From Podarcis liolepis (taxonomy: Eukaryota): a DNA stretch of 64,000 nucleotides. Positions 1-64,000 of the stretch are shown here, one piece after another. Every line of letters starts with the position of its first letter. The first letter of the stretch is position 1. The notes beneath the pieces are model-generated. The model did no database searches and had not been told where the DNA came from. It worked only from the letters and a program-made list of their open reading frames with translations. Both the position numbers and the translations under genes were made by a program. Location: assembly GCA_965112155.1 (NCBI GenBank), contig OZ218107.1; one strand, given 5' to 3'.

Positions 1-7
1 CTTTATG

Positions 8-147
8 GCAAGAGTGGGGAACCTGTAGCCCAAGAACATGGAGGGGGGCACAGCTCCCATCACCCCTGACCATTGGCCTTGTTGGCTGGGGCTGAGGAGA
101 GTTGGAGCCCAACAACCTATGGAGAGCTAAAGGCTCCCAGCTCCTGC
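8..147. mobile_element. Short palindromic non-autonomous DNA element (squamate hAT-like MITE), degenerate
   Basis: Imperfect inverted ends (GGGGAACCTGTAGCC ... GCTAAAGGCTCCC) and internal inverted motifs (CTCCCATCACCCCTGACCATTGGCC..GGCTGGGGCTGA..GAGTTG). Related copies lie near 30202, 34605 and 57225. Confidence 0.55.
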
Positions 148-149
148 TT

Positions 150-520
150 TAGGGCATTAAATGTTAAAACAAGCATCTTGATTTGAGTTCCGAAACAAAC
201 CAGGAGCCAGTACAGGTGACCTAAAAGACTAGCATGATGAATTCCATTTTCCCAGTCCCAGTTATTAGTCTAGTTGCTTTGTTTTGTACTAACTGCATTT
301 TACAAAGTGCATCTCCAAGGGCAGCCACAGTTGAAACACATTGTAGGAATCCAAAAGGTATATTGCCAGGGCAAGAATAGATGAAGGAAGGAAGCTCATC
401 TGTAGATCTCTTTGGGTTTTCAAATTCAGGATTAGATCTAATAATACACCCAACCTAGGTACGTAATCCTTTAGAGAGATTGCAACCCCATCCGGAATAG
501 GCTGAGTGCTGTTTCCCCAA
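150..520 (-). mobile_element. Old L2-clade LINE ORF2 fragment
   Basis: Minus-strand translation contains DGVAISLKDYVPRLGVLLD, resembling the L2 RT C-terminal motif DGVxLPLKxQVRSLGVLLD. The DNA resembles the L2 copy at 56341-56997. Confidence 0.6.
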
Positions 521-995
521 TCAGAACTCAGTAGGTTTTCAAGCTGAACACTCCCGTTGTCTGTGTATTGCTTTTGTTTTACCACAGGCAGGACACTAAA
601 CATACATATAACAATAGGTAAACATTGGTAGTGAAGATTATAGGAAAAATCATCCTGAATATATGATGCAAGGCAAAAAAAATATTGAATTTTCCACCCT
701 AAAGATTTGATTGGATTTACTTTGATTTTCTTCTCTTTCTTTTTGATGGCATAAGCATAGCAAATAGCATGCCTAAGACATATAAGAATGTTTGTATTAT
801 GTTAACAATCTCACATTTTAAGAAAATCCGACCCAAGGTATAATAGAAAATATTTTTTTATTTATAACATGTCCTCTAATCCACACAATGAAGTTAAAAA
901 TCAACAGTCCTTGCTCGCAGGCTTATGGGCAAAGGAATCCAGTTTGTTTCCTAAAGCAGATTAAACTGTCAGGCTTATATTGTCATGTACCTTAA

Positions 996-1080
996 GCTGC
1001 AATCCTAAACACTCTTACTTGGGAATGAATCCTATTGATCCCAAAGGGACTTATTTCTGCGTAAGTATGCATAGGATTCA
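996..1080. mobile_element. ~85-bp hairpin MITE
   Basis: AATCCTA...CTTAC...//...GTAAG...TAGGATT nested inverted repeats. A related copy lies at about 17531-17609. Confidence 0.5.
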
Positions 1081-2055
1081 AGTATATTCCACACATTTTG
1101 CACTTATTCACATGCAAAACACAGCCAAATGGATGTTGATCGTCCATTAACCTTCTTTTCCCTCAGTCTGGAACCTAGCCAGGAAATATACCCCCCCCCC
1201 CCGCCCCTATTTCAGCTCACTGTTTAACCAGTAGAAGTCAAAGATCAATAAGCATATTGGGTGGTTTATTTATATATTTATTATTCAAGCAAAGTAAAGA
1301 TGGCTAATTTTAAAAATATGAAGACAGGGGGGAAAATGTATGAACACGTAACACAATATGGATGACCTTTCCCTGTGGAAAGATGGGAGAATGGGAGGGG
1401 AGAAAGGAAGATTGAGGGGGAAAGAAAACATATTTTAGAATGATGAGTGAAATGCTTTTTAAGGCCAAGTTTTATAATATTTGCATAAGCTGCACTTTAC
1501 CCTGTCAAAATGGTTTCTAATTACTGTGTAGGAAAATCTGGGGTACAAGAGAGTTATAAATGGTGTACACTGGACACGTAAAGTTCAGATCCAATGGTTA
1601 GGCTAGAGACAGGCATTATTGGTTTTTTGAGAGAGCTGGAAAGAATTTGTGGCTTGTAGTACATAGAGTCATTTTATGGAGGACTGTGATGGTATTTCTG
1701 TGGTAGCATTAATTCTTTTTCTCTTTCTCCTCCTTTTGATAATGCCTGTCTGTGGGGGCTGTTTCTAAGTGCAAACGATAATTCAATATTTGCTGATTAC
1801 AATGTGTGTTCTTAAACTCTTTCCCAATTCCACAACGGACAAGAACCAAGTTAAGTTTAATATTTCGGCGTGCAGCAGCTTGCTGCTCTATCTCTAACAC
1901 AGGCTGCAACTATTATTATTGTATGAATAAAATCAAGGCATCTATAGCTATAGCAAGAAGTATAGTTTTGTTTTCTAAGGTGTACATGAAACATTTTATA
2001 TTCTTAAATTAGTAAACCAATAATTAATAATCAAATAAACAATGCATATACAGTA

Positions 2056-2297
2056 CAGTGGTACCTCGGTTTACAAACTTAAACCATTCCGGAAGTCCGT
2101 TCTTAATCCAAAACCGTTCTTAAACTGAGGCACGCTTTCCCCAATAAGGCCTCCCACCGCCGGTGCCCTTCCACCGTTTGGATTCTGTTCCTTAGACCAA
2201 GGTAAAGTTCGCAAACCGGGACACTACTACTGGTTTTGCGGAGTTTGTAAACGGAATGGTTCTTAAACAGGGCTGTTCTTAAACCGAGGTACCACTG
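2056..2297. mobile_element. Tc1/mariner (Tigger/pogo-like) MITE
   Basis: TIRs CAGTGGTACCTCGGTTTA / TAAACCGAGGTACCACTG, flanked on both sides by TA (2054-55, 2298-99). Confidence 0.9.
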
Positions 2298-2940
2298 TAT
2301 TCCAACTCTGATTCTATGGTTTCAGTTTCCTCAAATTATTTCTTAAAAACAGCGGAGGAATTGTTTTCTCTGCAGCCCCCAGGTCATCAAAATTTCTGGA
2401 AATTTTACATCTCTTTGGCTGGATTTAGGGCTGTATCATTTTTCATCAGTTCTGCTTCTGCTGGCGAGAAGGCAATAGACCTTATCTGTCTGATACAGAC
2501 CTAGGAAAGGTGGCCTGATAATGTTGTACTTCCTGTAATGCATCCTATTCCATCTTTTAAGACTTTTTGATACCTCTTAATTGGTACAAAATACAACAAC
2601 CAACCTCTTGGGAGCTCATTACATTTGTGTTCCTGGTCTGATCCATCTTGCATGTCTCCCTTAAGATGCCAGTTGTCCACAAGGCACAAAATTGAGCGTG
2701 CATTTTGGAAAATTGTTGTCTTCTGTTCCGTTTCCTTACCATACTGTAACTTGTTTGTATTTCTCAGTTCCACCTGACAATTCAACCATTATGTTGCATG
2801 TTTTTGTAAGATCATTCCGCAATGTTTCTGCTAGAGGTTTTGAATGCTTCGCAGTTCTCTTTTGGACAACAGAAGTCTCCTTTGGAAGAGTTAGAGAAAG
2901 TTGGTGTGGTTTGGATAAACCTGCTAACTTTAGTGTAATA

Positions 2941-3167
2941 CAATGGTACCTTGGTTGTTGAACTTAATCCATTCCAGGAGTCCGTTCGACTCCCAGAGCG
3001 GTTCAAAAACCAAGGCATGGCTTCCGATGGGCTGCAGGAGCTTCCCGCACTCAATTGGAAGCTGCGTCGGACGTTCAGCTTCCAAAAAAGGTTCACAAAC
3101 TGGGTTTGTGGCGTCCAGGAGCCGATTTGTTTGACAACAAAGGTTTTCGACTACCAAGGTACCACTG
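2941..3167. mobile_element. Tc1/mariner (Tigger/pogo-like) MITE
   Basis: TIRs CAATGGTACCTTGG / CCAAGGTACCACTG with TA target-site duplication. Confidence 0.85.
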
Positions 3168-3361
3168 TACAGTTTCCATATGATACTCCTGGACAGGGCT
3201 CCTGACAGGCATCCTAAAAAGTGCATAAGTTATGGATGCTTTCCCCACATTGATGCTTCATTCTTTTGTGGAAATCAGGGCTCGAAAAGAAGGACCATGA
3301 TTTGCTTAATGATATGCTGCAGAGAATTCTCTTAACCAAGAAGAGAAAAAGGCTCAGGTTC

Positions 3362-3520
3362 CATAGCTTGTTAGGTAGTATGCAGACGTTCCCAAGTTCA
3401 GTTCCTGGCATCCCTAGGTAGGGCAAGGAGAGACCTCTGTCTGAAAGCAGTCAGAGTAGACCGTACTGCACTAGATAAGCCAAAGGTCTGAGTCAGTACA
3501 GTATAAGACAACTTTCTTAC
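3362..3520 (+). mobile_element. Degenerate tRNA-derived SINE (Squam3-like)
   Basis: Resembles the reverse complement of the better-preserved copy at 24425-24606 (TGCAGA..TCCCA.GTTCA.TTCCTGGCATC..AGGTAGGG...GAGAGAC). Confidence 0.5.
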
Positions 3521-5048
3521 ATTATGTTTCTAGGTAGTCCAGCTGCTTTTCACACTGCTAGTTCCCCATACCAGATTACTTCACTGCTTTCCTTAATAAA
3601 TTCTGAAGTGAGCCAGCCAGCTCCTTGAGTCTGTAGTGTACATGTCCTCATATTAAATGATAATTGAGATTTTCCATAGAAGTTAAACTGTGAATGACAA
3701 CATCCGTTAAAAATTCTTGCCGCTGAGCAACTTAGAAACGTCAGCACATGAAGTGATTAAGACATATTAATAATTAGGAAGATGAAGTACATTCACCTTC
3801 AGAAATGAAATGGGTGCTAAATTTAGTGGTATCAGCCATTTCTAGAAACTTGGCAATTATTACACTGTGGGTTGAAGTAACTGAGGTAGCCGAATAAGGG
3901 GAGTTTAATTGTGTCCTTTTCTGCTGTTCTCAGTAGGAGGAGCAATGATGTGTGTTGATTTCAGAGCAGCACATCCACTTTGAGGACTGAAGCATATAGC
4001 TGAAATGGTTCCTTGTCTGAATGGATTTCAGGGTATAATGTTAGCTCCTCTGGAATCACACAGGAAATGCCTTGGATGTTTCCCTAAGCTTCTTTAGGGA
4101 GGCTAATTTTCTTTAGATGTTTAAAGTTTTAAAAAAACCACAGTTTGTGTCATCTTCCTTTGAATCCAGGCAGAAATGGATTACCAGTGAGTCTTGTCTA
4201 GCAAATGGACTTCCAAAACATGCAAATTAGTTGACATCCCTTCCTAGCACAGCACAGTACAAACTTTAATTTTAGACTCCACCTGTCTACAGGGAAAGTA
4301 ACAAAACAACATAGCTGCAGATCAAATGCTTATCAGGAACCAGCAAACTTTATGTGTTGGATATCTTTCACTTGTTCTTTCATTTTTCTTTTCTTTTTTA
4401 CACGTCATGTGCCCTTTGATTACCAACACAATACATCTGCATTTTTGTATTCCAGTATAAGATATGCCCTTAAACGTTCTGCTTTAGGAGGAGTGGACAC
4501 TTAAGCAATTTTAAGAGGTCATTGGAAAGTCAGAGTGCCCGAAGATCTCCCTTCAAGAAGTGGTGTATTATTTTTTGTTTATAAAAATTATGGTGTTCAG
4601 CATCCCATATATTTCAGATTCTGGTGTAGTCTTGGTCCATAAAATGGCAGTGTAGTCAATTTCAATACAATAGTATGAGCAGGAGACAAAATGAATAATT
4701 CACCCTGGCCTCTTGCTTTCTGAGATAGCGGGAATGTTGAGAACACTGTGGCAGCAATGTATTTAACCCCAGGCTCATGGGCACATGACTTGTCGTTGCT
4801 GACAAAATGCAACTTGACAATCAGCTACTGACATTTGTGCTGAGTTTGTCATCCACTGCATTTCACCATTAAGTATATCCAACAACCCCCCCAAAAAAAC
4901 TTGAATTACATTTTCTGTTTTACAGGGTTGATGATGCAAGAGAGATCTGAACAAAGAATTCAGCCCAGCGACAGGCAGAATAGATCATTTATATTGCAGG
5001 TTAATCTCTCAATTAATCAAGGGCTAAGTAGTAAGGGCATGTGAAACC

Positions 5049-5520
5049 TGTCAGAGCAAGATGGTGAAAATCTAACTAGGTAAATAAGGATGCTATTCAT
5101 TGTCAAGGTTTTCTCTAGACTAATGGAGGTTCAGAATCAGAAAATGAAGCAAGAGAGGAGGGAGACCAAGAGGCATAGATGAGTCAGGCTGGTGAAGAAG
5201 CCAGGGTGTCTCCTCCTGCTGCTGTGACAGGTTCCCCTTCCCCCTGTTCTCCATGGACCAGAAGAGGTATGAAGAGAGAGGAGCAGAGACAGGCACTTTG
5301 GCAGAGTCTCAGATTGCTTAGGAAGGACTCAGAGGAGAAAGAGATTTAAGCAGCTGTGAGAAGACAGGGCTCTTCAGCCTCTGCAACTGCTTCACAGGGG
5401 CAAGACCTACTGAGAAGAGTTGCTGTGCTTATTAGGCCTGGCTCCCCTGAGTCGGTTTCTGCTAATAAAGAGTTAACCTCACATACTCCATGTGATTAAT
5501 TGCTGGCTGGTTCACTGACA
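5049..5520 (+). mobile_element. Probable solo LTR (Gypsy-like); left boundary uncertain (5049 or 5101)
   Basis: TGTCA(G) start and CTGACA end, purine-rich U3-like part, TATA-like GATTTAAGC at about 5342 and AATAAA at about 5464. No clear TSD. Confidence 0.45.
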
Positions 5521-6102
5521 GTAAATTTACTCTGTGTGGTTACTTCTATTGTGTTGATTTTTTTGGGGGGGGGGAGGGGGTAGTCCTCGTGCTTTGGGGT
5601 TTTTTCCTGCATCACTTTGGTATAGTCTTTGTGTAAAAATCTATACCGTATTGAAATAATGACCATATTTGCAGTAAGTAAAAAAACCTCCACAAAAACT
5701 ATTATGTAGTTGCATTATTTTGCATACACCTTTCCCTGGCAGCCATTTGCTGAGTTGCTGTACACAAAATGTAACCCCTTTGTTAAAGGACAGTCTTTCT
5801 CTTTCTCCTCGCACCCCCCATTATTTCTCATTGGACTTAATTTAGAGATTAATCTGGAGTAATTCTATAATTTAATTGGTTGAACAATTAAAACAGAAAG
5901 GCAAAAACAGCCCCCTGGGGTTATTTAAAATGTGCATGTAGATAGCATCTGTTATATGTAATGGGCCTATGCTTCTTAAGATTAACTGAGAAAAAGTTAT
6001 TGAAGACCATGTTCTCTTTACATTTATTCTAAATTTATTTATTTTCCCCAATGTAGCCAAAATTTCTATTTCGGGATGCAACTTTTGCCTTCTGTGATTT
6101 AA

Positions 6103-6142
<40 letters not shown>
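6103..6142. repeat. (ATT)n microsatellite
   Basis: Directly visible. Confidence 0.95.
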
Positions 6143-6146
<4 letters not shown>

Positions 6147-9100
6147 GTGCTACATTGTTAAGAGGTTGTGTTTTTTTTTAAAAAAATCGTTGATATATTC
6201 CTATTCTGTGGAACATGTTGACATTTATTACAACTTCCTTTATTCAATAGTTAATCCTGACATCACACACAGTGCCTCTGGGCAGCTATGTCCCCTTACT
6301 TAAACTCTGACATGGTCCACTGGGGCTGATGCCTGACTACCTGTTGCCCTGGTAGCTGTAAGCTGATCTGGTGGCAGCAACTAGGCCTAGAAAACAGCCT
6401 GCCATTCTGCCACAGTTTCCTGGAGAGCACAATGTAGTGTTGCTTCAGGGCACTGTGGGAGCTTTAAGTGGCTGACAGCTTATCAGATCCAACCTCTGCC
6501 ACCATGTAAGCCTGCTGCTTAGGGGCATTTTGAGGGGCATTTTGCTGTAGGGTGCCCAAGACCTGAAACTGACTCTGCTTTACAGCATAAATGCTGTATC
6601 AGTACAGACTCTTTAACATTTATTTATGTTTTATGCTCTATTCCAAAAAAATAAATAAATATCTCATATTAGTGTATAATTAAAATCATATATTACTGAA
6701 GTCTTCAAAGTAAAGAGTAATTTCAATTAAACTTAATTAAGTTTAAACTCAATTAACCTACTTGTTCAAAATATATACACAGCACTTTTGTATAGATATC
6801 TATTTCCCCCCTCTCCAATGACCAACATGGATGGGTGGGAAAGGCCAGCCACATGCCAATCATCTGATGACATGACAGATGGGCAGTCCCACCCACTTGT
6901 CAGAGTTGGCCAGCAGGGCGGAAAAAAGAGTCTGCATTGTCAGCATGTTCCCTAGGACTGAAGTGGGCTACTGCTTTGGCTGCATGCCCTAGCCCAACAG
7001 CTGATTGACAGATTCGCATGGTTTTAGAGAAATTGCCTTGGACTTGGAGGGCCAAATTGAACCCCCTGGTGGGCCAAGATTGGCCCATGGGCTGGAGCCT
7101 TCATCCCACCCCTGACATAGGCTAGCAATAATGGCTCATGATGTAAATGTGAAGGGATGCTGGGCAGGGAGAATGAATGCTTCTTTCAGTAAAAAGCCAA
7201 TTTTGTTGGTGCTGGGTGCAACAAAGCTCTTAGAACCCTACTGCACATAGAATTATTTCTCTCAATTGGGGATTGCTCTGTTACTATGAAGTGGCTTTTT
7301 TGTTTTTATATTTTTTGAGAGATGTGTAATCTCTTCACAGGTTATTTTACTCAACACACCTCCTGTCCCCCCCTTCCATGCTTAACAACCAGTGTCCAAA
7401 AGTTCCTTCACCCAATTCTGTCTATTGTATCAACTGAGGCTCATTTACAGCGTTTTTATGAAGTGTATTGGCCTTTACACATTTCATTTCCTATATTTGA
7501 GCCTAGGCATGATCCACTGCATCTCCTAATCAAATCAACTGACTCTTATTTCTAAGCTTCCTTTTCCCCTTGCATGGATGGATGCGTGCAAAAGCCTCCT
7601 GGACTTCCAACCCAGCTCATGATTTTGTCGGCTCGGGTCTCGTCTTCCGTGATTGCTCTGTGCGAGCAGAACTTTGATCTTGTTAATGGGTTCATACATT
7701 TGTAGCCCCTACCCCAGGCCCTCTGCAGAGATGAGACAATACCCAGCTTTCTCATTAGCCTTGTATGAACCAATAGGGTGATATGAAAGGAATCTTAAGT
7801 GCAAAAGAGAGAAAGAAAAGGAGCACCACAAAGTCCAAGATCCAAAGTGCTCCGTGTGCACACACAAAGCATTTCTGTACACATGGTGGTGGCTTATTTT
7901 TTTACTTCTAACACAATCCCTTCATGCTTCATAGGATAAAGATTTGAGGGTGGATTTAAAAGGATTTGAGAGATTGGTGTCAGGAGCGAGAAACCGAGAA
8001 GCCCCAATCAGTGCAACACTTTGGGATCCTGACCACTGTAACTGATTCTTGAATGCAGGAAGAAAGCATTTTACGTTTTAGACAAATATTTTATCCCTGC
8101 TCAGTTCATCTATAGTTTTATGTTTTGTTCCAACCAAGAAAGCAAGTGAATCTCTATTAAAGCTGTTGCATGGATTTGAGTTATTCCATGTGTGGTCCAT
8201 TTGCTCCACTTACACATGGTCCAGACTTGAAGGGCATGTAGCCCCTCTTCTGGTGGTTAAATAATAAATAATCTTGGTCTGGTTGTAGATTTCTACCCTG
8301 AACAATTAGATACAATTTCCCAAGACACTTAAGAAACAAAGGAAGTCATGTTTTGTCCATAAGAAAATGCCTTTCAACCAATAGGTGATACTACCTTGAT
8401 TCTACTGTTAAAGTGGTTGAATTTCGAGAGATTCCAGAACATGATCTAATCCTGCTTTGTTGAATGAATTTCAGTTGATGTGACTTGAGGATGTGAACAA
8501 GGCGCTTGGATTGGTGTGAGCAACTATTTACTGTCATTGACAGTTTCTCCTCTGTACTGTACTCAGTAACAAATAGAAAGAGACTGGTTTCTGTCAGAAG
8601 GATTAAAGTAATCCCTCCAGTTTATTGAAATCATAAATTCTTGATCAACTTAGTGTTGCAAATACTGTTAACTTTTTTCACTGAGAAACACATTCTCTGA
8701 CTTCTTATGGTGGCAGTTGGATAGATTTGAGGCACATTCATTTTGTGTGCTACTTTTTAACAGAAAGTAGTGGAATGAACTGGTCTAATAGAGAGGAAAT
8801 CGGTCAGAAGCTTTCTTTTGCATTCCACATTCCTTAAATCAAACTGTATGGATGCAGTGGGCATTGAAACAGGAAGGAGAAAATAAATGAATACATGCTA
8901 GCCACAGAGGACATACATTTTGTTTGTGTAGATGGTAAATCCCTAGCATGGAGGTATGGACACTTGCAAAGCCTTGTGTATGATGGAGCATAAATTTGAG
9001 TTTTTTATCTCTTTGCTTCTAGTCATCTTTAGTTTCCCCTTGAAACCGAAACATTGTGATCCTCATCATTTATTTATTGACAAAAGAACTTCTGACTGCT

Positions 9101-9619
9101 GTATTGTTCTTTGAATTTCTTTATACCATTAGCTTAAAATTTTTATAAGCAACATTGCATTTGATTAGATGAAAATAAAGCAGGGAATACTGTTTCTGGA
9201 GGAGCAGAGGATGACCTGCGAAGCAGTTCAAACATCAAGTTTTATTCAACAACTTCCACTCGTTCCATTTTCTTTTAAAGTTTTCAGGGCCAAAGTAAAC
9301 ATTATGGGGAAGCCATGTTTGTTGCCTGTACTTGTTTCTGTGCTGATCAAGTTTGTGTACAAAATGTTTCAATTTTACAATCTCAAACCTTTTATTGGCA
9401 TATAGACAAAATCCCAAAAGGTTCAGTGCAGTGAAACTACTCCGCAAAATATGGATCTAATAATTAAAATACTGTTATATAACATTCACGGATCCTCACA
9501 GTGTATTGCAGAAACCTGGCTGCCATCTTCATCTTATCCCCATCCTGGGTAAACATTAGGACAGCTGCTTTACATTCATCTGACTGCCATTCCCAGCTAA
9601 CAGTCAACTGATGAAGAAC

Positions 9620-9830
9620 TTAATTGTCTGATACAAGGGGCAGTGCAAAAGAACATGCGCAACTGATTCTGTATGATTCTGTCCACCGGGGCATGGTCTC
9701 TCTGCGAGTGGTATTTGCTGGAATCTCCCCTGTAGTATTGCTGATGGTAGCACATTCAGTCTCGATAGCATGCACACCCTTCGTTGATCCAGGGTTAATT
9801 TGAGATAAATCGCCATTGCACAGACGCTGT
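9620..9830 (-). mobile_element. Non-LTR retrotransposon ORF2 C-terminal fragment with degenerate CCHC motif (RTE-X-like)
   Basis: Translation RRVCMLSRLNVLPSAILQGRFQQIPLAERPCPGG..ESVAHVLLHCPLY matches the pattern R.N.LPS....GR...IP..ER.C.C....E...H.LL.C..Y of C-terminal zinc-knuckle LINE ORF2s. Confidence 0.6.
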
Positions 9831-10206
9831 TTCTGATTTGGCTACTACGTTCTTGAAATTCGTTGTCTAACAATCTGCGTTTAATTTTCTCAAATGCAGG
9901 ATTTTCTTATAAACTGGTATAAAAAATGTTTCTAAGACAGTTTCTGACACTGCTCTTTCTTAGCACCCCAGAAGGAAAAGAAAAACAACTTTGCAGAATT
10001 TTCTCAAAATATTGATCGATCGATCAATCAATCAATCAATCAATCAGTGTTTTCTTTCTGTGTTGGCTGCAACCCCACCTGTCTACCCCAATGCTCTAGA
10101 ACAATTCCTGATCTGGAGCATTATGAAGGATACAAATTGGTAGTTGGCCTCAAACACAATTGCTGTAGCAGCAGCAGCAAAACAAAAGTCTCTAGGACAG
10201 GAAATA

Positions 10207-10449
10207 CAGTGGTACATCGGTTTTTGAATGTCTCCATTGACTAACATTTCGGTTTTCAAATGCCGTAAACCCAGAAGTAAATGCTTCAGTTTTTGAACAC
10301 GCCTCAGAAGTCGAACATGCCACTTTGCTTCTATTGACTGTAATATCCTGAGGCCGAGCTGTCGGCTATTGAGTTTTCGGTTTTCAAACGTTTCAGAGCT
10401 CGGAACGGTCTTCCAAAACGGATTACATTCGAAAACCAAGGTACCACTG
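10207..10449. mobile_element. Tc1/mariner (Tigger/pogo-like) MITE
   Basis: TIRs CAGTGGTACATCGGTTTT / AAAACCAAGGTACCACTG with TA TSD. Confidence 0.88.
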
Positions 10450-11445
10450 TAACCTGTGCTACTGCCACTACAAATGGGGACACCACCCCCAAACTGTGCT
10501 TCCTCCAATTGAATAAATTTGGCAAAATGCCCCATACCAATTCGTCTACCTAAAAATTAGATGGAGAATTTTGAGACCCTATTTGTTCACACTTCAGGTA
10601 TAAAGTGCAGTCTGGTCTAGTACTTAAATCAAAAGATGCAAAGTTAAGTTGCGATAAATCCCTCCCACCTTAGGGAGCTGCTTATTGGGAGAAAAGAGAC
10701 TGCAGTTAACTGGGATTAACTGGGGCAGGGATTGCCTGGAGCAACAGAGCACAGCAGGATAATGGCAGAAAGAAATGTTTCCCTTCATTTGTTGTAAAAA
10801 TTAGAGCTCACACTCTTATTTGTGAAAAGTGCATTTTTGAAAACCCAGCACTGCAATTCCTCCCTATATCTCGCTTGGCCTACAGCTATGCACTCCTCCA
10901 TAGCTGATATTATGCATGCGCAAAACAGAAAAGTATTTTTTACTGTACTAGTAAGTTTGTTTAATTATTAACAAATGAATTGGTGTTTTTTCTAAAGCAG
11001 TGTTGTGCTTTTTTTGTAGCACAAAGTTCATAAGGTAATTGTGTTTTTGGAATTGCACTGAAAATTAATGATGTGCTTTTAGCAGACTTAGAGGAATGTT
11101 TTTTCTAGAAACTTTTTTTTAAACTAAAGTAATGTATAGTGAATTACTTCAAAATATTTCATTATTCTTTAAAAAAAATAATGGTTTCAACTTGAAATTG
11201 ATACCATGAGCTATAAAGAAGGCATAGCAAAATCTATGGTTTTTAGTTAACAACCACCTTTAGACAGAAAATGTTAGTGGAACTAAAAAACATAGGTTTT
11301 GCTATCTCTTCTTAAAGCTGATATTAGTTTAACAAGTGCTAGGACATGGAGTTAAAGCTTTGCATATACTCTTTCTGGTCTTAGCTATCAAGTGCCTACT
11401 GCTACTGGATAATTTTTTCTCCTTTTCCACCTGAAGGCATCTGTC

Positions 11446-11449
<4 letters not shown>

Positions 11450-11486
<37 letters not shown>
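11450..11486. repeat. (CA)n microsatellite
   Basis: Directly visible. Confidence 0.95.
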
Positions 11487-11490
<4 letters not shown>

Positions 11491-12529
11491 ATAGATATTG
11501 CTTAGCTGTCTAGATAATTTGAATTTAAGCCTGTATTTGATTCACTTAATATCTGACTCATAATTCTTTCTCTTCTCCCAAAAGGTCTCTTAATATGCCA
11601 CATAATAAAACACATGGCCATCCATAAATAATTGATGCATACATTTAAATATAATTTAAGGTGGTGGTGGTTGTTTTTTGTTTTTATTTTAAAAAAAGCC
11701 TAATCCACATATATTAGAACATAACAACTTTATTGAAACAGATGGTACCTACCCCACCACAAAAAAATGACAATAACATTTGCATTCCTTAATGTGTTTG
11801 CTGGAAAAAAAATGCAAACATCATCATTTCAATGCGTTCTATTACAGAATTATCAAGCTGGAAAGATGGTCACAGAAGTAGACTGCTAGGAGCCTATAGG
11901 ATGGTATATAAATTTTAATAAATGGATTTAATTCAACCCGTCTTATTTATATTTAGGCCTCTGGGGAAAGGGGAAGATAGCCTGTAAAACCTAGACCTAT
12001 GTTGATTTTTTTCTTCCTTCTTACTCATGGTGATAACTGATTTGTAAAGGCTGTACTGAATATTCTGTAAAACACTTTTTTCATGTGAGAAATATAGTCT
12101 TTGGGTGCTAAAATGTTTCCTCTAAGCTCTTCAAAAGTCTCCGTTCTGCACGTCTGTTTGTGGTGCTTGGCTACACCAATTGGCTGTTAATTCAGCACCA
12201 TTATTATTATTATTATTATTTACATGAGGCATCACTTAACAAATCAGTTTTGGCTATACTTGAAAATCAAAGTTAGTTCACGGTCAGGGTGATGTCCATT
12301 AGGCATTGAATAACAGCTGCCTCCATCTCATAGAGGCAAAAGGGCAGGTAGGTGTTTTCCCTGCTGGATCAGGCCACTAGCCCATCTAGTCCAGTGGGCA
12401 ACAGATTCCCATGGGAAGCCCCGGAAAATGGTCTTATCCTGTTCCTTGCCTCTGTTTTTCACTTGCCTTTGCAAAAATGGGGAACAAAAGCAGCAGCTGC
12501 TTCCCCTCTGCTCCCTCCAGCTCCCTCCA

Positions 12530-12774
12530 GAGCCAGTGTGGTGTAGTGGTTAAGAGCGGTAGTCTCGTAATCTGGGGAACCGGGTTCACGTCTCCGCTTC
12601 TCCACATGCAGCTGCTGGGTGACCTTGGGCTAGTCACACTTCTTTGAAGTCTCTCAGCCCCACTCACCTCACAGAGTGTTTGTTGGGGAGGAAGGGAAAG
12701 GAGAATGTTAGCCACTTTGAGACTCCTTCGGGTAGTGATAAAGAGGGATATCAAATCCAAACTCTTATTCTTCT
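12530..12774 (+). mobile_element. tRNA-derived SINE (Squam2-like), full length
   Basis: tRNA-like head with A box TGGTGTAGTGG and B-box-like GGGTTCACGTCTC, followed by GGGTGACCTTGGGCTAGTCAC and a (CTT)-type tail. Near-identical to copies at 24941 and 54792. Confidence 0.85.
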
Positions 12775-13293
12775 TTCCCCATTACCATTTGCCAACCTGC
12801 CTGGGTGGATGAGTGACTAGTGGCAAATAGCCATTGAGGTTTTCTCAATCTTTGCAGTGTATAGGGGGAAAGACGTGCTCCCTGGATGGCATCATGCTGG
12901 GGGCAGAGAATGATTCAGCTTAAACAAAACTTCTACCAGAGGCTGTAAGCATTGGAACTGGCAATAGTTGTTGTTGTTGTTGTAGCAGTAGTAATCATTA
13001 AAGCTAGAGAGACATCAAATTGTTAATTTCTCAGAAGTATTTGGGATAACATTATCTCTCATATTGTCAGCTGTAGAAAAACACATTTTTCACCCCCAAG
13101 TATCCTAGGAACTTTAATTTACCTCTCACAGAGCTGCAATTCCCAGCACCCTTAACAAACTGCAGTTCCCAGGTTTCTTTCATTGGGGTTCGGGTGCTTT
13201 AAAATGCATGGTGTATACACCGCCTAAGATAGGGACAGGCAGACCAAAAAGAAGCAGGGGTTATATTAGCCGGAGCAACTCTTTAAGGGAAAA

Positions 13294-13631
13294 CTATGGG
13301 TTAAACCACAGAGCCTAGGACTTGCCAATCAGAAGGTCGGCGGTTCGAATCCCTGCGACGGGGTGAGCTCCCGTTGCTTGGTCCCTGCTCCTGCCAATCT
13401 AGCAGTTCAAAAGCATGTCAAAGTGCAAGTAGATAAATAGGTACCACTCCGGCGGGAAGGTAAACGGTGTTTCCATGCGCTGCTCTGGTTCGCCAGAAGC
13501 GGCTTAGTCATGCTGGCCACATGACCTGGAAGCTGTATGCCGGTTTCCTCGGCCAATAAAGCGAGATGAGCCCTGCAACCCCAGAGTCAGCCATGACTGG
13601 ACCTAATGGTCAGGGGTCCCTTTACCTTTAC
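13294..13631 (+). mobile_element. Sauria (POM/Squam1) SINE, slightly 5' truncated
   Basis: GGTTCGAATCCC B box, the body shared with the other three copies, and the 3' end GGTCAGGGGTCCCTTTACCTTTA. Confidence 0.9.
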
Positions 13632-16600
13632 GTACTAAATGCAGCCAACAGAGCCAAATACTATTGTTGCTAACAGTTCTAGTAGGGTGTGGTGTGTGAT
13701 TTTAAGCACAAAAGTGATGTGTGCTTAATCATTTCCCTTCCAGATACTTTCCTATGCCAAATCAAACACATACCAAATTGGTTTTCATTCCCCTCTTCAG
13801 TTCAAGATGCATATTTGTGACTAGCCTTAAATATTGTTGCACATAAAATTGTAGAAGGTGCATGAAGATTTATTGAACCAAGTTAAGCATTCAATATCTG
13901 AGCACGTTTCAAGCTGTAAAGTTCTTCTTCAGGGAAAAATTATTTGGCAAGTGTAGCTACATAAAAACATTCATTAAGCGTAACTCTTTTAAATTCAAGC
14001 AGTCCACTCTGATATATGAATCAGAAGATAGTTTCCTGGGCCAATCAATGCACTTTTGAAAATAATTTTGGGGTACTGAATGGGTGACTTTTTTTTAGGA
14101 CATGGATTCTCTGATGTTGTTAACAATGGATCATTAAGTCCAGGGAAACAGTAAATGCAAGTATTACACACTTTGAATGCAAGGCACTGCAAATCTGAGC
14201 TTGGAATACTAGTAATTGGCCTAAAGGACGTCTAATATTTCTCTTCCTTCAGAAAAGTTATGTTCTATTTCTGCCTCATTTTGCATTTTTTTAAAGTCAA
14301 CATGTATTTCATGTGCATTTTTGCTAATACACTTTTGAAAGCAATTTTATCTAATGTAATGCATTTTTTTAACATTATGTTTACAAATATACAGACTTCC
14401 CCATGAACTTTCCCCTAATGTATATGTTTTTTTAGTATTAATTTTTTGGTTGGAGGACAGTATTAAAAATTCAGAGAATGCAAATTTCAAATGATATTTG
14501 AGGTTTGCTTTGTGTTTTGATTCAGGAAGTGTGAATTGGGTAAGCTTGCTTTAAAATGTGAAATGAAATAATATCTTTCCAAGTTCTAGGAATGACAACA
14601 TTGTTTTTTGGGCCAAAGTGGATGAAATTTATAGGCACAAGAGCCCCATGAGACAATTGATTTAAGTCTGCCAAATTGCAGACAAATTAGTCCATGGGCT
14701 TTGCGTGAAGGCAGTAAGACATACTCATTTCCCTCAAGAGGGTTGCCTCTTGCTCTTTCTTACCTTAAATAATTAGGAGGTTGCCAAGTGGTTTGTGTTC
14801 TTTCTTGTGAATTTAAAAAATAATAATTTTATCTTCACACTGATTCTTTCCTTTTGGGTCCTTATGTCCTCTGATAGGTTTTCAAAATGTTGCCTGAACA
14901 GTTCTGGTGTTGTTAAAAGAGCAATGTATGATTTATTTATTTTTAAAATGAAGCTTTCTAAAAATCTCCAGTACTGTGTTTTAACAAACAACAATAAAGA
15001 ACTTTTCAATGCTCCTCAGGCCAGCTTCATTTCGTGCAAAGCCCATGGACCAGAGAAACAAAGAAATGGGGGAGGGGGACACCAAAGGATGCATAAAATG
15101 ACAGAAATGGCAGAGTGGCATGAGGCTTTGTGAGGGCCTTGATTTGAGTCGGGTGTTTATTGATATCATGTTTGGGAGGGAGAGAGAGACTCCCAAATCA
15201 CCCAAATCTGCATCATTGTTTGGGCTCCACGCAGCCCACCCCCCTTCTACTGCATAAATGCCCATGTTCAGATAGGACAGTTCTAAACCAGATGGACCAG
15301 CAGCTTTCTATGTTCACCCTGAAGATTTTTAATTTTTTTTGAAAGGGAGAATATAAATTTCTTAAATTATATTTTATAGTATTGCAACATATCCAACTAA
15401 AAGTTTTTTTTTAATACTGTATTTAGTTGTTTATTTTGTCTATGTGTATGTTGATAATATACAAGTATTTGTATGACTGAATTTAATCCATGGTGTTATA
15501 ATAATAGTGAGGAAATAAAAATATAAATGGATCATATTGATAAACTCAGTTATTGAGTAATGCAAATAAGCAAATGGCTCCATCTTCTATATTTGTTTTC
15601 CAAATTTGCACTGCTACTGTGGTGCAATATTTCAAATGAATTACTGCTTTGCTAAGATAGCATAAACATCCCTTGAGTAAATAAGACAAGGGCATTTTTC
15701 TTTTTGATGTGTAGATGCACTCAAAGCAAAAACTGATGAACAGGGACTTGCAGTAGTTAATGATCCTTTCCTATAAAGCTACTACGTGTGTTCTTTGGCT
15801 GTAGAAATGTAAATGCTTCTCTATTATGATAAAGTAAGTATTAAAAGCTCTTAGGAAACACATATTTCCTGATCTGATTCAGTGCTCAGTACAGCCATAT
15901 GATGTGTATGTTTGATTGGTATGGGTGGTTAAGTTAGGCTTTGACCACTATCATGTGATACTGCAATAGTAAGCACAATCTTACCTTGCTGGCCAACATA
16001 TTCTCTAAAAGAGTGGCTAGCAAACTAAGCCAATTTATCCATCTGTGAAATATTTCAAGGTCAACACTTTATTGGCTACAAGATTTCTAGCTAAAAAGAC
16101 TGAGGACGACAGTTTGGTAATGTTTGCTTACTGAGCGTGAAATGAAATTTAACAGTATGGCATGCCTACATTTGTAAATTTATTGTGGTTGTTTAGACTT
16201 CTTAGAAAATGAAATGTCAAACAGTCATCCTTAGCTTCCAAAAAGCATTGTGTTGTAAACCCCTACAGCTCAGCTTATTCTTTTTACCAATATGAGATTA
16301 TTTCCTCTTCACTAGAGTTTTTCTCATTTAAGGCTACTATTGTAGAAAATCATGTTTAAAACTGAAACATGGCAACCAGGTTGTTGACTAAGATCCTGAT
16401 ATTCCAGCATCAATATCTAAATATTTATGGACACAAACAATACCTACTTAATTTCAGACACTATTATTTTATCATGAATCTTATGATCTAAACAGAATGC
16501 AAAAAAACCCCAACCCATTTGTAGCTCTCTCAGTTGGGCAGTGAAGCTTGAAAAGTTGGTTTGTGTTTACCTTAAGCATTTACAAACAAGTGCAAGTAAG

Positions 16601-17530
16601 AAGTTTATCTCTATGCAAGGGCCCTATTTCTGAGGTATCCTAATTCAGGATTTATAAGCACTTGGAGCTAACACCTTGGGGACACACACACAGAGAGAGA
16701 GAGCGCTTTTATTAATGCTCAGGGTCACTGATGCGCGCTTAAGACTAAACCAGTAGGCATATAAAATTACAGATCAACTGATTCCTGGATGAGAGTTGAC
16801 ACTGGCACTTCACTTCTGCAACTGTAAATTGTAACATTGCAATGATTCACACTAAGGCTGCACACCAGGAAACTGGTTGAAGCACTCTCTACAAACCAGG
16901 ATTGTAAGCTAGAATAAAATTGTATTTTGCAGTCATAGTTTGTGGAGTGCTCTTAAACAACAGTTCCTAAGTAAGACGTTAGGAGAAACTCATTTAGCAA
17001 TCCAGGGAGTCTCTCTGCAGTTGGGTGCTTGAGAGGAGTAAGGCAGGAAGGAGAAGGAACCACTTGTGCTTATTGCACATTCTCACTGCAGCAAACCATG
17101 GTTTGTTAGACTAGAAATGTAACACATGAACTGAGCTGCTATGTGGCAGCCTGTGTTTCTTAAATTATATAATATAATAATTCACCATTTATACCCCGCC
17201 CATCTGGCTGAGCCTCCCCAGCCAAATTGTAAGTCATCTCATATTTCTTTCAATATCAGAAAAAAGTAATTGATATTGAGATTTCATAATACAGTATACA
17301 AATTTATTTAATACATTAAAAAAGAGTATTAACGAACCTCAATACTTTAGTTTGGTGACATCTGTTTGCTTGCAGGTGACATATAGTAATAGTCACTAAG
17401 CCGAAAGCTTCATTAATAGTGCCATGAATCCTTGCAAGTCCTCACAACTCTAAATTTACTCTAGCACATGCCTGACATTACAGACTGTACTATTAAATTG
17501 GTTTCTGGTAGAATTGTGCTTTCAGAGTAC

Positions 17531-17609
17531 GTTCTATATATTTCTGCTCAGAAGTAAGTCCTATTAAGTTCAGGGGGACTTACTGCCAAGTAAGCATGTA
17601 TAGAATTTC
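17531..17609. mobile_element. ~80-bp hairpin MITE (same family as 996-1080)
   Basis: GTAAGTCC...GGACTTAC core inverted repeat and TTCTATA/TATAGAA outer arms. Confidence 0.5.
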
Positions 17610-18038
17610 AGGGGCGTAGCCAGTGTTAATCATATTCAGAGCAGACCCATTGAAATAAATGGATATGACTAAGTTTGGGTCATTAAGTTCAGTGGGTCTG
17701 CTGTGAGAAAAGCTTGGCCCCCTCAGTTTCAAGCATCTAATTGGCAAGTCACATCTATATAGGCAAAAATGGCCATGGTGGTAATCCTGGTTTCTAAGAG
17801 TGGTTTATAAATATAGCAGAGGTTGTCGTCTGTGGAAAGCGATAAAGCCTTCTAGTGAAAATCATTTTCTCTCCCCCTCCCCAACTTCAGGGGAAGATAG
17901 CTCAACAGATCAAAAGCAACAAAATGTTTCATTTGACACGGTTATGTTTTAAGAATATCCAAAAAAGAATCACCCTTTTTTGCTTCCATACAGTATTGTT
18001 TTCATTGCTTGCCCCTGGTCCCACCCAGCGCACATGCG

Positions 18039-18040
<2 letters not shown>

Positions 18041-18070
<30 letters not shown>
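18041..18070. repeat. (CA)n microsatellite
   Basis: Directly visible. Confidence 0.95.
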
Positions 18071-18071
<1 letters not shown>

Positions 18072-19004
18072 GCTCCTACTTGTAAGGAAGAAAAAGATCT
18101 TTATTCATACAACTGACACTCCAGTATAGGCAGCAGGCACAGTGTCCAGGAGTCATGATTCAGGACTTTAGGAGCAAGGCAAGAAGTTCAGAACTGGATG
18201 GAAATGGCAAAGATGTCCCAACAAGCTTCGCTGCTCTTCCTGCCAAGCTTTTAAAAAATGAGGCATGGTGCGCTCACTTGTGGGACTTGTGGGAATGCTA
18301 AGATTGGAAGTGCACACTCTGTGGGGTGTATGTGTTAGGATATTTCCGTTCCACCTTAAAAGGGAGCGGGCTTTGTGAGTCACAGAGTCTGCGCATTTCC
18401 TGTTCACAGGATGTTTATGTTTCCTATTGCGTTCGTTTCTCTCTGTGTCTGGAGACACTGAAGCAGGCAGTCATGTTTTTCTTTGTTCTGATCAACGCTG
18501 AATAAAACTTGTAAATAATGCTCTCCTGCGTGCAACTTCTACTGTGCATTATCTGCTGATAAGAGCATGCACCAGCCCTGGTATGTGGCAAGCCATTTTC
18601 TGGAGCTCGTGTCGCTAATTGCTGATACTGCATGTCTACGGGAGATCGATGGACGCACCGGAGGCGACGTGAGGCCATGATGGACTTTGTCTCCCTGGCA
18701 GTATCCCAACATATCCCAACAGTATGTGTGGGGGGTCTGGTTCCATCTGTGAAGGGGGAACCTGCTTCTAGATGACAAGACTGCATCCTTCTATTCCAAC
18801 TCTGGTTCAGACACTACCATCTCTTGTTTAGCCTCCCCCTGGGGTGACCAAATTCTCCTCCAGCCTTCACTGAGGCTTCCTGCTCCACAGGAAGGTCACA
18901 GGGAAAATCTAGCATCCCTTTCTGCCCGAGATCCTCTCTGCCCCCAACCAAAGTCCCAACATTTCAACCCTCTTTCCTGTTTCTTCCAACATAAATAACT
19001 TTTC

Positions 19005-19037
<33 letters not shown>

Positions 19038-19291
19038 TTTAAACAGGGTGCCCCACCTATGTTATTGTTATTCTGTAATTGGGATTGCTACTGTTGTATT
19101 GGACAATGGACGGTTTGCAGTGCCTGAGCTGAACAACATCCTTGGCAGCTGCTGGTGCTGGCATGAAGACTCTTAATGCAATTGCAGCAATCTGCATGAC
19201 CTAGCTAGTTGTGTGGAACAGCCACCATTTGAAGGGTGTTTCAAGCAACTTCCAGGTGAGAGCTGTAATATTGCTGATGGGATGGTAGATA

Positions 19292-19560
19292 CAGTAGATG
19301 CTCGACGTTGCGACGTTGAGAACGTGATCCGCGCGGGATGCATGTTCGCAACTCGCAGCGTTCGCAACCTGCAGCAGTGCGTCTGCGCATGCACGGGTTG
19401 CGATTCGGCGCTTCTGCACATGCACAAAGCGTGATTTAGTGCTTCTGCGCATGCGCAACTGCCGAAACCCGGAAGTAACCCGTTCCGGTACTTCCGGGTT
19501 TCGGCGGTCCGTAACCCAAAAAAATGCAACCTGAAGCGGCTGTAACCCGAGGTATGACTG
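19292..19560. mobile_element. Tigger/pogo-like MITE, CpG-rich, with internal hairpin
   Basis: TA|CAGTAG...CTCG start and CGAGGTATGACTG|TA end (imperfect TIRs). Internal 17-bp perfect inverted repeat at 19461-19505. Confidence 0.75.
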
Positions 19561-20865
19561 TATAAAACTTTCCATCTGCAACAGCAGTTGGGCAATGGAA
19601 AAAGATTACTGAAAAAATTGTGGTATTGATTTTTTTTTCTTAAGGGAGACAGTGGATGGATGGCTGTCAAGAATTGTTTGTGACCCATAAATCCTTTCAC
19701 TGTATAAAAAATTGGTTCAGATGGCCTTGGAGGTCAGACTTATCTCTTAACACGCTGAGAAATACTACAGTGTGAGAAATGGGTATGATGCAATGGCTTT
19801 CAATGGACTGTGCTATCTGGTTGATGACTGAGGTTGTCAGAACAGAGTAATAATATGCATTTACATATATTTGGATGTTTCTTTGCCTTTCTGGGGTTTT
19901 TCAGCAATCATTACTTTTTAAACTTCTTTTCATTGTAGAACTTGCAAGGATAAGAAAAGTCTTAATTCCAGTGCATTTATTTCGTAATTAGTAGGATGGA
20001 AATAATTAGTGGAAAGTTTAAGTACTTCCAGTGTGAGTTAATAAACTTTAGATCCTTGCTTTGTTATTCATCTGAAGCTTCAGAAAAGCCGAGGCACTTG
20101 CAGTGCACTAAGAATATGGGTATATATTTGTCCTTTTTATCACTAACCAGAACTTACTTGTTTGAGCTCGCTGGCAGTAAAATCCTTCTGTTCATCATTG
20201 TTATCTTCATGCAGCAATAACTGGAAGAAGCTTTATGACTACAGACTGCTTTTGGCTTTCGGGAAGCTTTTTGGGCTTTATCCAGTGCTTTAACTTTGGT
20301 CCTATAGTTCTCTTAAACTTCTTGATATTCTCTATACTAAACAGAGTATAATATTTCCAAAAAAAACCCCAACACAAAAAAACTTTCCTCTAGAGGTAAT
20401 GTCTGCAATAGAAACTGAATTTTCACTTGGATTTTTGAGGATATTATCATTACATAATATCTATTAAATTTCTGTATCATTCTTCAACCGAGGATCACAG
20501 GGTGGTTTTCAGTATTAAAACACAAACAAAAATACCGCAATAACAAACAAAAGCAGAAACCCTCTCACACAGTTTAAAAGGCCATAGGTATTATTATTTA
20601 TTAGATTTAAGAAGAATTGCTTAGTTGCTCCAGCAAGGCACTGGTTAACTTTGCCTCACAGGGACACTGAGGAGAAGCAGTTCTATCTGGTGAGCCATGC
20701 AAGGGCAATAAAGCTTTAAATCAACTTAATATATTGTTGGACCTCATGTTTCAGAAGACTAATATGCTAATAATTGCCAGTAATGTATTGTGAGGAAGAC
20801 TGAAATTCACTTACCACATGGATGGCTCAGTTTCAAGAACCCATCTGACTTATATTCTAGCACTA

Positions 20866-21544
20866 CAGTGTTACCTCAGGTTACATACGCTTCAGGTTAC
20901 AGTCTCCGCTAACCCAGAAATATTACCTCAGGTTAAGAACATTGCTTCAGGATGAGAACAGAAATCGTGCTCCGGCGGTGCGGCAGCAGCAGCAGCAGCA
21001 GCGGGAGGCCCCATTAGCTAAAGTGGTGCTTCAGAGGAGGGCAACCAAAATGGTCAAAGGCCTGGAAACGATGCCTTATGAGGAACGGCTAAGGGAGCTG
21101 GGCATGTTTAGCCTGGAGTAGAGGAGGTTAAGGGGTGATATGATAGCCATGTTCAAATATATAAAAGGATGTCACATAGAGGAGGGAGAAAGGTTGTTTT
21201 CTGCTGCTCCAGAGAAGCGGACACGGAGCAATGGATCCAAACTACAAGAAAGAAGATTCCACCTAAACATTAGGAAGAACTTCCTGACAGTAAGAGCTGT
21301 TCGACAGTGGAATTTGCTGCCAAGGAGTGTGGTGGAGTCTCCTACTTTGGAGGTCTTTAAGCAGAGGCTTGACAACCATATGTCAGGAGTGCTCTGATGG
21401 TGTTTCCTGCTTGGCAGGGGGTTGGACTCGATGGCCCTTGTGGTCTATTCCAACTCTATGATTCTATGATTCTAGGTTAAGAACAGTTTCAGGTTAAGAA
21501 CAGACCTCCAGTACGAATTAAGTTCTTAACCTGAGTTACCACTG
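20866..21544. mobile_element. Tigger/pogo-like MITE interrupted by a CR1 insertion
   Basis: TIRs CAGTGTTACCTCAGGTTA / TAACCTGAGTTACCACTG with TA TSD. The MITE sequence (AGGTTAAGAAC repeats) resumes at about 21475, after the CR1 tail. Confidence 0.85.
21032..21474 (+). mobile_element. CR1 LINE 3' fragment
   Basis: Encodes the CR1 ORF2 C-terminus ([29 protein letters not shown]...RGDMIAMFKYIKG...RKNFLTVRAVRQWNLLPRSVVESPTLEVFKQRLD) and ends in the (ATTCTATG)n tail. Confidence 0.95.
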
Positions 21545-21546
21545 TA

Positions 21547-21849
21547 CATAGTATCATAGAATTCTAGAGTTGGAAGGTACCCTGAGAGCTCCCCTGTGAT
21601 GCAAGAATCTCAACTAGATCATACACGACTGGTGGCCATCCAACCTCAGCTTCAAAACCTCCAAGGCAGAAGAGTCTACTGCCTCTTTGGGGAGTCTCTT
21701 CCCTTGTCGAACAGCTCTTACTTTCAGAAAGTTCTTCCTGATATTTAGCCGGAATCTTCTTTCTTGTAACTTGAATCCATTTGTTCGGGTTCTAGCCTCC
21801 AGAGCAGGAGAAAACAAGCTTGCTCCAACTTCCATGCGGCAGCCCTTAT
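21547..21849 (-). mobile_element. CR1 LINE 3' fragment (different subfamily)
   Basis: Minus-strand translation RTRTNGFKLQERRFRLNIRKNFLKVRAVRQ...FK.RLD, with a degenerate CATAGAAT tail at 21547-21565. Confidence 0.9.
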
Positions 21850-23440
21850 CTGAGAAATAGGTGTAGGGCCACGCAGAAACACCCTGGCTCACCTGTTCAC
21901 ACATATATTTAACACTTGGGACCCCAAATGAGCCCTATAGACCTGGACTTCCCCTTTCTAGGCCCCGGGCCTAGACAAAAGGCAGGCCTGATGGCAGATA
22001 CAGAAGGAGCCTACTCAAAAGGAAGAGGTGCCAAGTGAAACTTGTAGCCCAGCTGAAGATCAGTAAAGGGTGGATCTGTTTGTACTAGCATAAAACCTCT
22101 CAGCCTCTTTCTATTTTAGTGTGATCTTTTGCTTTTAATGATCCCACATCCTCTTATTTAGCTCCTGTTTGGTAACTATGTAATTAAGTAACCCCACCAC
22201 CCTGTTCCGTGACAGAAATATATGTTAGCATGAGTAACTGAAGGGAGTAGTTACAGGATCCACTGATCAAATCTTGCAATGGAATTAAAATATTTAATTG
22301 AACGGACTGCAAGGCATGTAATAAAAATATTGGATACTGGATACTACGGTAGAATATAAGTGAGGACTCAATAATTATATGGTCTGCATCAGAATATGTC
22401 TAACTTGTTGTTTGATATTGCATTTAAATGGTTTCACTTCAGGCTCCTCTGCCTTATGAGCAGATATTTTCTAAACATATAATGTTGCAACTGTCACATC
22501 TCTTTGACTTAGAGCATGTATAATTGGCTGTGGTTTACTCTTTCTAGCTTCCATCCTTTCGCAAAAGAACTTATGCTGCAGAAACCATGTGTGGTGTTCA
22601 CAAAATGTCATGCAGATCATTAGACATCTAATTAGCTTTCATTCTTCACACTAAACATTGTGTAGAGATGATCTCCTGGGAGTCCATAAATTTATTTTAT
22701 GTTTTCAGACTTGAATTATTCTCCTTGTTCTCTGTTACCCTGAAATATGTTTCAAAACATATTTAATAGTATAAATAGTTGCTGTCGTACATCATGCGTG
22801 AATAATGGATTTCTTTTCCTTTCTTTACACTGCTGGCCCAACAGAGCAAAAAAATTTGCTCATGAGACACCAATAGAATCAAGGGGTTAAAATTACACAT
22901 GCATCTTTTAAAAAGAGGAAGATAAGTCCTTGATATGATTGTAGACAATAAAACAAAGTATTTCACCTCACACAGCATGGCTGACATGATGGCATTCAAA
23001 ATGCAATTTTGCTATGACTTTCAAGCATTTATCTGAAAGGGCCAGCCCCTTATTTACATGTTTAATATAAATACATATGCCTCTGCACCACAGTTGGCCT
23101 CATGGCCTTCAGCCAATCAAAGCATCTCTTGGAATAGAGAGGGAAACATGGTGACAGGAGATATGGGCCGGGTTTTAGGACCAAAACAAAAATGGATGAG
23201 TTGGGAAGGTGATTTCCTGGAAAAAGAACATTGAACATTGAAGGACTGGCAATGTGAATTATGCATGCTATGCAGTGGGATGGAATGATCTATCAATTTT
23301 GGTTCTCTCCATTTCTAAATTCAGTTATTCACATCTTGCAGCAATTTGCATTTATTTTTTAATTTCATGAAAATTCATCAGAATTTAAGTGTGAATTTGT
23401 ATTAATAAACACACACACACACACACACACAAGTTTTGAG

Positions 23441-23488
<48 letters not shown>

Positions 23489-23872
23489 TTTTTATTTGTA
23501 CCCCGCCCATCTGGCTGGGTTTCCCCAGCCACTCTGGGCGGCTTCCACAAATACCAAAAATACACCACTAATATGTCATACATTAAAAACTTCCCTGAAC
23601 AGGGCTGCCTTAAGATGTCTTCTGAATGTCAGGTAGTTGTTTATCTCTTTGACATCTGATGGGAGGGTGTTCCACAGGGCGGGCGCCACTACCGAGAAGG
23701 CCCTCTGCCTGGTTCCCTGTAGCTTTGCTTCTCGCAATGAGGGAACCGCCAGAAGGCCCTCGGAGCTGGACCTCAGCGTCCAGGCAGAACGATGGGGGTG
23801 GAGACACTCCTTCAGGTATACTGGACTGAGGCCGTTTAGGGCTTTAAAGGTCAACAGCAACACTTTGAATTG
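23441..23872 (-). mobile_element. L2-clade LINE 3' end with (TAA)n tail
   Basis: Translation FKVLLLTFKALNGLSPVYLKE...RAFSVVAPALWNTLP...FRRHLKAALF, plus a 3' UTR and (TTA)n tail at 23443-23487. Confidence 0.9.
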
Positions 23873-24424
23873 TAACATACACATTTTGCAAACAATTTCC
23901 CCTGATATAATGCATTTTTGTATGCTATGTTCACTAATAGCTTCATTTTATGCATTATTTCCCTTAATACGTGCATTTTTGTAAACACTGGATGGTTGGA
24001 GAACTGTATTGCAAAATTCGGAACAGTATGAATTTCAAGGGATAGCTATGTTTCGGTTCCCATATTATTTCAGAAACTGTGAATTGGATGAATTTGGCAC
24101 CAAACATGAACAGAATCCAGCTTTTCCTCTATTCCTAGCTATGCACTGCAGTATAAATGACTTTAGGTATGCAGCTTTCATACTAAAGAATATGCAGTGA
24201 TACCTGTATACCTTACAGTCATCTGCCATCAATAGATAAATCAACCAAGTATCTTTGACCAAGCTGCAGAGTCTCGTTCCCTCTCTTGCCTCTGCCATTG
24301 ATTTTGCCTGCACAGTACTGTATAATAAGGATGTACAGCAGCTTGTGAGCATGAAATCTGTTGGCAGCAGGTGATGTTTCCAGGGTTGTATAGGGAGGTT
24401 GGGGCCTGGCAGACCCAGCAGCTG

Positions 24425-24606
24425 AGGAACATATGAAGGCATCTTCTACTTGATTGGTTCATCTAGCCCAGATGCTGATGAGCAGTGACTCTCCAGCCTT
24501 TCAGGCAGGAGTCTCTCCCAGTCCCAGCCCTGCCAGGAGATGCCAGGAATTGAACCAGAAACCTTTTGCACATAAAGCATGTGTTCTACCACTGAGCTAC
24601 AGCCCA
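24425..24606 (-). mobile_element. tRNA-derived SINE (Squam3-like)
   Basis: Minus strand begins GGGCTGTAGCTCAGTGGTAGAACACATGCTT...GGTTCAATTCCTGGCATCTCC (A and B boxes), followed by a non-tRNA body. Confidence 0.8.
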
Positions 24607-24940
24607 GCACGCTGCCTTTCAGCTTGCTTACCATCAGGTCCAATATATATTTCAGTATGCTGATATGTCCAGAACACTCTTAATGGCATGAGAAAGTTAA
24701 TGTGGGCTGGAGTTGCAAGTCAGGCCCTGACCTGTGGTTCCATCCAAGACCTATGGGTTAGTGAGGACTCTCTCTATACATGTAGGCTGACCAGGGAAGA
24801 GGCTCTCACCATGACATTAATGCCCTTTGCCTTTTGATGCACCCAGGTCCTGCACAGGTTCTATTTATACGAAACATGGCTTCCAAGCAAGCTTGAGTTA
24901 CGAATTTCTTTTTAGCAAGTTAAAACAATTCTTTCAGGTT

Positions 24941-25191
24941 AGAAGAGAGTTTGGAGTTTGGATTTGATACCCCGCTTTATCACTACCCTAAGGAGTCTCA
25001 AAGCGGCCAACAATCTTCTTTCCCTTCCTCCCCCACAATAAACACTCTGTGAGATGAGTGGGGCTGAGAGACTTTAGAGAAGTGTGACTGGCCCAAGGTC
25101 ACCCAGCAGCTGCATGTGGAGGAGCGAAGACGCGAACCCTGTTCGCCTGATTACGAGATTACCGCTCTTAACCACTACACCACACTGGCTC
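24941..25191 (-). mobile_element. tRNA-derived SINE (Squam2-like), full length
   Basis: Reverse complement of the 12530-12774 element. Confidence 0.85.
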
Positions 25192-27204
25192 TTAGGAAGA
25201 TTCCATCCTATGTTGCCGTATAAGGAGTAGCAGTGATGGGGAAAGATGCTAGTAAGATGTGACAGCAAGTGATACCCAAGTGAAGGCTTGAATATCCTGT
25301 TACAGATTCTGGGTTGAGCTCTGGAACTGAAAGCAAGATCCTGGGGTGATCCTTTTTGAGCTCTGGCTCAAATTCAGCACTCAAATAGTAATGGATGAGG
25401 AGGAGCTGGTCAGTTCAGAGTGCTGGCTTTATGTGCTGGGGTTTCCCAGAAATGATGAATCAGTGAAGGGCTCCTTTACTGTAAATTAACGCCTAGCTGA
25501 GTTCACTGTCCAGTTTTAGAATGATGCTATAATTTTATTTTAACAGGAAGTCTAAGCAATTTCCACATAATGCGAGGACAGCCATTTTTTTTTAGTTCTA
25601 AGATAAGGTGATAATTTGGTTGATACATGGCGATGACCAGTGTGACAGGGCAGAGTGCAGTGAAATGGCTTCCAGTGCTGACCAGTGACCAAGGGAGAAG
25701 TGTATACTATATTGGTGGTTGTTGCTGATATGCAGGGGTAGTGTGGATACTGCTAAGGAATGGCCAGGAGAACTTTGTGTGACCCAACAATGTTTGCCCA
25801 TGCCTGTGTATTGCTTGCACAATATTTCCTGAACTGAAGTATGCTATACTCTGCTGCCTTTCAGTGACCACCAATACAGATCTGGAGCCCTCAGCCCAGT
25901 GGTCAGTGCTCTGTATCAGTGACCGTGCAGTGCACTCACTTCCCACCTTGTTTCCACTTCTGATATACTAATTGCATTCCAGTCTTACATCGCAAACTGA
26001 TACTTCCTGGTGATAAAGGATCCCCCCCACTCCAATTTTGCTGGAGTAGAGAGGGTTGCAAAATCATTTCTGGCAAATGTTATTCTGATTGGACTTAAAT
26101 CAACATGCCTTAGGTTTTTTTTTGTTTTTGCTGTAAAAGAGGCTTTGATTTTGTTAGAAATTCCTTTCTTATCTTAGCAAATGCTTGTGGAATGGCATTC
26201 AAGCAGAACACATTGATAATTCTTTCAAGCTCTGAAAGTAGGTTTAAAGAAGAACACACACAGCTCACGTGTTTTCTTAAGTTTGAAAACTCACCCAAAA
26301 TTTTTTAGGATGCCTGGTTTAAAACAGTGAGGCATATGCTGTGTTTATGATATAGCTTCCTTTGTTTGTTCGCTTGATATAAGTATGCTTTGCTTAATCT
26401 GTGAGGAGTCTTTCTATGTATTGCAATATTTAGTTCGCATAATGATTGAAATATATCAATGCCCAATGGGTAAATGTGTCATATAGAAGCAGCTGCCAAG
26501 GTTTCTCCCCGCTGCTCCAATTAACACATTCAGTACACGCTTGCCAGTGAGTGGTCTGTGTATATGGATTAAACCACTTTTCTGTTTGTTCAGGCTGCAT
26601 TGTATGGTATTCAGAAACGATGTGTTCCTTGTTAATTGTTCTGCAAACCAAAGAAGAGAAGACAAGAGAGAAAAATCACATGACATTTGAAGGTGTGCAA
26701 CTGCAAATAATAAGGTAGTAAATATTAGGTTGCAGAAAACCTCTTCTACTTTCAGATGTGGTTCAGTCCATTGAGTAACGTTTATCTCCGCCCCTCTGTC
26801 CCCTCTTCAAATGATGGAGACACAGAATAGTGAAATTCTAGTGCTGGGATTCCTCTTGCTGTCAGGCAGATCTTTTGAACTTTGTTCCGTTTATTTATTA
26901 GAGCGTGTTTGACACGAAGAGCATACCTTTTCAGCTGATGGTTTTCTCTTTATAAATATTTGTTTTCAGACTGAAATGGTCTCTTCGGTTCTTTCTGTTC
27001 AGATCTGGCAAAGGTAAAGCAGCGAGTGTCCTTTATTGTCAGAGCTTAAACTGATTTTTGAATGGTGCCAAGCTGGCTGGTCAAAGGGGCCAGTTCTCCT
27101 GTATTTGCTGCTCATTCATGCTCAGGCTGCTTTTTGTGAAGTGCAGCTGTTGGCCAAAACCAACAAAGGGTACACAGACCTGATATTGTGGGCTGCTGAA
27201 TGAG

Positions 27205-27337
27205 ATGGAGCGTTTCTTGGGCTTTGTCAAGCAGATAAGAAGATCGAGGAGAAGAAAAGGCAAAAAGTACCGGCCAGAGGAGGATTATCATGAGGGTTAT
27301 GAGGATGTCTATTATTACGCCTCGGAACACTTTCCAA
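27205..27337 (+). CDS. GRIP1: First coding exon (44 codons + 1 nt, phase 1) MERFLGFVKQIRRSRRRKGKKYRPEEDYHEGYEDVYYYASEHFP; probably an alternative N-terminal exon of glutamate receptor-interacting protein 1
   Basis: Strong Kozak context (GAGATGG), in-frame upstream stop TGA at 27181-83, protein-like composition with retained CpGs, and a canonical donor CAA|GTAAGC at 27338. The GRIP1 call rests on recall that GRIP1 has several alternative phase-1 first exons separated by very large introns, one of them 133 coding nt long. Exon status is more certain than the gene name. Confidence 0.62.
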
Positions 27338-30201
27338 GTAAGCACTGTATAAATGTATTTTCTGTTGCTGTGACAAATGTCCACTATTGCATTTAGGCAC
27401 GAAATGCTAATGCAGACCAGAATACTACTGTATTTCACGCAGGTATTAAAGCATTTCAGAAACACTGTTGATTTCTGCATAGATGTACCGGCAGATTTTT
27501 ATTTTTTAAAAAAAGCTCTTATGATCTTGTAGGATGAAAGAAAGGCAGGGTTCAAAGCCATGGTTAATATTTCAGGTGCAGTTAATTGATTTCTGTTGTT
27601 GCAAGCCTTTTATTAAAGCACTTTAAGCTGTAAACTGATATTGCAGACCTTTTCTAATAGTGCACGTGTACAGTATGTCTGCATCTCTCTCTCTCTCTCT
27701 CTCTCTTTTGATGTGTGTGTATTTTCAATATATATTATGTGTGTGTCTGCGCGCGCACACACACACACATACATACACACCCCAGCAATTTTAAAGTACC
27801 ATTTATGGTAGTTGCACTCATGCATAAATTTAGAAGTTGAAGTTAAACATAAAGGTTGTTGAATGCAAGTCAGCCCTTTGTAGATACGTTTTTGCTTCAT
27901 TCTTTCTAGGAGAAAGTAGCTCAAGTTTATTTTCTCTGGTGCTGGTTGAAAAATTAACTAATTATGTTGCCAGTTTATTCTGTCGCCAAGTGTCTGCAGC
28001 TGCAGTTTATAACAAGGCAACAAAATCATGCTTAGGATCTGTGCGAAATTGTATTTGAAAAATGTAATGTGCTCAAAATATTCTCTGTACCTGTAAGCTC
28101 TCTGAGTTCATGCTTTGTCTTGTACCTATCCCAAAGGATTGGAGATGCCCAGAAGTGCCTGAGGGAACAATGGGTTGGGGAGCTACATGTAGGCATTGCT
28201 GAGTCTATTATGCCATGCTTTAAGCTGAAGGTGTTGACAATATAAGCAGCCAGGCACAAACAGATGTATAACATGGTGCTATTAATTTAAAATATTTGCA
28301 GCGAATAGTTTCCTGTCTACTGCATCCTGAGCATTTATCATTTAAAAAGACATAACAATTATATTTTAATTTAAACAACTGTGTGTTTTAAGTAGAGTGG
28401 CTATAATCTAATGCATAGTGTGCTGTAGCATATCTCCCTTTCCTTGGAGGAAAAAAAAAGTTAAATTGCAATTTTGGAAATGTACATGGCTGTGCCAGTG
28501 AAAAATGATTTAACATCTAACCATTTCTCTTTTGCAGACATTTATTTTGTAGAATATTTATTGTGCACTTTGTGGAGTGGAGTGGAGTTAACCATATCTG
28601 CTAAAAACCCAAATGTAGACTTTAATTTTTACAACATGAGGATTAAGTAATTTGATCCTAATTTTGATTCTCTATGCCCAGTGTCCGCCTATATTTCAAG
28701 CAAGAATTTCATAGTAGCATCAGATACGAAACCTTAGTCAAACTAACCTGCATATTACTGTACAAAATGAACATGATTAAAATAGCAACTTTGGCAACTT
28801 TGGTCCTTGTTCCACTTTCCAGACCATGCAACTAATCAAACAAGGTTTCCCCTTGAATAATGCACTTCAATAGAAATTAAAGGAAAGCAAAGGATACAAA
28901 TGGGTAAGACAAAATTCTGTGAAAAATGGCACTGAGCAAGGGTGTGAATAGAGTTGTCCTATAAGGATGTCTCATTGTCCACCTAGAATGAAATGATAGA
29001 CTCTTCTCTGGATGTTCCAGCCTCCCAAGGTATATCAGATAGTAATTTCATGCTGGTGTTTTACAGCTGGTAGTGTTTAGTCTCTCAAAAACTTGGAAAA
29101 CACTTTTGCCATTTACCATAGATTATATTACTACCAGTAGAGTAGCTGCTTCACCTTCAGATATACTGATCATGTATGGTGTTGGGAATGCCTTCTGGTT
29201 TCAAAGTTGGAAGAAAAAGCTGCTTAATAAAGAAATAAAATTCCAACAGATAACCTATAGGCACCTGGTTATCAGTGGTTTGGGAGTTGTTGTACCAGTA
29301 GCATCTCTTATAATTTCTTTTTTCGCAATTTTTGTCTGATCTTGGAGTGCATGACTTGCGCTGCTCTAGTGACTAGAAAAGTGGAACACATAGTAATTGC
29401 TGCAGAAGGGTGTCCTATGGAGTGTTGCTGTTTCTCAAACTTGCAGTTGTCTGTATTATCATTAAGTGTGGCTACTTTGACCTCTTGGTAGCTATTGCTT
29501 TCTATATGTGAAGCAAACCATCTTTCGTCTTTTGTTGTTGTTGAATGGAAGTTCCAAAGTAATTTTTAAAAGTGGGGGAAGATTTTCAAAGAAACATAAT
29601 AGCAATACACCTACATTCCTTTGTTATACTTAGTAAATTGGGTGCTTCTGTTGGAAATATTTCTGTTAAATTCTTTGACCTTTCCCCCTATTCCCACCCC
29701 CCATCCTGTTGGGAGTTCTGCATAAAGGCACTTGTAGGAAAGTACAGCCATGTATATCTGAGTATGAAGTGTTAGGGCTTCATTAGAAGTAAACCCAGGA
29801 AGAGACAACAGCACAGAAACAATAACTAGTAGAATGAATTGTCTTAGGCAAAAAGTGGCCATACATGTTTAATACCTCCGGGCACGACTGCATATTGCAC
29901 CATGCAAGCATATAATTTGATATTGGATCCATGATGTAGCATCTGAAGAATCTAAGTTTAAATTGTTCAAAGTATCTAACTTAAAGATGGCATTTCTAAA
30001 CTAAAGATGAAAAATATTTTGAAGAGCTTGCAGTCATGAAGAAACTTGGAGAAGACATTTGCTGCTGCTGTTCCCACTCCAGTTAGCAGTAGGCTGAAGA
30101 GGAAGATGTGTTCCCAGCCCCTTTAACCTTGCTTTATGTCAAATTTACAGTAGCTGGGAGGAAGGAGGGGTATGCTTCTCCTTTCATTTGGAGCTCTAGA
30201 A

Positions 30202-30311
30202 CAGGAACATGTGGCCCTCCTTATGTTGTTGGACTACAACTCCCAGAACCATTGCCCGTTGGCCATGTTGGCTGTTGAAGTCCAGCAATAACTGGACAGC
30301 CACAGGTACCC
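30202..30311. mobile_element. Palindromic MITE (family of 8-147)
   Basis: TGTGGC..TCC...TTGTTGGACT.CAAC / GTTG.AGTCCAGCAA...GGA..GCCACA inverted arms. Confidence 0.55.
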
Positions 30312-30593
30312 TAGAATATTCCACAGTGGGCCAAATGAATAATATATATATTACAGATAAGCTGCTTATTTTTCAGAGCCCATAACCACAGACATTGCAG
30401 CAGTGTCTTCGTAGGGATTTCATGATTGTGCCAGCATAATTTTCAGTATATGCAATAACAGTTCAGTACTAACTTCTGGATAGTTACTGCTGCTGTCTTA
30501 GCAAATGTATTGTGGTGTTCTCCAATAGATATAAGGGAACACTGCAAGGAGAAAAATTTTAACACCTGAAATTACTATTAGTAGCTTTAAAAT

Positions 30594-30684
30594 CAAACTG
30601 CGAGAGGCAGCGGAAGACAGGAGTGCCTGGCATGCTCTGGTCCATGGAGTCACAAAGAGTCGGACACAACTAAACAACAACAAA
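30594..30684 (+). mobile_element. Bov-B (RTE) LINE extreme 3' fragment
   Basis: Bov-B 3' end with (CAA)n tail. 11-bp TSD AGCTTTAAAAT at 30583-30593 and 30685-30695. Confidence 0.9.
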
Positions 30685-31887
30685 AGCTTTAAAATGTTAA
30701 GTTTGCAAAGGCACCCGTAACTGAGTTACATACTATTGATTCCTGTGCTCTGTGCAGATGCCATTTTATGACACTTTAAACCCTCACACACTTGGCTTCT
30801 GCAAGTTTAGCAGTGACACCCACATGTTATAATCACTTCTCCCAAACTGTTCCTCAGTCCAGCTGTTGAAAAGCCTTTCCACGGATAGTCTCAAAAATCT
30901 TGTGTGGCAGGAGATAAAAATGTGAATAATTTTATTAATAGTTTTGACAAAAATGAGCATTTGGGATGAGCAATTCATTTGAAAAAGACTGAATGAATAT
31001 ATAGATATATATAAGAGGCTGAGCAGGCTAGGTTAGTTACTATTTCTTCTTTTAATCTGTTGTCAAATTTGTATCCCATCCTTCCTCCAAGCCGGTTGCC
31101 CCATCTTAACCTTGCAACAATCCCATTGGAGAATAAGTCAAGCAAGGATGTGAATCAAGGTTTCCATAGCTGATAAGCCCAGCAGTGTTGTTTGTATTTT
31201 CAGTGAGAAAGGAACAGTTGGCTGAACCTGACACTTATTGATTGAGTAGCTGTAGATAATCATAGACTCAAAAAGTGGAATATATTTGCAAGCTATTTAT
31301 TTTAGTTCCCTGCTGTAATGCAATTCAGAATCCTGTGCAACTGGGAATCAATGCTATCCAGCTTTGAATTATGGGAATCTAACAGGTAGGGCCATTTAAT
31401 TCTGTTGGCACTCAAGATCCCAAAATGACTACCTCTGCAGAATGAAACAGGTAAGCAGAATCAGGGGAAGAGCAGGTAGGTGGCTGCCAGGCACACCTGT
31501 TACCTCTTACTTACTAATACAGGGATTGAAAACTATTTCCTATAAGGGGCCATTATAGGCCACTGTTGGGGGTGGGGAGTCATTCTGTGGCGTCAGCCAA
31601 TGTTGCGGGGGATGGGGTAGGCAGAGCCAAATGTATGTGGAGTTTGTAGCATTGCAGGATTAAGTAGTTTTCTCTCTATCTCTTGTGCTCTGTTCTTGCC
31701 TCTGTGCTACCTCATCTATGTGGGCTGCATGAAATTAAGACAAGGGTTGCAGGTTCCCCACCCCACAAAAGAGTTTCAAATGAGAAAAGAGGGTAACCTG
31801 CCCAGCCATGTTATGCTTTGATGGCCTCCCTGTCTGAAATTAGCATTTGTTCAAGAAAACCTATAGTCTTATTGCTGTGATCCTGTG

Positions 31888-32243
31888 TATGGTGCTGGAG
31901 GAGACTCTTGAGAGTCCCATGGACTGCAAGAAAATCAAACCTCTCCATTCTGAAGGAAATCAGCCCTGAGTGCTCACTGGAAGGACAGATCCTGAAGCTG
32001 AGGCCCCAATACTTTGGCCACCTCATGAGAAGACTCCCTGGAAAAGACCCTGATGTTGGGAAAGATGGAGGGCACAAGGAGAAGGGGACGACAGAGGACG
32101 AGATGGTTGGATAGTGTTCTCAAAGCTACCAGCATGAGTTTGAGCAAACTGCGGGAGGCAATGGAAGACAGGAGTGCCTGGCGTGTTCTGGTCTATGGGG
32201 TCACGAAGAGTCGGACACGACTAAACGACTAAACAACAACAAC
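31888..32243 (+). mobile_element. Bov-B (RTE) LINE 3' fragment
   Basis: Encodes WCWRRLLRVPWTARKSNLSILKEISPECSLEGQILKL and ends in a (CAA)n tail. Confidence 0.95.
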
Positions 32244-34238
32244 ATTTGGCTAGCTGCCCATGCACTTGCACTGGTGCCTGCCCTGGTCTTTCCTCTATCC
32301 CCTACCCCACAGCCCAATCTTCTGAGCAGCATTGGGCAGCTGAGCTACAGCTACAGCTGCCATTCAAATTCCCCTTGCTCTGCAACATTGAAGTACATTT
32401 AAATAGCAGCTAGACTCACCTGTTTGGAGCGCTGGCTGCCCGCCACTGCTGGGTAAACTCACCAGTTTCCAGTAATAAAGGCATAAGGGCAAAAAGGGTG
32501 GTGACTCATCAAGAGCAGCTAACCCCATCTTAAAACCCCTGAGCTTGAGCCCACTTTCCCCTTTTGCCTGGTATCAGCATACTGTGGCTTGACCCCACTG
32601 CTGCAGTCCACAGGAGAGAGAGAGAGAGAGTCACCTTTTTTCAAGCAATTTCCTATAGAAGTGTCCAGGCAGGTCACCAAGAGACACTATTGCTCTAAAT
32701 GAGTTTTGTTCCTTGAAACTGGCCAATCGGGACCCAATTATTTCCTTCAATTTTCAAAGAATGATTTGTTCAGGACCAACTCCCACAACGAATCTACTGC
32801 AAGCACTTCAAAACACACACACACACATACACCAGTTTTATGCTGATTGGTGTACTTGCACCAATCAGAATTCATTCAGGCAGGATTCTTTCAACCGATC
32901 ACATACCCTCTGCAGTCTGTTCTGAGAGAAGCATTGCACTTCAGAGGCCGGGAGGGAAGCAGTAGGCAGGCAGGCGGTGTTGCTGTGGTTTCAGGCAGGG
33001 GCAGGGAAGCATGACAAGATAGAAAAGGACTTCCTTTTCTGCAGTGCAGAGCAAAAAAGCTCACTCCACATCCCATAACCTCTCTATGTCTATATCTTCC
33101 CAACCCTTTGTCTTGCTCCCCCGCCCCACCTTCCACTCAGACCTTATTGTTTCTTGATCTCCCAGACCCTAGACTTCTTCTTTTCCCTCAGTGTTATTCA
33201 TCTCTTCTGGTCCTTGCTGTATTTCTTTCTCCTCCATCCTTTAACCCCTGTGTTTCTTCAACCTCCCAAGCCCACAGTCTTGTGCTGGTGTCAAATTTGT
33301 GTTGCCTATTGTGACCTCTGGCTCTGCCTACTCCTAGTTTCACCTTCCCTTAGCTGCCCACCAGACCCAGGCGGCATCTGCAGCCACAGGATGGAGAAGG
33401 GGGCTCACCTGAGAGCATTTTGCCCACTCAGCCCACTCAGATTTGGAACTGGCCCTGGCAAGTTACTCTCTTGCATGAACTCGTATATGATCACAGTGCA
33501 TTAGCTTAAATTTAAAAGCAGTGTCTTAGATACTGAACACTATAATTGAGAAAACAAAGCAGACTGTGGGAGGGACACGGCACCATGCCAGCAACAGCTA
33601 TCCTGGTTTTCTGAAACGCATTCCTGAGCATGCCAGTCTTCTGAACTGATATGTAGAAGTTGCATTGATGGTAGTGTGATGTCGGGAGCCCAAGTGTTTT
33701 ATAGAGCTTACAAAACAGTATCTATTAATAGTTAAAAGGCTGAATAGGCTTCTATACATGCCACTATATATGATGTGTCAAGGGTTTTAAGAACTAGAAA
33801 TGTGTCATCTTTTGAACATTTTCAGTAGAGAAGCTTCTTTCTGAAGGATGATGACATTAAAGTAGCTGAGTTTGGCAAATGAAAGCTTAGAGGTATATTT
33901 CTGGTATATCATTATTATACTGTCTGAACAGGACCCAAACTTGGATTATTTCTTCACTATTTAGGCAGGGTTTCAGTAGTCCACAAGAACAGAGCTCCTG
34001 GGATATTGCAACATTCTTCAGGATGTTAAGAGAAGGAATTATCCAGAAAACTGGAGAAAAATATCATCACTGCCACTCCCTAGTACTTTCCTTTTACTGT
34101 TTCCTGCTTTCTGTAGGATAGACATGAAGCAGCCAGTTGTGAACCATCTAGGGTAGTGGGAAGGCTTTGCCCCACAAAGCTGTATTTAAGCAAGGGATGG
34201 CAAGTTCCTTGGAGTTTAACAAGACCCACATTAGTAGT

Positions 34239-34591
34239 GTAAAGGTAAAGGGACCCCTGACCATTAGGTCCAGTCGTGACCGACTCTGGGGTTGTGGTGC
34301 TCATCTCGCTTTACTGGCCGAGGGAGCCAGCGTACAGCTTCTGGGTCATGCGGCCAGCATGACTAAGCCGCTTCTGACGAACCAGAGCAGCGCACTGAAA
34401 CGCCGTTTACCTTCCCGCCGGAGCGGTTCCTATTTATCTATTTGCACTTTGACGTGCTTTCAAACTGCTAGGTTGGCAGGAGCAGGGACCGAGCAACGGG
34501 AGCTCACCCTGTTGCAGGGATTTGAACCGCCGACTTTCTGATCAGCAAGTCCTAGGCTCTGTGGTTTAACCCACAGCGCCACCCGCAATCC
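34239..34591 (-). mobile_element. Sauria (POM/Squam1) SINE, full length
   Basis: Reverse complement of the 13294 and 52582 elements, with an (ACCTTT)-type tail at the left end. Confidence 0.9.
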
Positions 34592-35799
34592 AGAGTAAAT
34601 AATACGGTTCTCTCCAAATGTTGATGGACTCCAGCTCCCATCAAGCCCATCCCACATGGCCAACGATCAGAGATAATAGGAGTTGTAGTCCAGCAACACC
34701 TGGAGAGCACAACATTGCCTACCTCTAGATGAGCTATTGGGTTTCTTACTATTAATTCTGATCTTGCATTTATGTTAATATATATTAGGTGTGATTGTAT
34801 AATTTCATCTTCTTCACCTTAATCCTATTGGTTTGAAATGTTTTGTTACATTTTTTAAAAAATATGACGGTGTATTTTGATATTTATTTGATATCTAGGC
34901 TGTCCACCACAGAAGAGTGGCATATAAATAAACTAAACATTGGCTAGTACTGCTGAAGCTCTGTTAAGCTAGGATATCTTCTGGTATAACTTCACTTTAC
35001 CTATCCTGCTCTTTTCTTGTCTGTTGAATATCTGGATTGATCAATGAATGTTGGAACTGCATTAAATGTGAACAGGATAGCCCCTGATGCTGTGGCTCTT
35101 CATTTATACAGCACTTCAATGCGAACAGTGCCTCATTGTTTTCTGACAACAATCTTACGGGGTTAACTAGTAGTATTCTCTTTCCTTTTATTGATGGGGA
35201 GTGCATAATTAATGGTGAATCTGCAAAGATCAATACATGCCTTTTTGTTGTGAGTTACTTGTGTTTAAAAGTACAAGACACTGCACCAAATCTCCAGGTT
35301 GGCTTTTCCACCAGGCAGAGTGAGGCAGCCATCTCAAGTAGCAGATTTTGGGTGTCATGAAAGGGCAGCAAGTAGTTAGTTATTCGTTTATAATCATTGT
35401 AGTTTTCCTGTGTGGTAGGGGAAGAGGTGCTTGTAGGACTTTCTGCCTCAGATGTCAAAATAACTTAGCTGGCCTTGGGTATTATGTATCTTGACTTGTG
35501 GGAGGGTGCACCATTTGCAGTTCTTCCTTGGGCAGAAAAATGACTTGACCTAGTCCTGCCAGATTTATTTTTAAACACACATCCTCTCCATAATGAAACA
35601 CGGTGCTTCTCACGCCTTCCACCACTATTGCAAATGGCCTGTTTCAGCATGAACTTCCTCACAGATGAAAAGATGGGGTGCCTGGTGCTGCCTGGGCCAT
35701 GCAGAGATTGACGTTACCAGGATGTATCTGTGCATATTTGGTTATGCATGTCTTTATCATCATGTTCACCTCTGGCATTCCTCAGTAGGATCTGAGGTT

Positions 35800-36256
35800 G
35801 TTGTTGTTGTTTAGTCATTTAGTCATGTCCGACTCTTTGTGACCCCATGGACCAGAACACACCAGGCACTCCTGTCTTCCACTGCCTCCCGCAGTTTGGT
35901 CAAACTCATGCTGGTAGCTTCAAGAACACTGTCCAACCATCTCGTCCTCTGTCGTCCCCTTCTCCTTGTGCCCTCCATCTTTCCCAACATCAGGGCCTTT
36001 TCCAGGAAGTCTTCTCTTCTCATGAGGTGGCCAAAGTATTGGAGCCTCAGCTTCACAATCTGTCCATCCAGTGAGCACTCAGGGCTGATTTCCTTAAGAA
36101 TGGAGAGGTTTGATCTTCTTGCAGTCCTTGAGACTCTCAAGAGTCTCCTCCAGCACCGTAATTAAAAAGCATCAATTCTTTGGAGATCAGCCTTCTTTAA
36201 GGTCCAGCTCTCACTTCCATACATCACTACTGGGAAAACCATAGCTTTAACTATAC
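35800..36256 (-). mobile_element. Bov-B (RTE) LINE 3' fragment
   Basis: Bov-B ORF C-terminus and (TTG)n tail. 12-bp TSD GGATCTGAGGTT at 35788-35799 and 36257-36268. Confidence 0.95.
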
Positions 36257-37236
36257 GGATCTGAGGTTAGGCACCTGTAAAATGTGGTTTTGAAGAGTTG
36301 CATTCTCAGTTTCTCATATGCAATCCAATATATACAGTCAGAAAAAAGGCCCAGAAGGTGCTAGTTGTGTGATAGTGACCCGGGGAAAGTATTCATGGAG
36401 TTGTAGGGGCCAAAACTAAGCCTACAGGAGAGGGTCACACAGTGTTTTTGCCCCTGAGGGCCACGTGAGATGAAGGTACATCAGCAGTCATTGGGATAAA
36501 TGCCAGTAGATCTGACAGGGCCTGGGCTGACGGGTGGAGTAGAAGCCATTCACATGCACAGGCAGAATGTGCAAGGTAGGAATGACTGTTCATCACTCTA
36601 ACTTTCAGGTCCCCAAACAGTTGTTGGGGGTGGCTGAAAGGAGCACAATTTACATGGGGCAGATGGTTGTGGGCTTAAAGGAGCGTGAATTTCTCAGGAA
36701 GGCAGCAAAAGGAATTGGTGGAGGGGCGCAGCTTCAGCACCTGTGTGACTGCATTGAAGGCTTCCCAGGGCCACATGCAGTCCAGAGGGTCTAGTATTTT
36801 ATGTGTGGATATAATGGGACAAAGGGAAAGGTCTCAGTCTAAGATTATGACTTAGGCTGAAATTCTAGCCCCCACTCCTTACAGTAGAGTGGTGGAGCCC
36901 CTACTGCATTGGCATCATGGCTGCTCAAGGTAGCTGTTGTGGAAGGTGTGGGGCTGGGCCATCAAACTTTATCATTGAACTAGGTCCAGGCTGGCACAGA
37001 ATATGGGTCCAGATTGGGGGTGCTGATGGCATTACCTGATGGCAGTGAGACTGGCTCAGGACACAACAGATCACAAACCAGTTCACCTTTCGGGGCTTTC
37101 CACCAGGCTCTGCTGGCAGGGATATTGCTACTGGGCTTCTACTCACCACAACTTTCAGCAGGCTTAGAGGAGGGAGACCATTTATCAACCCACGCATCCC
37201 TGCCCAGAAGGGTTTTTGGATTGCTCTGCAAATTAA

Positions 37237-37242
<6 letters not shown>

Positions 37243-37315
<73 letters not shown>
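37243..37315. repeat. Compound (CT)n(CA)n microsatellite
   Basis: Directly visible. Confidence 0.95.
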
Positions 37316-37316
<1 letters not shown>

Positions 37317-38396
37317 AATAAAGACATAAACCCTAGTTTATCTAGTTCACATTTGATGTTAGGCTACATTGGTACTATGTACACACAAGTCAGTCAGTCG
37401 GAATTATTTCTCAAAAACAGCAGACAAAGATCACAGGTGTAAAGTAAAGTAGCACAGTGGCATCTAAGCCATATTGCGCCACACACCAGATGACAGTTCA
37501 AGCAGCTGTCTCTTCACTTCCATTCAGGTCATGCGTAAAATTGTCTTCCTGTAGCAGCCAGCCTCTTCAGTTCCCAAGGTCTTAAAAAGGCGGAGGACAA
37601 CCAGCCTATTGTCTTTCTGAATGTGAAGAAAGCAAATTAATATCTTCAGTCAGAGAACACAGGGATGAAAACGTGCCTCTGGACCATACTACTTGAGACT
37701 GGAGCTTTCGTGATTGAATGCTCCTCCATACAAACCTTTCTCCTGCACACAGGAAACAGCACGTCAGGGAGAAGAGTTGATGGGAAATATTTACTGGAAG
37801 GCCACTGACTCACATGAGTCTGTGCCTGTGTTCTGAACTGGTACAGCCCTGAACTATGCCTTCCCCAGCTGCTTAGGAGATCTAGGCTTCTGGTGTGCCC
37901 TTATTACAAACTTGTTGAAATACAAGTGGGCAGCCATTTGCATGTACCCTTTATGAGATTTGTCTGAGTCCTGCTCAATTCAACTTTGTTATGCGGTAAA
38001 CTTCCTTGAGCCCCCACGAGAGGAAGGATAGCATTGAAATATAATAAATAAAAACTCTTCAGCATTTGCAATGTTTCACTTGTTAATTTCCAATGTGATT
38101 GACCTTTAAGACAATGGTGCTTTCAACGGCAAAATAGTTAATGTAATAGCGAAGTATATTCCTGATGGTGAGAAGGAAACACGTTAGGACAAAATAGAAT
38201 TAAAAACGTGCAAGGAGGGGTAGGGGAGACGCGTGAACTGCACTGATCAGCATGCATTAGAGAACTAAGTTGAAGGGAGGAGAGTTTTTGAAGGTGTTTA
38301 AATGCTCTTTTAAACACCAGCAGATAGAGCTTGTTCTTAGGATGAAATAGAGTGTTGATGAAGGCCAAAATATATGTACTCACTGCTTTTTCACAA

Positions 38397-38951
38397 CTAG
38401 AATTAGAAGGGACCCAACGGTCATCTAATCCAACCCCCTGCAATGCAGGAATCTCAGCTAAAGCATCCATGACTGATGGCCATCCAACCTCTGCTTAAAA
38501 ACCTCCAAGTAAGTAGAGTCCACAACCTCCTGAGGGAGACCGTTCCACTGTCGAACGGCTCTTACTGTCAGAAAGTTTTTCTGTATGTCTAGTTGGAATC
38601 TCCTTTCCTGCAACTTGAAGCCATTAGTTTGAGTCCAACCTTCCAGAGCAGGAGAAAGCAAGCTTGCTCCATCCTCTATGCGACAGCCCTTTAGATATTT
38701 GAAGATGGCTATCATATCTCCCCTCAGTCTCCCTTTTCTCCAGGCTGAATATACCCAGCTCCTTCGACCATTCTTCATAAGGCTTGGCTTCTAGACCCCT
38801 GATCATCCTAGCTACCCTCCTCTGCACACATTCCAGCTTTCAAAATTAAAAAAATCCTTTTAAAATTGTGATGCCCAGAACTGGACACAGTATTCCAGGT
38901 GTGGTCTGACTAAGGCAGAATAGAGTGGTACTATGACTTCCCTTGATCTGA
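38397..38951 (-). mobile_element. CR1 LINE 3' fragment
   Basis: Translations QRRVARMIRGLEAKPYEE..KELGIFSLEKR and RLRGDMIAIFKYLKG...NGFKLQERRF...VFKQRLD. Confidence 0.92.
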
Positions 38952-41668
38952 ACGGTGATATTCGGAAACAATCAGTTTTCCCTAAAGAGTGAGAAAACAG
39001 ACTGCCTCACCTCTTCTGTAATAACAACTTCAGTGTTTGTTTTCCACTGCATCAACTTCTTTCCAATATTCATGTAGGACATACTTTCAGTATGACCTTG
39101 AAATAGCCAACTTCATCTGGATTCAACCCTTTCTAAGTAAACTTGGGCATGAGGATTGGTCAGCTGCTTCCACCCTCAGCTGCCCTTGCTAGTACCTCTC
39201 CCTTCTGTCCTTGGTCAGCATTGTTGTATCTTAATCCATAAACAATTATTGCAGTTCACCAACCTATGATTGTATTTAGATGAGGACCAATTGGCTGTGC
39301 TTTCAACTCCAGTTAAGATCCCTTGATTATTTTGCCTCCTGATAACTTACATCTTTCCTCATTACTTTGCCCACTATATTTCTTGAGCTACAAAGGCATA
39401 TTTATCAACATTCTGCTGGAAAATGGGAAGTTTTTCACCTGCTTCTGCTGCAGCTTGCAACAAGGGGCTGCCATTGGTGATTCTTTACAGTCATCATTCA
39501 GCAATGTTGCTGGCCTTCATTTAGAGTGGTATCTGCATGTATCAAGGAAAAAAAATACATGTTTGATACAGAAAAGTTCAGGTCTGAAAATTCTATACAT
39601 GAATGTCCTTGGATTTCATAGGCTGACTAGATGGAAAACTAATTTTGAACACTGACAGGTTTGCTCAAGTCCTTCATCCTTAAAAAGATATAACTATAAC
39701 TCTAATGACATATAAATGAAGAAAGGTGAGATACTTGGACCATGCTCTCTCAATTTATATAAATTCTTATTAGATTTGCAGAGTCTTTCCAACAGAGCAC
39801 AGAGAAGAATCAATCCATGCATTACTTGAGTGGTAGGATTTCATTCTCATGAGCAATCTCTTTTTAATCACTGGTTTCATTCTAAGGCTAGTCATGGCAT
39901 AAAAGATTTTCTTAAGTAGTACTTACTCATCATAATGGATGTCTTATATATCAGCTCTTGAAAACTGAACTTTTCCCTGCTTGTCTTCTTCTTTTTAGAT
40001 ATACTTTATTATTCCAAAAGATACTTATTTTAAAATCAGCTCAGTTCAAATTAAGATATGTTTCAGCAGGGTTTAAAAAGTCATTTCACAATAATGACCA
40101 AGGACGTGATCCAGTTCTAGCCTGCATCACTGAGTGCACACTGCTCTCTGCACATGGGAATGGGAAGATTTGGTAGAGAACTGGCTTGTGATATAAATAG
40201 ATCAGATTTTAAAATAATAAAAAAACACCTCACAGAGCTACAATTACCCACATCCTTGCAGTTCCCTATATTTTTTGGAGGGAAGCAAATGTGCTTTTAC
40301 ATGTATAGAGCAAACCCCAAAGCAGTATATTCTTTTAAGGTGCGTGTGTATTCAAATGACTTTTCCCCTTGCTTACCCTAGAGCAATGAATGAATGAATT
40401 TTAAAAAAGTGAAGACTATATTTTTCCTTGTTAGTTGGCTTCTCTTTGCATTTACTGGTCCCCTCCAAGTTAATAATCACAGCCACAGCCTATGTTTCAC
40501 AGCCTGCTGCTCAAGAAACCATGTATATGCCAGCCTCTAGGCTACCCATCAGAAAGAAAAAAGCTTTCAATAACCACTTTAAAAGCAGGTGAAGACTGCC
40601 TTGGTACAACAGCATGGGGAGGCATTCTACAGTGTACAAAAATGCTGTTTTCTGTCCCTTTCCTGCATCAGATTGCTTATCTTCACAGTATGCCTTTGTC
40701 CTGCCTGCTGCTTACCATTTCTTGTAAAGCATGAAATAAAGAAGCCTGAACAAACTCAATATATATATGCTTCCAAAATGTTGACTTTACATGATCATGC
40801 TTCAGCCAATCAAGGCAGTAAATATAACACAATATCTCTGTTGTCTCTGTTCTGGAGGTAGGGGGAAAGAGTCCAGTAACCTGACTGTGCTTCTCTTTTA
40901 TTATGAACCCCCCATAGTTTCTACATACTGTGTCTTAAAAAATGAGACAAGATAATTTTTGTGAAACAGACAACATAATTTTTGTCTTGCCTAGAAAGCT
41001 TTCTGTTCTCTTTCCACAGATCCCCCAAAGCCTACATGTTTGCCAAATTGCATGCTGATTTTAGGCAAACAAACCATGTCAACTGTGCACATTTGCATCT
41101 GACATTTACTATTGTGTTCAAAGTAACTGTAGAATCATGTGCAGTTTTGTTTCATTGTAATGACACGTCGGGCGCACACTCGCCATGACAAAAGAGAGAT
41201 TATAATTGGGTCGTTTCACTTTATTAAAAGGGTTATTCCACTCTATTTCCCAGTGACCATCTTGTCCTCACCAAGATCACCCTGGTAAACTTAAAATGCA
41301 TTTGAAAATGATGCTTGGTCATGTCTGCCCTACCCCTTTTTGCTACATTTGGATGTTCTGGCAGGAGGGTTGGTTGCTTGTTGTTGTTCCATTCATCAAA
41401 CACTGTTGTGGTTTTGGTTTGCCTGCCCCATTCATCAAACACTGGTGGGGTCTTGGTTAGTTCTAGATCAAAGTGATTGCCTGGAGTACATAAAAGAGTA
41501 TGTTTAGCTCAATGGCAACTTACTCCCCACCATCAGCCGCTGAGTCCTAGCTCTGTAGCTCATCTTTAAAGGCTGCCTTTCCTATGTTATGGCGATATCT
41601 GTTGTGGTGATAAGGTATTAGGCATGGATTATGGAATAGACACATTCTAGTTAAATTAAGAAGCTTGT

Positions 41669-42080
41669 GAAAGCTGAAAGTGAAAGCTGGACCATAAAGA
41701 AGGCTGATCGCCGAAGATTTGATGCTTTTGAATTATGGTGCTGGAGGAGACTCTTGAGAGTCCCATGGACTGCAAGAAGATCAAACCTCTCCGTTCTTAA
41801 GAAAATCAGCCCTGAGTGCTCACTGGAAGATGAGGCTCCAGTACTTTGGCCACCTCATGAGAAGAGAAGACTCCCTGGAAAAGACCCTGATGTTGGGAAA
41901 GATGGAGGGCACAAGGAGAAGGGGACGACAGAGGACGAGATGGTTGGATAGTGTTCACGAAGCTACCAGCATGAGTTTGACCAAACTGCGGGAGGCAGTG
42001 GAAGACAGGAGTGCCTGGCGTGCTATGGTCCATGGGGTCACGAAGAGTTGGACACGACTAAACGACTAAACAACAAGAAG
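41669..42080 (+). mobile_element. Bov-B (RTE) LINE 3' fragment
   Basis: Encodes SESWTIKKADRRRFDAFELWCWRRLLRVPW. 11-bp TSD AAGAAGCTTGT at 41658-41668 and 42081-42091. Has a small internal deletion relative to the other copies. Confidence 0.95.
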
Positions 42081-43693
42081 AAGAAGCTTGTACGTACGGT
42101 GGTTCTGAGTTACTATGCCTGAGCCTGATCTGCACCATATGATGGTTCTGTGGCCATTTGGATGTTGAATTACAACATCTTGGCGACCTGTTGAGCTGTT
42201 GTAGGTAATTCAAGCTTGCCTCCCTCAAATCCTTACAGGTCCTGCTTACGGTTTTCTCATAGGCATCTGGGTGGCTACTGTGGGACCAAGCTGCTTGACT
42301 AGACTGGCCTTTCTTTTTAACCAGCATAACTCCTCTTGCGTTGTTTGCAAAGGTGTAATACCCAGCGGAGCCTCCATAATGATTTTCTAGTGATGGGACA
42401 TTATTAGAACATCCCACCCACATCACCTTTAGTAAAGTTCCTGAGGCTTTACTCCCCGTGGTAGACTTTGGGATGCAATGGCCAAGGACTCCCATTACAA
42501 ACTTTGTGTTGTGCAGATAATAGCCTTCCTGTTTCTGCGTGCGTGCAGAACCTTTGTCACATTTTAATGTATGCTGGAGGATATTAGTTGCATTTAGTTA
42601 GATGAATGGTTCACATGTAGTTTATTGTTTCTGAGTAGCTAAGGCAACATCCCAAACATACAGCTAGGGGAGACTAGGGCTACTGGGGCACAGTCCTCCC
42701 ACTGAAAATGTCAAGCAGTTTTTAATTTCCTCCTCAAAATCACAAACTCTTTCTTTCTTGCCACACTTCCTTGATGTACAGAGGCATTCCTGTCAATGTT
42801 TTCTGCACCATTCAGCCAATCCTAATCCAGAACTATAGCTGTGGCAAAAAGGTCCCCCTCCCATGCATCTCTAAAATGAAAAAAAGGATATGACTGATTG
42901 GCCTGCTTGAAATTCACCCCTACTAAGAAGACTCTCACTCCATCTATTATTAGGAGGCCTATCCAGCACATCTACTGTAGCAGATATAGGAGGAGTCAGG
43001 ACTGCTGCAAAAAACAGCCCCAGATGTAGTTGCACCAGGCTCATCCAAACTTTTGCTTGCCCTGGGAAAACCTGCTTTTTAGCACTAAATCAGAGCAGAC
43101 GTCAGGGGTTTTCTGTGGATTTATGTTCGCTCCGATTTAGCACTAAAGAGTGCATTTTCCTGGGGAAATTGGTGGGGCAAACAGAAAACCACTTGGGCCC
43201 ATGTTTTCTAGGCACGGGACAAGTGGAAGTGTGTTGCAACAAACTCTGTATTGTTATCAGTTTCTAAGGTTTCTAGTTCTTGGAGTAATCAGGCTATCCT
43301 CTTGGTGAGATGATAGCCTGGGTGATGAGCCATTAAGAGGCTCGGTAGAAGACGGCTATCAACAGATAAAGCCAGAGTTTTTCTTTTTTTGGGGGGGGGG
43401 GGTAACAATGGGACCTAGAAGGAAAACAGCAAGCTGGAGATAGGGGCCATGTTTGAAATGTTTGAAAGCGATGCTTGATTTCTGTTTGAATCCAAGGATT
43501 GCACTCTGCACATGTGTAATGACACAATTTCCTAAGCAAGTTCCATAAAATTCCTATTGTGATGAAAGCAGAAGGTTAAAAATAGCAGCTCTACCACTAC
43601 ATGCAAAAATCTATGGGTGCAGATAAATGGGAATTCTGTTGCAATGAAGAAAACGCAAAATGAATTTGAAGAATCAGCAGATTTAACAGTGGG

Positions 43694-43696
<3 letters not shown>

Positions 43697-43757
<61 letters not shown>
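43697..43757. repeat. Compound (CT)n(CA)n microsatellite
   Basis: Directly visible. Confidence 0.95.
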
Positions 43758-43758
<1 letters not shown>

Positions 43759-44158
43759 AGTTTTAATGCATATTCTTAATGCCCTAATATAATATGTCCT
43801 AATAAGAATGTGCATACTTCTGCTAGAATTTCCATTCTGTTAGAAGTCTATTGTGTCGTGAACAGAGTTGACCTGAATATAAACTCTTGAATATGCCTTG
43901 TTATATAAACAGCCCAAAACTGTGTCATTCATCTCAATCCATACCTTCTCCCAACAAAAAAGATTTAATCTGTCCTCTTTCCATTAGAAAGTATTTCAGT
44001 CTGGGGCATAACCAGAGAACTAATGGAATTATGAGTTTCTAAGTAACTAAAACCAGCTGAAGCTGTAATGCAAGGCTTTTTAAATTTTTATTTAACCTCC
44101 ATTAAAGTCTGGCTCAAAATGCAGATTATGTACTTCCAGACAGCAGTTGAAATGAACT

Positions 44159-44160
<2 letters not shown>

Positions 44161-44228
<68 letters not shown>
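44161..44228. repeat. Compound (TC)n(TG)n microsatellite
   Basis: Directly visible. Confidence 0.95.
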
Positions 44229-44697
44229 ACTTTATTAAATTATACAAACTTTTAAAAATCAAGTTTCTGCCAGTTTTCTACAACCAAACCTATGCAATTT
44301 TGGACAAATAGAAAATAGGTGAAGATTTGGGTAAAGCAGGATGATTAATCAGCAGAGATTGCTTGGTACTAAGCTTTGCCATTGTTACGACAGGATACTT
44401 GATTATGGGGATGTGTTAGGAGGTGCTGTGCTTTACATGTGGAAATGGGGCACAGTTGTGGTGCAATATGGCTAGCCAACATACATTTATGAACCACAAT
44501 GTAAATACTAACCTACATCTGCAACCAGTAATGTGTATTAATATTATTGTATTAATGCAAGTAATATGTCTTCACCACTTTTAGGTATTTATTCTTCAGG
44601 CAAAGAAGGAGAGGCAAAAACTCACTGCCTTAATCAGAAATGGTCACAGCTGTCCAGGTTCCTTATATGATGAGGGATGGAGTATTCCATTTTTAAA

Positions 44698-45097
44698 TGT
44701 TGTTGTTGTTGTCGTTTAGTCGTGTCTGACTCTTCGTTGGACCAGAGCACGCCAGGCACTCCTGTCTTCCACTGCCTCCCACATTTTGGTCAAACTCATT
44801 CTGGTAGCTTCAAGAACACAACCATCTCGTCCTCTGTCATCCCCTTCTCCTTGTGCCCTCCATCATTCCCAACATCAGGGTCTTTTCCAGGGAGTCTTCT
44901 CTTCTCATGATGTGGCCAAAGTATTGGAGCCTCAGCTTCAGGATCTGTCCTTCCAGTGAGCACTCAGGGCTGATTTCCTTCAGAATGGATAGGTTTGATC
45001 TTCTTGCAGTACATGGGACTCTCAAGAGTCTCCTCCAGCACCAGAATTCAAAAGCATCAGTTCTTCGGCGATCAGTCTTCTTTATGGTCCAGCTCTC
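44698..45097 (-). mobile_element. Bov-B (RTE) LINE 3' fragment
   Basis: Bov-B ORF C-terminus and (TTG)n tail, with TSD CCATTTTTAAA on both sides. Confidence 0.93.
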
Positions 45098-45824
45098 CCA
45101 TTTTTAAAATAATTATATCAATTTCCTTTATTTTCCTTACTAGTTCATATTTGAAGTGGACAACTTCCATATCACTACCTGATTAGGTTTTTGGCCTGAC
45201 TTTTGGCTTTCAATGCCATGTGTACTTTTTACAGGTTGGGGGGGTATTAATTTGAATGTTGTGTTCCTGAAGTCTTATGGTTTCTGTGTGGAATTCCGAT
45301 ATGACTTGGGAATTTCCTCAAGGCGTCTAGTGCTCCTGCTGACACCCTGGGAGAATTGGGGGAGAGAGAAAGACCGAGGGCATGGCAGAGAGGAAGAGAA
45401 GTTTGAACGCAGTGTGTGGAATACTCAGGGCAATTCCACATCACACTTAAATCTTGATGACTGTGGTCCTGTAAAGGTGCCAGCGATCACTTAACATAAA
45501 TATATAAGCTCTCTTAATCAGCCTAAAATGCCCAGGGTTCTTTTGATGAAACAGCAGAAGTGGTTTACAACTAAGGGTGGGGGAGAAATTTGGCTTGGTT
45601 CACATTTCACTGCAAGCCTGCTTGTAACCCTTCCTGAAATAATATGGCAAGGAAAACTTTCAAAGTTATCCTTTGAAAGTTTCACTTCTTTGAATTTTAT
45701 GATGCAAGTCTCCCAATCACCACTACATTTCCCCGCCCCCCCTGTGCAATATTCTTGTATTTCACAACACAATAGTAGCAACAGCTCTATCTAGGGACAT
45801 TCTGCTCCTGGTTATCATTAACAT

Positions 45825-45927
45825 GTTGTTGTTTAGTTGTTTAGTCATGTCCGACTCTTCGTGACCCCATGGATCAGAGCACGCCAGGCACTTCTGTCTT
45901 CCACTGCCTCCTGCAGTTTGGTCAAAC
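45825..45927 (-). mobile_element. Bov-B (RTE) LINE extreme 3' fragment
   Basis: Bov-B 3' end. 10-bp TSD TCATTAACAT at 45815-45824 and 45928-45937. Confidence 0.9.
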
Positions 45928-48384
45928 TCATTAACATACAAACAGGAAATGGGATTATACTGAGTAGCCCCCCCCTCCCATGTCCAATATGTAGAATGGA
46001 AATATTTGAAGGCAGGAGGAATTCTTAATATGTAGGGGTTCCCACCCAGTGTGGAACTCTGATTGCTTACCCTTCCAGATTGTGTTGGAGCCTGCATGTG
46101 TGAAGACTCCCCTCTTCAGACGTTCATATTCTTTGGACAGGCACTCAGCATCATTGTGTTTCCCACTCATGTGTTGGCAGAAACATCCAAATAGGGCTTT
46201 GTGTACAACTTCGCCTGGTCGGGTAGAGACACCTATGATACTGCTCCAACTGTCTTTATGAACCAAAAGAAAATACTACTGTAAGAGCTGTTGACATTTG
46301 CTACTCACTCGGGGCAATTTCTGCTTGCCCTAGGTAAAGAAACATGTGGCTAATTGCACAGTTGGCTCACATGTATCAGAATTCTTTTTGAGAAATAAAA
46401 GGAATGAGTTTAGCACAACTGGTATAGGAGTTCTGAACAGATCCAGTGGGATTCTAAAATAAAGAATAAGAATTATCCACTGGGTAATAGTGGAATTTCA
46501 TGTTTGTTGTTAAGGTGCTCCTGTTAGATTTAACATTGAAGGAAGGATTGCTTGCTGAAACCTGGAAACTCATGCTCTGTATTTAACAACAGTTAAAACT
46601 GTTCATTAATGATTAAGACAGCTTCCACAAAAGCTAGGATCATCGGATATTCTTGTAGTTCCAGGTAGTGTTTTTGATATATTTCTTTTTTTTTTAATTC
46701 TCTTTAGTTTTGTTTAATAATGAATTCATTAAACACAAATAAAAATACAATAAAATAACATTAAAGAGTAAAATACATGGAGATAAGCAGAGATAATTGA
46801 AGATGTATGACATACATTCATTAAATTCCAAATGAACTGTACCAGAATCAGAGTAGCTGTGATACATTTCACATTACATTAGTAAATTTCCTCATTGTTT
46901 AAACTCTTTTACATGTTACAAGATCAAGAATTTCAAACATTCTTTTCCTGAGAGCAAAGCAAAGATAGTTTTGGTTATGGAATGTATCTATTAAAAAGAA
47001 CAGAGACAAATGGTAATGTTATAACAATATTAGAAAATATACAAGAAAGATTTTCAACCTTAAGAGATGTTTTTAAAATATGGCATAGAAGAGTCAAAAC
47101 ATGCCACTTTTTATTATAAAGGACTAATACTTTGACGTCTGAATTACTCAGAATTTTAATAGGGCTGTGAATTCAATAGGATGGATTATGTGTCACAAAA
47201 ATTATTTCCAGAGACTGAACAAAATAGTGTAAGGTCATTGTTGCAATCCAAAGGACTCATGGGCCATTATGTTTAAATGAGAAACTGCTCATTGTACAAA
47301 CACACACATTCTGTTCACAATGACTGACTTTCTAGAATAATAGCTAAATGTATTATTATATTATTGTTGTTTTAACTACCAAAGGTGCTGGTTCTGCTTC
47401 ATGAAATCAGTTGGAGTTTTACTGTTGGAATTATCTCAAATAGTGCCATGCAAGTTTTTGTCATGCTACTAACGGACTTTTGCCTTGCACTTTCAGTTCT
47501 GGCAATTAGGTGGTCCTTGAGGGTCTTCCTCTTCACACTTCCCTTTAACTAATGCTTGAAGTAGCTTGTATTTCCACAGCAGATTCTCAAATTAATCTGT
47601 AGAACTGTTTCTGGTGTGACTGTTTTTTTATTGCACCTCATCTGTCCATTTGTATGTCATTTTGTGAGGGCATGGCTCCCAAAAGCGGCTTAAAATACTT
47701 TAAACAAAATAAAAAACAAATAACACTATTTGTTTTAAATATCATACAAAAGAAGAGGTAGCTATGAAAAATCCCTACCCTATTCATTCTTCAAAGTCTT
47801 TAAAATTGGTCATAGTGTCTGTGTTAAAAGGCATGATGTTTTTGTATTCCTGCTCATGCATGACGACAACAAAATACGGGATTTCTGAGGGATGTTGTCA
47901 ACTTGTTGATTTGCATCAAGTCACCCCTCTCCCAAAGTATGAAACATTCAAAAAACTGAAACTCTTTACTGAAAAAAGGTGCTGCAGAAAAGGGCAAGAA
48001 AATGTTAAGCTGAAGAATAACAAGCAGAACACATAGGCATTTGAATGTAGGACTCAGCTAAATTCAGCTCGCTCTATGTCACAATATCAATGTGATGTGC
48101 TACACAGTAATTGTCTGTGACTTTACAATTTTTTAAAATTTTCACTGGGCCCTGTGGGTTTAGCTGACCCAGTTGTTCTTTCCGTAGTATAATCTTTTTG
48201 ATTCCATGAATATGTGTGTGGCTCATTAAAATGAATTGCATTAAAGTCATATTTGGGCTATAGCTGAGGTGTGTAATAACTGTGCACTCTGAGCATGGTA
48301 TCAAAAAAATGGAGGGCTGAGAAAGCAACCAGATAAGACTTTTTGCTTATTGCTGTGATATGCAGCTTGTGACATTGTAGGGGG

Positions 48385-48615
48385 CAGAGCCGTCTTTCCC
48401 ACTGGGCTTAGTGGTGCATTGCGCCAGGGCGCCGGCCTCTCAGGGGCGCCCCAGCAAGTGGGGGAGCTGCGTGGCTTTGCCGGAGGCCTCCCCTTTCCCT
48501 GAACGCCCGCCAGCTGCGCCCCGCCAACCATATGGCTGGCGCGTGTGCAGCTTGCCTCCCAAGCCTCGATGGGAACAGAGCGATCCCCGCAGAGGCCTCG
48601 GATGGAAGCTGCACC
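48385..48615. mobile_element. Truncated GC-rich hAT-like non-autonomous element (one end only)
   Basis: Abrupt CpG-rich block beginning CAGAGCCGTCTTTCCC...GCGCCAGGGCGCC, resembling CAGGGCCGTC-type hAT termini. No matching right TIR was found. Confidence 0.45.
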
Positions 48616-48689
48616 CAAACAACTATAATGTTCTAAACTTGGTGTGTGTTGTTTTGTGTGTGTATAACAGTTATTCTCATGTGGGCACC

Positions 48690-49154
48690 CTCATACCCCC
48701 CCCCAGCCTTTCCTGTCCCCTCAGGAGTAGCCGCGCGAGCCCCGCCAACCTGCCCTTCACCCCCAGGCCACCCCCTTCCCCTCGACATAGTGACAGTTGC
48801 CGATTGGGTGGCCAGCCGACTCCTCCTGCCCTGATTGGCACATGTCTCTTTCCTTCCTACCCTCCTTGCCCCGCCCCACTCTGAGGCGGGTGTGGGTGCG
48901 CGCATTGATGCTGCTGCTGCTGCTGCTTGTGCTGCTGCCTCCAAACCACTTCGGGAGACAGCGGGATGGCGGCGTTCCGCCTCCCTCTGTCCCCCGACCT
49001 TGCGGGGCTGGCGCTGGGGCTCTCCTGAGTGCACACCAACCCCTCTCGCTCTCCAGGCTTCAGTGAAAGCCTGCATTCGCCCCATAGGACGCACACACAT
49101 TTCCCCTTCATTTTTGGAGGGGGAAAAGTGCGTCCTATAGGGCGAAAAATACGG
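48690..49154 (-). mobile_element. Truncated Tc1/mariner (Tc2-group) non-autonomous element
   Basis: Ends in GTGCGTCCTATAGGGCGAAAAATACGG|TA, the reverse complement of the terminus at 63202. About 125 bp are shared with that copy. The other TIR is absent. Confidence 0.75.
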
Positions 49155-50098
49155 TAGTTAGATTTACAGAGAAACTGAGCAGAATGTGAAATTCAAACTA
49201 AGATTTGCAAATTCAGCACTTTATTCACAGGCTCTATAACCTGTGACTAGTTTCTTAATTGTCTCTCCAGATGCAGTGGAAACCTTATTGTTAAAATACA
49301 TACATCTTGCCTAATGAAAGAATCTAGGTTATTTCAGAGGGTAACACTAATGATAAATCTTGCCTTACACTATATTGAAATGTTCTTCTCAGATTGCAGG
49401 GAATATTTTATTCTGTTTCATTAGTAGCTAGTATTGCACCTGTTGGAAGTTGTTTCTCATCCGTAAAGTTTATACCACAATATAGTGTTTTTCTTTAATA
49501 TAAAACTATCCTGCTGGAATTTACCTACCACAAGATTTCCAAAAGTGCATTTTCTCAGGTCCCGAAGGACTGGAGTAAGGTTTGAAGATGTTTAAGCCTC
49601 CTGCTTAATCACAAACCTGGCAGAAAATATGTAGGAAGGAATTGTAAAATTGAAAATGGGAGTTAGGAGACGCCGACATTATTCTATTAAAAATGCATGG
49701 AAGCAAATATCTCCACAATACAAAAGTGGTGGGACAAGCTACACACCACCTAGGGATTGTAATGTATATTTAAAATGCACACTTACATATTTAGGTATTA
49801 TTGTATTGCCTTTACAGGCAAAACGCCCTCTCAGGGTGGTTCACAAGTAGCATAATAGAACAATATGAAATGTATTGCATTTATATCCTTTAGTGGACAT
49901 TGAACTCATTTCACGGTAAGTGGACACTGAGGCAAAACAATAGTTGATTTGTCCAAGATCAGGTCACATGTTATTACTCTTTTATGTGAATACATGGCAG
50001 ATAAAATAAGGGTGGAGTTTAATAAATGTGTGTCTGAACAAATGAACAATTATTTTTGCTTCAATGCCAAGAAAGTGGTAGGGGAAAAGTTTTGGCCA

Positions 50099-50456
50099 TA
50101 AAGGTAAAGGGACCCCTGACCATTAGGTCCAGTTGTGGCTGACTCTAGGGTTGTAGCACTCATCTCGCTCGCTTTATTGGCTGAGGGAGCTGGCATACAG
50201 CTTCCGGGTCATGTGGCCAGCATGACTAAGCCTCTTCTGGCGAACCAGAGCAGCGCATGGAAACGCCGTTTACCTTCCTGCTGGAGTGGTACCTATTTAT
50301 CTACTTGCACTTTTTGGTGTGCTTTCGAACTACTAGGTGGGCAGGAGCAGGGGTGGAGCAGCGGGAGCTCACCCTGTCGCGGGGATTCGAGCTGCCAACC
50401 TTCTGATCGGCAAGTCCTAGGCTCTGCAGTTTAATCCACAGCGCCACCCGCATCCC
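50099..50456 (-). mobile_element. Sauria (POM/Squam1) SINE, full length
   Basis: Reverse complement of the 52582 element, more diverged. Confidence 0.9.
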
Positions 50457-50535
50457 TATAGGGTCAGATCAAATAGTGACCAACCCTCTCCTCAGGCCAC
50501 ATTTGACAGATGGGCAGGGCTTCACTGAGAATTTA

Positions 50536-50880
50536 GGCCCAATCTGCATTATACATTAAAAGCAGATTCATGCAACAGAGCTACAATTCCCAGATTTCCC
50601 TGGAAAAAGGTATTGACTCTGAGAATTGGCTCTGTGTGGGCAATAGGAGTCTCCTGACAACTCTTAACAAGCTACAGTTCCCTGGATCCTATATTGCAAG
50701 CAATTACAGTTTAAAGTGGTATGATACTACTGCAGATGTATAGTCAGGGCTTTTTTCTGGGGAACTCACAGAAACTCAGTTCCGGCACCTCTCAGGGGGG
50801 CACCATTGCCATTCTAAGACAATGAGGGAGGTGTTCATGGTGAGTTCCAGCACCTCTTTTTTCTAGAAAAATGGCATTGC
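50536..50880. mobile_element. Degenerate MITE cluster (a CAGGGC-terminus element at about 50745-50879 adjoining or inserted in an older palindromic MITE)
   Basis: GCTACAATTCCC/GCTACAGTTCCC motifs shared with the region near 13100-13225, then a CAGGGCTTTTTTCTGG...CTAGAAAAATGGCATTG block with inverted ends. Confidence 0.4.
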
Positions 50881-52917
50881 AGGTCAGGTTTAGTGGGTTG
50901 GATCCAGAATATCAGTTCTGTAATCAGAAGGGCTCCTTACTTTTTTTGGAAGTGCCTCAAATTCAGCAGAGTCCTCAGACCACCTTGTGTTACTATAAAT
51001 TTGAGAATATGTCTCCACACCCCCACCCAACCACATAAATGCAGAAAATATAAATTAACTTTAACGTAACTCAGACTCAGATTACTGAGTTGGTAATCAG
51101 ATTACAGAAAAAATTACATGAGATGGATCTAAGAGCAGTCTGAGAATTCTGGTCTGAACTAACTAATGTTGAGTTTTGGTGAATAACTGAATGATAATTA
51201 CAACATAATTCTAAATGGTTTTTTTTTAATTTAAAAAACCACTGTTATCTAGCTCAGTTAGATTTTATTATTATTTCATGCTTTCTTTGCCAGGAAAATA
51301 AAGCATTTGCTTATAAAGCAGTATACACAGAAATGTTTTAAATAAATCTGTGTTTTGTATACACTGTTTTGCTGTATTTGTATTTTCAGTTTGCTTTCAA
51401 GTGAGACTTGAAAAGGAAAGTAATAGTTTATTATTTCTGCATTTTATTTCAATTCATGATTCCAACCTTGTTCATTAAAGCTGAAGTGAAAATCTGTGTC
51501 TGAAGGACCTTTGTTGACAGAGAAACTGGCCTCCAGCACAAAATTCAATAAACATTGATTACCCAGTCTAATGCAGTTTATTGTTGATTTCTTTTCTTTC
51601 AAAAAGTAATTTACTCTTGCCAAAACATTTTTATGCATGAGGCCATCATCTAGAAATTAATTAACATTTTAGAGTGCAATAACCTAATATGAATGTCAAG
51701 TGAAACATCATTTTCTTTGACCAAAACATGGCGGTGAGTTAGCATATGAGGGAAAGTGATCTCTTTTTATAATAAAGTGCTATCATAGCATTTTCAGGAT
51801 TTCAAAGAGTAAAGTTGACATCCAGTCATTTCTAGTGCTGTAAGTGATAATTTCTGAAATAGATTTTATTTACATGGATTTATTTAATCTTCCCATTGTG
51901 AGCGCTTGAGGAATATAAATCTCTGCTCAGCAAACCGTATTCAAGCCAGTGTTGCCACCAGAACAGCATGATAACAATTACTTCAATCCTGTGTGAAACA
52001 GGGTCAACTTCTTCACAAACATCCATATTTCCTGGGATGATATTACACAGGTGGGCAGTCAGCATTTCTCTGTGAGAACTAGAAGAAAACTTGCAATATA
52101 TTTTTTCTGAGATTCTAACAATAGAAAAGAACAAAGCCTTGAAACACACTGATAATCAACAAAGCAGTCACGAGGGTCAGAAAATGAAGTTCAGCCACCT
52201 GCTCTTTATTTCAAGGCAACAATAAAAACCACTTATGAAGCATCAAAAGCCTTACATTTTTACCATACCATCAGGCTAGCATACTTCTAGTTTGATGTGG
52301 GTATAGGATGTTCTTGATCCTTATTTTGAAAGGAAAGCGTTCACCACTTCAATGCACACCTTCTGTATTTATTAATATATAATGGAATATACTGTCAGTA
52401 CCATGGGCTTATATGGGGCTAGGCAGCATTTCATAAGTAGGAAAAAAAGACAGTTCCCAGTTCCCAAGCAGCTTACAATGTAAATTTTGACTGAGAAGCA
52501 GCAGAAAACAGAGAGGGCTGGGCTGCAGTGAGCTCAGGATGCTACTGGTGCCTGAATTAGCCTGGGCTAGTCCTGCCGTTAGGGACGCGGGTGGCGCTGT
52601 GGGTTAAACCACTGAGCCTAGGACTTGCCGATCAGAAGGTCGGCAGTTCGAATCCCCGCAACGGGGTGAGCTCCCGTTGCTCGGTCCTTGCTCCTGCCGA
52701 CCTAGCAGTTCGAAAGCATGTCAAAGGGCAAGTAGATAAATAGGTACCACTCTGGCGGGAAGGTAAACGGCGTTTCCGTGCGCTGCTCAGGTTTGCCAGA
52801 AGCGGCTTAGTCATGCTGGCCACATGACCCGGAAGCTGTACGCCGGCTCCCTCAGCCAATAAAGCGAGATGAGCGCCGCAACCCCAGAGTCGGCCACGAC
52901 TGGACCTAATGGTCAGG

Positions 52918-53655
52918 CAGTGGCGTAGCGTGGGTTGTCAGCACCCGGGGCAAGGCAAGTAATTTGCACCCCCTAACCCGTGGAGCGCCCCCCCAGATGT
53001 TGTGCCCGGTGTGGGGGCGCAAGCGAGGCCCGCCTCCCGCGAAACTTCCAAGAGGTCGCCCTACGAAGCCCCTCCGGAACGCAGCCTGGAGACTAGAGCA
53101 ACGAACGACGACCCCACCGGCCCAGGCAGGCGGCGGCTTCGACGGTGCTTTTCCCGCCCAGCGATGCCGACGCACCTTGAGGCTCCCCTGGGTGGCCACG
53201 TGGCCCTTGCCCGGCGTGCTCCGCCGGCGGCGGCGGGCTACCGCTGCCTCCCGCTCCTCCGCCGCCCGCCTCCGCCTCGTCGGCGTCGTCGTCCTCCTCC
53301 ACGTCGACTACCACGTCTTCCTCTTCGTCCTCCTCCTCCAGGGCGGCCGCCGAGCCCTCCCGCCAGGGCGGCCTCCACGAGTTGTCGAGCTTGGGCAACG
53401 GCTGCGCGGCTGACGGCGAGGCGCTAAGGCGCCGGCTCCCCAGGCTGGAGCGCTTGGCCAGGCGCCGCGCTTGCATGGCTGGCCGCGCGCAGCTCGCCTC
53501 AGCGCGGCGCGTGGGAAACAGAAGCAGTGGCGGAGACGACGACCCCCACCCCAACCAAGCCTCGATTGCTTGTCCCTTCCCTCTGGACTCGCGCCCCCCC
53601 AAATGTTGCGCCCGGTGCGGCCGGCACCCCTGGCACCCCCCACGCTACGCCACTG
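52918..53655. mobile_element. Non-autonomous hAT-type DNA transposon (738 bp) carrying captured host DNA (Pack-TIR-like)
   Basis: Perfect 17-bp TIRs CAGTGGCGTAGCGTGGG / CCCACGCTACGCCACTG. Perfect 8-bp TSD TGGTCAGG at 52910-52917 and 53656-53663. No transposase ORF. Confidence 0.93.
53176..53476 (-). pseudogene. ZNF704: Transposon-captured copy of a first coding exon resembling ZNF704 (long N-terminal isoform), with a probable +1 frameshift
   Basis: Kozak GCCAGCCATGC, then MQARRLAKRSSLGSRR...SWRPP...EEEDEEEDVVVDVEEDDD. After a 1-nt shift it reads AEER...PGKG...GSLK followed by the donor AAG|GTGCGT. This matches my recall of mouse Zfp704 (MQARRLAKRPSLGSRR...GSWRPP...EEEDEEVVVEVVDGDEDDEDAEER...PKGPARGAVK). 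Length is 301 nt = 100 codons + 1. Confidence 0.72.
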
Positions 53656-54791
53656 TGGTCAGGGGTCCCTTTACCTTTTAGTCCTGCCGTTGAGATGGGG
53701 GGGTGCAGCCAGCACCAGTGGGCTTTGTTTTAGGTAGAAAAAATATTTGGGGTAGAGCATGTGGATCACATTACATCTCTACTAGTTTTCTGTTCTCACC
53801 AAATTACACACTCTTAATAAATTGAACAAGACCACTGTGGGCTGCAGGAATTCCCTGTGATTGGAGCACTTAATCAAGAAACCAGTTTTATTAACATACG
53901 CAAGAACAAGCCGAGTTGCTGTGAAAGAAATATAAAAGCCTTCTTATTAATTTTTTTGCAGTAAAAATTGTGCTAGAATTTATAGCTCTCGTAGCTGCAG
54001 AAGATCCATGACTCGACTCAGTAATTCCTTAAGTCCGAAATCAATATTTCGCTCCTGTTTCTTTTCCAAGTGGGGCAGGGATTTGGACATTCATTCAGCA
54101 GAACTGAAGCTTGAAAGACAGTTGACTGTGTATTTATATATGAGGTTTATCTGGGAGCTAACTCTGGGGTCAGCTCTCCCTGTTGCCTTTATGAGTTGTT
54201 ATAACAAAAGTGAAGAAGTATCAGTACATTCACTGAAACCTATACCAACATAAAGTTAAGGGGAACTCAAGCAGCATCCCATATAGATATACCTTCCAAC
54301 ATCTTTCAACAGAAAATTGAGATGTAGTTCAGCTGGCTTGCTGGCTGGCTCACACGGGAACATGGTGCCAAAATACGCGTGAGTCAGCTGGTTGCCTCTC
54401 CAGTCGCAGCCCCTACCTAGTAGCTGTTCAGAAAACCTTAAACCCCATTAACTGAAAAAATCGGTTGGTGGGGGTGCACAGTGGGGGTGCCACTCATGTG
54501 ACAGAATTTGGGGCAGTGTCCTGGCATACGGTTATTTCCTATTCATTTCAAATGTAGCTCAACATGGCAGTATATTGATCAAAAAGCCACAGTTCCATAT
54601 CACATCGGATGCTGCAGTGTAAAACAGATATTAGAAATTGAAACAGAAGCACTAGCATTATGAGAGGTAAAACTAAGATAGTAAACCTTCTGTCTGAACG
54701 CAGCCATAGAAATATACATGCAGCCTGGCTTCTTACTAATGAAATGCATTTTAAGTTTACAGGCCCTGTTTAATCCAGACAGCTACTACTT

Positions 54792-55050
54792 GGGAGCCAG
54801 TGTGGTGTAGTGGTTAAGAGCGGTAGTCTTGAAATCTGGGGAACTGGGTTCGCGTCTCTGCGCCTCCACATGCAGCTGCTGGGTGACCTTGGGCCAGTCA
54901 CACTTCTTTGAAGTCTCTCAGCCCCACTCACCTCACAGAGTGTTTGTTGTGAGGGAGGAAGGGAAAAGAGAATGTTAGTCACTTTGAGACTCCTTTGGGT
55001 AGTGATAAAGTGGGATATCAAATCCAAACTCCTCCTCCTCTTCTTCTTCT
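54792..55050 (+). mobile_element. tRNA-derived SINE (Squam2-like), full length
   Basis: Near-identical to 12530-12774, with a (CCT)n(CTT)n tail. Confidence 0.85.
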
Positions 55051-56340
55051 ACTAATGCCCCATCTGAATGTTTTGTGCGGCTGCTTGCATTCTTAAAGCT
55101 TCAGGCCCCTGAGCCTTATTTCAACTTGGCTGTTCTTCAGCCGTAGAAGTATATGCACAAAGGAGGTCTCAAATGCCTATTTTTTTTTGTTTGTATCACA
55201 TGTTCCATCCCCTAAATGGTGCAGGAACAAGCAGAATTATTTTGATGTTAAGTGTAGAAGTACACGTTTCACAAGATCTGTCAGCCTTCTCCAACCTGAT
55301 GCCCTCCACCTGATGGGAGTTGTAATCTAAAAACCTCTGGAAGGTACCAGGTTTTAAGCTAGGCAGCCATGCCACAGAGCATGTCTTATTCCCTGTACTG
55401 ATTAAAGTGAGGAGCTTGGCCCCATCAGGGTCTGCAGGCCAATGTCCAGATTCTAACATCTTTGTGCTTGATTTTTAGCAGGAATGCTGAGTCAAAACTT
55501 AATTTGCTCCTTCTGTTCCAGCCGTAGCTGATATTTCTGACTGAGGTACAAAGGGCATGATCTCCTGATCTCCCTCTGAAACAAAGGAATTTCAAAGAAA
55601 CATTAAGGGCAGCTGCACATATCCCAGACGAGGCTTTGGGGAGTATGCTTTCTTTTTGTCCTCCTCAGCTTCTGATGGAATCAGGTCTGCTGGGTTTCTC
55701 TGCTGCTTTAGCATTAGAATGAATGGGTTTTAAAGGATCTTTGATGCCTCAGCAGTACCTTCTGTTCTCAGCTTCCCAGGACATATTTGAAATTCTGTTG
55801 AAAATCTAGGAAACCATTTGTGTGGTAAAGTACCTCATAACCAGTTTTAACTTTTTTAAACAGTACTTTTAGGTTAAATGACTAATGAGATCCATTCAGA
55901 TTGATCCTGCGTGGGTTCATGCCCTAGCCTAGGGAGTGAGAAGTGAGTGACAGAAGAGACATCCCTGTGGTATAAAGGGGGCAGAATTGCCGTCTGTTTG
56001 TAGTTCTGCTTTCTGCTGTGTGAAAATGCCTTGATTATTGGACATAGCTTCAGTTGTCTTTTTTAAAAAAAATTCCTATATGAAAATTTTAATTTCCTAT
56101 ATGAAAATGGCCTGATTCTCATCTCTCAGTCTAACTTTACCAGATGCCATGATACCCTTCTTGGAAGTTTAAATTCATCAAAATTAGAATATAGACGTGT
56201 ATTTTGAGATAAAATATGCATTTAACTACTATTTTAAGAGGATTGTTTTGAAATGAAAGATGATGTGGAAAACGAATGTGGAATTGATAAAGATAAGGAA
56301 TAGATTAATTCATTCCTATCCTCAGCAGCAGCCGCAGCAA

Positions 56341-56997
56341 TTTTATTATTTGTACCCCGCCTATCTGACTGGGTTATATCAGCCACCCTGAGCGGCTTCC
56401 AGCAAAATATAAAAACACCATAAAACATTAAAAACTTTCCTATACAGGGCTGCCTTCAGATGTCTTCTAAAAGTCATATAGTTATTTATCTGTTTGATAT
56501 CTGATGAGGAACATTCTACAAGGTGGGCACCGCTACTGAGAAGGCCCTCAGCCTGGTTCCTTGTAACTTTACTTCTAGAGCTAGATCTCAGTGTCTGGAC
56601 TGAATGATGGGAGTAGGCATGCTTCTTCAGGTATATACAGCTGAAGCTGTTTAGGACTGTAAAGTTCAGCACCAACACTTCAAATACTGGAATCAGATCT
56701 TTTAGAATCAGTGTTATATGGTTCCAGCAGCCACTCCCAGAAACCATTCTAGCTGCCACATTCTGGATTTGTTGTAGTTTCCAAGTCACCCTCAAAGGTA
56801 GCCCCATGTAGAGCGCACTGTAGTAGTCCAAGCGGGAAATAACCAGGGCATGCTCCATTTTGGCAAAACTAGGCAAGTAGGGTCTCAACTGGTGTGCCAG
56901 ATGGAGCTGGTAGACAGCTGCCCTGGACACTGTGCCTCCATGGACAGCTGTGAGTCCAAAATGGCTCCCAAGCTGTGCACCTGGTCCTTTAGGGCAG
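56341..56997 (-). mobile_element. L2-clade LINE 3' fragment
   Basis: Translation YQLHLAHQLRPYL...HALVISRLDY.SALYMGLPL....KLQQIQNVAARMV...FRRHLKAALY. The 3' UTR matches the 23441 copy. Confidence 0.9.
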
Positions 56998-57224
56998 TTT
57001 GTATAAACTGGCAAAGGTGTGCCAAGATATAGTTTTAGAACATGGCCCGTAATACCATGCAAACTAGTGCCTTTGAATGTGTGCAAAATAACCCCCCTAA
57101 TCAAGCAGCTTCAACCTGTCTCTGAAGAGGTTGGATTAAAGTAACACTTTCAATTTCAAGACAGACTTGAGCTCTGGCACCTAATATTGCACAAACTTAG
57201 CCTTGGATTGTTTATCTAATTCAA

Positions 57225-57345
57225 CCTTTACTAACCTGGTACGCTCTAGATGTAGTGGACTAAAGTTGCCATCAGCTTCAGTCAACCTAGTTGTGCTGGC
57301 TGTATCTGATGGGAGCTGTAGTCCAGAACAGCTGGAGGGCTGTTG
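57225..57345. mobile_element. Palindromic MITE (family of 8-147), degenerate
   Basis: TCTAGATG..TGGACTA...CCATCAG / CTGATGG..TAGTCCA...CTGGA inverted arms. Confidence 0.5.
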
Positions 57346-58514
57346 ATGAAGGCTGATGTTATTTTTCTGGCTATTTCCTGATTTGTTGGACATTCAGTAT
57401 AAAACACACACAGGTCAATTAGATATATCAGCACTGTGTGAAGCCTTTCGTGTTCCTCACTATCCTCCTTTGATGACGTGGAAAACTCAATAACCTTTAT
57501 TAAGTAATCTGAAGGTGTACATTAAACCACTAGTTCTACAAGGTACAAAACTTTCATTTTTATCTGTTGCAAATATTATACCTGGACTACTTCATTATAT
57601 CCACTGTGCTTAGATGCTAGATTAATTCACACAAATTATATTACATGCACTAAATTGTTAAGCTTAAATAGATTGGGGTTTTTTTCTCCTTTTTTGAATA
57701 TCTTAGATTTCCTCTCTGAATATTCCAAATTGCTTTTTAATGGATTTCTTCCTATATGTGCTTTTGTATTGAGAAATTGGCAGGGCACATTGCATGAAAT
57801 TAAATTTGACTCAGAGTTTGATGGTATGGAAGAAATTGGTGCGGAAATGAAGACAACATTTTGAAAGTCTAATATGCAGCCAGCTGGCTGTACTAAAAAT
57901 GTTGTATTTTCTAGAGAGCTCTTAATGCTTTCACACCAAAACAGAAAGAGGACAAGAGACCACATAAATAAGGCAGCTAAGAAAAATATGTCATTTTTCT
58001 AAGTATCCAGTGGCAAAAATTGGGCATGGGAATTAATTTGCTGATAGGAATGCTAGTTCCTTTGAAATGTAACAAGGGTGTTTTAGCAGGTTAATGATTA
58101 ATCAAATCATTTATACTGAACATGATGTTTCCCCAACATTTTTTTCTTAATTTATGTTCAATGTTGTAATGACAACCACGCAAATTGTCATTAATGTCAT
58201 AATCTGTTTCTTATTTCAAGGGTTTTGAACTTATGTTTCTGAAGACTGTGTAGTACTATGTCCATAGCACTTGATTTTTGTACACTCTGTCACTGAAAAT
58301 TATTGTGAGAAGTCAGAGCAGGGTGATAAGCGGCTGCTGCTATATCCACTACAAATTAGTTAAGAATATATTCAGAATATAGATCTGATGGCTGCACCTC
58401 TGCTTTGCCTCTGCCTCTGCCGTTCAGGCAGCAGCTTTTGGGCTGCATTGAGGGCCAAATTTGGCAGGTGGGTAGGAAGGGGTTTCAGGAGGCACAAAGC
58501 TCTGCTGTAACAGA

Positions 58515-59252
58515 AAGGGAGGAGGAATGAAAGAACCTTTAAATGAGGGTGAAAGAGGAGAGCACAAAATATGGTCTGAAGCTCAATATCAAAAAAATGA
58601 AGATCATGGCAACTGGTCCCATCACCTCCTGGCAAATAGAAGGGGAGGAAATGGAGGCAGTGAGAGATTTTCTTGGGCTCCATGATCACTGCAGATAGTG
58701 ACAGCAGCCACAAAATTAAAAGATGCCTGCTTCTTGGGAGAAAAGCAATGACAAACCTAGACAGCATCCTAAAAAGCAGAGACATCACCTTACCGACAAA
58801 GGTCCGTATAGTTAAAGCTATGGTTTTCCCAGTAGTGATGTATGGAAGTGAGAGCTGGACCATAAAGAAAGCTGATCGCCGAAGAATGGATGCTTTTGAA
58901 TTATGGTGCTGGAGGAGACTCTTGAGAGTCCCATGGACTGCAAGAAGATCAAACCTATCCATTCTGAAGGAAATCAGCCCTGAGTGCTCACTGGAAGGAC
59001 AGATCCTGAAGCTGAGGCTCCAATACTTTGGCCACCTCATGAGAAGAAAAGACTCCCTGGAAAAGACCCTGATGTTGGGAAAGATGGAGGGCACAAGGAG
59101 AAGGGGACAACAGAGGATGATATGGCTGGACAATGTTCGCGAAGCTAACAGCATGAGTTTGGCCAAACTGTGGGAGGCAGTGGAAGACAGGAGTGCCTGG
59201 CGTGCTCTGGTCCATGGGGTTACGAAGAGTCGGACACGACTAAACAACAAAC
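58515..59252 (+). mobile_element. Bov-B (RTE) LINE 3' fragment, the longest in the window (RT C-terminal region)
   Basis: Open frame GSMITADSDSSHKIKRCLLLGRKAMTNLDSILKSRDITLPTKVRIVKAMVFPVVMYGSESWTIKKA...HGVTKSRTRL, characteristic of Bov-B, with a CAA-type tail. Confidence 0.95.
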
Positions 59253-60979
59253 AAAGAGAAGAGGGGGTCTCTCTTCTGTAGCCCAAAAATGTGAGATTCT
59301 TTGCCCTTGTAGATGCTTTGGGAAGAGGGTTTCCTCAATTTTAGGAAAAGGATAGTAGGAGCCTGACCACTTCATGACAATACTTTAAATAGTTGAAAAT
59401 GCAGAAGGAGAGAAAGGTGCAGGGAAGAGTTACTGTAACTACAAAAGGGAGCAGTTTTCACCAGCAGGCTACAATGAAAATTCTCCCTGTATGACTTCGA
59501 GATTGTAATCTGTAGTGGCAGCAGATCCCAGTCTTCTCAGGCCTGCGTATCGCTCTGCCCTGCCACTTTTAGAAGTGTTGAAAGCTGGATAGTAGCAAGG
59601 GAAAATGTTAAGGAAGATGTATTCAGGAACTGAGCTAAAATGCAGAACAGTTCTTTTCAGAACAGTTTAAAACATGTGATTACAAAGGGGCACAGCCAAA
59701 TAATGCTAATATATTTTGAGACCACAATGCATTGGGAATAGCATTCACCTCAAGTGCTCGCTAAACATTTTATTCATAGCAGGTTGTGTAACGTTCTAAT
59801 GGCAATCAGTGAAAAACTAAGCATTTCTTAAGCCAACCACGTTGTAGTTGCATCATGAAGGACTGTTTGTGGTCATTTCTAAAACAAATGATATATATAT
59901 ATATATATGCACAATATTTGTATGTGCAGTTAAAGAAAGGAACCGGGGGGAACGGCTGTGGGAGAAGCGATTAGGTACACATGAAATGCTTCCCTTAATT
60001 TAAATATTGGAAATGGCTTAGAGAAATCAACCCAGATGGATCCTACTACAGTAACAAGACTTATTTTCTGTAGCCTTTGGAAAGGATTTTGGGCTCTGAA
60101 TACATAGCAGCTGCCAAAGCCTCAATTTGTCCATGCCTGGAAGAGTTGAATCTCTGCTTCCACAGCCCCTTTCCTGCCTTCAGCAACAATGACTGCCTGC
60201 AATTGTCATACCTGACCTATTTTCCAGTAATTTCCCCAAAGGTAACAAACATCTTGCCCAACATCTTTGCCTATGGAAGGAACAACTACACAGATCAGAC
60301 CTCTTTTTTAAGGACAAGTATGTATAGGCCAGTGCACATGTGCACACACCAATTATATTGGGTCAGAGAATTCAAAATTCTTAATAGCATTCTTTTTCTC
60401 TGCATGTTTAGAATGATTTATTTTTAAATCATACCATGATATTGAGTGATTCTATTAACACATGAACTAAAATACTTTAAATAGTCATCTTTCTTGAAAG
60501 AGTAGAACGTTATGCTTATCATCAATTTATTTCCTTTTAAAATTTATATTTCCATCCAATTTTCAGAAAAAATCAATGTGACTTTCAACCCCAAACACAA
60601 CAACAGTAACAAAATATATTGTTACAGGCCACCCTAATCTCCAAGTGGTGAAAGATTTCAGGGGTCTTGGCGCTTAACCAGGATTTGTGTTTTCTCTGGA
60701 AGTGAGGCACAGTGGAGACTGGTGTCTTCATGATATATGGTTTTATTTACACATATATGCAACCTTGAGTCTACAGTGGAGGAATTTCCAGCACTCTCAT
60801 CTTAAGAGGGACTAGTTTCCTACAGAAGCACAGCATTGGATTCAAAGGTTGCCAAACAGCAAACTCTGTGTCTCTTTTCCAGTTTATCCCAGCTAGCCCA
60901 CCAAAACTTCTGCCAGGTCCACTTCTCCCCAGTTTTTCAAACCTCTTGCAAGATGCCACAATATTCCTTCAGCCTATAT

Positions 60980-61306
60980 CAGGGACAGCCAACTTGGAAG
61001 AGACTGCAATCTACGCACACAATTATAAAATAGAGATCTACCCATTTGGGGAACGTCCCATTCATAGGGGGGGTTCAGGTACTCTTTCAGGGAATCAGGG
61101 CGAAGTAATAAATAAAAAAGTCGCTCGCCAAGCGATCACTAATGAAACAGTCAGCCTCGCAACGAGAGCTCCGTATTCTGCTATAGCAATCTAGAGGGAG
61201 GGGCAAGGGGTTGGGGTCAGGTGGAGGAGCCAGCGATTGACCGTGATCTACCAAAACCTCCCAGGGATCGACCAGTAGATCACGATTGACCTGTTGGACA
61301 CCCCTG
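60980..61306. mobile_element. Non-autonomous hAT element (327 bp)
   Basis: Imperfect TIRs CAGGGACAGCCAAC / GTTGGACACCCCTG. Perfect 8-bp TSD GCCTATAT at 60972-60979 and 61307-61314. Confidence 0.85.
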
Positions 61307-61336
61307 GCCTATATCACCAAAGCTGAAAGCTTAAAC

Positions 61337-61543
61337 CAGTGGTGTCCAAACTTTTTTAAAAGAGGGCCAGATTTGATGAAGTGAAGGCCAGTGGGGGCCA
61401 ACCAAAGTTGTTGAGCTTTTTTTTAGGATTGAAGTTGTTGAGGGTTTTTTTATTTTACCTTGGGAAATAAACTGCCACAGGGGCCAGATTGAACTGACCG
61501 GCGGCCCAGATTAGGCCCCCAAAATGGACTTTGGACATGCCTG
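61337..61543. mobile_element. Non-autonomous hAT (Charlie-like) MITE (207 bp)
   Basis: TIRs CAGTGGTGTCCAAA / TTTGGACATGCCTG. 8-bp TSD GCTTAAAC / GCTTAAGC (one mismatch). Confidence 0.8.
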
Positions 61544-63201
61544 GCTTAAGCACTTTCTTTCCCTGCCCACACACAGCTGGAGGAGGAGCCCTTCCCCTCC
61601 TTGCCTGGCAGCCTTGGCCCCCCCCATCATTTCCTTGATAGCCTATCACTGGCCTTTGTCCCCTGCTAATGGCTCATCTTAGTGGTTATGCCAAGTTGGC
61701 CTGGGTTGTTAGCATAGCTAACAGTTTTCAACTTTTGGCACAATTTAATAAAACTTTGATTAATTCTAACTTTTCCTAAATCCAAGAGTTATGGGGTTTG
61801 CCCCACCACCCACAATATCATGATCTCCCTTCAGATCATGAAAGCCAAAATCCAAAACAGCTATCAGAACACCTCCCTTGGCAAGGCATTCCACACATGG
61901 AAGCCACGAAATAAAATGTCCCAGGCCTCTTCACCACCAGATGTGATTCATGGAGTTGAGGGATCTAGAACAAAACATCATCTGAGGATTGCAACATGCA
62001 GGGAAGAACATACAGAAGAATGCATTCAAATAACATATTACAAACAGCAGTTTGAAAACAGCAACAGCCCAGAAACGCTGAAAGCCCAACACTAATTGCT
62101 GTTAATCGTCATCTGCATCCCACAGTCAATTAGCTCAGGGTTACTATAGGCGCTGACAGAAGAAATGAACCTTTCACCATAATGTTCTAATAGTGCAGCT
62201 GTAATTTTGCAGTTGTTTGGATATCCTTGATGGTTAACTCAGCCTTTCTATTTATGAAATTTTGAAGTAGATTCCTGTCCTAGTGAAGTACTTCTGAAAG
62301 CAAAGGGATTTGTTAATTGGCTGGCAATAATTGCTTGGAGAAGGAAAGTAGTATTTGAAGAGTTTGAAAGAGTACTTAGAGTAGCTAGATGGACTGGTTT
62401 GGTTTGGTTACTAGTTAAGAACTGAGAATGTGGTTTGAGTTGTAATTTGGAGCCAAGATTTTCAAGGATCAAGAGAGAAATTGTTCAGTAAATGTACACC
62501 ATTGCTATTGAAATTTAATAGTTTACTTTCAAAGTGTTGGACTAATGGGAATGAAGTGCCAAACACTTCCACATCTGAAAGCTACCACCATGGAAAACTA
62601 AAAAGGTTTATTTGTAGTTCTGTAGGGAAAAGAAGCAATCCAGAGCAAACTAATAGGATAAATGTGGGGGGCCTCCCAGCTAATGGGGTGGTGCTTGAAA
62701 ACAACTTTGGCAAAATACCAGCATTTGATTTTCATTTTAACCTGAAAAAGGATCTTCTGAAAACATAGTAAAGTAGTACACACAAATGCACATAATAGTA
62801 TTCAGTTCTGAGAGCAAAGTTCTTAATGTGCTGAACTCAAAGGATTGGGATTATGTAGTTTCTTATCTAAGAAAAGTAAATGAACTTCTTGATCAATACA
62901 TATATAATTAACTCAGAGATGGTGCTAGACTGGAAAATTATCTACGTCGCACCTAGGCATAAGGCAGCAATTGAAAATAACTTGGGTAACTATAATCCTG
63001 TTGGTTTAATGCAATTGTATGTTATTGAAATCTGATCATTAAAGCTATAAAAGTCGAATCTAATGTAGTCGATGAGTTCAGCAAAAGTAGTTCAGCCCAA
63101 TATAATGTAATTGTTTGAGATCATGACCAGGAGTCAACAAAACACCATGTTCTTTCTGTGATTGTGGTTTTTGTTATTGTTATGGGGGGGGAGCCTATAT
63201 A

Positions 63202-64000
63202 CCGTATTTTTCGCCCCATAAGACGCACTTTTTCCCCTCCAAAAATGAAGGGGAAATGTGCCTGCGTCTTATGGGGCGAATGCAGGCTTTCGCTGAAGCC
63301 TGGAGAGCGAGGGGGGTCGGTGCGTACCGACCCCTCTCGCTCTCCAGGCTTCAGGAAGCTCTGCGCAACCCTCGGGAGACCGGCTCGAGGGTTGCGCAGA
63401 GCTGCCTGCAATCCCGGGACCAGCGCAGCTCTGCGCGGCCACCGGGAGCCGGGGGAGAAGCTCCGCCCCGCTCCCGGTGGCCGCGCAGAGCTGCGTGCGG
63501 TCCTGGGACCAGCGCAGCTCTGCCCGGCCACCGGGAGCCGGGGGAGAAGCTCCGCCCCACTCCCGGTGGCCGCGCAGAGCTGCGTGCGGTCCTGGGACCA
63601 GCGCAGCTCTGCCCGGCCACCGGGAGCCGGGGGAGAAGCTCCGCCCCACTCCCGGTGGCCGCGCAGAGCTGCCTGCCGTCGCGGGACCAGCGCAGCTCTG
63701 CCCGGCCACCGGGAGCCGGGGGAGAAGCTCCGCCCCGCTCCCGGTGGCCCTGCAGAGCTGCGTGCGGTCCTGGGACCAGCGCAGCTCTGCCCGGCCACCG
63801 GGAGCCGGGGGAGAAGCTCCGCCCCGCTCCCGGTGGCCCTGCAGAGCTGCGTGCGGTCCTGGGACCAGCGCAGCTCTGCGCCGCCATCCCGAGCGGGGCG
63901 CTAAGTCCCGCCCCGCTCGGGATGGCGGCACAGAGCTGCCTGCCGTCGCGGGACGGCAGGCAGGTCTACGCCGCCATCCCGAGCGGGGCGCTAAGTCCCG
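63202..64000 (+). mobile_element. Tc1/mariner (Tc2-group) non-autonomous element running off the window edge
   Basis: TA|CCGTATTTTTCGCCCCATAAGACGCAC terminus, the same family as 48690-49154, followed by a CpG-rich interior. Confidence 0.8.
63416..63878. repeat. Tandem array of 89-bp GC-rich palindromic units (5 full copies + partial)
   Basis: GGGACCAGCGCAGCTCTG recurs at 63416, 63505, 63594, 63683, 63772 and 63861 (period exactly 89). Confidence 0.95.

Follow-up and report, generated by a model that had tools for sequence, protein, structure and literature searches.

How DNA transposons acquire distant host sequence is an open question in the field, and most models rest on end products and on donors that carry no transposon. 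A 738-bp element in the 64,000-nucleotide stretch of Podarcis liolepis contig OZ218107.1 analyzed here (the window) poses the question anew, in that a gene-like cargo lies between two direct repeats of transposon sequence. An earlier note on this DNA took these repeats as a possible mark of capture, made when the element re-copied part of its own end by template switching during gap repair. We find that they are two right-arm copies from two different family members and a by-product of the composite history of the element, not a special capture signal; template switching is retained as the best explanation of the capture, but the repeats did not arise by re-copying of the element's own end when ZNF704 was captured.

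The layout of the element is given in Table 1. It sits in a SINE that we take to be a Sauria SINE, with contig depth of ∼1e7 compared to ∼30 in the flanks. Transposase coding is absent, all 738 bp being assigned to MITE arms, ZNF704, or the stub. An 8-bp TSD together with short TIRs is a hint of the hAT superfamily, and by these forms the family is probably non-autonomous and hAT-like. TSDs are exact in 29 of 31 elements checked (one has one mismatch and one is nested), and the left arm carries a 22- to 23-bp subterminal unit in one to five copies across family members; the MITE remnant in the window is without one 23- to 24-bp subterminal unit.

Table 1. Features of the 738-bp element and its insertion site (positions within the window)
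Feature	Position	Strand	Remark
Host SINE's left TSD, 13 bp	52568-52580	+	Right copy 53679-53691; 100% identical
Very high-copy SINE, 5' part, target of element insertion	52581-52917	+	Tail resumes 53656-53678
Element's left 8-bp TSD TGGTCAGG	52910-52917	+	
Transposon element	52918-53655		738 bp; bounded by TIR and TSD; near 3' end of high-copy SINE
Left TIR, 17 bp, perfect	52918-52934	+	
Remnant of complete MITE, the left part of the 1.41-kb ancestor	52918-53014	+	
5' repeat, first 30 bp of inner MITE's right arm, severed by ∼640-bp deletion	52985-53014	+	
Microhomology GTGG, 4 bp, at A-to-C deletion	53011-53014	+	Common to 10 C-type copies
ZNF704 intron 1 start	53011-53175	-	Splice donor GT at 53175-53174
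ZNF704 coding exon 1 from ATG (53476)	53176-53476	-	
ZNF704 5' UTR portion	53477-53533	-	Ends in CAG/CGG triplet tract
Stub of older cargo, 57 bp	53531-53587	+	Second donor L097/L108 (C16:24.976 Mb)
Outer right arm of pack lineage	53588-53655	+	Opens with 3' repeat (53591-53620)
Right TIR	53639-53655	+	Closes outer right arm
Element's right 8-bp TSD TGGTCAGG	53656-53663	+	

The repeats themselves, at 52985-53011 and 53591-53617, agree over 27 bp with two mismatches as originally described, and extend to 30 bp at 90%. A chance origin is excluded; when the element was dinucleotide-shuffled 100 times, the closest 27-bp direct repeats had 6 to 10 mismatches compared to the two observed, and the 64-kb window holds no further match to the repeat, with shuffles expecting 0.00. 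The proposal that they delimit the cargo holds on the 5' side only. There the repeat adjoins ZNF704 intron sequence with an overlap of GTGG (53011-53014), but toward the 3' repeat the ZNF704 homology gives out at 53527-53533, ∼60 bp short of it, and 57 bp of an unrelated locus plus 3 bp intervene. Two candidate signals at these borders were rejected: the 12 bp beside the 5' repeat are not a templated MITE motif but ancestral host sequence lost by the donor (the host side of GTGG has this 12-bp insertion at L107:4626 in 4/4 runs), and a TIR-like CAGTGGCGGAG at 53525 straddles the junction of ZNF704 and stub and is not a second element end.

The cargo is a piece of a host gene. On its minus strand the element carries ZNF704 coding exon 1 from the ATG to the splice donor, flanked by the beginning of the intron and some of the 5' UTR; the exon is most similar at the protein level to lacertid lizard ZNF704 (E 3e-42), a Pfam search of the exon gave no family, and an Rfam search gave no match. 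The donor lies at G000:C8:30.15 Mb (L014), with 93% identity over 509 bp; of 504 aligned bases, 22 are different in the window copy. Intron 1 and the splice donor are retained, which points to capture at the DNA level. A 5-bp deletion near the end of exon 1 shifts the frame in the window copy, and the exon is in frame and phase in 6 of the 13 A and C copies described next.

A search with the element returned 10 full copies of its own type (C, 738 to 769 bp), three copies of 1.41 kb (A; L011-L013), and many of ∼0.95 to 1.0 kb (B), and the A and C copies each have their own, distinct 8-bp TSD. Type A consists of a complete MITE of 154 to 156 bp, 1.13 kb of contiguous ZNF704 intron 1/exon 1 DNA joined flush to the right TIR of that inner MITE, the stub, and a 66-bp right arm. 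Type C is A without positions 122 to 762 (A 1-122 joined to A 762), with microhomology GTGG at the joint, and in type B ∼160 bp of other DNA take the place of A 538-1123. The window element is thus a deletion derivative of the 1.41-kb composite A, and its 5' repeat is what the deletion, which came after capture, left of the right arm of the inner MITE; in the ancestor, ZNF704 homology runs ∼605 bp past the 5' repeat junction, at odds with the repeats as marks of capture. In B (L017:795-1786, element positions 534-700) the ∼160 bp and a (GA)n tract, apparently from a third donor, replace part of the ZNF704 cargo.

The 3' repeat has a separate and older history. The stub occurs 90 times, comprising 55 ZNF704-type copies (two of these typed by BLAST pattern only), 34 D-type copies, and one donor. 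D elements (509 to 1143 bp) carry DNA of a second donor, from a GC-rich region at C16:24.976 Mb (L097), in place of ZNF704. The inner right end is kept in 33 of the 34 D packs, so that both repeats were already there around DNA other than ZNF704, and the 3' repeat is therefore older than the ZNF704 capture. This end is intact in A, B, D, and G (a sister family, below), and its loss in C came later. The donor-2 cargo also gives signs of a second route, by trimming, since F elements (714 bp) share the derived cargo deletions of E elements but have a different MITE at an inner cargo position, and D copies have several start positions within the cargo. In three E-type packs (L109, L111, and L112) what is presumably part of a Tc1/mariner-type-like MITE, ending in TA, lies between the inner hAT MITE and the donor-2 DNA. 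Some 350 bp past the donor-2 breakpoint (L108, reverse 3077-3094) there is an ATG with a GTGAGT splice-donor-like site four codons after it.

Empty relatives are abundant. At least 11,343 left ends of the family are present in 1.574 Gb, or one per 139 kb, and the first 30 on C1 comprise 25 empty MITEs and five longer elements without an inner end; the repeat motif occurs once in each of the 25, confirming that the repeats are transposon subterminal sequence. An empty parental MITE of about 130 bp with a single motif had been predicted, and such elements exist. The left haplotype of the window gave 80 hits, and the 27 fetched, off known ZNF704 packs, are 14 empty MITEs, nine family G elements, two truncated B elements, one donor, and one without a matched TSD. 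The 14 free MITEs are 128 to 156 bp long (L213 is 132 bp), with one motif and their own TSDs, and all have a right arm of the inner type.

A further prediction, that cargo could be lost by recombination between the repeats, found no support. Such loss should leave an empty element with the pack's right arm, and none was found among the 14 free MITEs, 30 second-motif hits (of 67; L192 is ambiguous, with a 9-bp deletion), or 40 pack-arm elements, the empties having been sought by motif and not with the joined empty element as query; cargo loss by this means is thus unsupported. Contig joints across the repeats were discounted as evidence for the window locus, as they derive from empty MITEs elsewhere. 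The pack-type right arm has 1,525 matches, and 40 elements sampled in order along C1 all have cargo and are 348 to 2,449 bp long, with a median cargo GC of 0.65 compared to 0.49 upstream, although host origin is demonstrated for four cargos only and other cargos include repeat fragments. Twenty-two of the 40 begin with a whole MITE and, like 33 of the 34 D packs, have two repeats around DNA unrelated to ZNF704, which again argues against the repeats as a capture mark. Donors of the L132 and L130 cargos were not found among the 25 of 40 loci scored for each, in a search crowded by pack copies and a repeat.

How the composite arose is most visible in the sister family G (nine copies seen, ∼1,530 bp). 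At its donor L209 (C14:57 kb) the MITE is still resident and bears variants private to G, and its left TSD, AGTGCCAC, is identical to the first 8 bases of the G cargo. In G, 925 bp of the L209 flank are copied and then give way to right-hand sequence of an older, L124-type pack, with ∼4 bp shared at the switch; beyond the switch, L209 continues as host DNA over the 800 bp examined. L122 switches into the same older pack as G, at AGAC, and A switches into D at about CGG (53531-53533), with ∼3 bp of microhomology, or perhaps 2 to 3 bp, since the triplet tract around it is diverged. Switches into older packs thus show ∼3 to 4 bp of microhomology in all three families examined (ZNF704, G, and L122), unlike the start of the cargo, which is flush at the inner TIR. 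At their switch points the donors have no arm and run on as host DNA.

A resident MITE is seen at one of the three donors. At the L122 donor junction there is neither a resident MITE nor a footprint. For ZNF704, the MITE-cargo junction of the packs is marked by TAGCACAG, and the 451 bp beyond it are present at the donor only (14/14 candidates scored); no MITE or footprint was found at the donor junction in this genome or in bridging contigs from 4/4 other runs, in which rare alleles may be dropped. A family MITE does sit in the present ZNF704 donor, at a distance of 321 bp from the junction; it was considered as the source of A and rejected, its haplotype being different. We note that the ZNF704 and L122 donors, MITE-free at their junctions, each have a family MITE nearby, against the background density given above: one lies within the captured ZNF704 interval (L014, reverse 1100-1243) and has a damaged left TIR and a 29-bp adjacent deletion, and the other (L259:2456-2602) is inverted, 346 bp beyond the L122 switch point.

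We consider it probable that capture proceeded by read-through of a MITE resident at the donor into its flank, followed by a switch of template, at microhomology, to an older pack. The older lineage D, as its copies show, held donor-2 DNA beside its right arm. A MITE in ZNF704 intron 1 would then have been entered by repair or replication through the 60- to 90-bp left arm, which is homologous to every family member; its right TIR and 1.13 kb of flank through exon 1 would have been copied, and annealing at ∼3 bp to the right part of D would have given the 1.41-kb composite A. As the distinct 8-bp TSDs of its copies show, A moved as a unit with its inner right end bypassed. The 640-bp deletion at GTGG, evident in the comparison of A and C, took away most of the intron along with the inner TIR and so produced subfamily C and the apparent direct repeats; a C copy then inserted into the SINE at the window locus. 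Capture would recur in the same manner with new donors, the stub of the previous cargo staying beside the right arm each time, and the layout that recurs is a whole MITE, flank flush at the TIR, microhomology, an older-cargo stub, and a right arm.

The same structure could arise by neighboring insertion, as in the Pack-CACTA model, if an older pack landed in direct orientation at ∼1 kb from a MITE already resident there and lost its left part by aberrant excision or deletion, leaving the MITE's left end and the pack's right end to mobilize the DNA between them. We regard this as unlikely but deserving serious attention. Its end product is the same, since the TIR-cargo junction would be flush and a MITE would be resident at the donor, as is seen for G; at one left end per 139 kb such neighbors are expected by chance, and composite mobilization after a MITE lands in a pack is indicated by the relation of F to E and the several D starts. 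However, the donors examined hold no pack remnant (10 kb around ZNF704 and the second donor; 2 to 3 kb for G and L122), and deletion has spared the inner right end. Two direct neighboring insertions are seen at none of four donors in this assembly, although the source allele of the hybrid could be lost. Neighboring insertion should also leave intermediates in which the inner pack is whole. Of the 249 TSD-bounded elements fetched, 137 show an inner right end within their first 200 bp, and the three with an inner left end are all nested insertions, so that no intermediate composed of MITE, host DNA, and whole pack is seen; these elements were gathered by motifs favoring left-side replacement, and the polarity may be a sampling effect. 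The two partners are of different lineages, which argues against a local hop of one element. End products are unable to separate template switching from neighboring insertion with later deletion.

It is also conceivable, although we think it improbable, that a D-type pack was first gap-filled with ZNF704 DNA and that a MITE later inserted in the cargo became the new left end, with the longer precursor lost. This accounts for the MITE-free ZNF704 donor junction, and the trimming route indicated for the donor-2 cargo lends it a precedent; yet there is no precursor, the sequence beyond the junction being found at the donor only, the starting base is identical in all 40 A and B copies examined, and family G is unexplained. 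The gap repair proposed in the earlier note, in which one empty MITE copied ZNF704 DNA and then its own 27-bp end again, appears highly improbable. The repeats are real and an empty 132-bp MITE exists, but the two repeats represent different arm haplotypes, the 3' repeat predates the ZNF704 capture, the 5' repeat was made by a later deletion, and the foreign 57-bp stub intervenes.

The element fits the description of a Pack-TIR by Tan et al. 2021, which asks for 100 to 5000 bp of host, non-TE sequence between TIRs and a recognizable parental copy; it has such host sequence (509 bp, 93% to the ZNF704 locus), DNA-level capture, and multiple copies with distinct TSDs. As in multicopy Pack-TIRs of animals such as Pack-hAT-N8_XT and in the FoSTeST model, non-autonomous hAT ends surround a GC-rich 5' gene fragment copied as DNA, with the donor on another chromosome, distinct TSDs, and breakpoint microhomology (PMC8277862). 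In FoSTeST as described there, however, the cargo replaces the interior of one element (PMC8277862), whereas the left of the lizard composite is a whole element plus flank and its right is a second, older pack; the lizard cargo, unlike that of the FoSTeST cases presented, is replaced serially, and single lizard cargos reach 9 to >40 copies. The cargo thus does not lie inside a single element with an unlinked donor, and the G donor holds the source MITE. Pack-CACTA neighboring insertion (Catoni et al. 2019) likewise gives a hybrid with ends from two parents around DNA beside the insertion (PMC6379663; PMC13317346), but in that model, as outlined, both inner ends are deleted and two donor insertions are needed (PMC6379663), whereas the lizard packs keep the inner right end and no second insertion was found at the lizard donors. 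P-element end bypass, or 3' transduction, resembles the movement with flank beyond the right TIR; there a chance host sequence serves as the new end (PMC8277862), and here the new end is a true family arm plus a foreign stub, which is absent from the donor.

Rice Pack-MULEs are comparable in number, with hundreds to thousands of elements, and in GC-rich cargo of several loci in one (PMC5861414; PMC8277862), and differ from the lizard family, with its hAT-like short TIRs, 8-bp TSDs, vertebrate host, and internal complete MITE. Maize Ac/fAc Composite Insertions (Zhang et al. 2014) also have hAT termini flanking copied host DNA, a 3- to 4-bp microhomology joint, and a whole element plus a single end (PMC4270019). 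According to that account they are built from two reversed ends at one locus, span ∼14 to 24 kb, and have both flanks copied (PMC4270019), whereas the lizard halves are from unlinked loci and span ∼0.3 to 1.6 kb. No lizard or squamate precedent was found in the literature searched; the family may be catalogued in Repbase or Dfam. Its composite architecture departs from that of the Pack-TIRs compared here, and its intermediates are unusually complete.

Tan et al. 2021 reported 370 Pack-TIRs, including four multicopy cases, in 100 animal reference genomes with strict filters, a survey that by the authors' own statement may miss TE-linked donors (PMC8277862). The lizard family suggests that TIR elements of a vertebrate can shuffle gene fragments on a scale far beyond those four cases in 100 animal genomes, with the caution that for this reason the survey counts are not directly comparable with ours. 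The family retains empty parents, full composites, deletion derivatives, older stubs, and one donor with its source MITE, and the capture mechanism is therefore testable with haplotype and population data. More tentatively, the >11,000 MITE copies may serve as homology landing pads, such that a broken pack can invade any MITE, read into its flank, swap cargo, and leave stub records. Lacertids could then possess a system of Pack-MULE scale that has dispersed GC-rich gene starts, on the order of a thousand copies, some of which retain an exon intact from ATG to splice donor and able to act as a new first exon; this is possible, and we put it forward as speculation.

In public contigs, ZNF704 cargo depth is raised in organisms B, C, and D and flat in organism E (one contig), with one run each, and the ZNF704 capture thus likely took place after the divergence of organism E. 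The window insertion is present in run X1, and contigs of X2, X3, and X7 reach no further than the edge of the element, which hints weakly at an empty site in these runs.

The window C copy (52910-52917) and the A copy L011 (736-743) lie at the same base of two SINE copies, both with TSD TGGTCAGG (two such loci among the loci fetched). These SINEs have different TSDs of their own and are only 88% alike, making a target hot spot likelier than conversion. The window copy as founder of C, or as converted from L011, is likewise unsupported by the tree, which is unresolved. Three packs (L004:1487-2408, L022:666-1786, and L127:1672-2576) are inserted in other members of the family, within the TIR or the right arm, which suggests self-targeting. 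There are also two young composite subfamilies, one of at least 24 copies of ∼1.1 kb with 98 to 100% identity (L260-L284) and one of at least nine copies of ∼1.59 kb with 99 to 100% identity (L285-L295). Elsewhere in the window, open reading frames at 56379-57110 and 58664-59281 are presumably related to the 3' ends of LINE reverse transcriptases (L2, RTE/Bov-B), and a GC-rich tandem repeat at 63119-63965 has long repetitive open reading frames on both strands.

What the first reader, a model, noticed from the sequence alone, without database searches (positions are those of the whole stretch)
52918..53655. Gene-capturing ('Pack-hAT') DNA transposon carrying the first exon of a host gene, probably ZNF704
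Seen in sequence: a 738-bp element with perfect 17-bp TIRs and an 8-bp TSD (the hAT signature) and no transposase. Its interior (53012-53590) is CpG-island-like DNA. On the minus strand it reads as 5'UTR, Kozak ATG (53476), an acidic exon of about 100 codons, the splice donor AAG|GTGCGT (53176/53175) and about 160 bp of following sequence. From recall: the peptide matches the long N-terminal exon of Zfp704/ZNF704, including the exon ending in K. Inference: because donor and downstream intron-like DNA are present, capture was from genomic DNA rather than mRNA, as in plant Pack-MULEs and animal Pack-TIRs. I know of no description of such a hAT family in lizards. It would be a mobile unit dispersing a transcription-factor exon and CpG-island fragment.
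Basis: partly seen in the sequence, partly recalled or inferred. Interest (0 to 1): 0.92.

Follow-up and report, generated by a model that had tools for sequence, protein, structure and literature searches.

The report
Lizard hAT transposon carrying ZNF704 exon 1
A small, transposase-less hAT-type jumping element in this lizard genome picked up about 516 bp of the ZNF704 gene (5'UTR, first coding exon, start of intron 1) and moved it into a SINE; animal examples of such gene-carrying DNA transposons are few, and read depth suggests this one exists in several to many copies.

Summary

**The insertion.** A 738-bp element (52918-53655) has perfect 17-bp TIRs and the 8-bp TSD TGGTCAGG. It interrupts a SINE-like repeat. 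Three uninterrupted copies of that repeat in the window carry TGGTCAGG once.

**The arms.** They belong to a very abundant short MITE of about 127 bp or more. Its cargo-less form appears in all three DNA runs and in one RNA run.

**The cargo.**
- It holds 51 nt of 5'UTR, the ATG at 53476, coding exon 1, the GT donor at 53175 and 164 nt of intron 1.
- The peptide matches only ZNF704 N-termini. In spliced bird and skink ZNF704 proteins the exon ends at the same ...SLK.
- Two contigs that look like the parent locus, from related species, stop matching exactly at the cargo borders.

**State of this copy.** A private 5-bp deletion shifts the frame, and the copy has lost CpGs. It is a decaying passenger.

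**Copy number.** Contig depth suggests about 5-7 long-cargo copies. A shorter derivative may reach tens to about 200 copies.

**Capture mechanism (inferred).** Template switching during repair, suggested by 30-bp duplicated boxes and short microhomologies.

The scan's first readers noted at least 19 similar Pack-hAT candidates elsewhere in this genome. None has been checked.

The parts
52580..52917 (.). Host repeat, left part: a ~340-bp SINE-like interspersed repeat into which the element inserted. Its tail continues at 53656-53678.
   Evidence: 88-92% identical to three other copies in the window. Contig depth is very high in all runs. No tRNA or Rfam match, so it is called SINE-like only.
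52910..52917 (.). Left copy of the 8-bp target site duplication TGGTCAGG
   Evidence: Present once in the uninterrupted paralogous repeats.
52918..53014 (+). Left arm, derived from the MITE. It holds the 17-bp TIR (52918-52934, starting CAGTG) and, at its inner end, a 30-bp box (52985-53014).
   Evidence: TIR. The box is 27/30 identical to 53591-53620. Depth is about 10^5 against 13-23 for unique flanks. The cargo-less joint 52984->53596 is seen in X2, X4, X13 and in RNA.
53012..53175 (-). Captured fragment of ZNF704 intron 1 (164 nt), starting with the donor GTGCGT at 53175
   Evidence: Donor context. The parent-like contig X13 record 4 starts matching at 53011. Exon read-through products of other squamates also continue K-V-R-R.
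53176..53476 (-). Captured ZNF704 coding exon 1 (ATG at 53476). This copy is frameshifted by a 5-bp deletion after 53208 and carries an R-to-W change at 53365.
   Evidence: All three DNA runs read GCCCG behind 53208, which gives 102 codons ending GSLK|GT.
53477..53527 (-). Captured ZNF704 5'UTR (51 nt), forming the right border of the host-derived DNA
   Evidence: Two parent-like contigs (X13 record 4 at depth 17, X4 record 22 at depth 48) both stop matching at 53527. They then run on for 599 and 748 nt of unlike sequence.
53528..53590 (.). 63 nt of unresolved origin. It begins inside a TIR-like 11-mer, CAGTGGCGGAG (53525-53535).
   Evidence: Not matched by the parent-like contigs. The 11-mer matches the TIR at 10 of 11 positions and lies 66 nt before the box, against 67 nt in the left arm. 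The sequence in between is not significantly similar. It is contiguous with the ZNF704 5'UTR in a contig of depth 1116 (X4 record 23).
53591..53655 (+). Right arm, derived from the MITE: the 30-bp box (53591-53620) and the 17-bp TIR (53639-53655)
   Evidence: Depth is 3.5-9.4 x 10^5.
53656..53663 (.). Right copy of the TSD TGGTCAGG, followed by the tail of the host repeat to 53678

Best explanation
This is a non-autonomous hAT-type element of the Pack-TIR kind.

**Shown.**
- Both ends come from a very abundant short MITE: CAGTG... termini, 17-bp TIRs, 8-bp TSD.
- Between them lie 516 bp copied from the genomic ZNF704 locus: 51 nt of 5'UTR, coding exon 1 and 164 nt of intron 1.
- A further 63 nt are of unresolved origin.
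- After capture the chimera moved as a unit. Here it landed in a SINE-like repeat and made a fresh TSD.

**Supported by depth only.** The chimera appears to have multiplied into a small family.

**Inferred.**
- Capture happened by template switching while a double-strand break or gap at a MITE was being repaired, or at a stalled fork (the gap-filling / FoSTeST type of model).
- The new strand copied the MITE past its central 30-bp box, then switched by GTGG microhomology into ZNF704 intron 1.
- It copied through exon 1, switched again at CAG, and rejoined the MITE's right half. This would leave the box duplicated on both sides of the insert.
- The copy in this window is a decaying passenger. 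It has a private 5-bp frameshifting deletion and CpG-to-TpG losses, which suggest that it is methylated and does not act as a protected CpG island or coding exon.
For: - **Insertion.** TIRs, TSD and paralogous empty sites.
- **MITE family.** The cargo-less joint 52984->53596 appears in three DNA runs, and in 30 RNA reads of a fourth. Arm depth is about 10^5, against 13-23 for unique flanks.
- **ZNF704 identity and exon border.**
- **Genomic origin.** Donor plus intron are present. The parent-like contigs X13 record 4 (53011-53527, depth 17, 22 mismatches) and X4 record 22 (ends at 53527, depth 48) run on into sequence unlike the arms.
- **Both junctions seen in other runs.** X2 record 14 covers 52969-53086 with 0 mismatches at depth 87. 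X4 record 23 covers 53469-53592 at depth 1116.
- **Multicopy.** Cargo contigs have depth 70.5 in X2 (flank 13.9) and 161 in X4 (flank 22.5). They share this copy's R-to-W change at 53365.
- **Decay.** The 5-nt GCCCG is present in all runs and restores 102 codons ending GSLK. 8 of 15 listed differences are CpGs lost in this copy.
- **Box duplication and microhomology.**
- **No other ZNF704 exon in the window.**
Against: - No autonomous hAT with these termini was seen, so the hAT assignment rests on TIR and TSD alone.
- This copy's TSD does not fit the common nTnnnnAn pattern.
- The parent locus was seen only as short contigs from related organisms, not in this assembly.
- Copy numbers come from summed contig depth, which the tool warns is not a copy number. 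No second copy with its own TSD was seen.
- The TIR-like 11-mer sits exactly at the cargo border. This fits a two-MITE composite at least as well as a template switch.
- The 63 nt at 53528-53590 are unexplained.
Confidence: 0.85

Rival explanations
1. Composite (two-MITE) transposon. Two MITE copies had inserted on either side of ZNF704 exon 1, one in the 5'UTR and one in intron 1. This fits the hAT habit of landing at gene 5' ends. The transposase then used the outer TIR of each and moved the DNA between them. No template switching is needed.
For: - CAGTGGCGGAG at 53525-53535 matches the TIR at 10 of 11 positions and sits exactly where the parent-like contigs stop.
- It lies 66 nt before the 30-bp box, against 67 nt in the left arm. 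So 53525-53655 looks like a whole 131-bp MITE variant.
- The model would also explain why first-reader notes elsewhere in this genome keep reporting first-exon and CpG-island cargo (unchecked).
Against: - The left MITE lacks its own right end and inner TIR. It stops after the box at 53014.
- The 55 nt between the TIR-like motif and the box are not similar to the left arm (p about 0.18).
- Parent-like contigs from two organisms show no MITE at either border. Later excision or polymorphism cannot be excluded.
- X4 record 23 shows that this segment mostly travels with the ZNF704 5'UTR, not as an independent MITE.
Confidence: 0.2
2. The interior is the ordinary internal sequence of this hAT family, and the ZNF704 resemblance is low-complexity chance.
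For: The peptide is acidic and Gly/Pro-rich. Part of the interior (53372-53590) has high depth.
Against: - The non-repetitive N-terminus MQARRLAKRSSLGSRR..., the WRPP.REGSAAALEEEDE block and the ...SLK|GT exon end all align with ZNF704 of birds, a gecko and skinks.
- The commonest family form skips the whole interior (joint 52984->53596).
- Contigs near single-copy depth carry the interior without the arms.
Confidence: 0.03
3. Assembly chimera, or a genuine ZNF704 exon 1 in place with unrelated MITE fragments beside it.
For: GC-rich first exons are often misassembled. Only one copy lies in the window.
Against: - An exact TSD lies within a repeat whose other copies are continuous across the site.
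- Both arm-cargo junctions are present in contigs of other runs.
- No other ZNF704 exon lies in the 53 kb downstream or the 10 kb upstream.
Confidence: 0.02

Closest known systems
Pack-TIRs of animals (Tan et al. 2021, PMC8277862), for example Pack-hAT-N8_XT of Xenopus tropicalis, which carries 291 bp of the CAPSL 5'UTR
   Same: A non-autonomous hAT with TE termini on both sides of a short fragment duplicated from a host gene. Its own TSD shows that it transposed. The cargo comes from a gene's 5' end. That paper notes that multicopy Pack-TIRs tend to capture GC-rich DNA.
   Different: - The host is a lizard; the survey lists 0 Pack-TIRs for anoCar2.
- The cargo holds a complete coding first exon plus its donor and intron DNA.
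- Depth suggests more copies than the 3-5 reported for the four multicopy vertebrate cases. This is unproven without the genome.
Pack-MULEs of rice and other plants
   Same: A transposase-less TIR element that carries genomic gene fragments including introns. It prefers GC-rich sequence (PMC5861414) and amplifies after capture.
   Different: A different superfamily. MULEs have long TIRs and 9-11-bp TSDs; this element has a 17-bp TIR and an 8-bp TSD. It is not a member.
Ds-type derivatives of Ac formed by abortive gap repair with filler DNA (own knowledge: Rubin and Levy 1997; the gap-filling model is reviewed in PMC8277862)
   Same: hAT elements whose interior is replaced by foreign DNA through template switches at short microhomologies, often with duplication of element sequence next to the filler.
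   Different: Those cases were worked out experimentally in maize. Here the mechanism is only inferred from junction structure.
hobo_AC and its non-autonomous relatives in Anolis carolinensis (Novick et al. 2011, PMC3014272)
   Same: Lizard hAT elements reported to capture and incorporate extraneous 'filler' DNA.
   Different: - Their TIR is different (TAGGCTTGMTC).
- Their filler is mostly other TEs, not host exons.
- None of the 37 Anolis hAT families listed has the CAGTGGCGTAGC terminus.
- None of the longer (14-20-nt) Anolis TIRs tested occurs in this window; the only matches were three isolated hits to the 11-nt hobo motif with one mismatch allowed.

Membership tests
hAT superfamily, non-autonomous element (MITE-derived) | 8-bp target site duplication | tested here: met
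   TGGTCAGG on both sides, and present once in three paralogous uninterrupted repeats.
hAT superfamily, non-autonomous element (MITE-derived) | Short TIRs with the terminal motif YARNG | tested here: met
   17-bp perfect TIRs starting CAGTG. The motif is as stated in PMC3014272.
hAT superfamily, non-autonomous element (MITE-derived) | TSD fits the usual hAT target pattern (nTnnnnAn or similar) | tested here: not met
   TGGTCAGG has G at positions 2 and 7. One copy cannot define a family pattern, so this is weak evidence.
hAT superfamily, non-autonomous element (MITE-derived) | A matching autonomous element that encodes a hAT transposase | not testable with these tools
   No transposase is in the window: the eight ORFs of 130 aa or more that lie outside the element and were scanned (of 13; the three on the element were not scanned) have no Pfam hit. 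The rest of the genome could not be searched.
Pack-TIR (as in Tan et al. 2021) | TE-derived termini on both sides of internal non-TE DNA | tested here: met
   The arms have depth around 10^5, and the cargo-less form skips 52985-53595. The interior has far lower depth.
Pack-TIR (as in Tan et al. 2021) | The internal DNA is a duplicate of a host locus that exists elsewhere without the TE ends | tested here: inconclusive
   Parent-like contigs in related organisms (X13 record 4, X4 record 22) match only 53011-53527 and run on into unlike sequence.
Pack-TIR (as in Tan et al. 2021) | Multicopy: further copies with different TSDs | tested here: inconclusive
   Depth of cargo and junction contigs is 5-7 times the single-copy level, and about 50 times for 53469-53592. 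No flanks of other copies were seen.
ZNF704 exon 1 | N-terminal sequence and exon end shared with annotated ZNF704 | tested here: met
   E = 1e-18 to the 424-aa ZNF704 isoform of Porphyrio. The exon ends ...SLK| as in the spliced Lerista, Porphyrio and Grus proteins once the 5-nt variant is read.
Pack-MULE | Mutator-like long TIRs and a 9-11-bp TSD | tested here: not met
   17-bp TIR and 8-bp TSD. It works like a Pack-MULE but is not one.

The most novel reading that the evidence does not exclude
This element may be one instance of a genome-wide habit. An abundant hAT MITE family in this lizard lineage would repeatedly capture CpG-island first exons of many genes and amplify them, on a scale of hundreds or more per genome. 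That is comparable to rice Pack-MULEs and far above the at most 38 per genome reported for animals. It would give a vertebrate system in which the capture mechanism and its bias for gene 5' ends can be dissected. The basis is 19 unchecked first-reader notes in about 470 windows, plus the multicopy signal seen here.
Probability: 0.35. Interest if true: 0.85.

Novelty: new member of a known kind. Interest (0 to 1): 0.6.

Why it matters
Gene-fragment capture by cut-and-paste transposons is well documented in plants. In animals it is rare, mostly single-copy, and mostly independent of transposition (370 cases in 100 genomes, four of them multicopy; PMC8277862).

This case has clear anatomy:
- both junctions are defined;
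- a duplicated subterminal box brackets the insert;
- there are short microhomologies at the junctions;
- there is a candidate parent locus;
- there is evidence of later transposition and possibly of amplification.

It scatters a transcription factor's start codon, acidic N-terminal exon and splice donor around the genome. That is raw material for chimeric transcripts and exon shuffling. If the many similar unchecked notes in this genome hold up, the lineage would allow a test of why 5' CpG-island DNA is preferentially captured.

Tried and rejected
- The word 'ZNF704' occurs in no note.
- **Rfam and ARAGORN** on 52300-54000 and on the host repeat found nothing. The host repeat is therefore called SINE-like only.
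- **Pfam** on eight window ORFs of 130 aa or more outside the element found nothing, so there is no transposase here.
- **Anolis TIR motifs** from PMC3014272: the longer motifs gave no match in the window, and the 11-nt hobo motif gave three isolated hits with one mismatch allowed, taken as chance for so short a motif. This family is not one of the described Anolis hATs.
- **Second CpG-rich block** at 63251-63950. I considered it as a possible second Pack element and rejected that; it is an 89-bp tandem array.
- **mRNA-based capture** is rejected because the donor and intron DNA are present.
- **Presence at the orthologous site in related species.** The contigs end at 53656 at the repeat boundary, so this could not be decided.
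- **RNA run X23** gave only 1-8 reads on the cargo, and they carry the parent-type letters. It says nothing about expression of this copy.
- **Not done:** no structure or complex prediction was run, as none would bear on the question.

Full report

Yes. The stretch 52918-53655 (738 bp) ends in 17-nt arms that are 100% complementary, at 52918-52934 and 53639-53655. The 17-mer is found nowhere else in the 64-kb window even with three mismatches allowed; 0.02 matches are expected by chance. Directly outside the arms lies TGGTCAGG, at 52910-52917 and 53656-53663.

The strongest evidence for a true insertion is internal to the window.
- The flanks are the two halves of a ~340-bp interspersed repeat.
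- Three further copies, 88-92% identical, lie at 13294-13629, 34586-34241 and 50458-50100.
- All three run straight through the site and carry TGGTCAGG once. They act as paralogous empty sites.

The interior has GC 0.70-0.77 and CpG o/e 0.94-1.13, against 0.35-0.40 and 0.1-0.5 in the unique flanks.

**2. What are the arms?**

I laid contigs of three DNA runs from three related organisms (coded A, C and H) on 52300-54300.
- Unique flanks have depths of 13-14, 22-23 and 10-12.
- The arms have depths of 10^5 to 9 x 10^5.
- A joint 52984->53596, which skips the whole interior, occurs in all three DNA runs and in 30 RNA reads of a fourth run.

So the arms belong to a very abundant short MITE. It is about 127 bp in the form seen at that joint. 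Other joints and loose ends show variants with extra internal motif copies.

The terminus CAGTG fits the hAT motif YARNG, and the TSD is 8 bp. This terminus is not among the 37 hAT families described for Anolis. None of the longer Anolis TIR motifs I tested occurs in this window; the short 11-nt hobo motif gave three isolated one-mismatch hits, which I take as chance. No transposase gene lies in the window.

**3. What is the cargo?**

The minus strand from 53476 to 53177 translates to 100 codons beginning MQARRLAKRSSLGSRR.

Scored against 1.8 billion representative proteins, it hit 11 proteins.
- Nine of them, including the best eight (E from 5e-22 to 6e-13), are short products that start with the same N-terminus and read on into intron.
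- Two of these carry the NCBI name 'zinc finger protein 704-like' (Aquila, Malurus). The best hit is a Gekko kuhli protein.

A second search, with a longer member, reached three more informative proteins:
- a 424-aa 'zinc finger protein 704 isoform' of Porphyrio;
- a 272-aa ZNF704 of Grus;
- a spliced 188-aa protein of the skink Lerista.

In these three, exon 1 ends ...SLK and the protein continues A(A/T)SIKREMTF...LLEQKRKVVSSNIDVPPAR. BLASTP of the window's exon against the Porphyrio protein gives E = 1e-18 over residues 1-92. The unspliced products of other squamates continue K-V-R-R after the exon, as the window does.

No other ZNF704 exon is found in the window by tblastn.

The presence of the donor and intron DNA rules out capture from mRNA.

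**4. Borders of the captured DNA and the candidate parent**

One search lists two contigs that behave as the source locus should.
- **X13 record 4** is 1335 nt at depth 17, about single-copy in that run. It matches 53011-53527 with 22 mismatches and 8 gap letters. It continues for 211 nt and 599 nt into sequence unlike the window.
- **X4 record 22** is 858 nt at depth 48. It matches 53418-53527 at one end. Its other 748 nt are unlike the window.

Both stop at 53527. The host-derived DNA is therefore 53012-53527:

| Part | Coordinates |
|---|---|
| Intron 1 fragment, 164 nt | 53012-53175 |
| Coding exon 1 | 53176-53476 |
| 5'UTR, 51 nt | 53477-53527 |

At the left junction, GTGG (53011-53014) is shared by the MITE and the parent-like contig. 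At the right junction, CAG (53525-53527) is shared with what follows.

The remaining 63 nt (53528-53590) are not matched by the parent-like contigs, and I cannot assign them.

**5. Architecture that bears on the mechanism**

The insert is bracketed by a 30-bp direct repeat of MITE sequence, 52985-53014 and 53591-53620, identical at 27 of 30 positions. Another first-reader note on this stretch, s1-843563, saw the same repeat. The cargo-less form has this box once (joint 52984->53596).

One model explains this pattern. A strand copying a MITE from its left end passed the box, switched template into ZNF704, and later rejoined a MITE right half that also included the box. This is the abortive gap-repair or gap-filling picture, or its replication-fork version FoSTeST (PMC8277862).

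One feature argues for caution. CAGTGGCGGAG at 53525-53535 matches the TIR at 10 of 11 positions, sits exactly at the cargo border, and lies 66 nt before the box. The true left TIR lies 67 nt before its box. The sequence in between is not significantly similar.

This makes 53525-53655 look like a complete MITE variant. It keeps alive a composite model, in which two MITEs flanked exon 1 at the source locus and moved together. Three points count against that model:
- the left arm lacks a right end;
- the parent-like contigs show no MITE at either border;
- a contig of depth 1116 (X4 record 23, 53469-53592) shows that the 63-nt segment mostly travels joined to the ZNF704 5'UTR.

I put template switching at roughly 55-60% and the composite model at about 20%. 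The rest is undecided.

**6. It is not an assembly artefact, and probably not a one-off**

Both junctions occur in contigs of other runs.
- X2 record 14 covers 52969-53086 with no mismatch, at depth 87.
- X4 record 23 covers 53469-53592.

Contigs on the cargo proper have depth 70.5 in X2 and 161 in X4. That is 5-7 times the single-copy depth of the same runs. They differ from the window by only 3 mismatches in about 300-360 nt. They also share the window's W codon at 53365, where the parent-like contig and all orthologues have R.

Depth rises further towards the right arm. For 53372-53572 it is 970-1850 in X2, 1300-5350 in X4 and 136-560 in X13. My reading is a small family of long-cargo copies plus a shorter derivative present in tens to about 200 copies, the latter also in organism H.

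This is an inference from summed contig depth, which the tool warns is not a copy number. I saw no second copy with its own flanks.

**7. State of this copy**

All three DNA runs read five extra letters (GCCCG) behind 53208. With them the exon has 102 codons and ends ...GPGKGHVATQGSLK|GT, as in the skink and gecko proteins. Without them the ATG frame slips and ends CAA G|GT. The window's copy therefore has a private frameshifting deletion.

Of the 15 differences listed within the cargo, 8 are CpGs that this copy has lost. These include the four transitions (53146, 53189, 53193, 53411) at which all three runs read C where the window has T. The CpG-island look is thus inherited from the source and is being eroded, which suggests germline methylation. 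I see no evidence that this copy acts as a promoter or a coding exon. The one RNA run gave 1-8 reads on the cargo, and they carry parent-type letters.

**8. Comparison with what is known**

This is a Pack-TIR in the sense of Tan et al. 2021 (PMC8277862). That survey reports:
- 370 cases in 100 animal genomes, 208 of them hAT;
- only four multicopy cases, three in Xenopus tropicalis and one in alligator;
- a tendency of multicopy cases to carry GC-rich DNA;
- 0 cases for its one lizard, anoCar2.

Rice Pack-MULEs prefer GC-rich gene sequence in the same way (PMC5861414) but belong to a different superfamily. Anolis hobo elements take up filler DNA, mostly other TEs (PMC3014272).

I therefore file this as a new member of a known kind.

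**9. Earlier notes of this scan**

First readers have flagged at least 19 hAT elements with captured first-exon or CpG-island cargo on other pieces of the same genome. The source genes named include PRKAR2A, UBE2G1, GNAL, PPAT, RANBP9, TAL1 and others. None has been checked, and I could not check them. I use them only for the 'novel case'.

**10. Limits**

- The source genome outside the window could not be searched.

Noticed in passing
window 53525-53535: A TIR-like 11-mer, CAGTGGCGGAG (10 of 11 matches to the TIR), sits exactly where the ZNF704-derived DNA ends. It lies 66 nt before the 30-bp box, as the real left TIR does (67 nt). This makes 53525-53655 look like a whole MITE variant nested at the right end.
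   Followed up: partly
window 53372-53590 (read laying): Contig depth climbs stepwise from the left part of the cargo towards the right arm, by about 10-30 fold, in all three organisms. This suggests a shorter and more successful derivative that keeps only the ZNF704 5'UTR and start codon region.
   Followed up: partly
window 13294-13629, 34241-34586, 50100-50458, 52580-52917 with 53656-53678: Four copies of a ~340-bp SINE-like repeat, 88-92% identical, ending ...GGTCCCTTTACCTTTA. Depth in all runs is enormous. ARAGORN and Rfam detect no tRNA-like head.
   Followed up: partly
window 63394-63954 (runs off the window end): A GC-rich 89-bp tandem repeat, 6.3 copies at 91% match. AT-rich sequence and a TE-like stretch starting near 63200 precede it. 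It is the only other CpG-rich block in the window and is not a gene start.
   Followed up: partly
window 53656 (X4 record 24): In organism C, the contig covering the unique right flank stops matching exactly at the first base of the TSD and has 3 further unaligned letters. This is a weak hint that the orthologous site is empty in that organism.
   Followed up: no
window 52984->53596 joint in RNA run X23: The cargo-less MITE form appears in 30 RNA-seq reads of organism H, so copies of the MITE lie inside transcribed regions.
   Followed up: no
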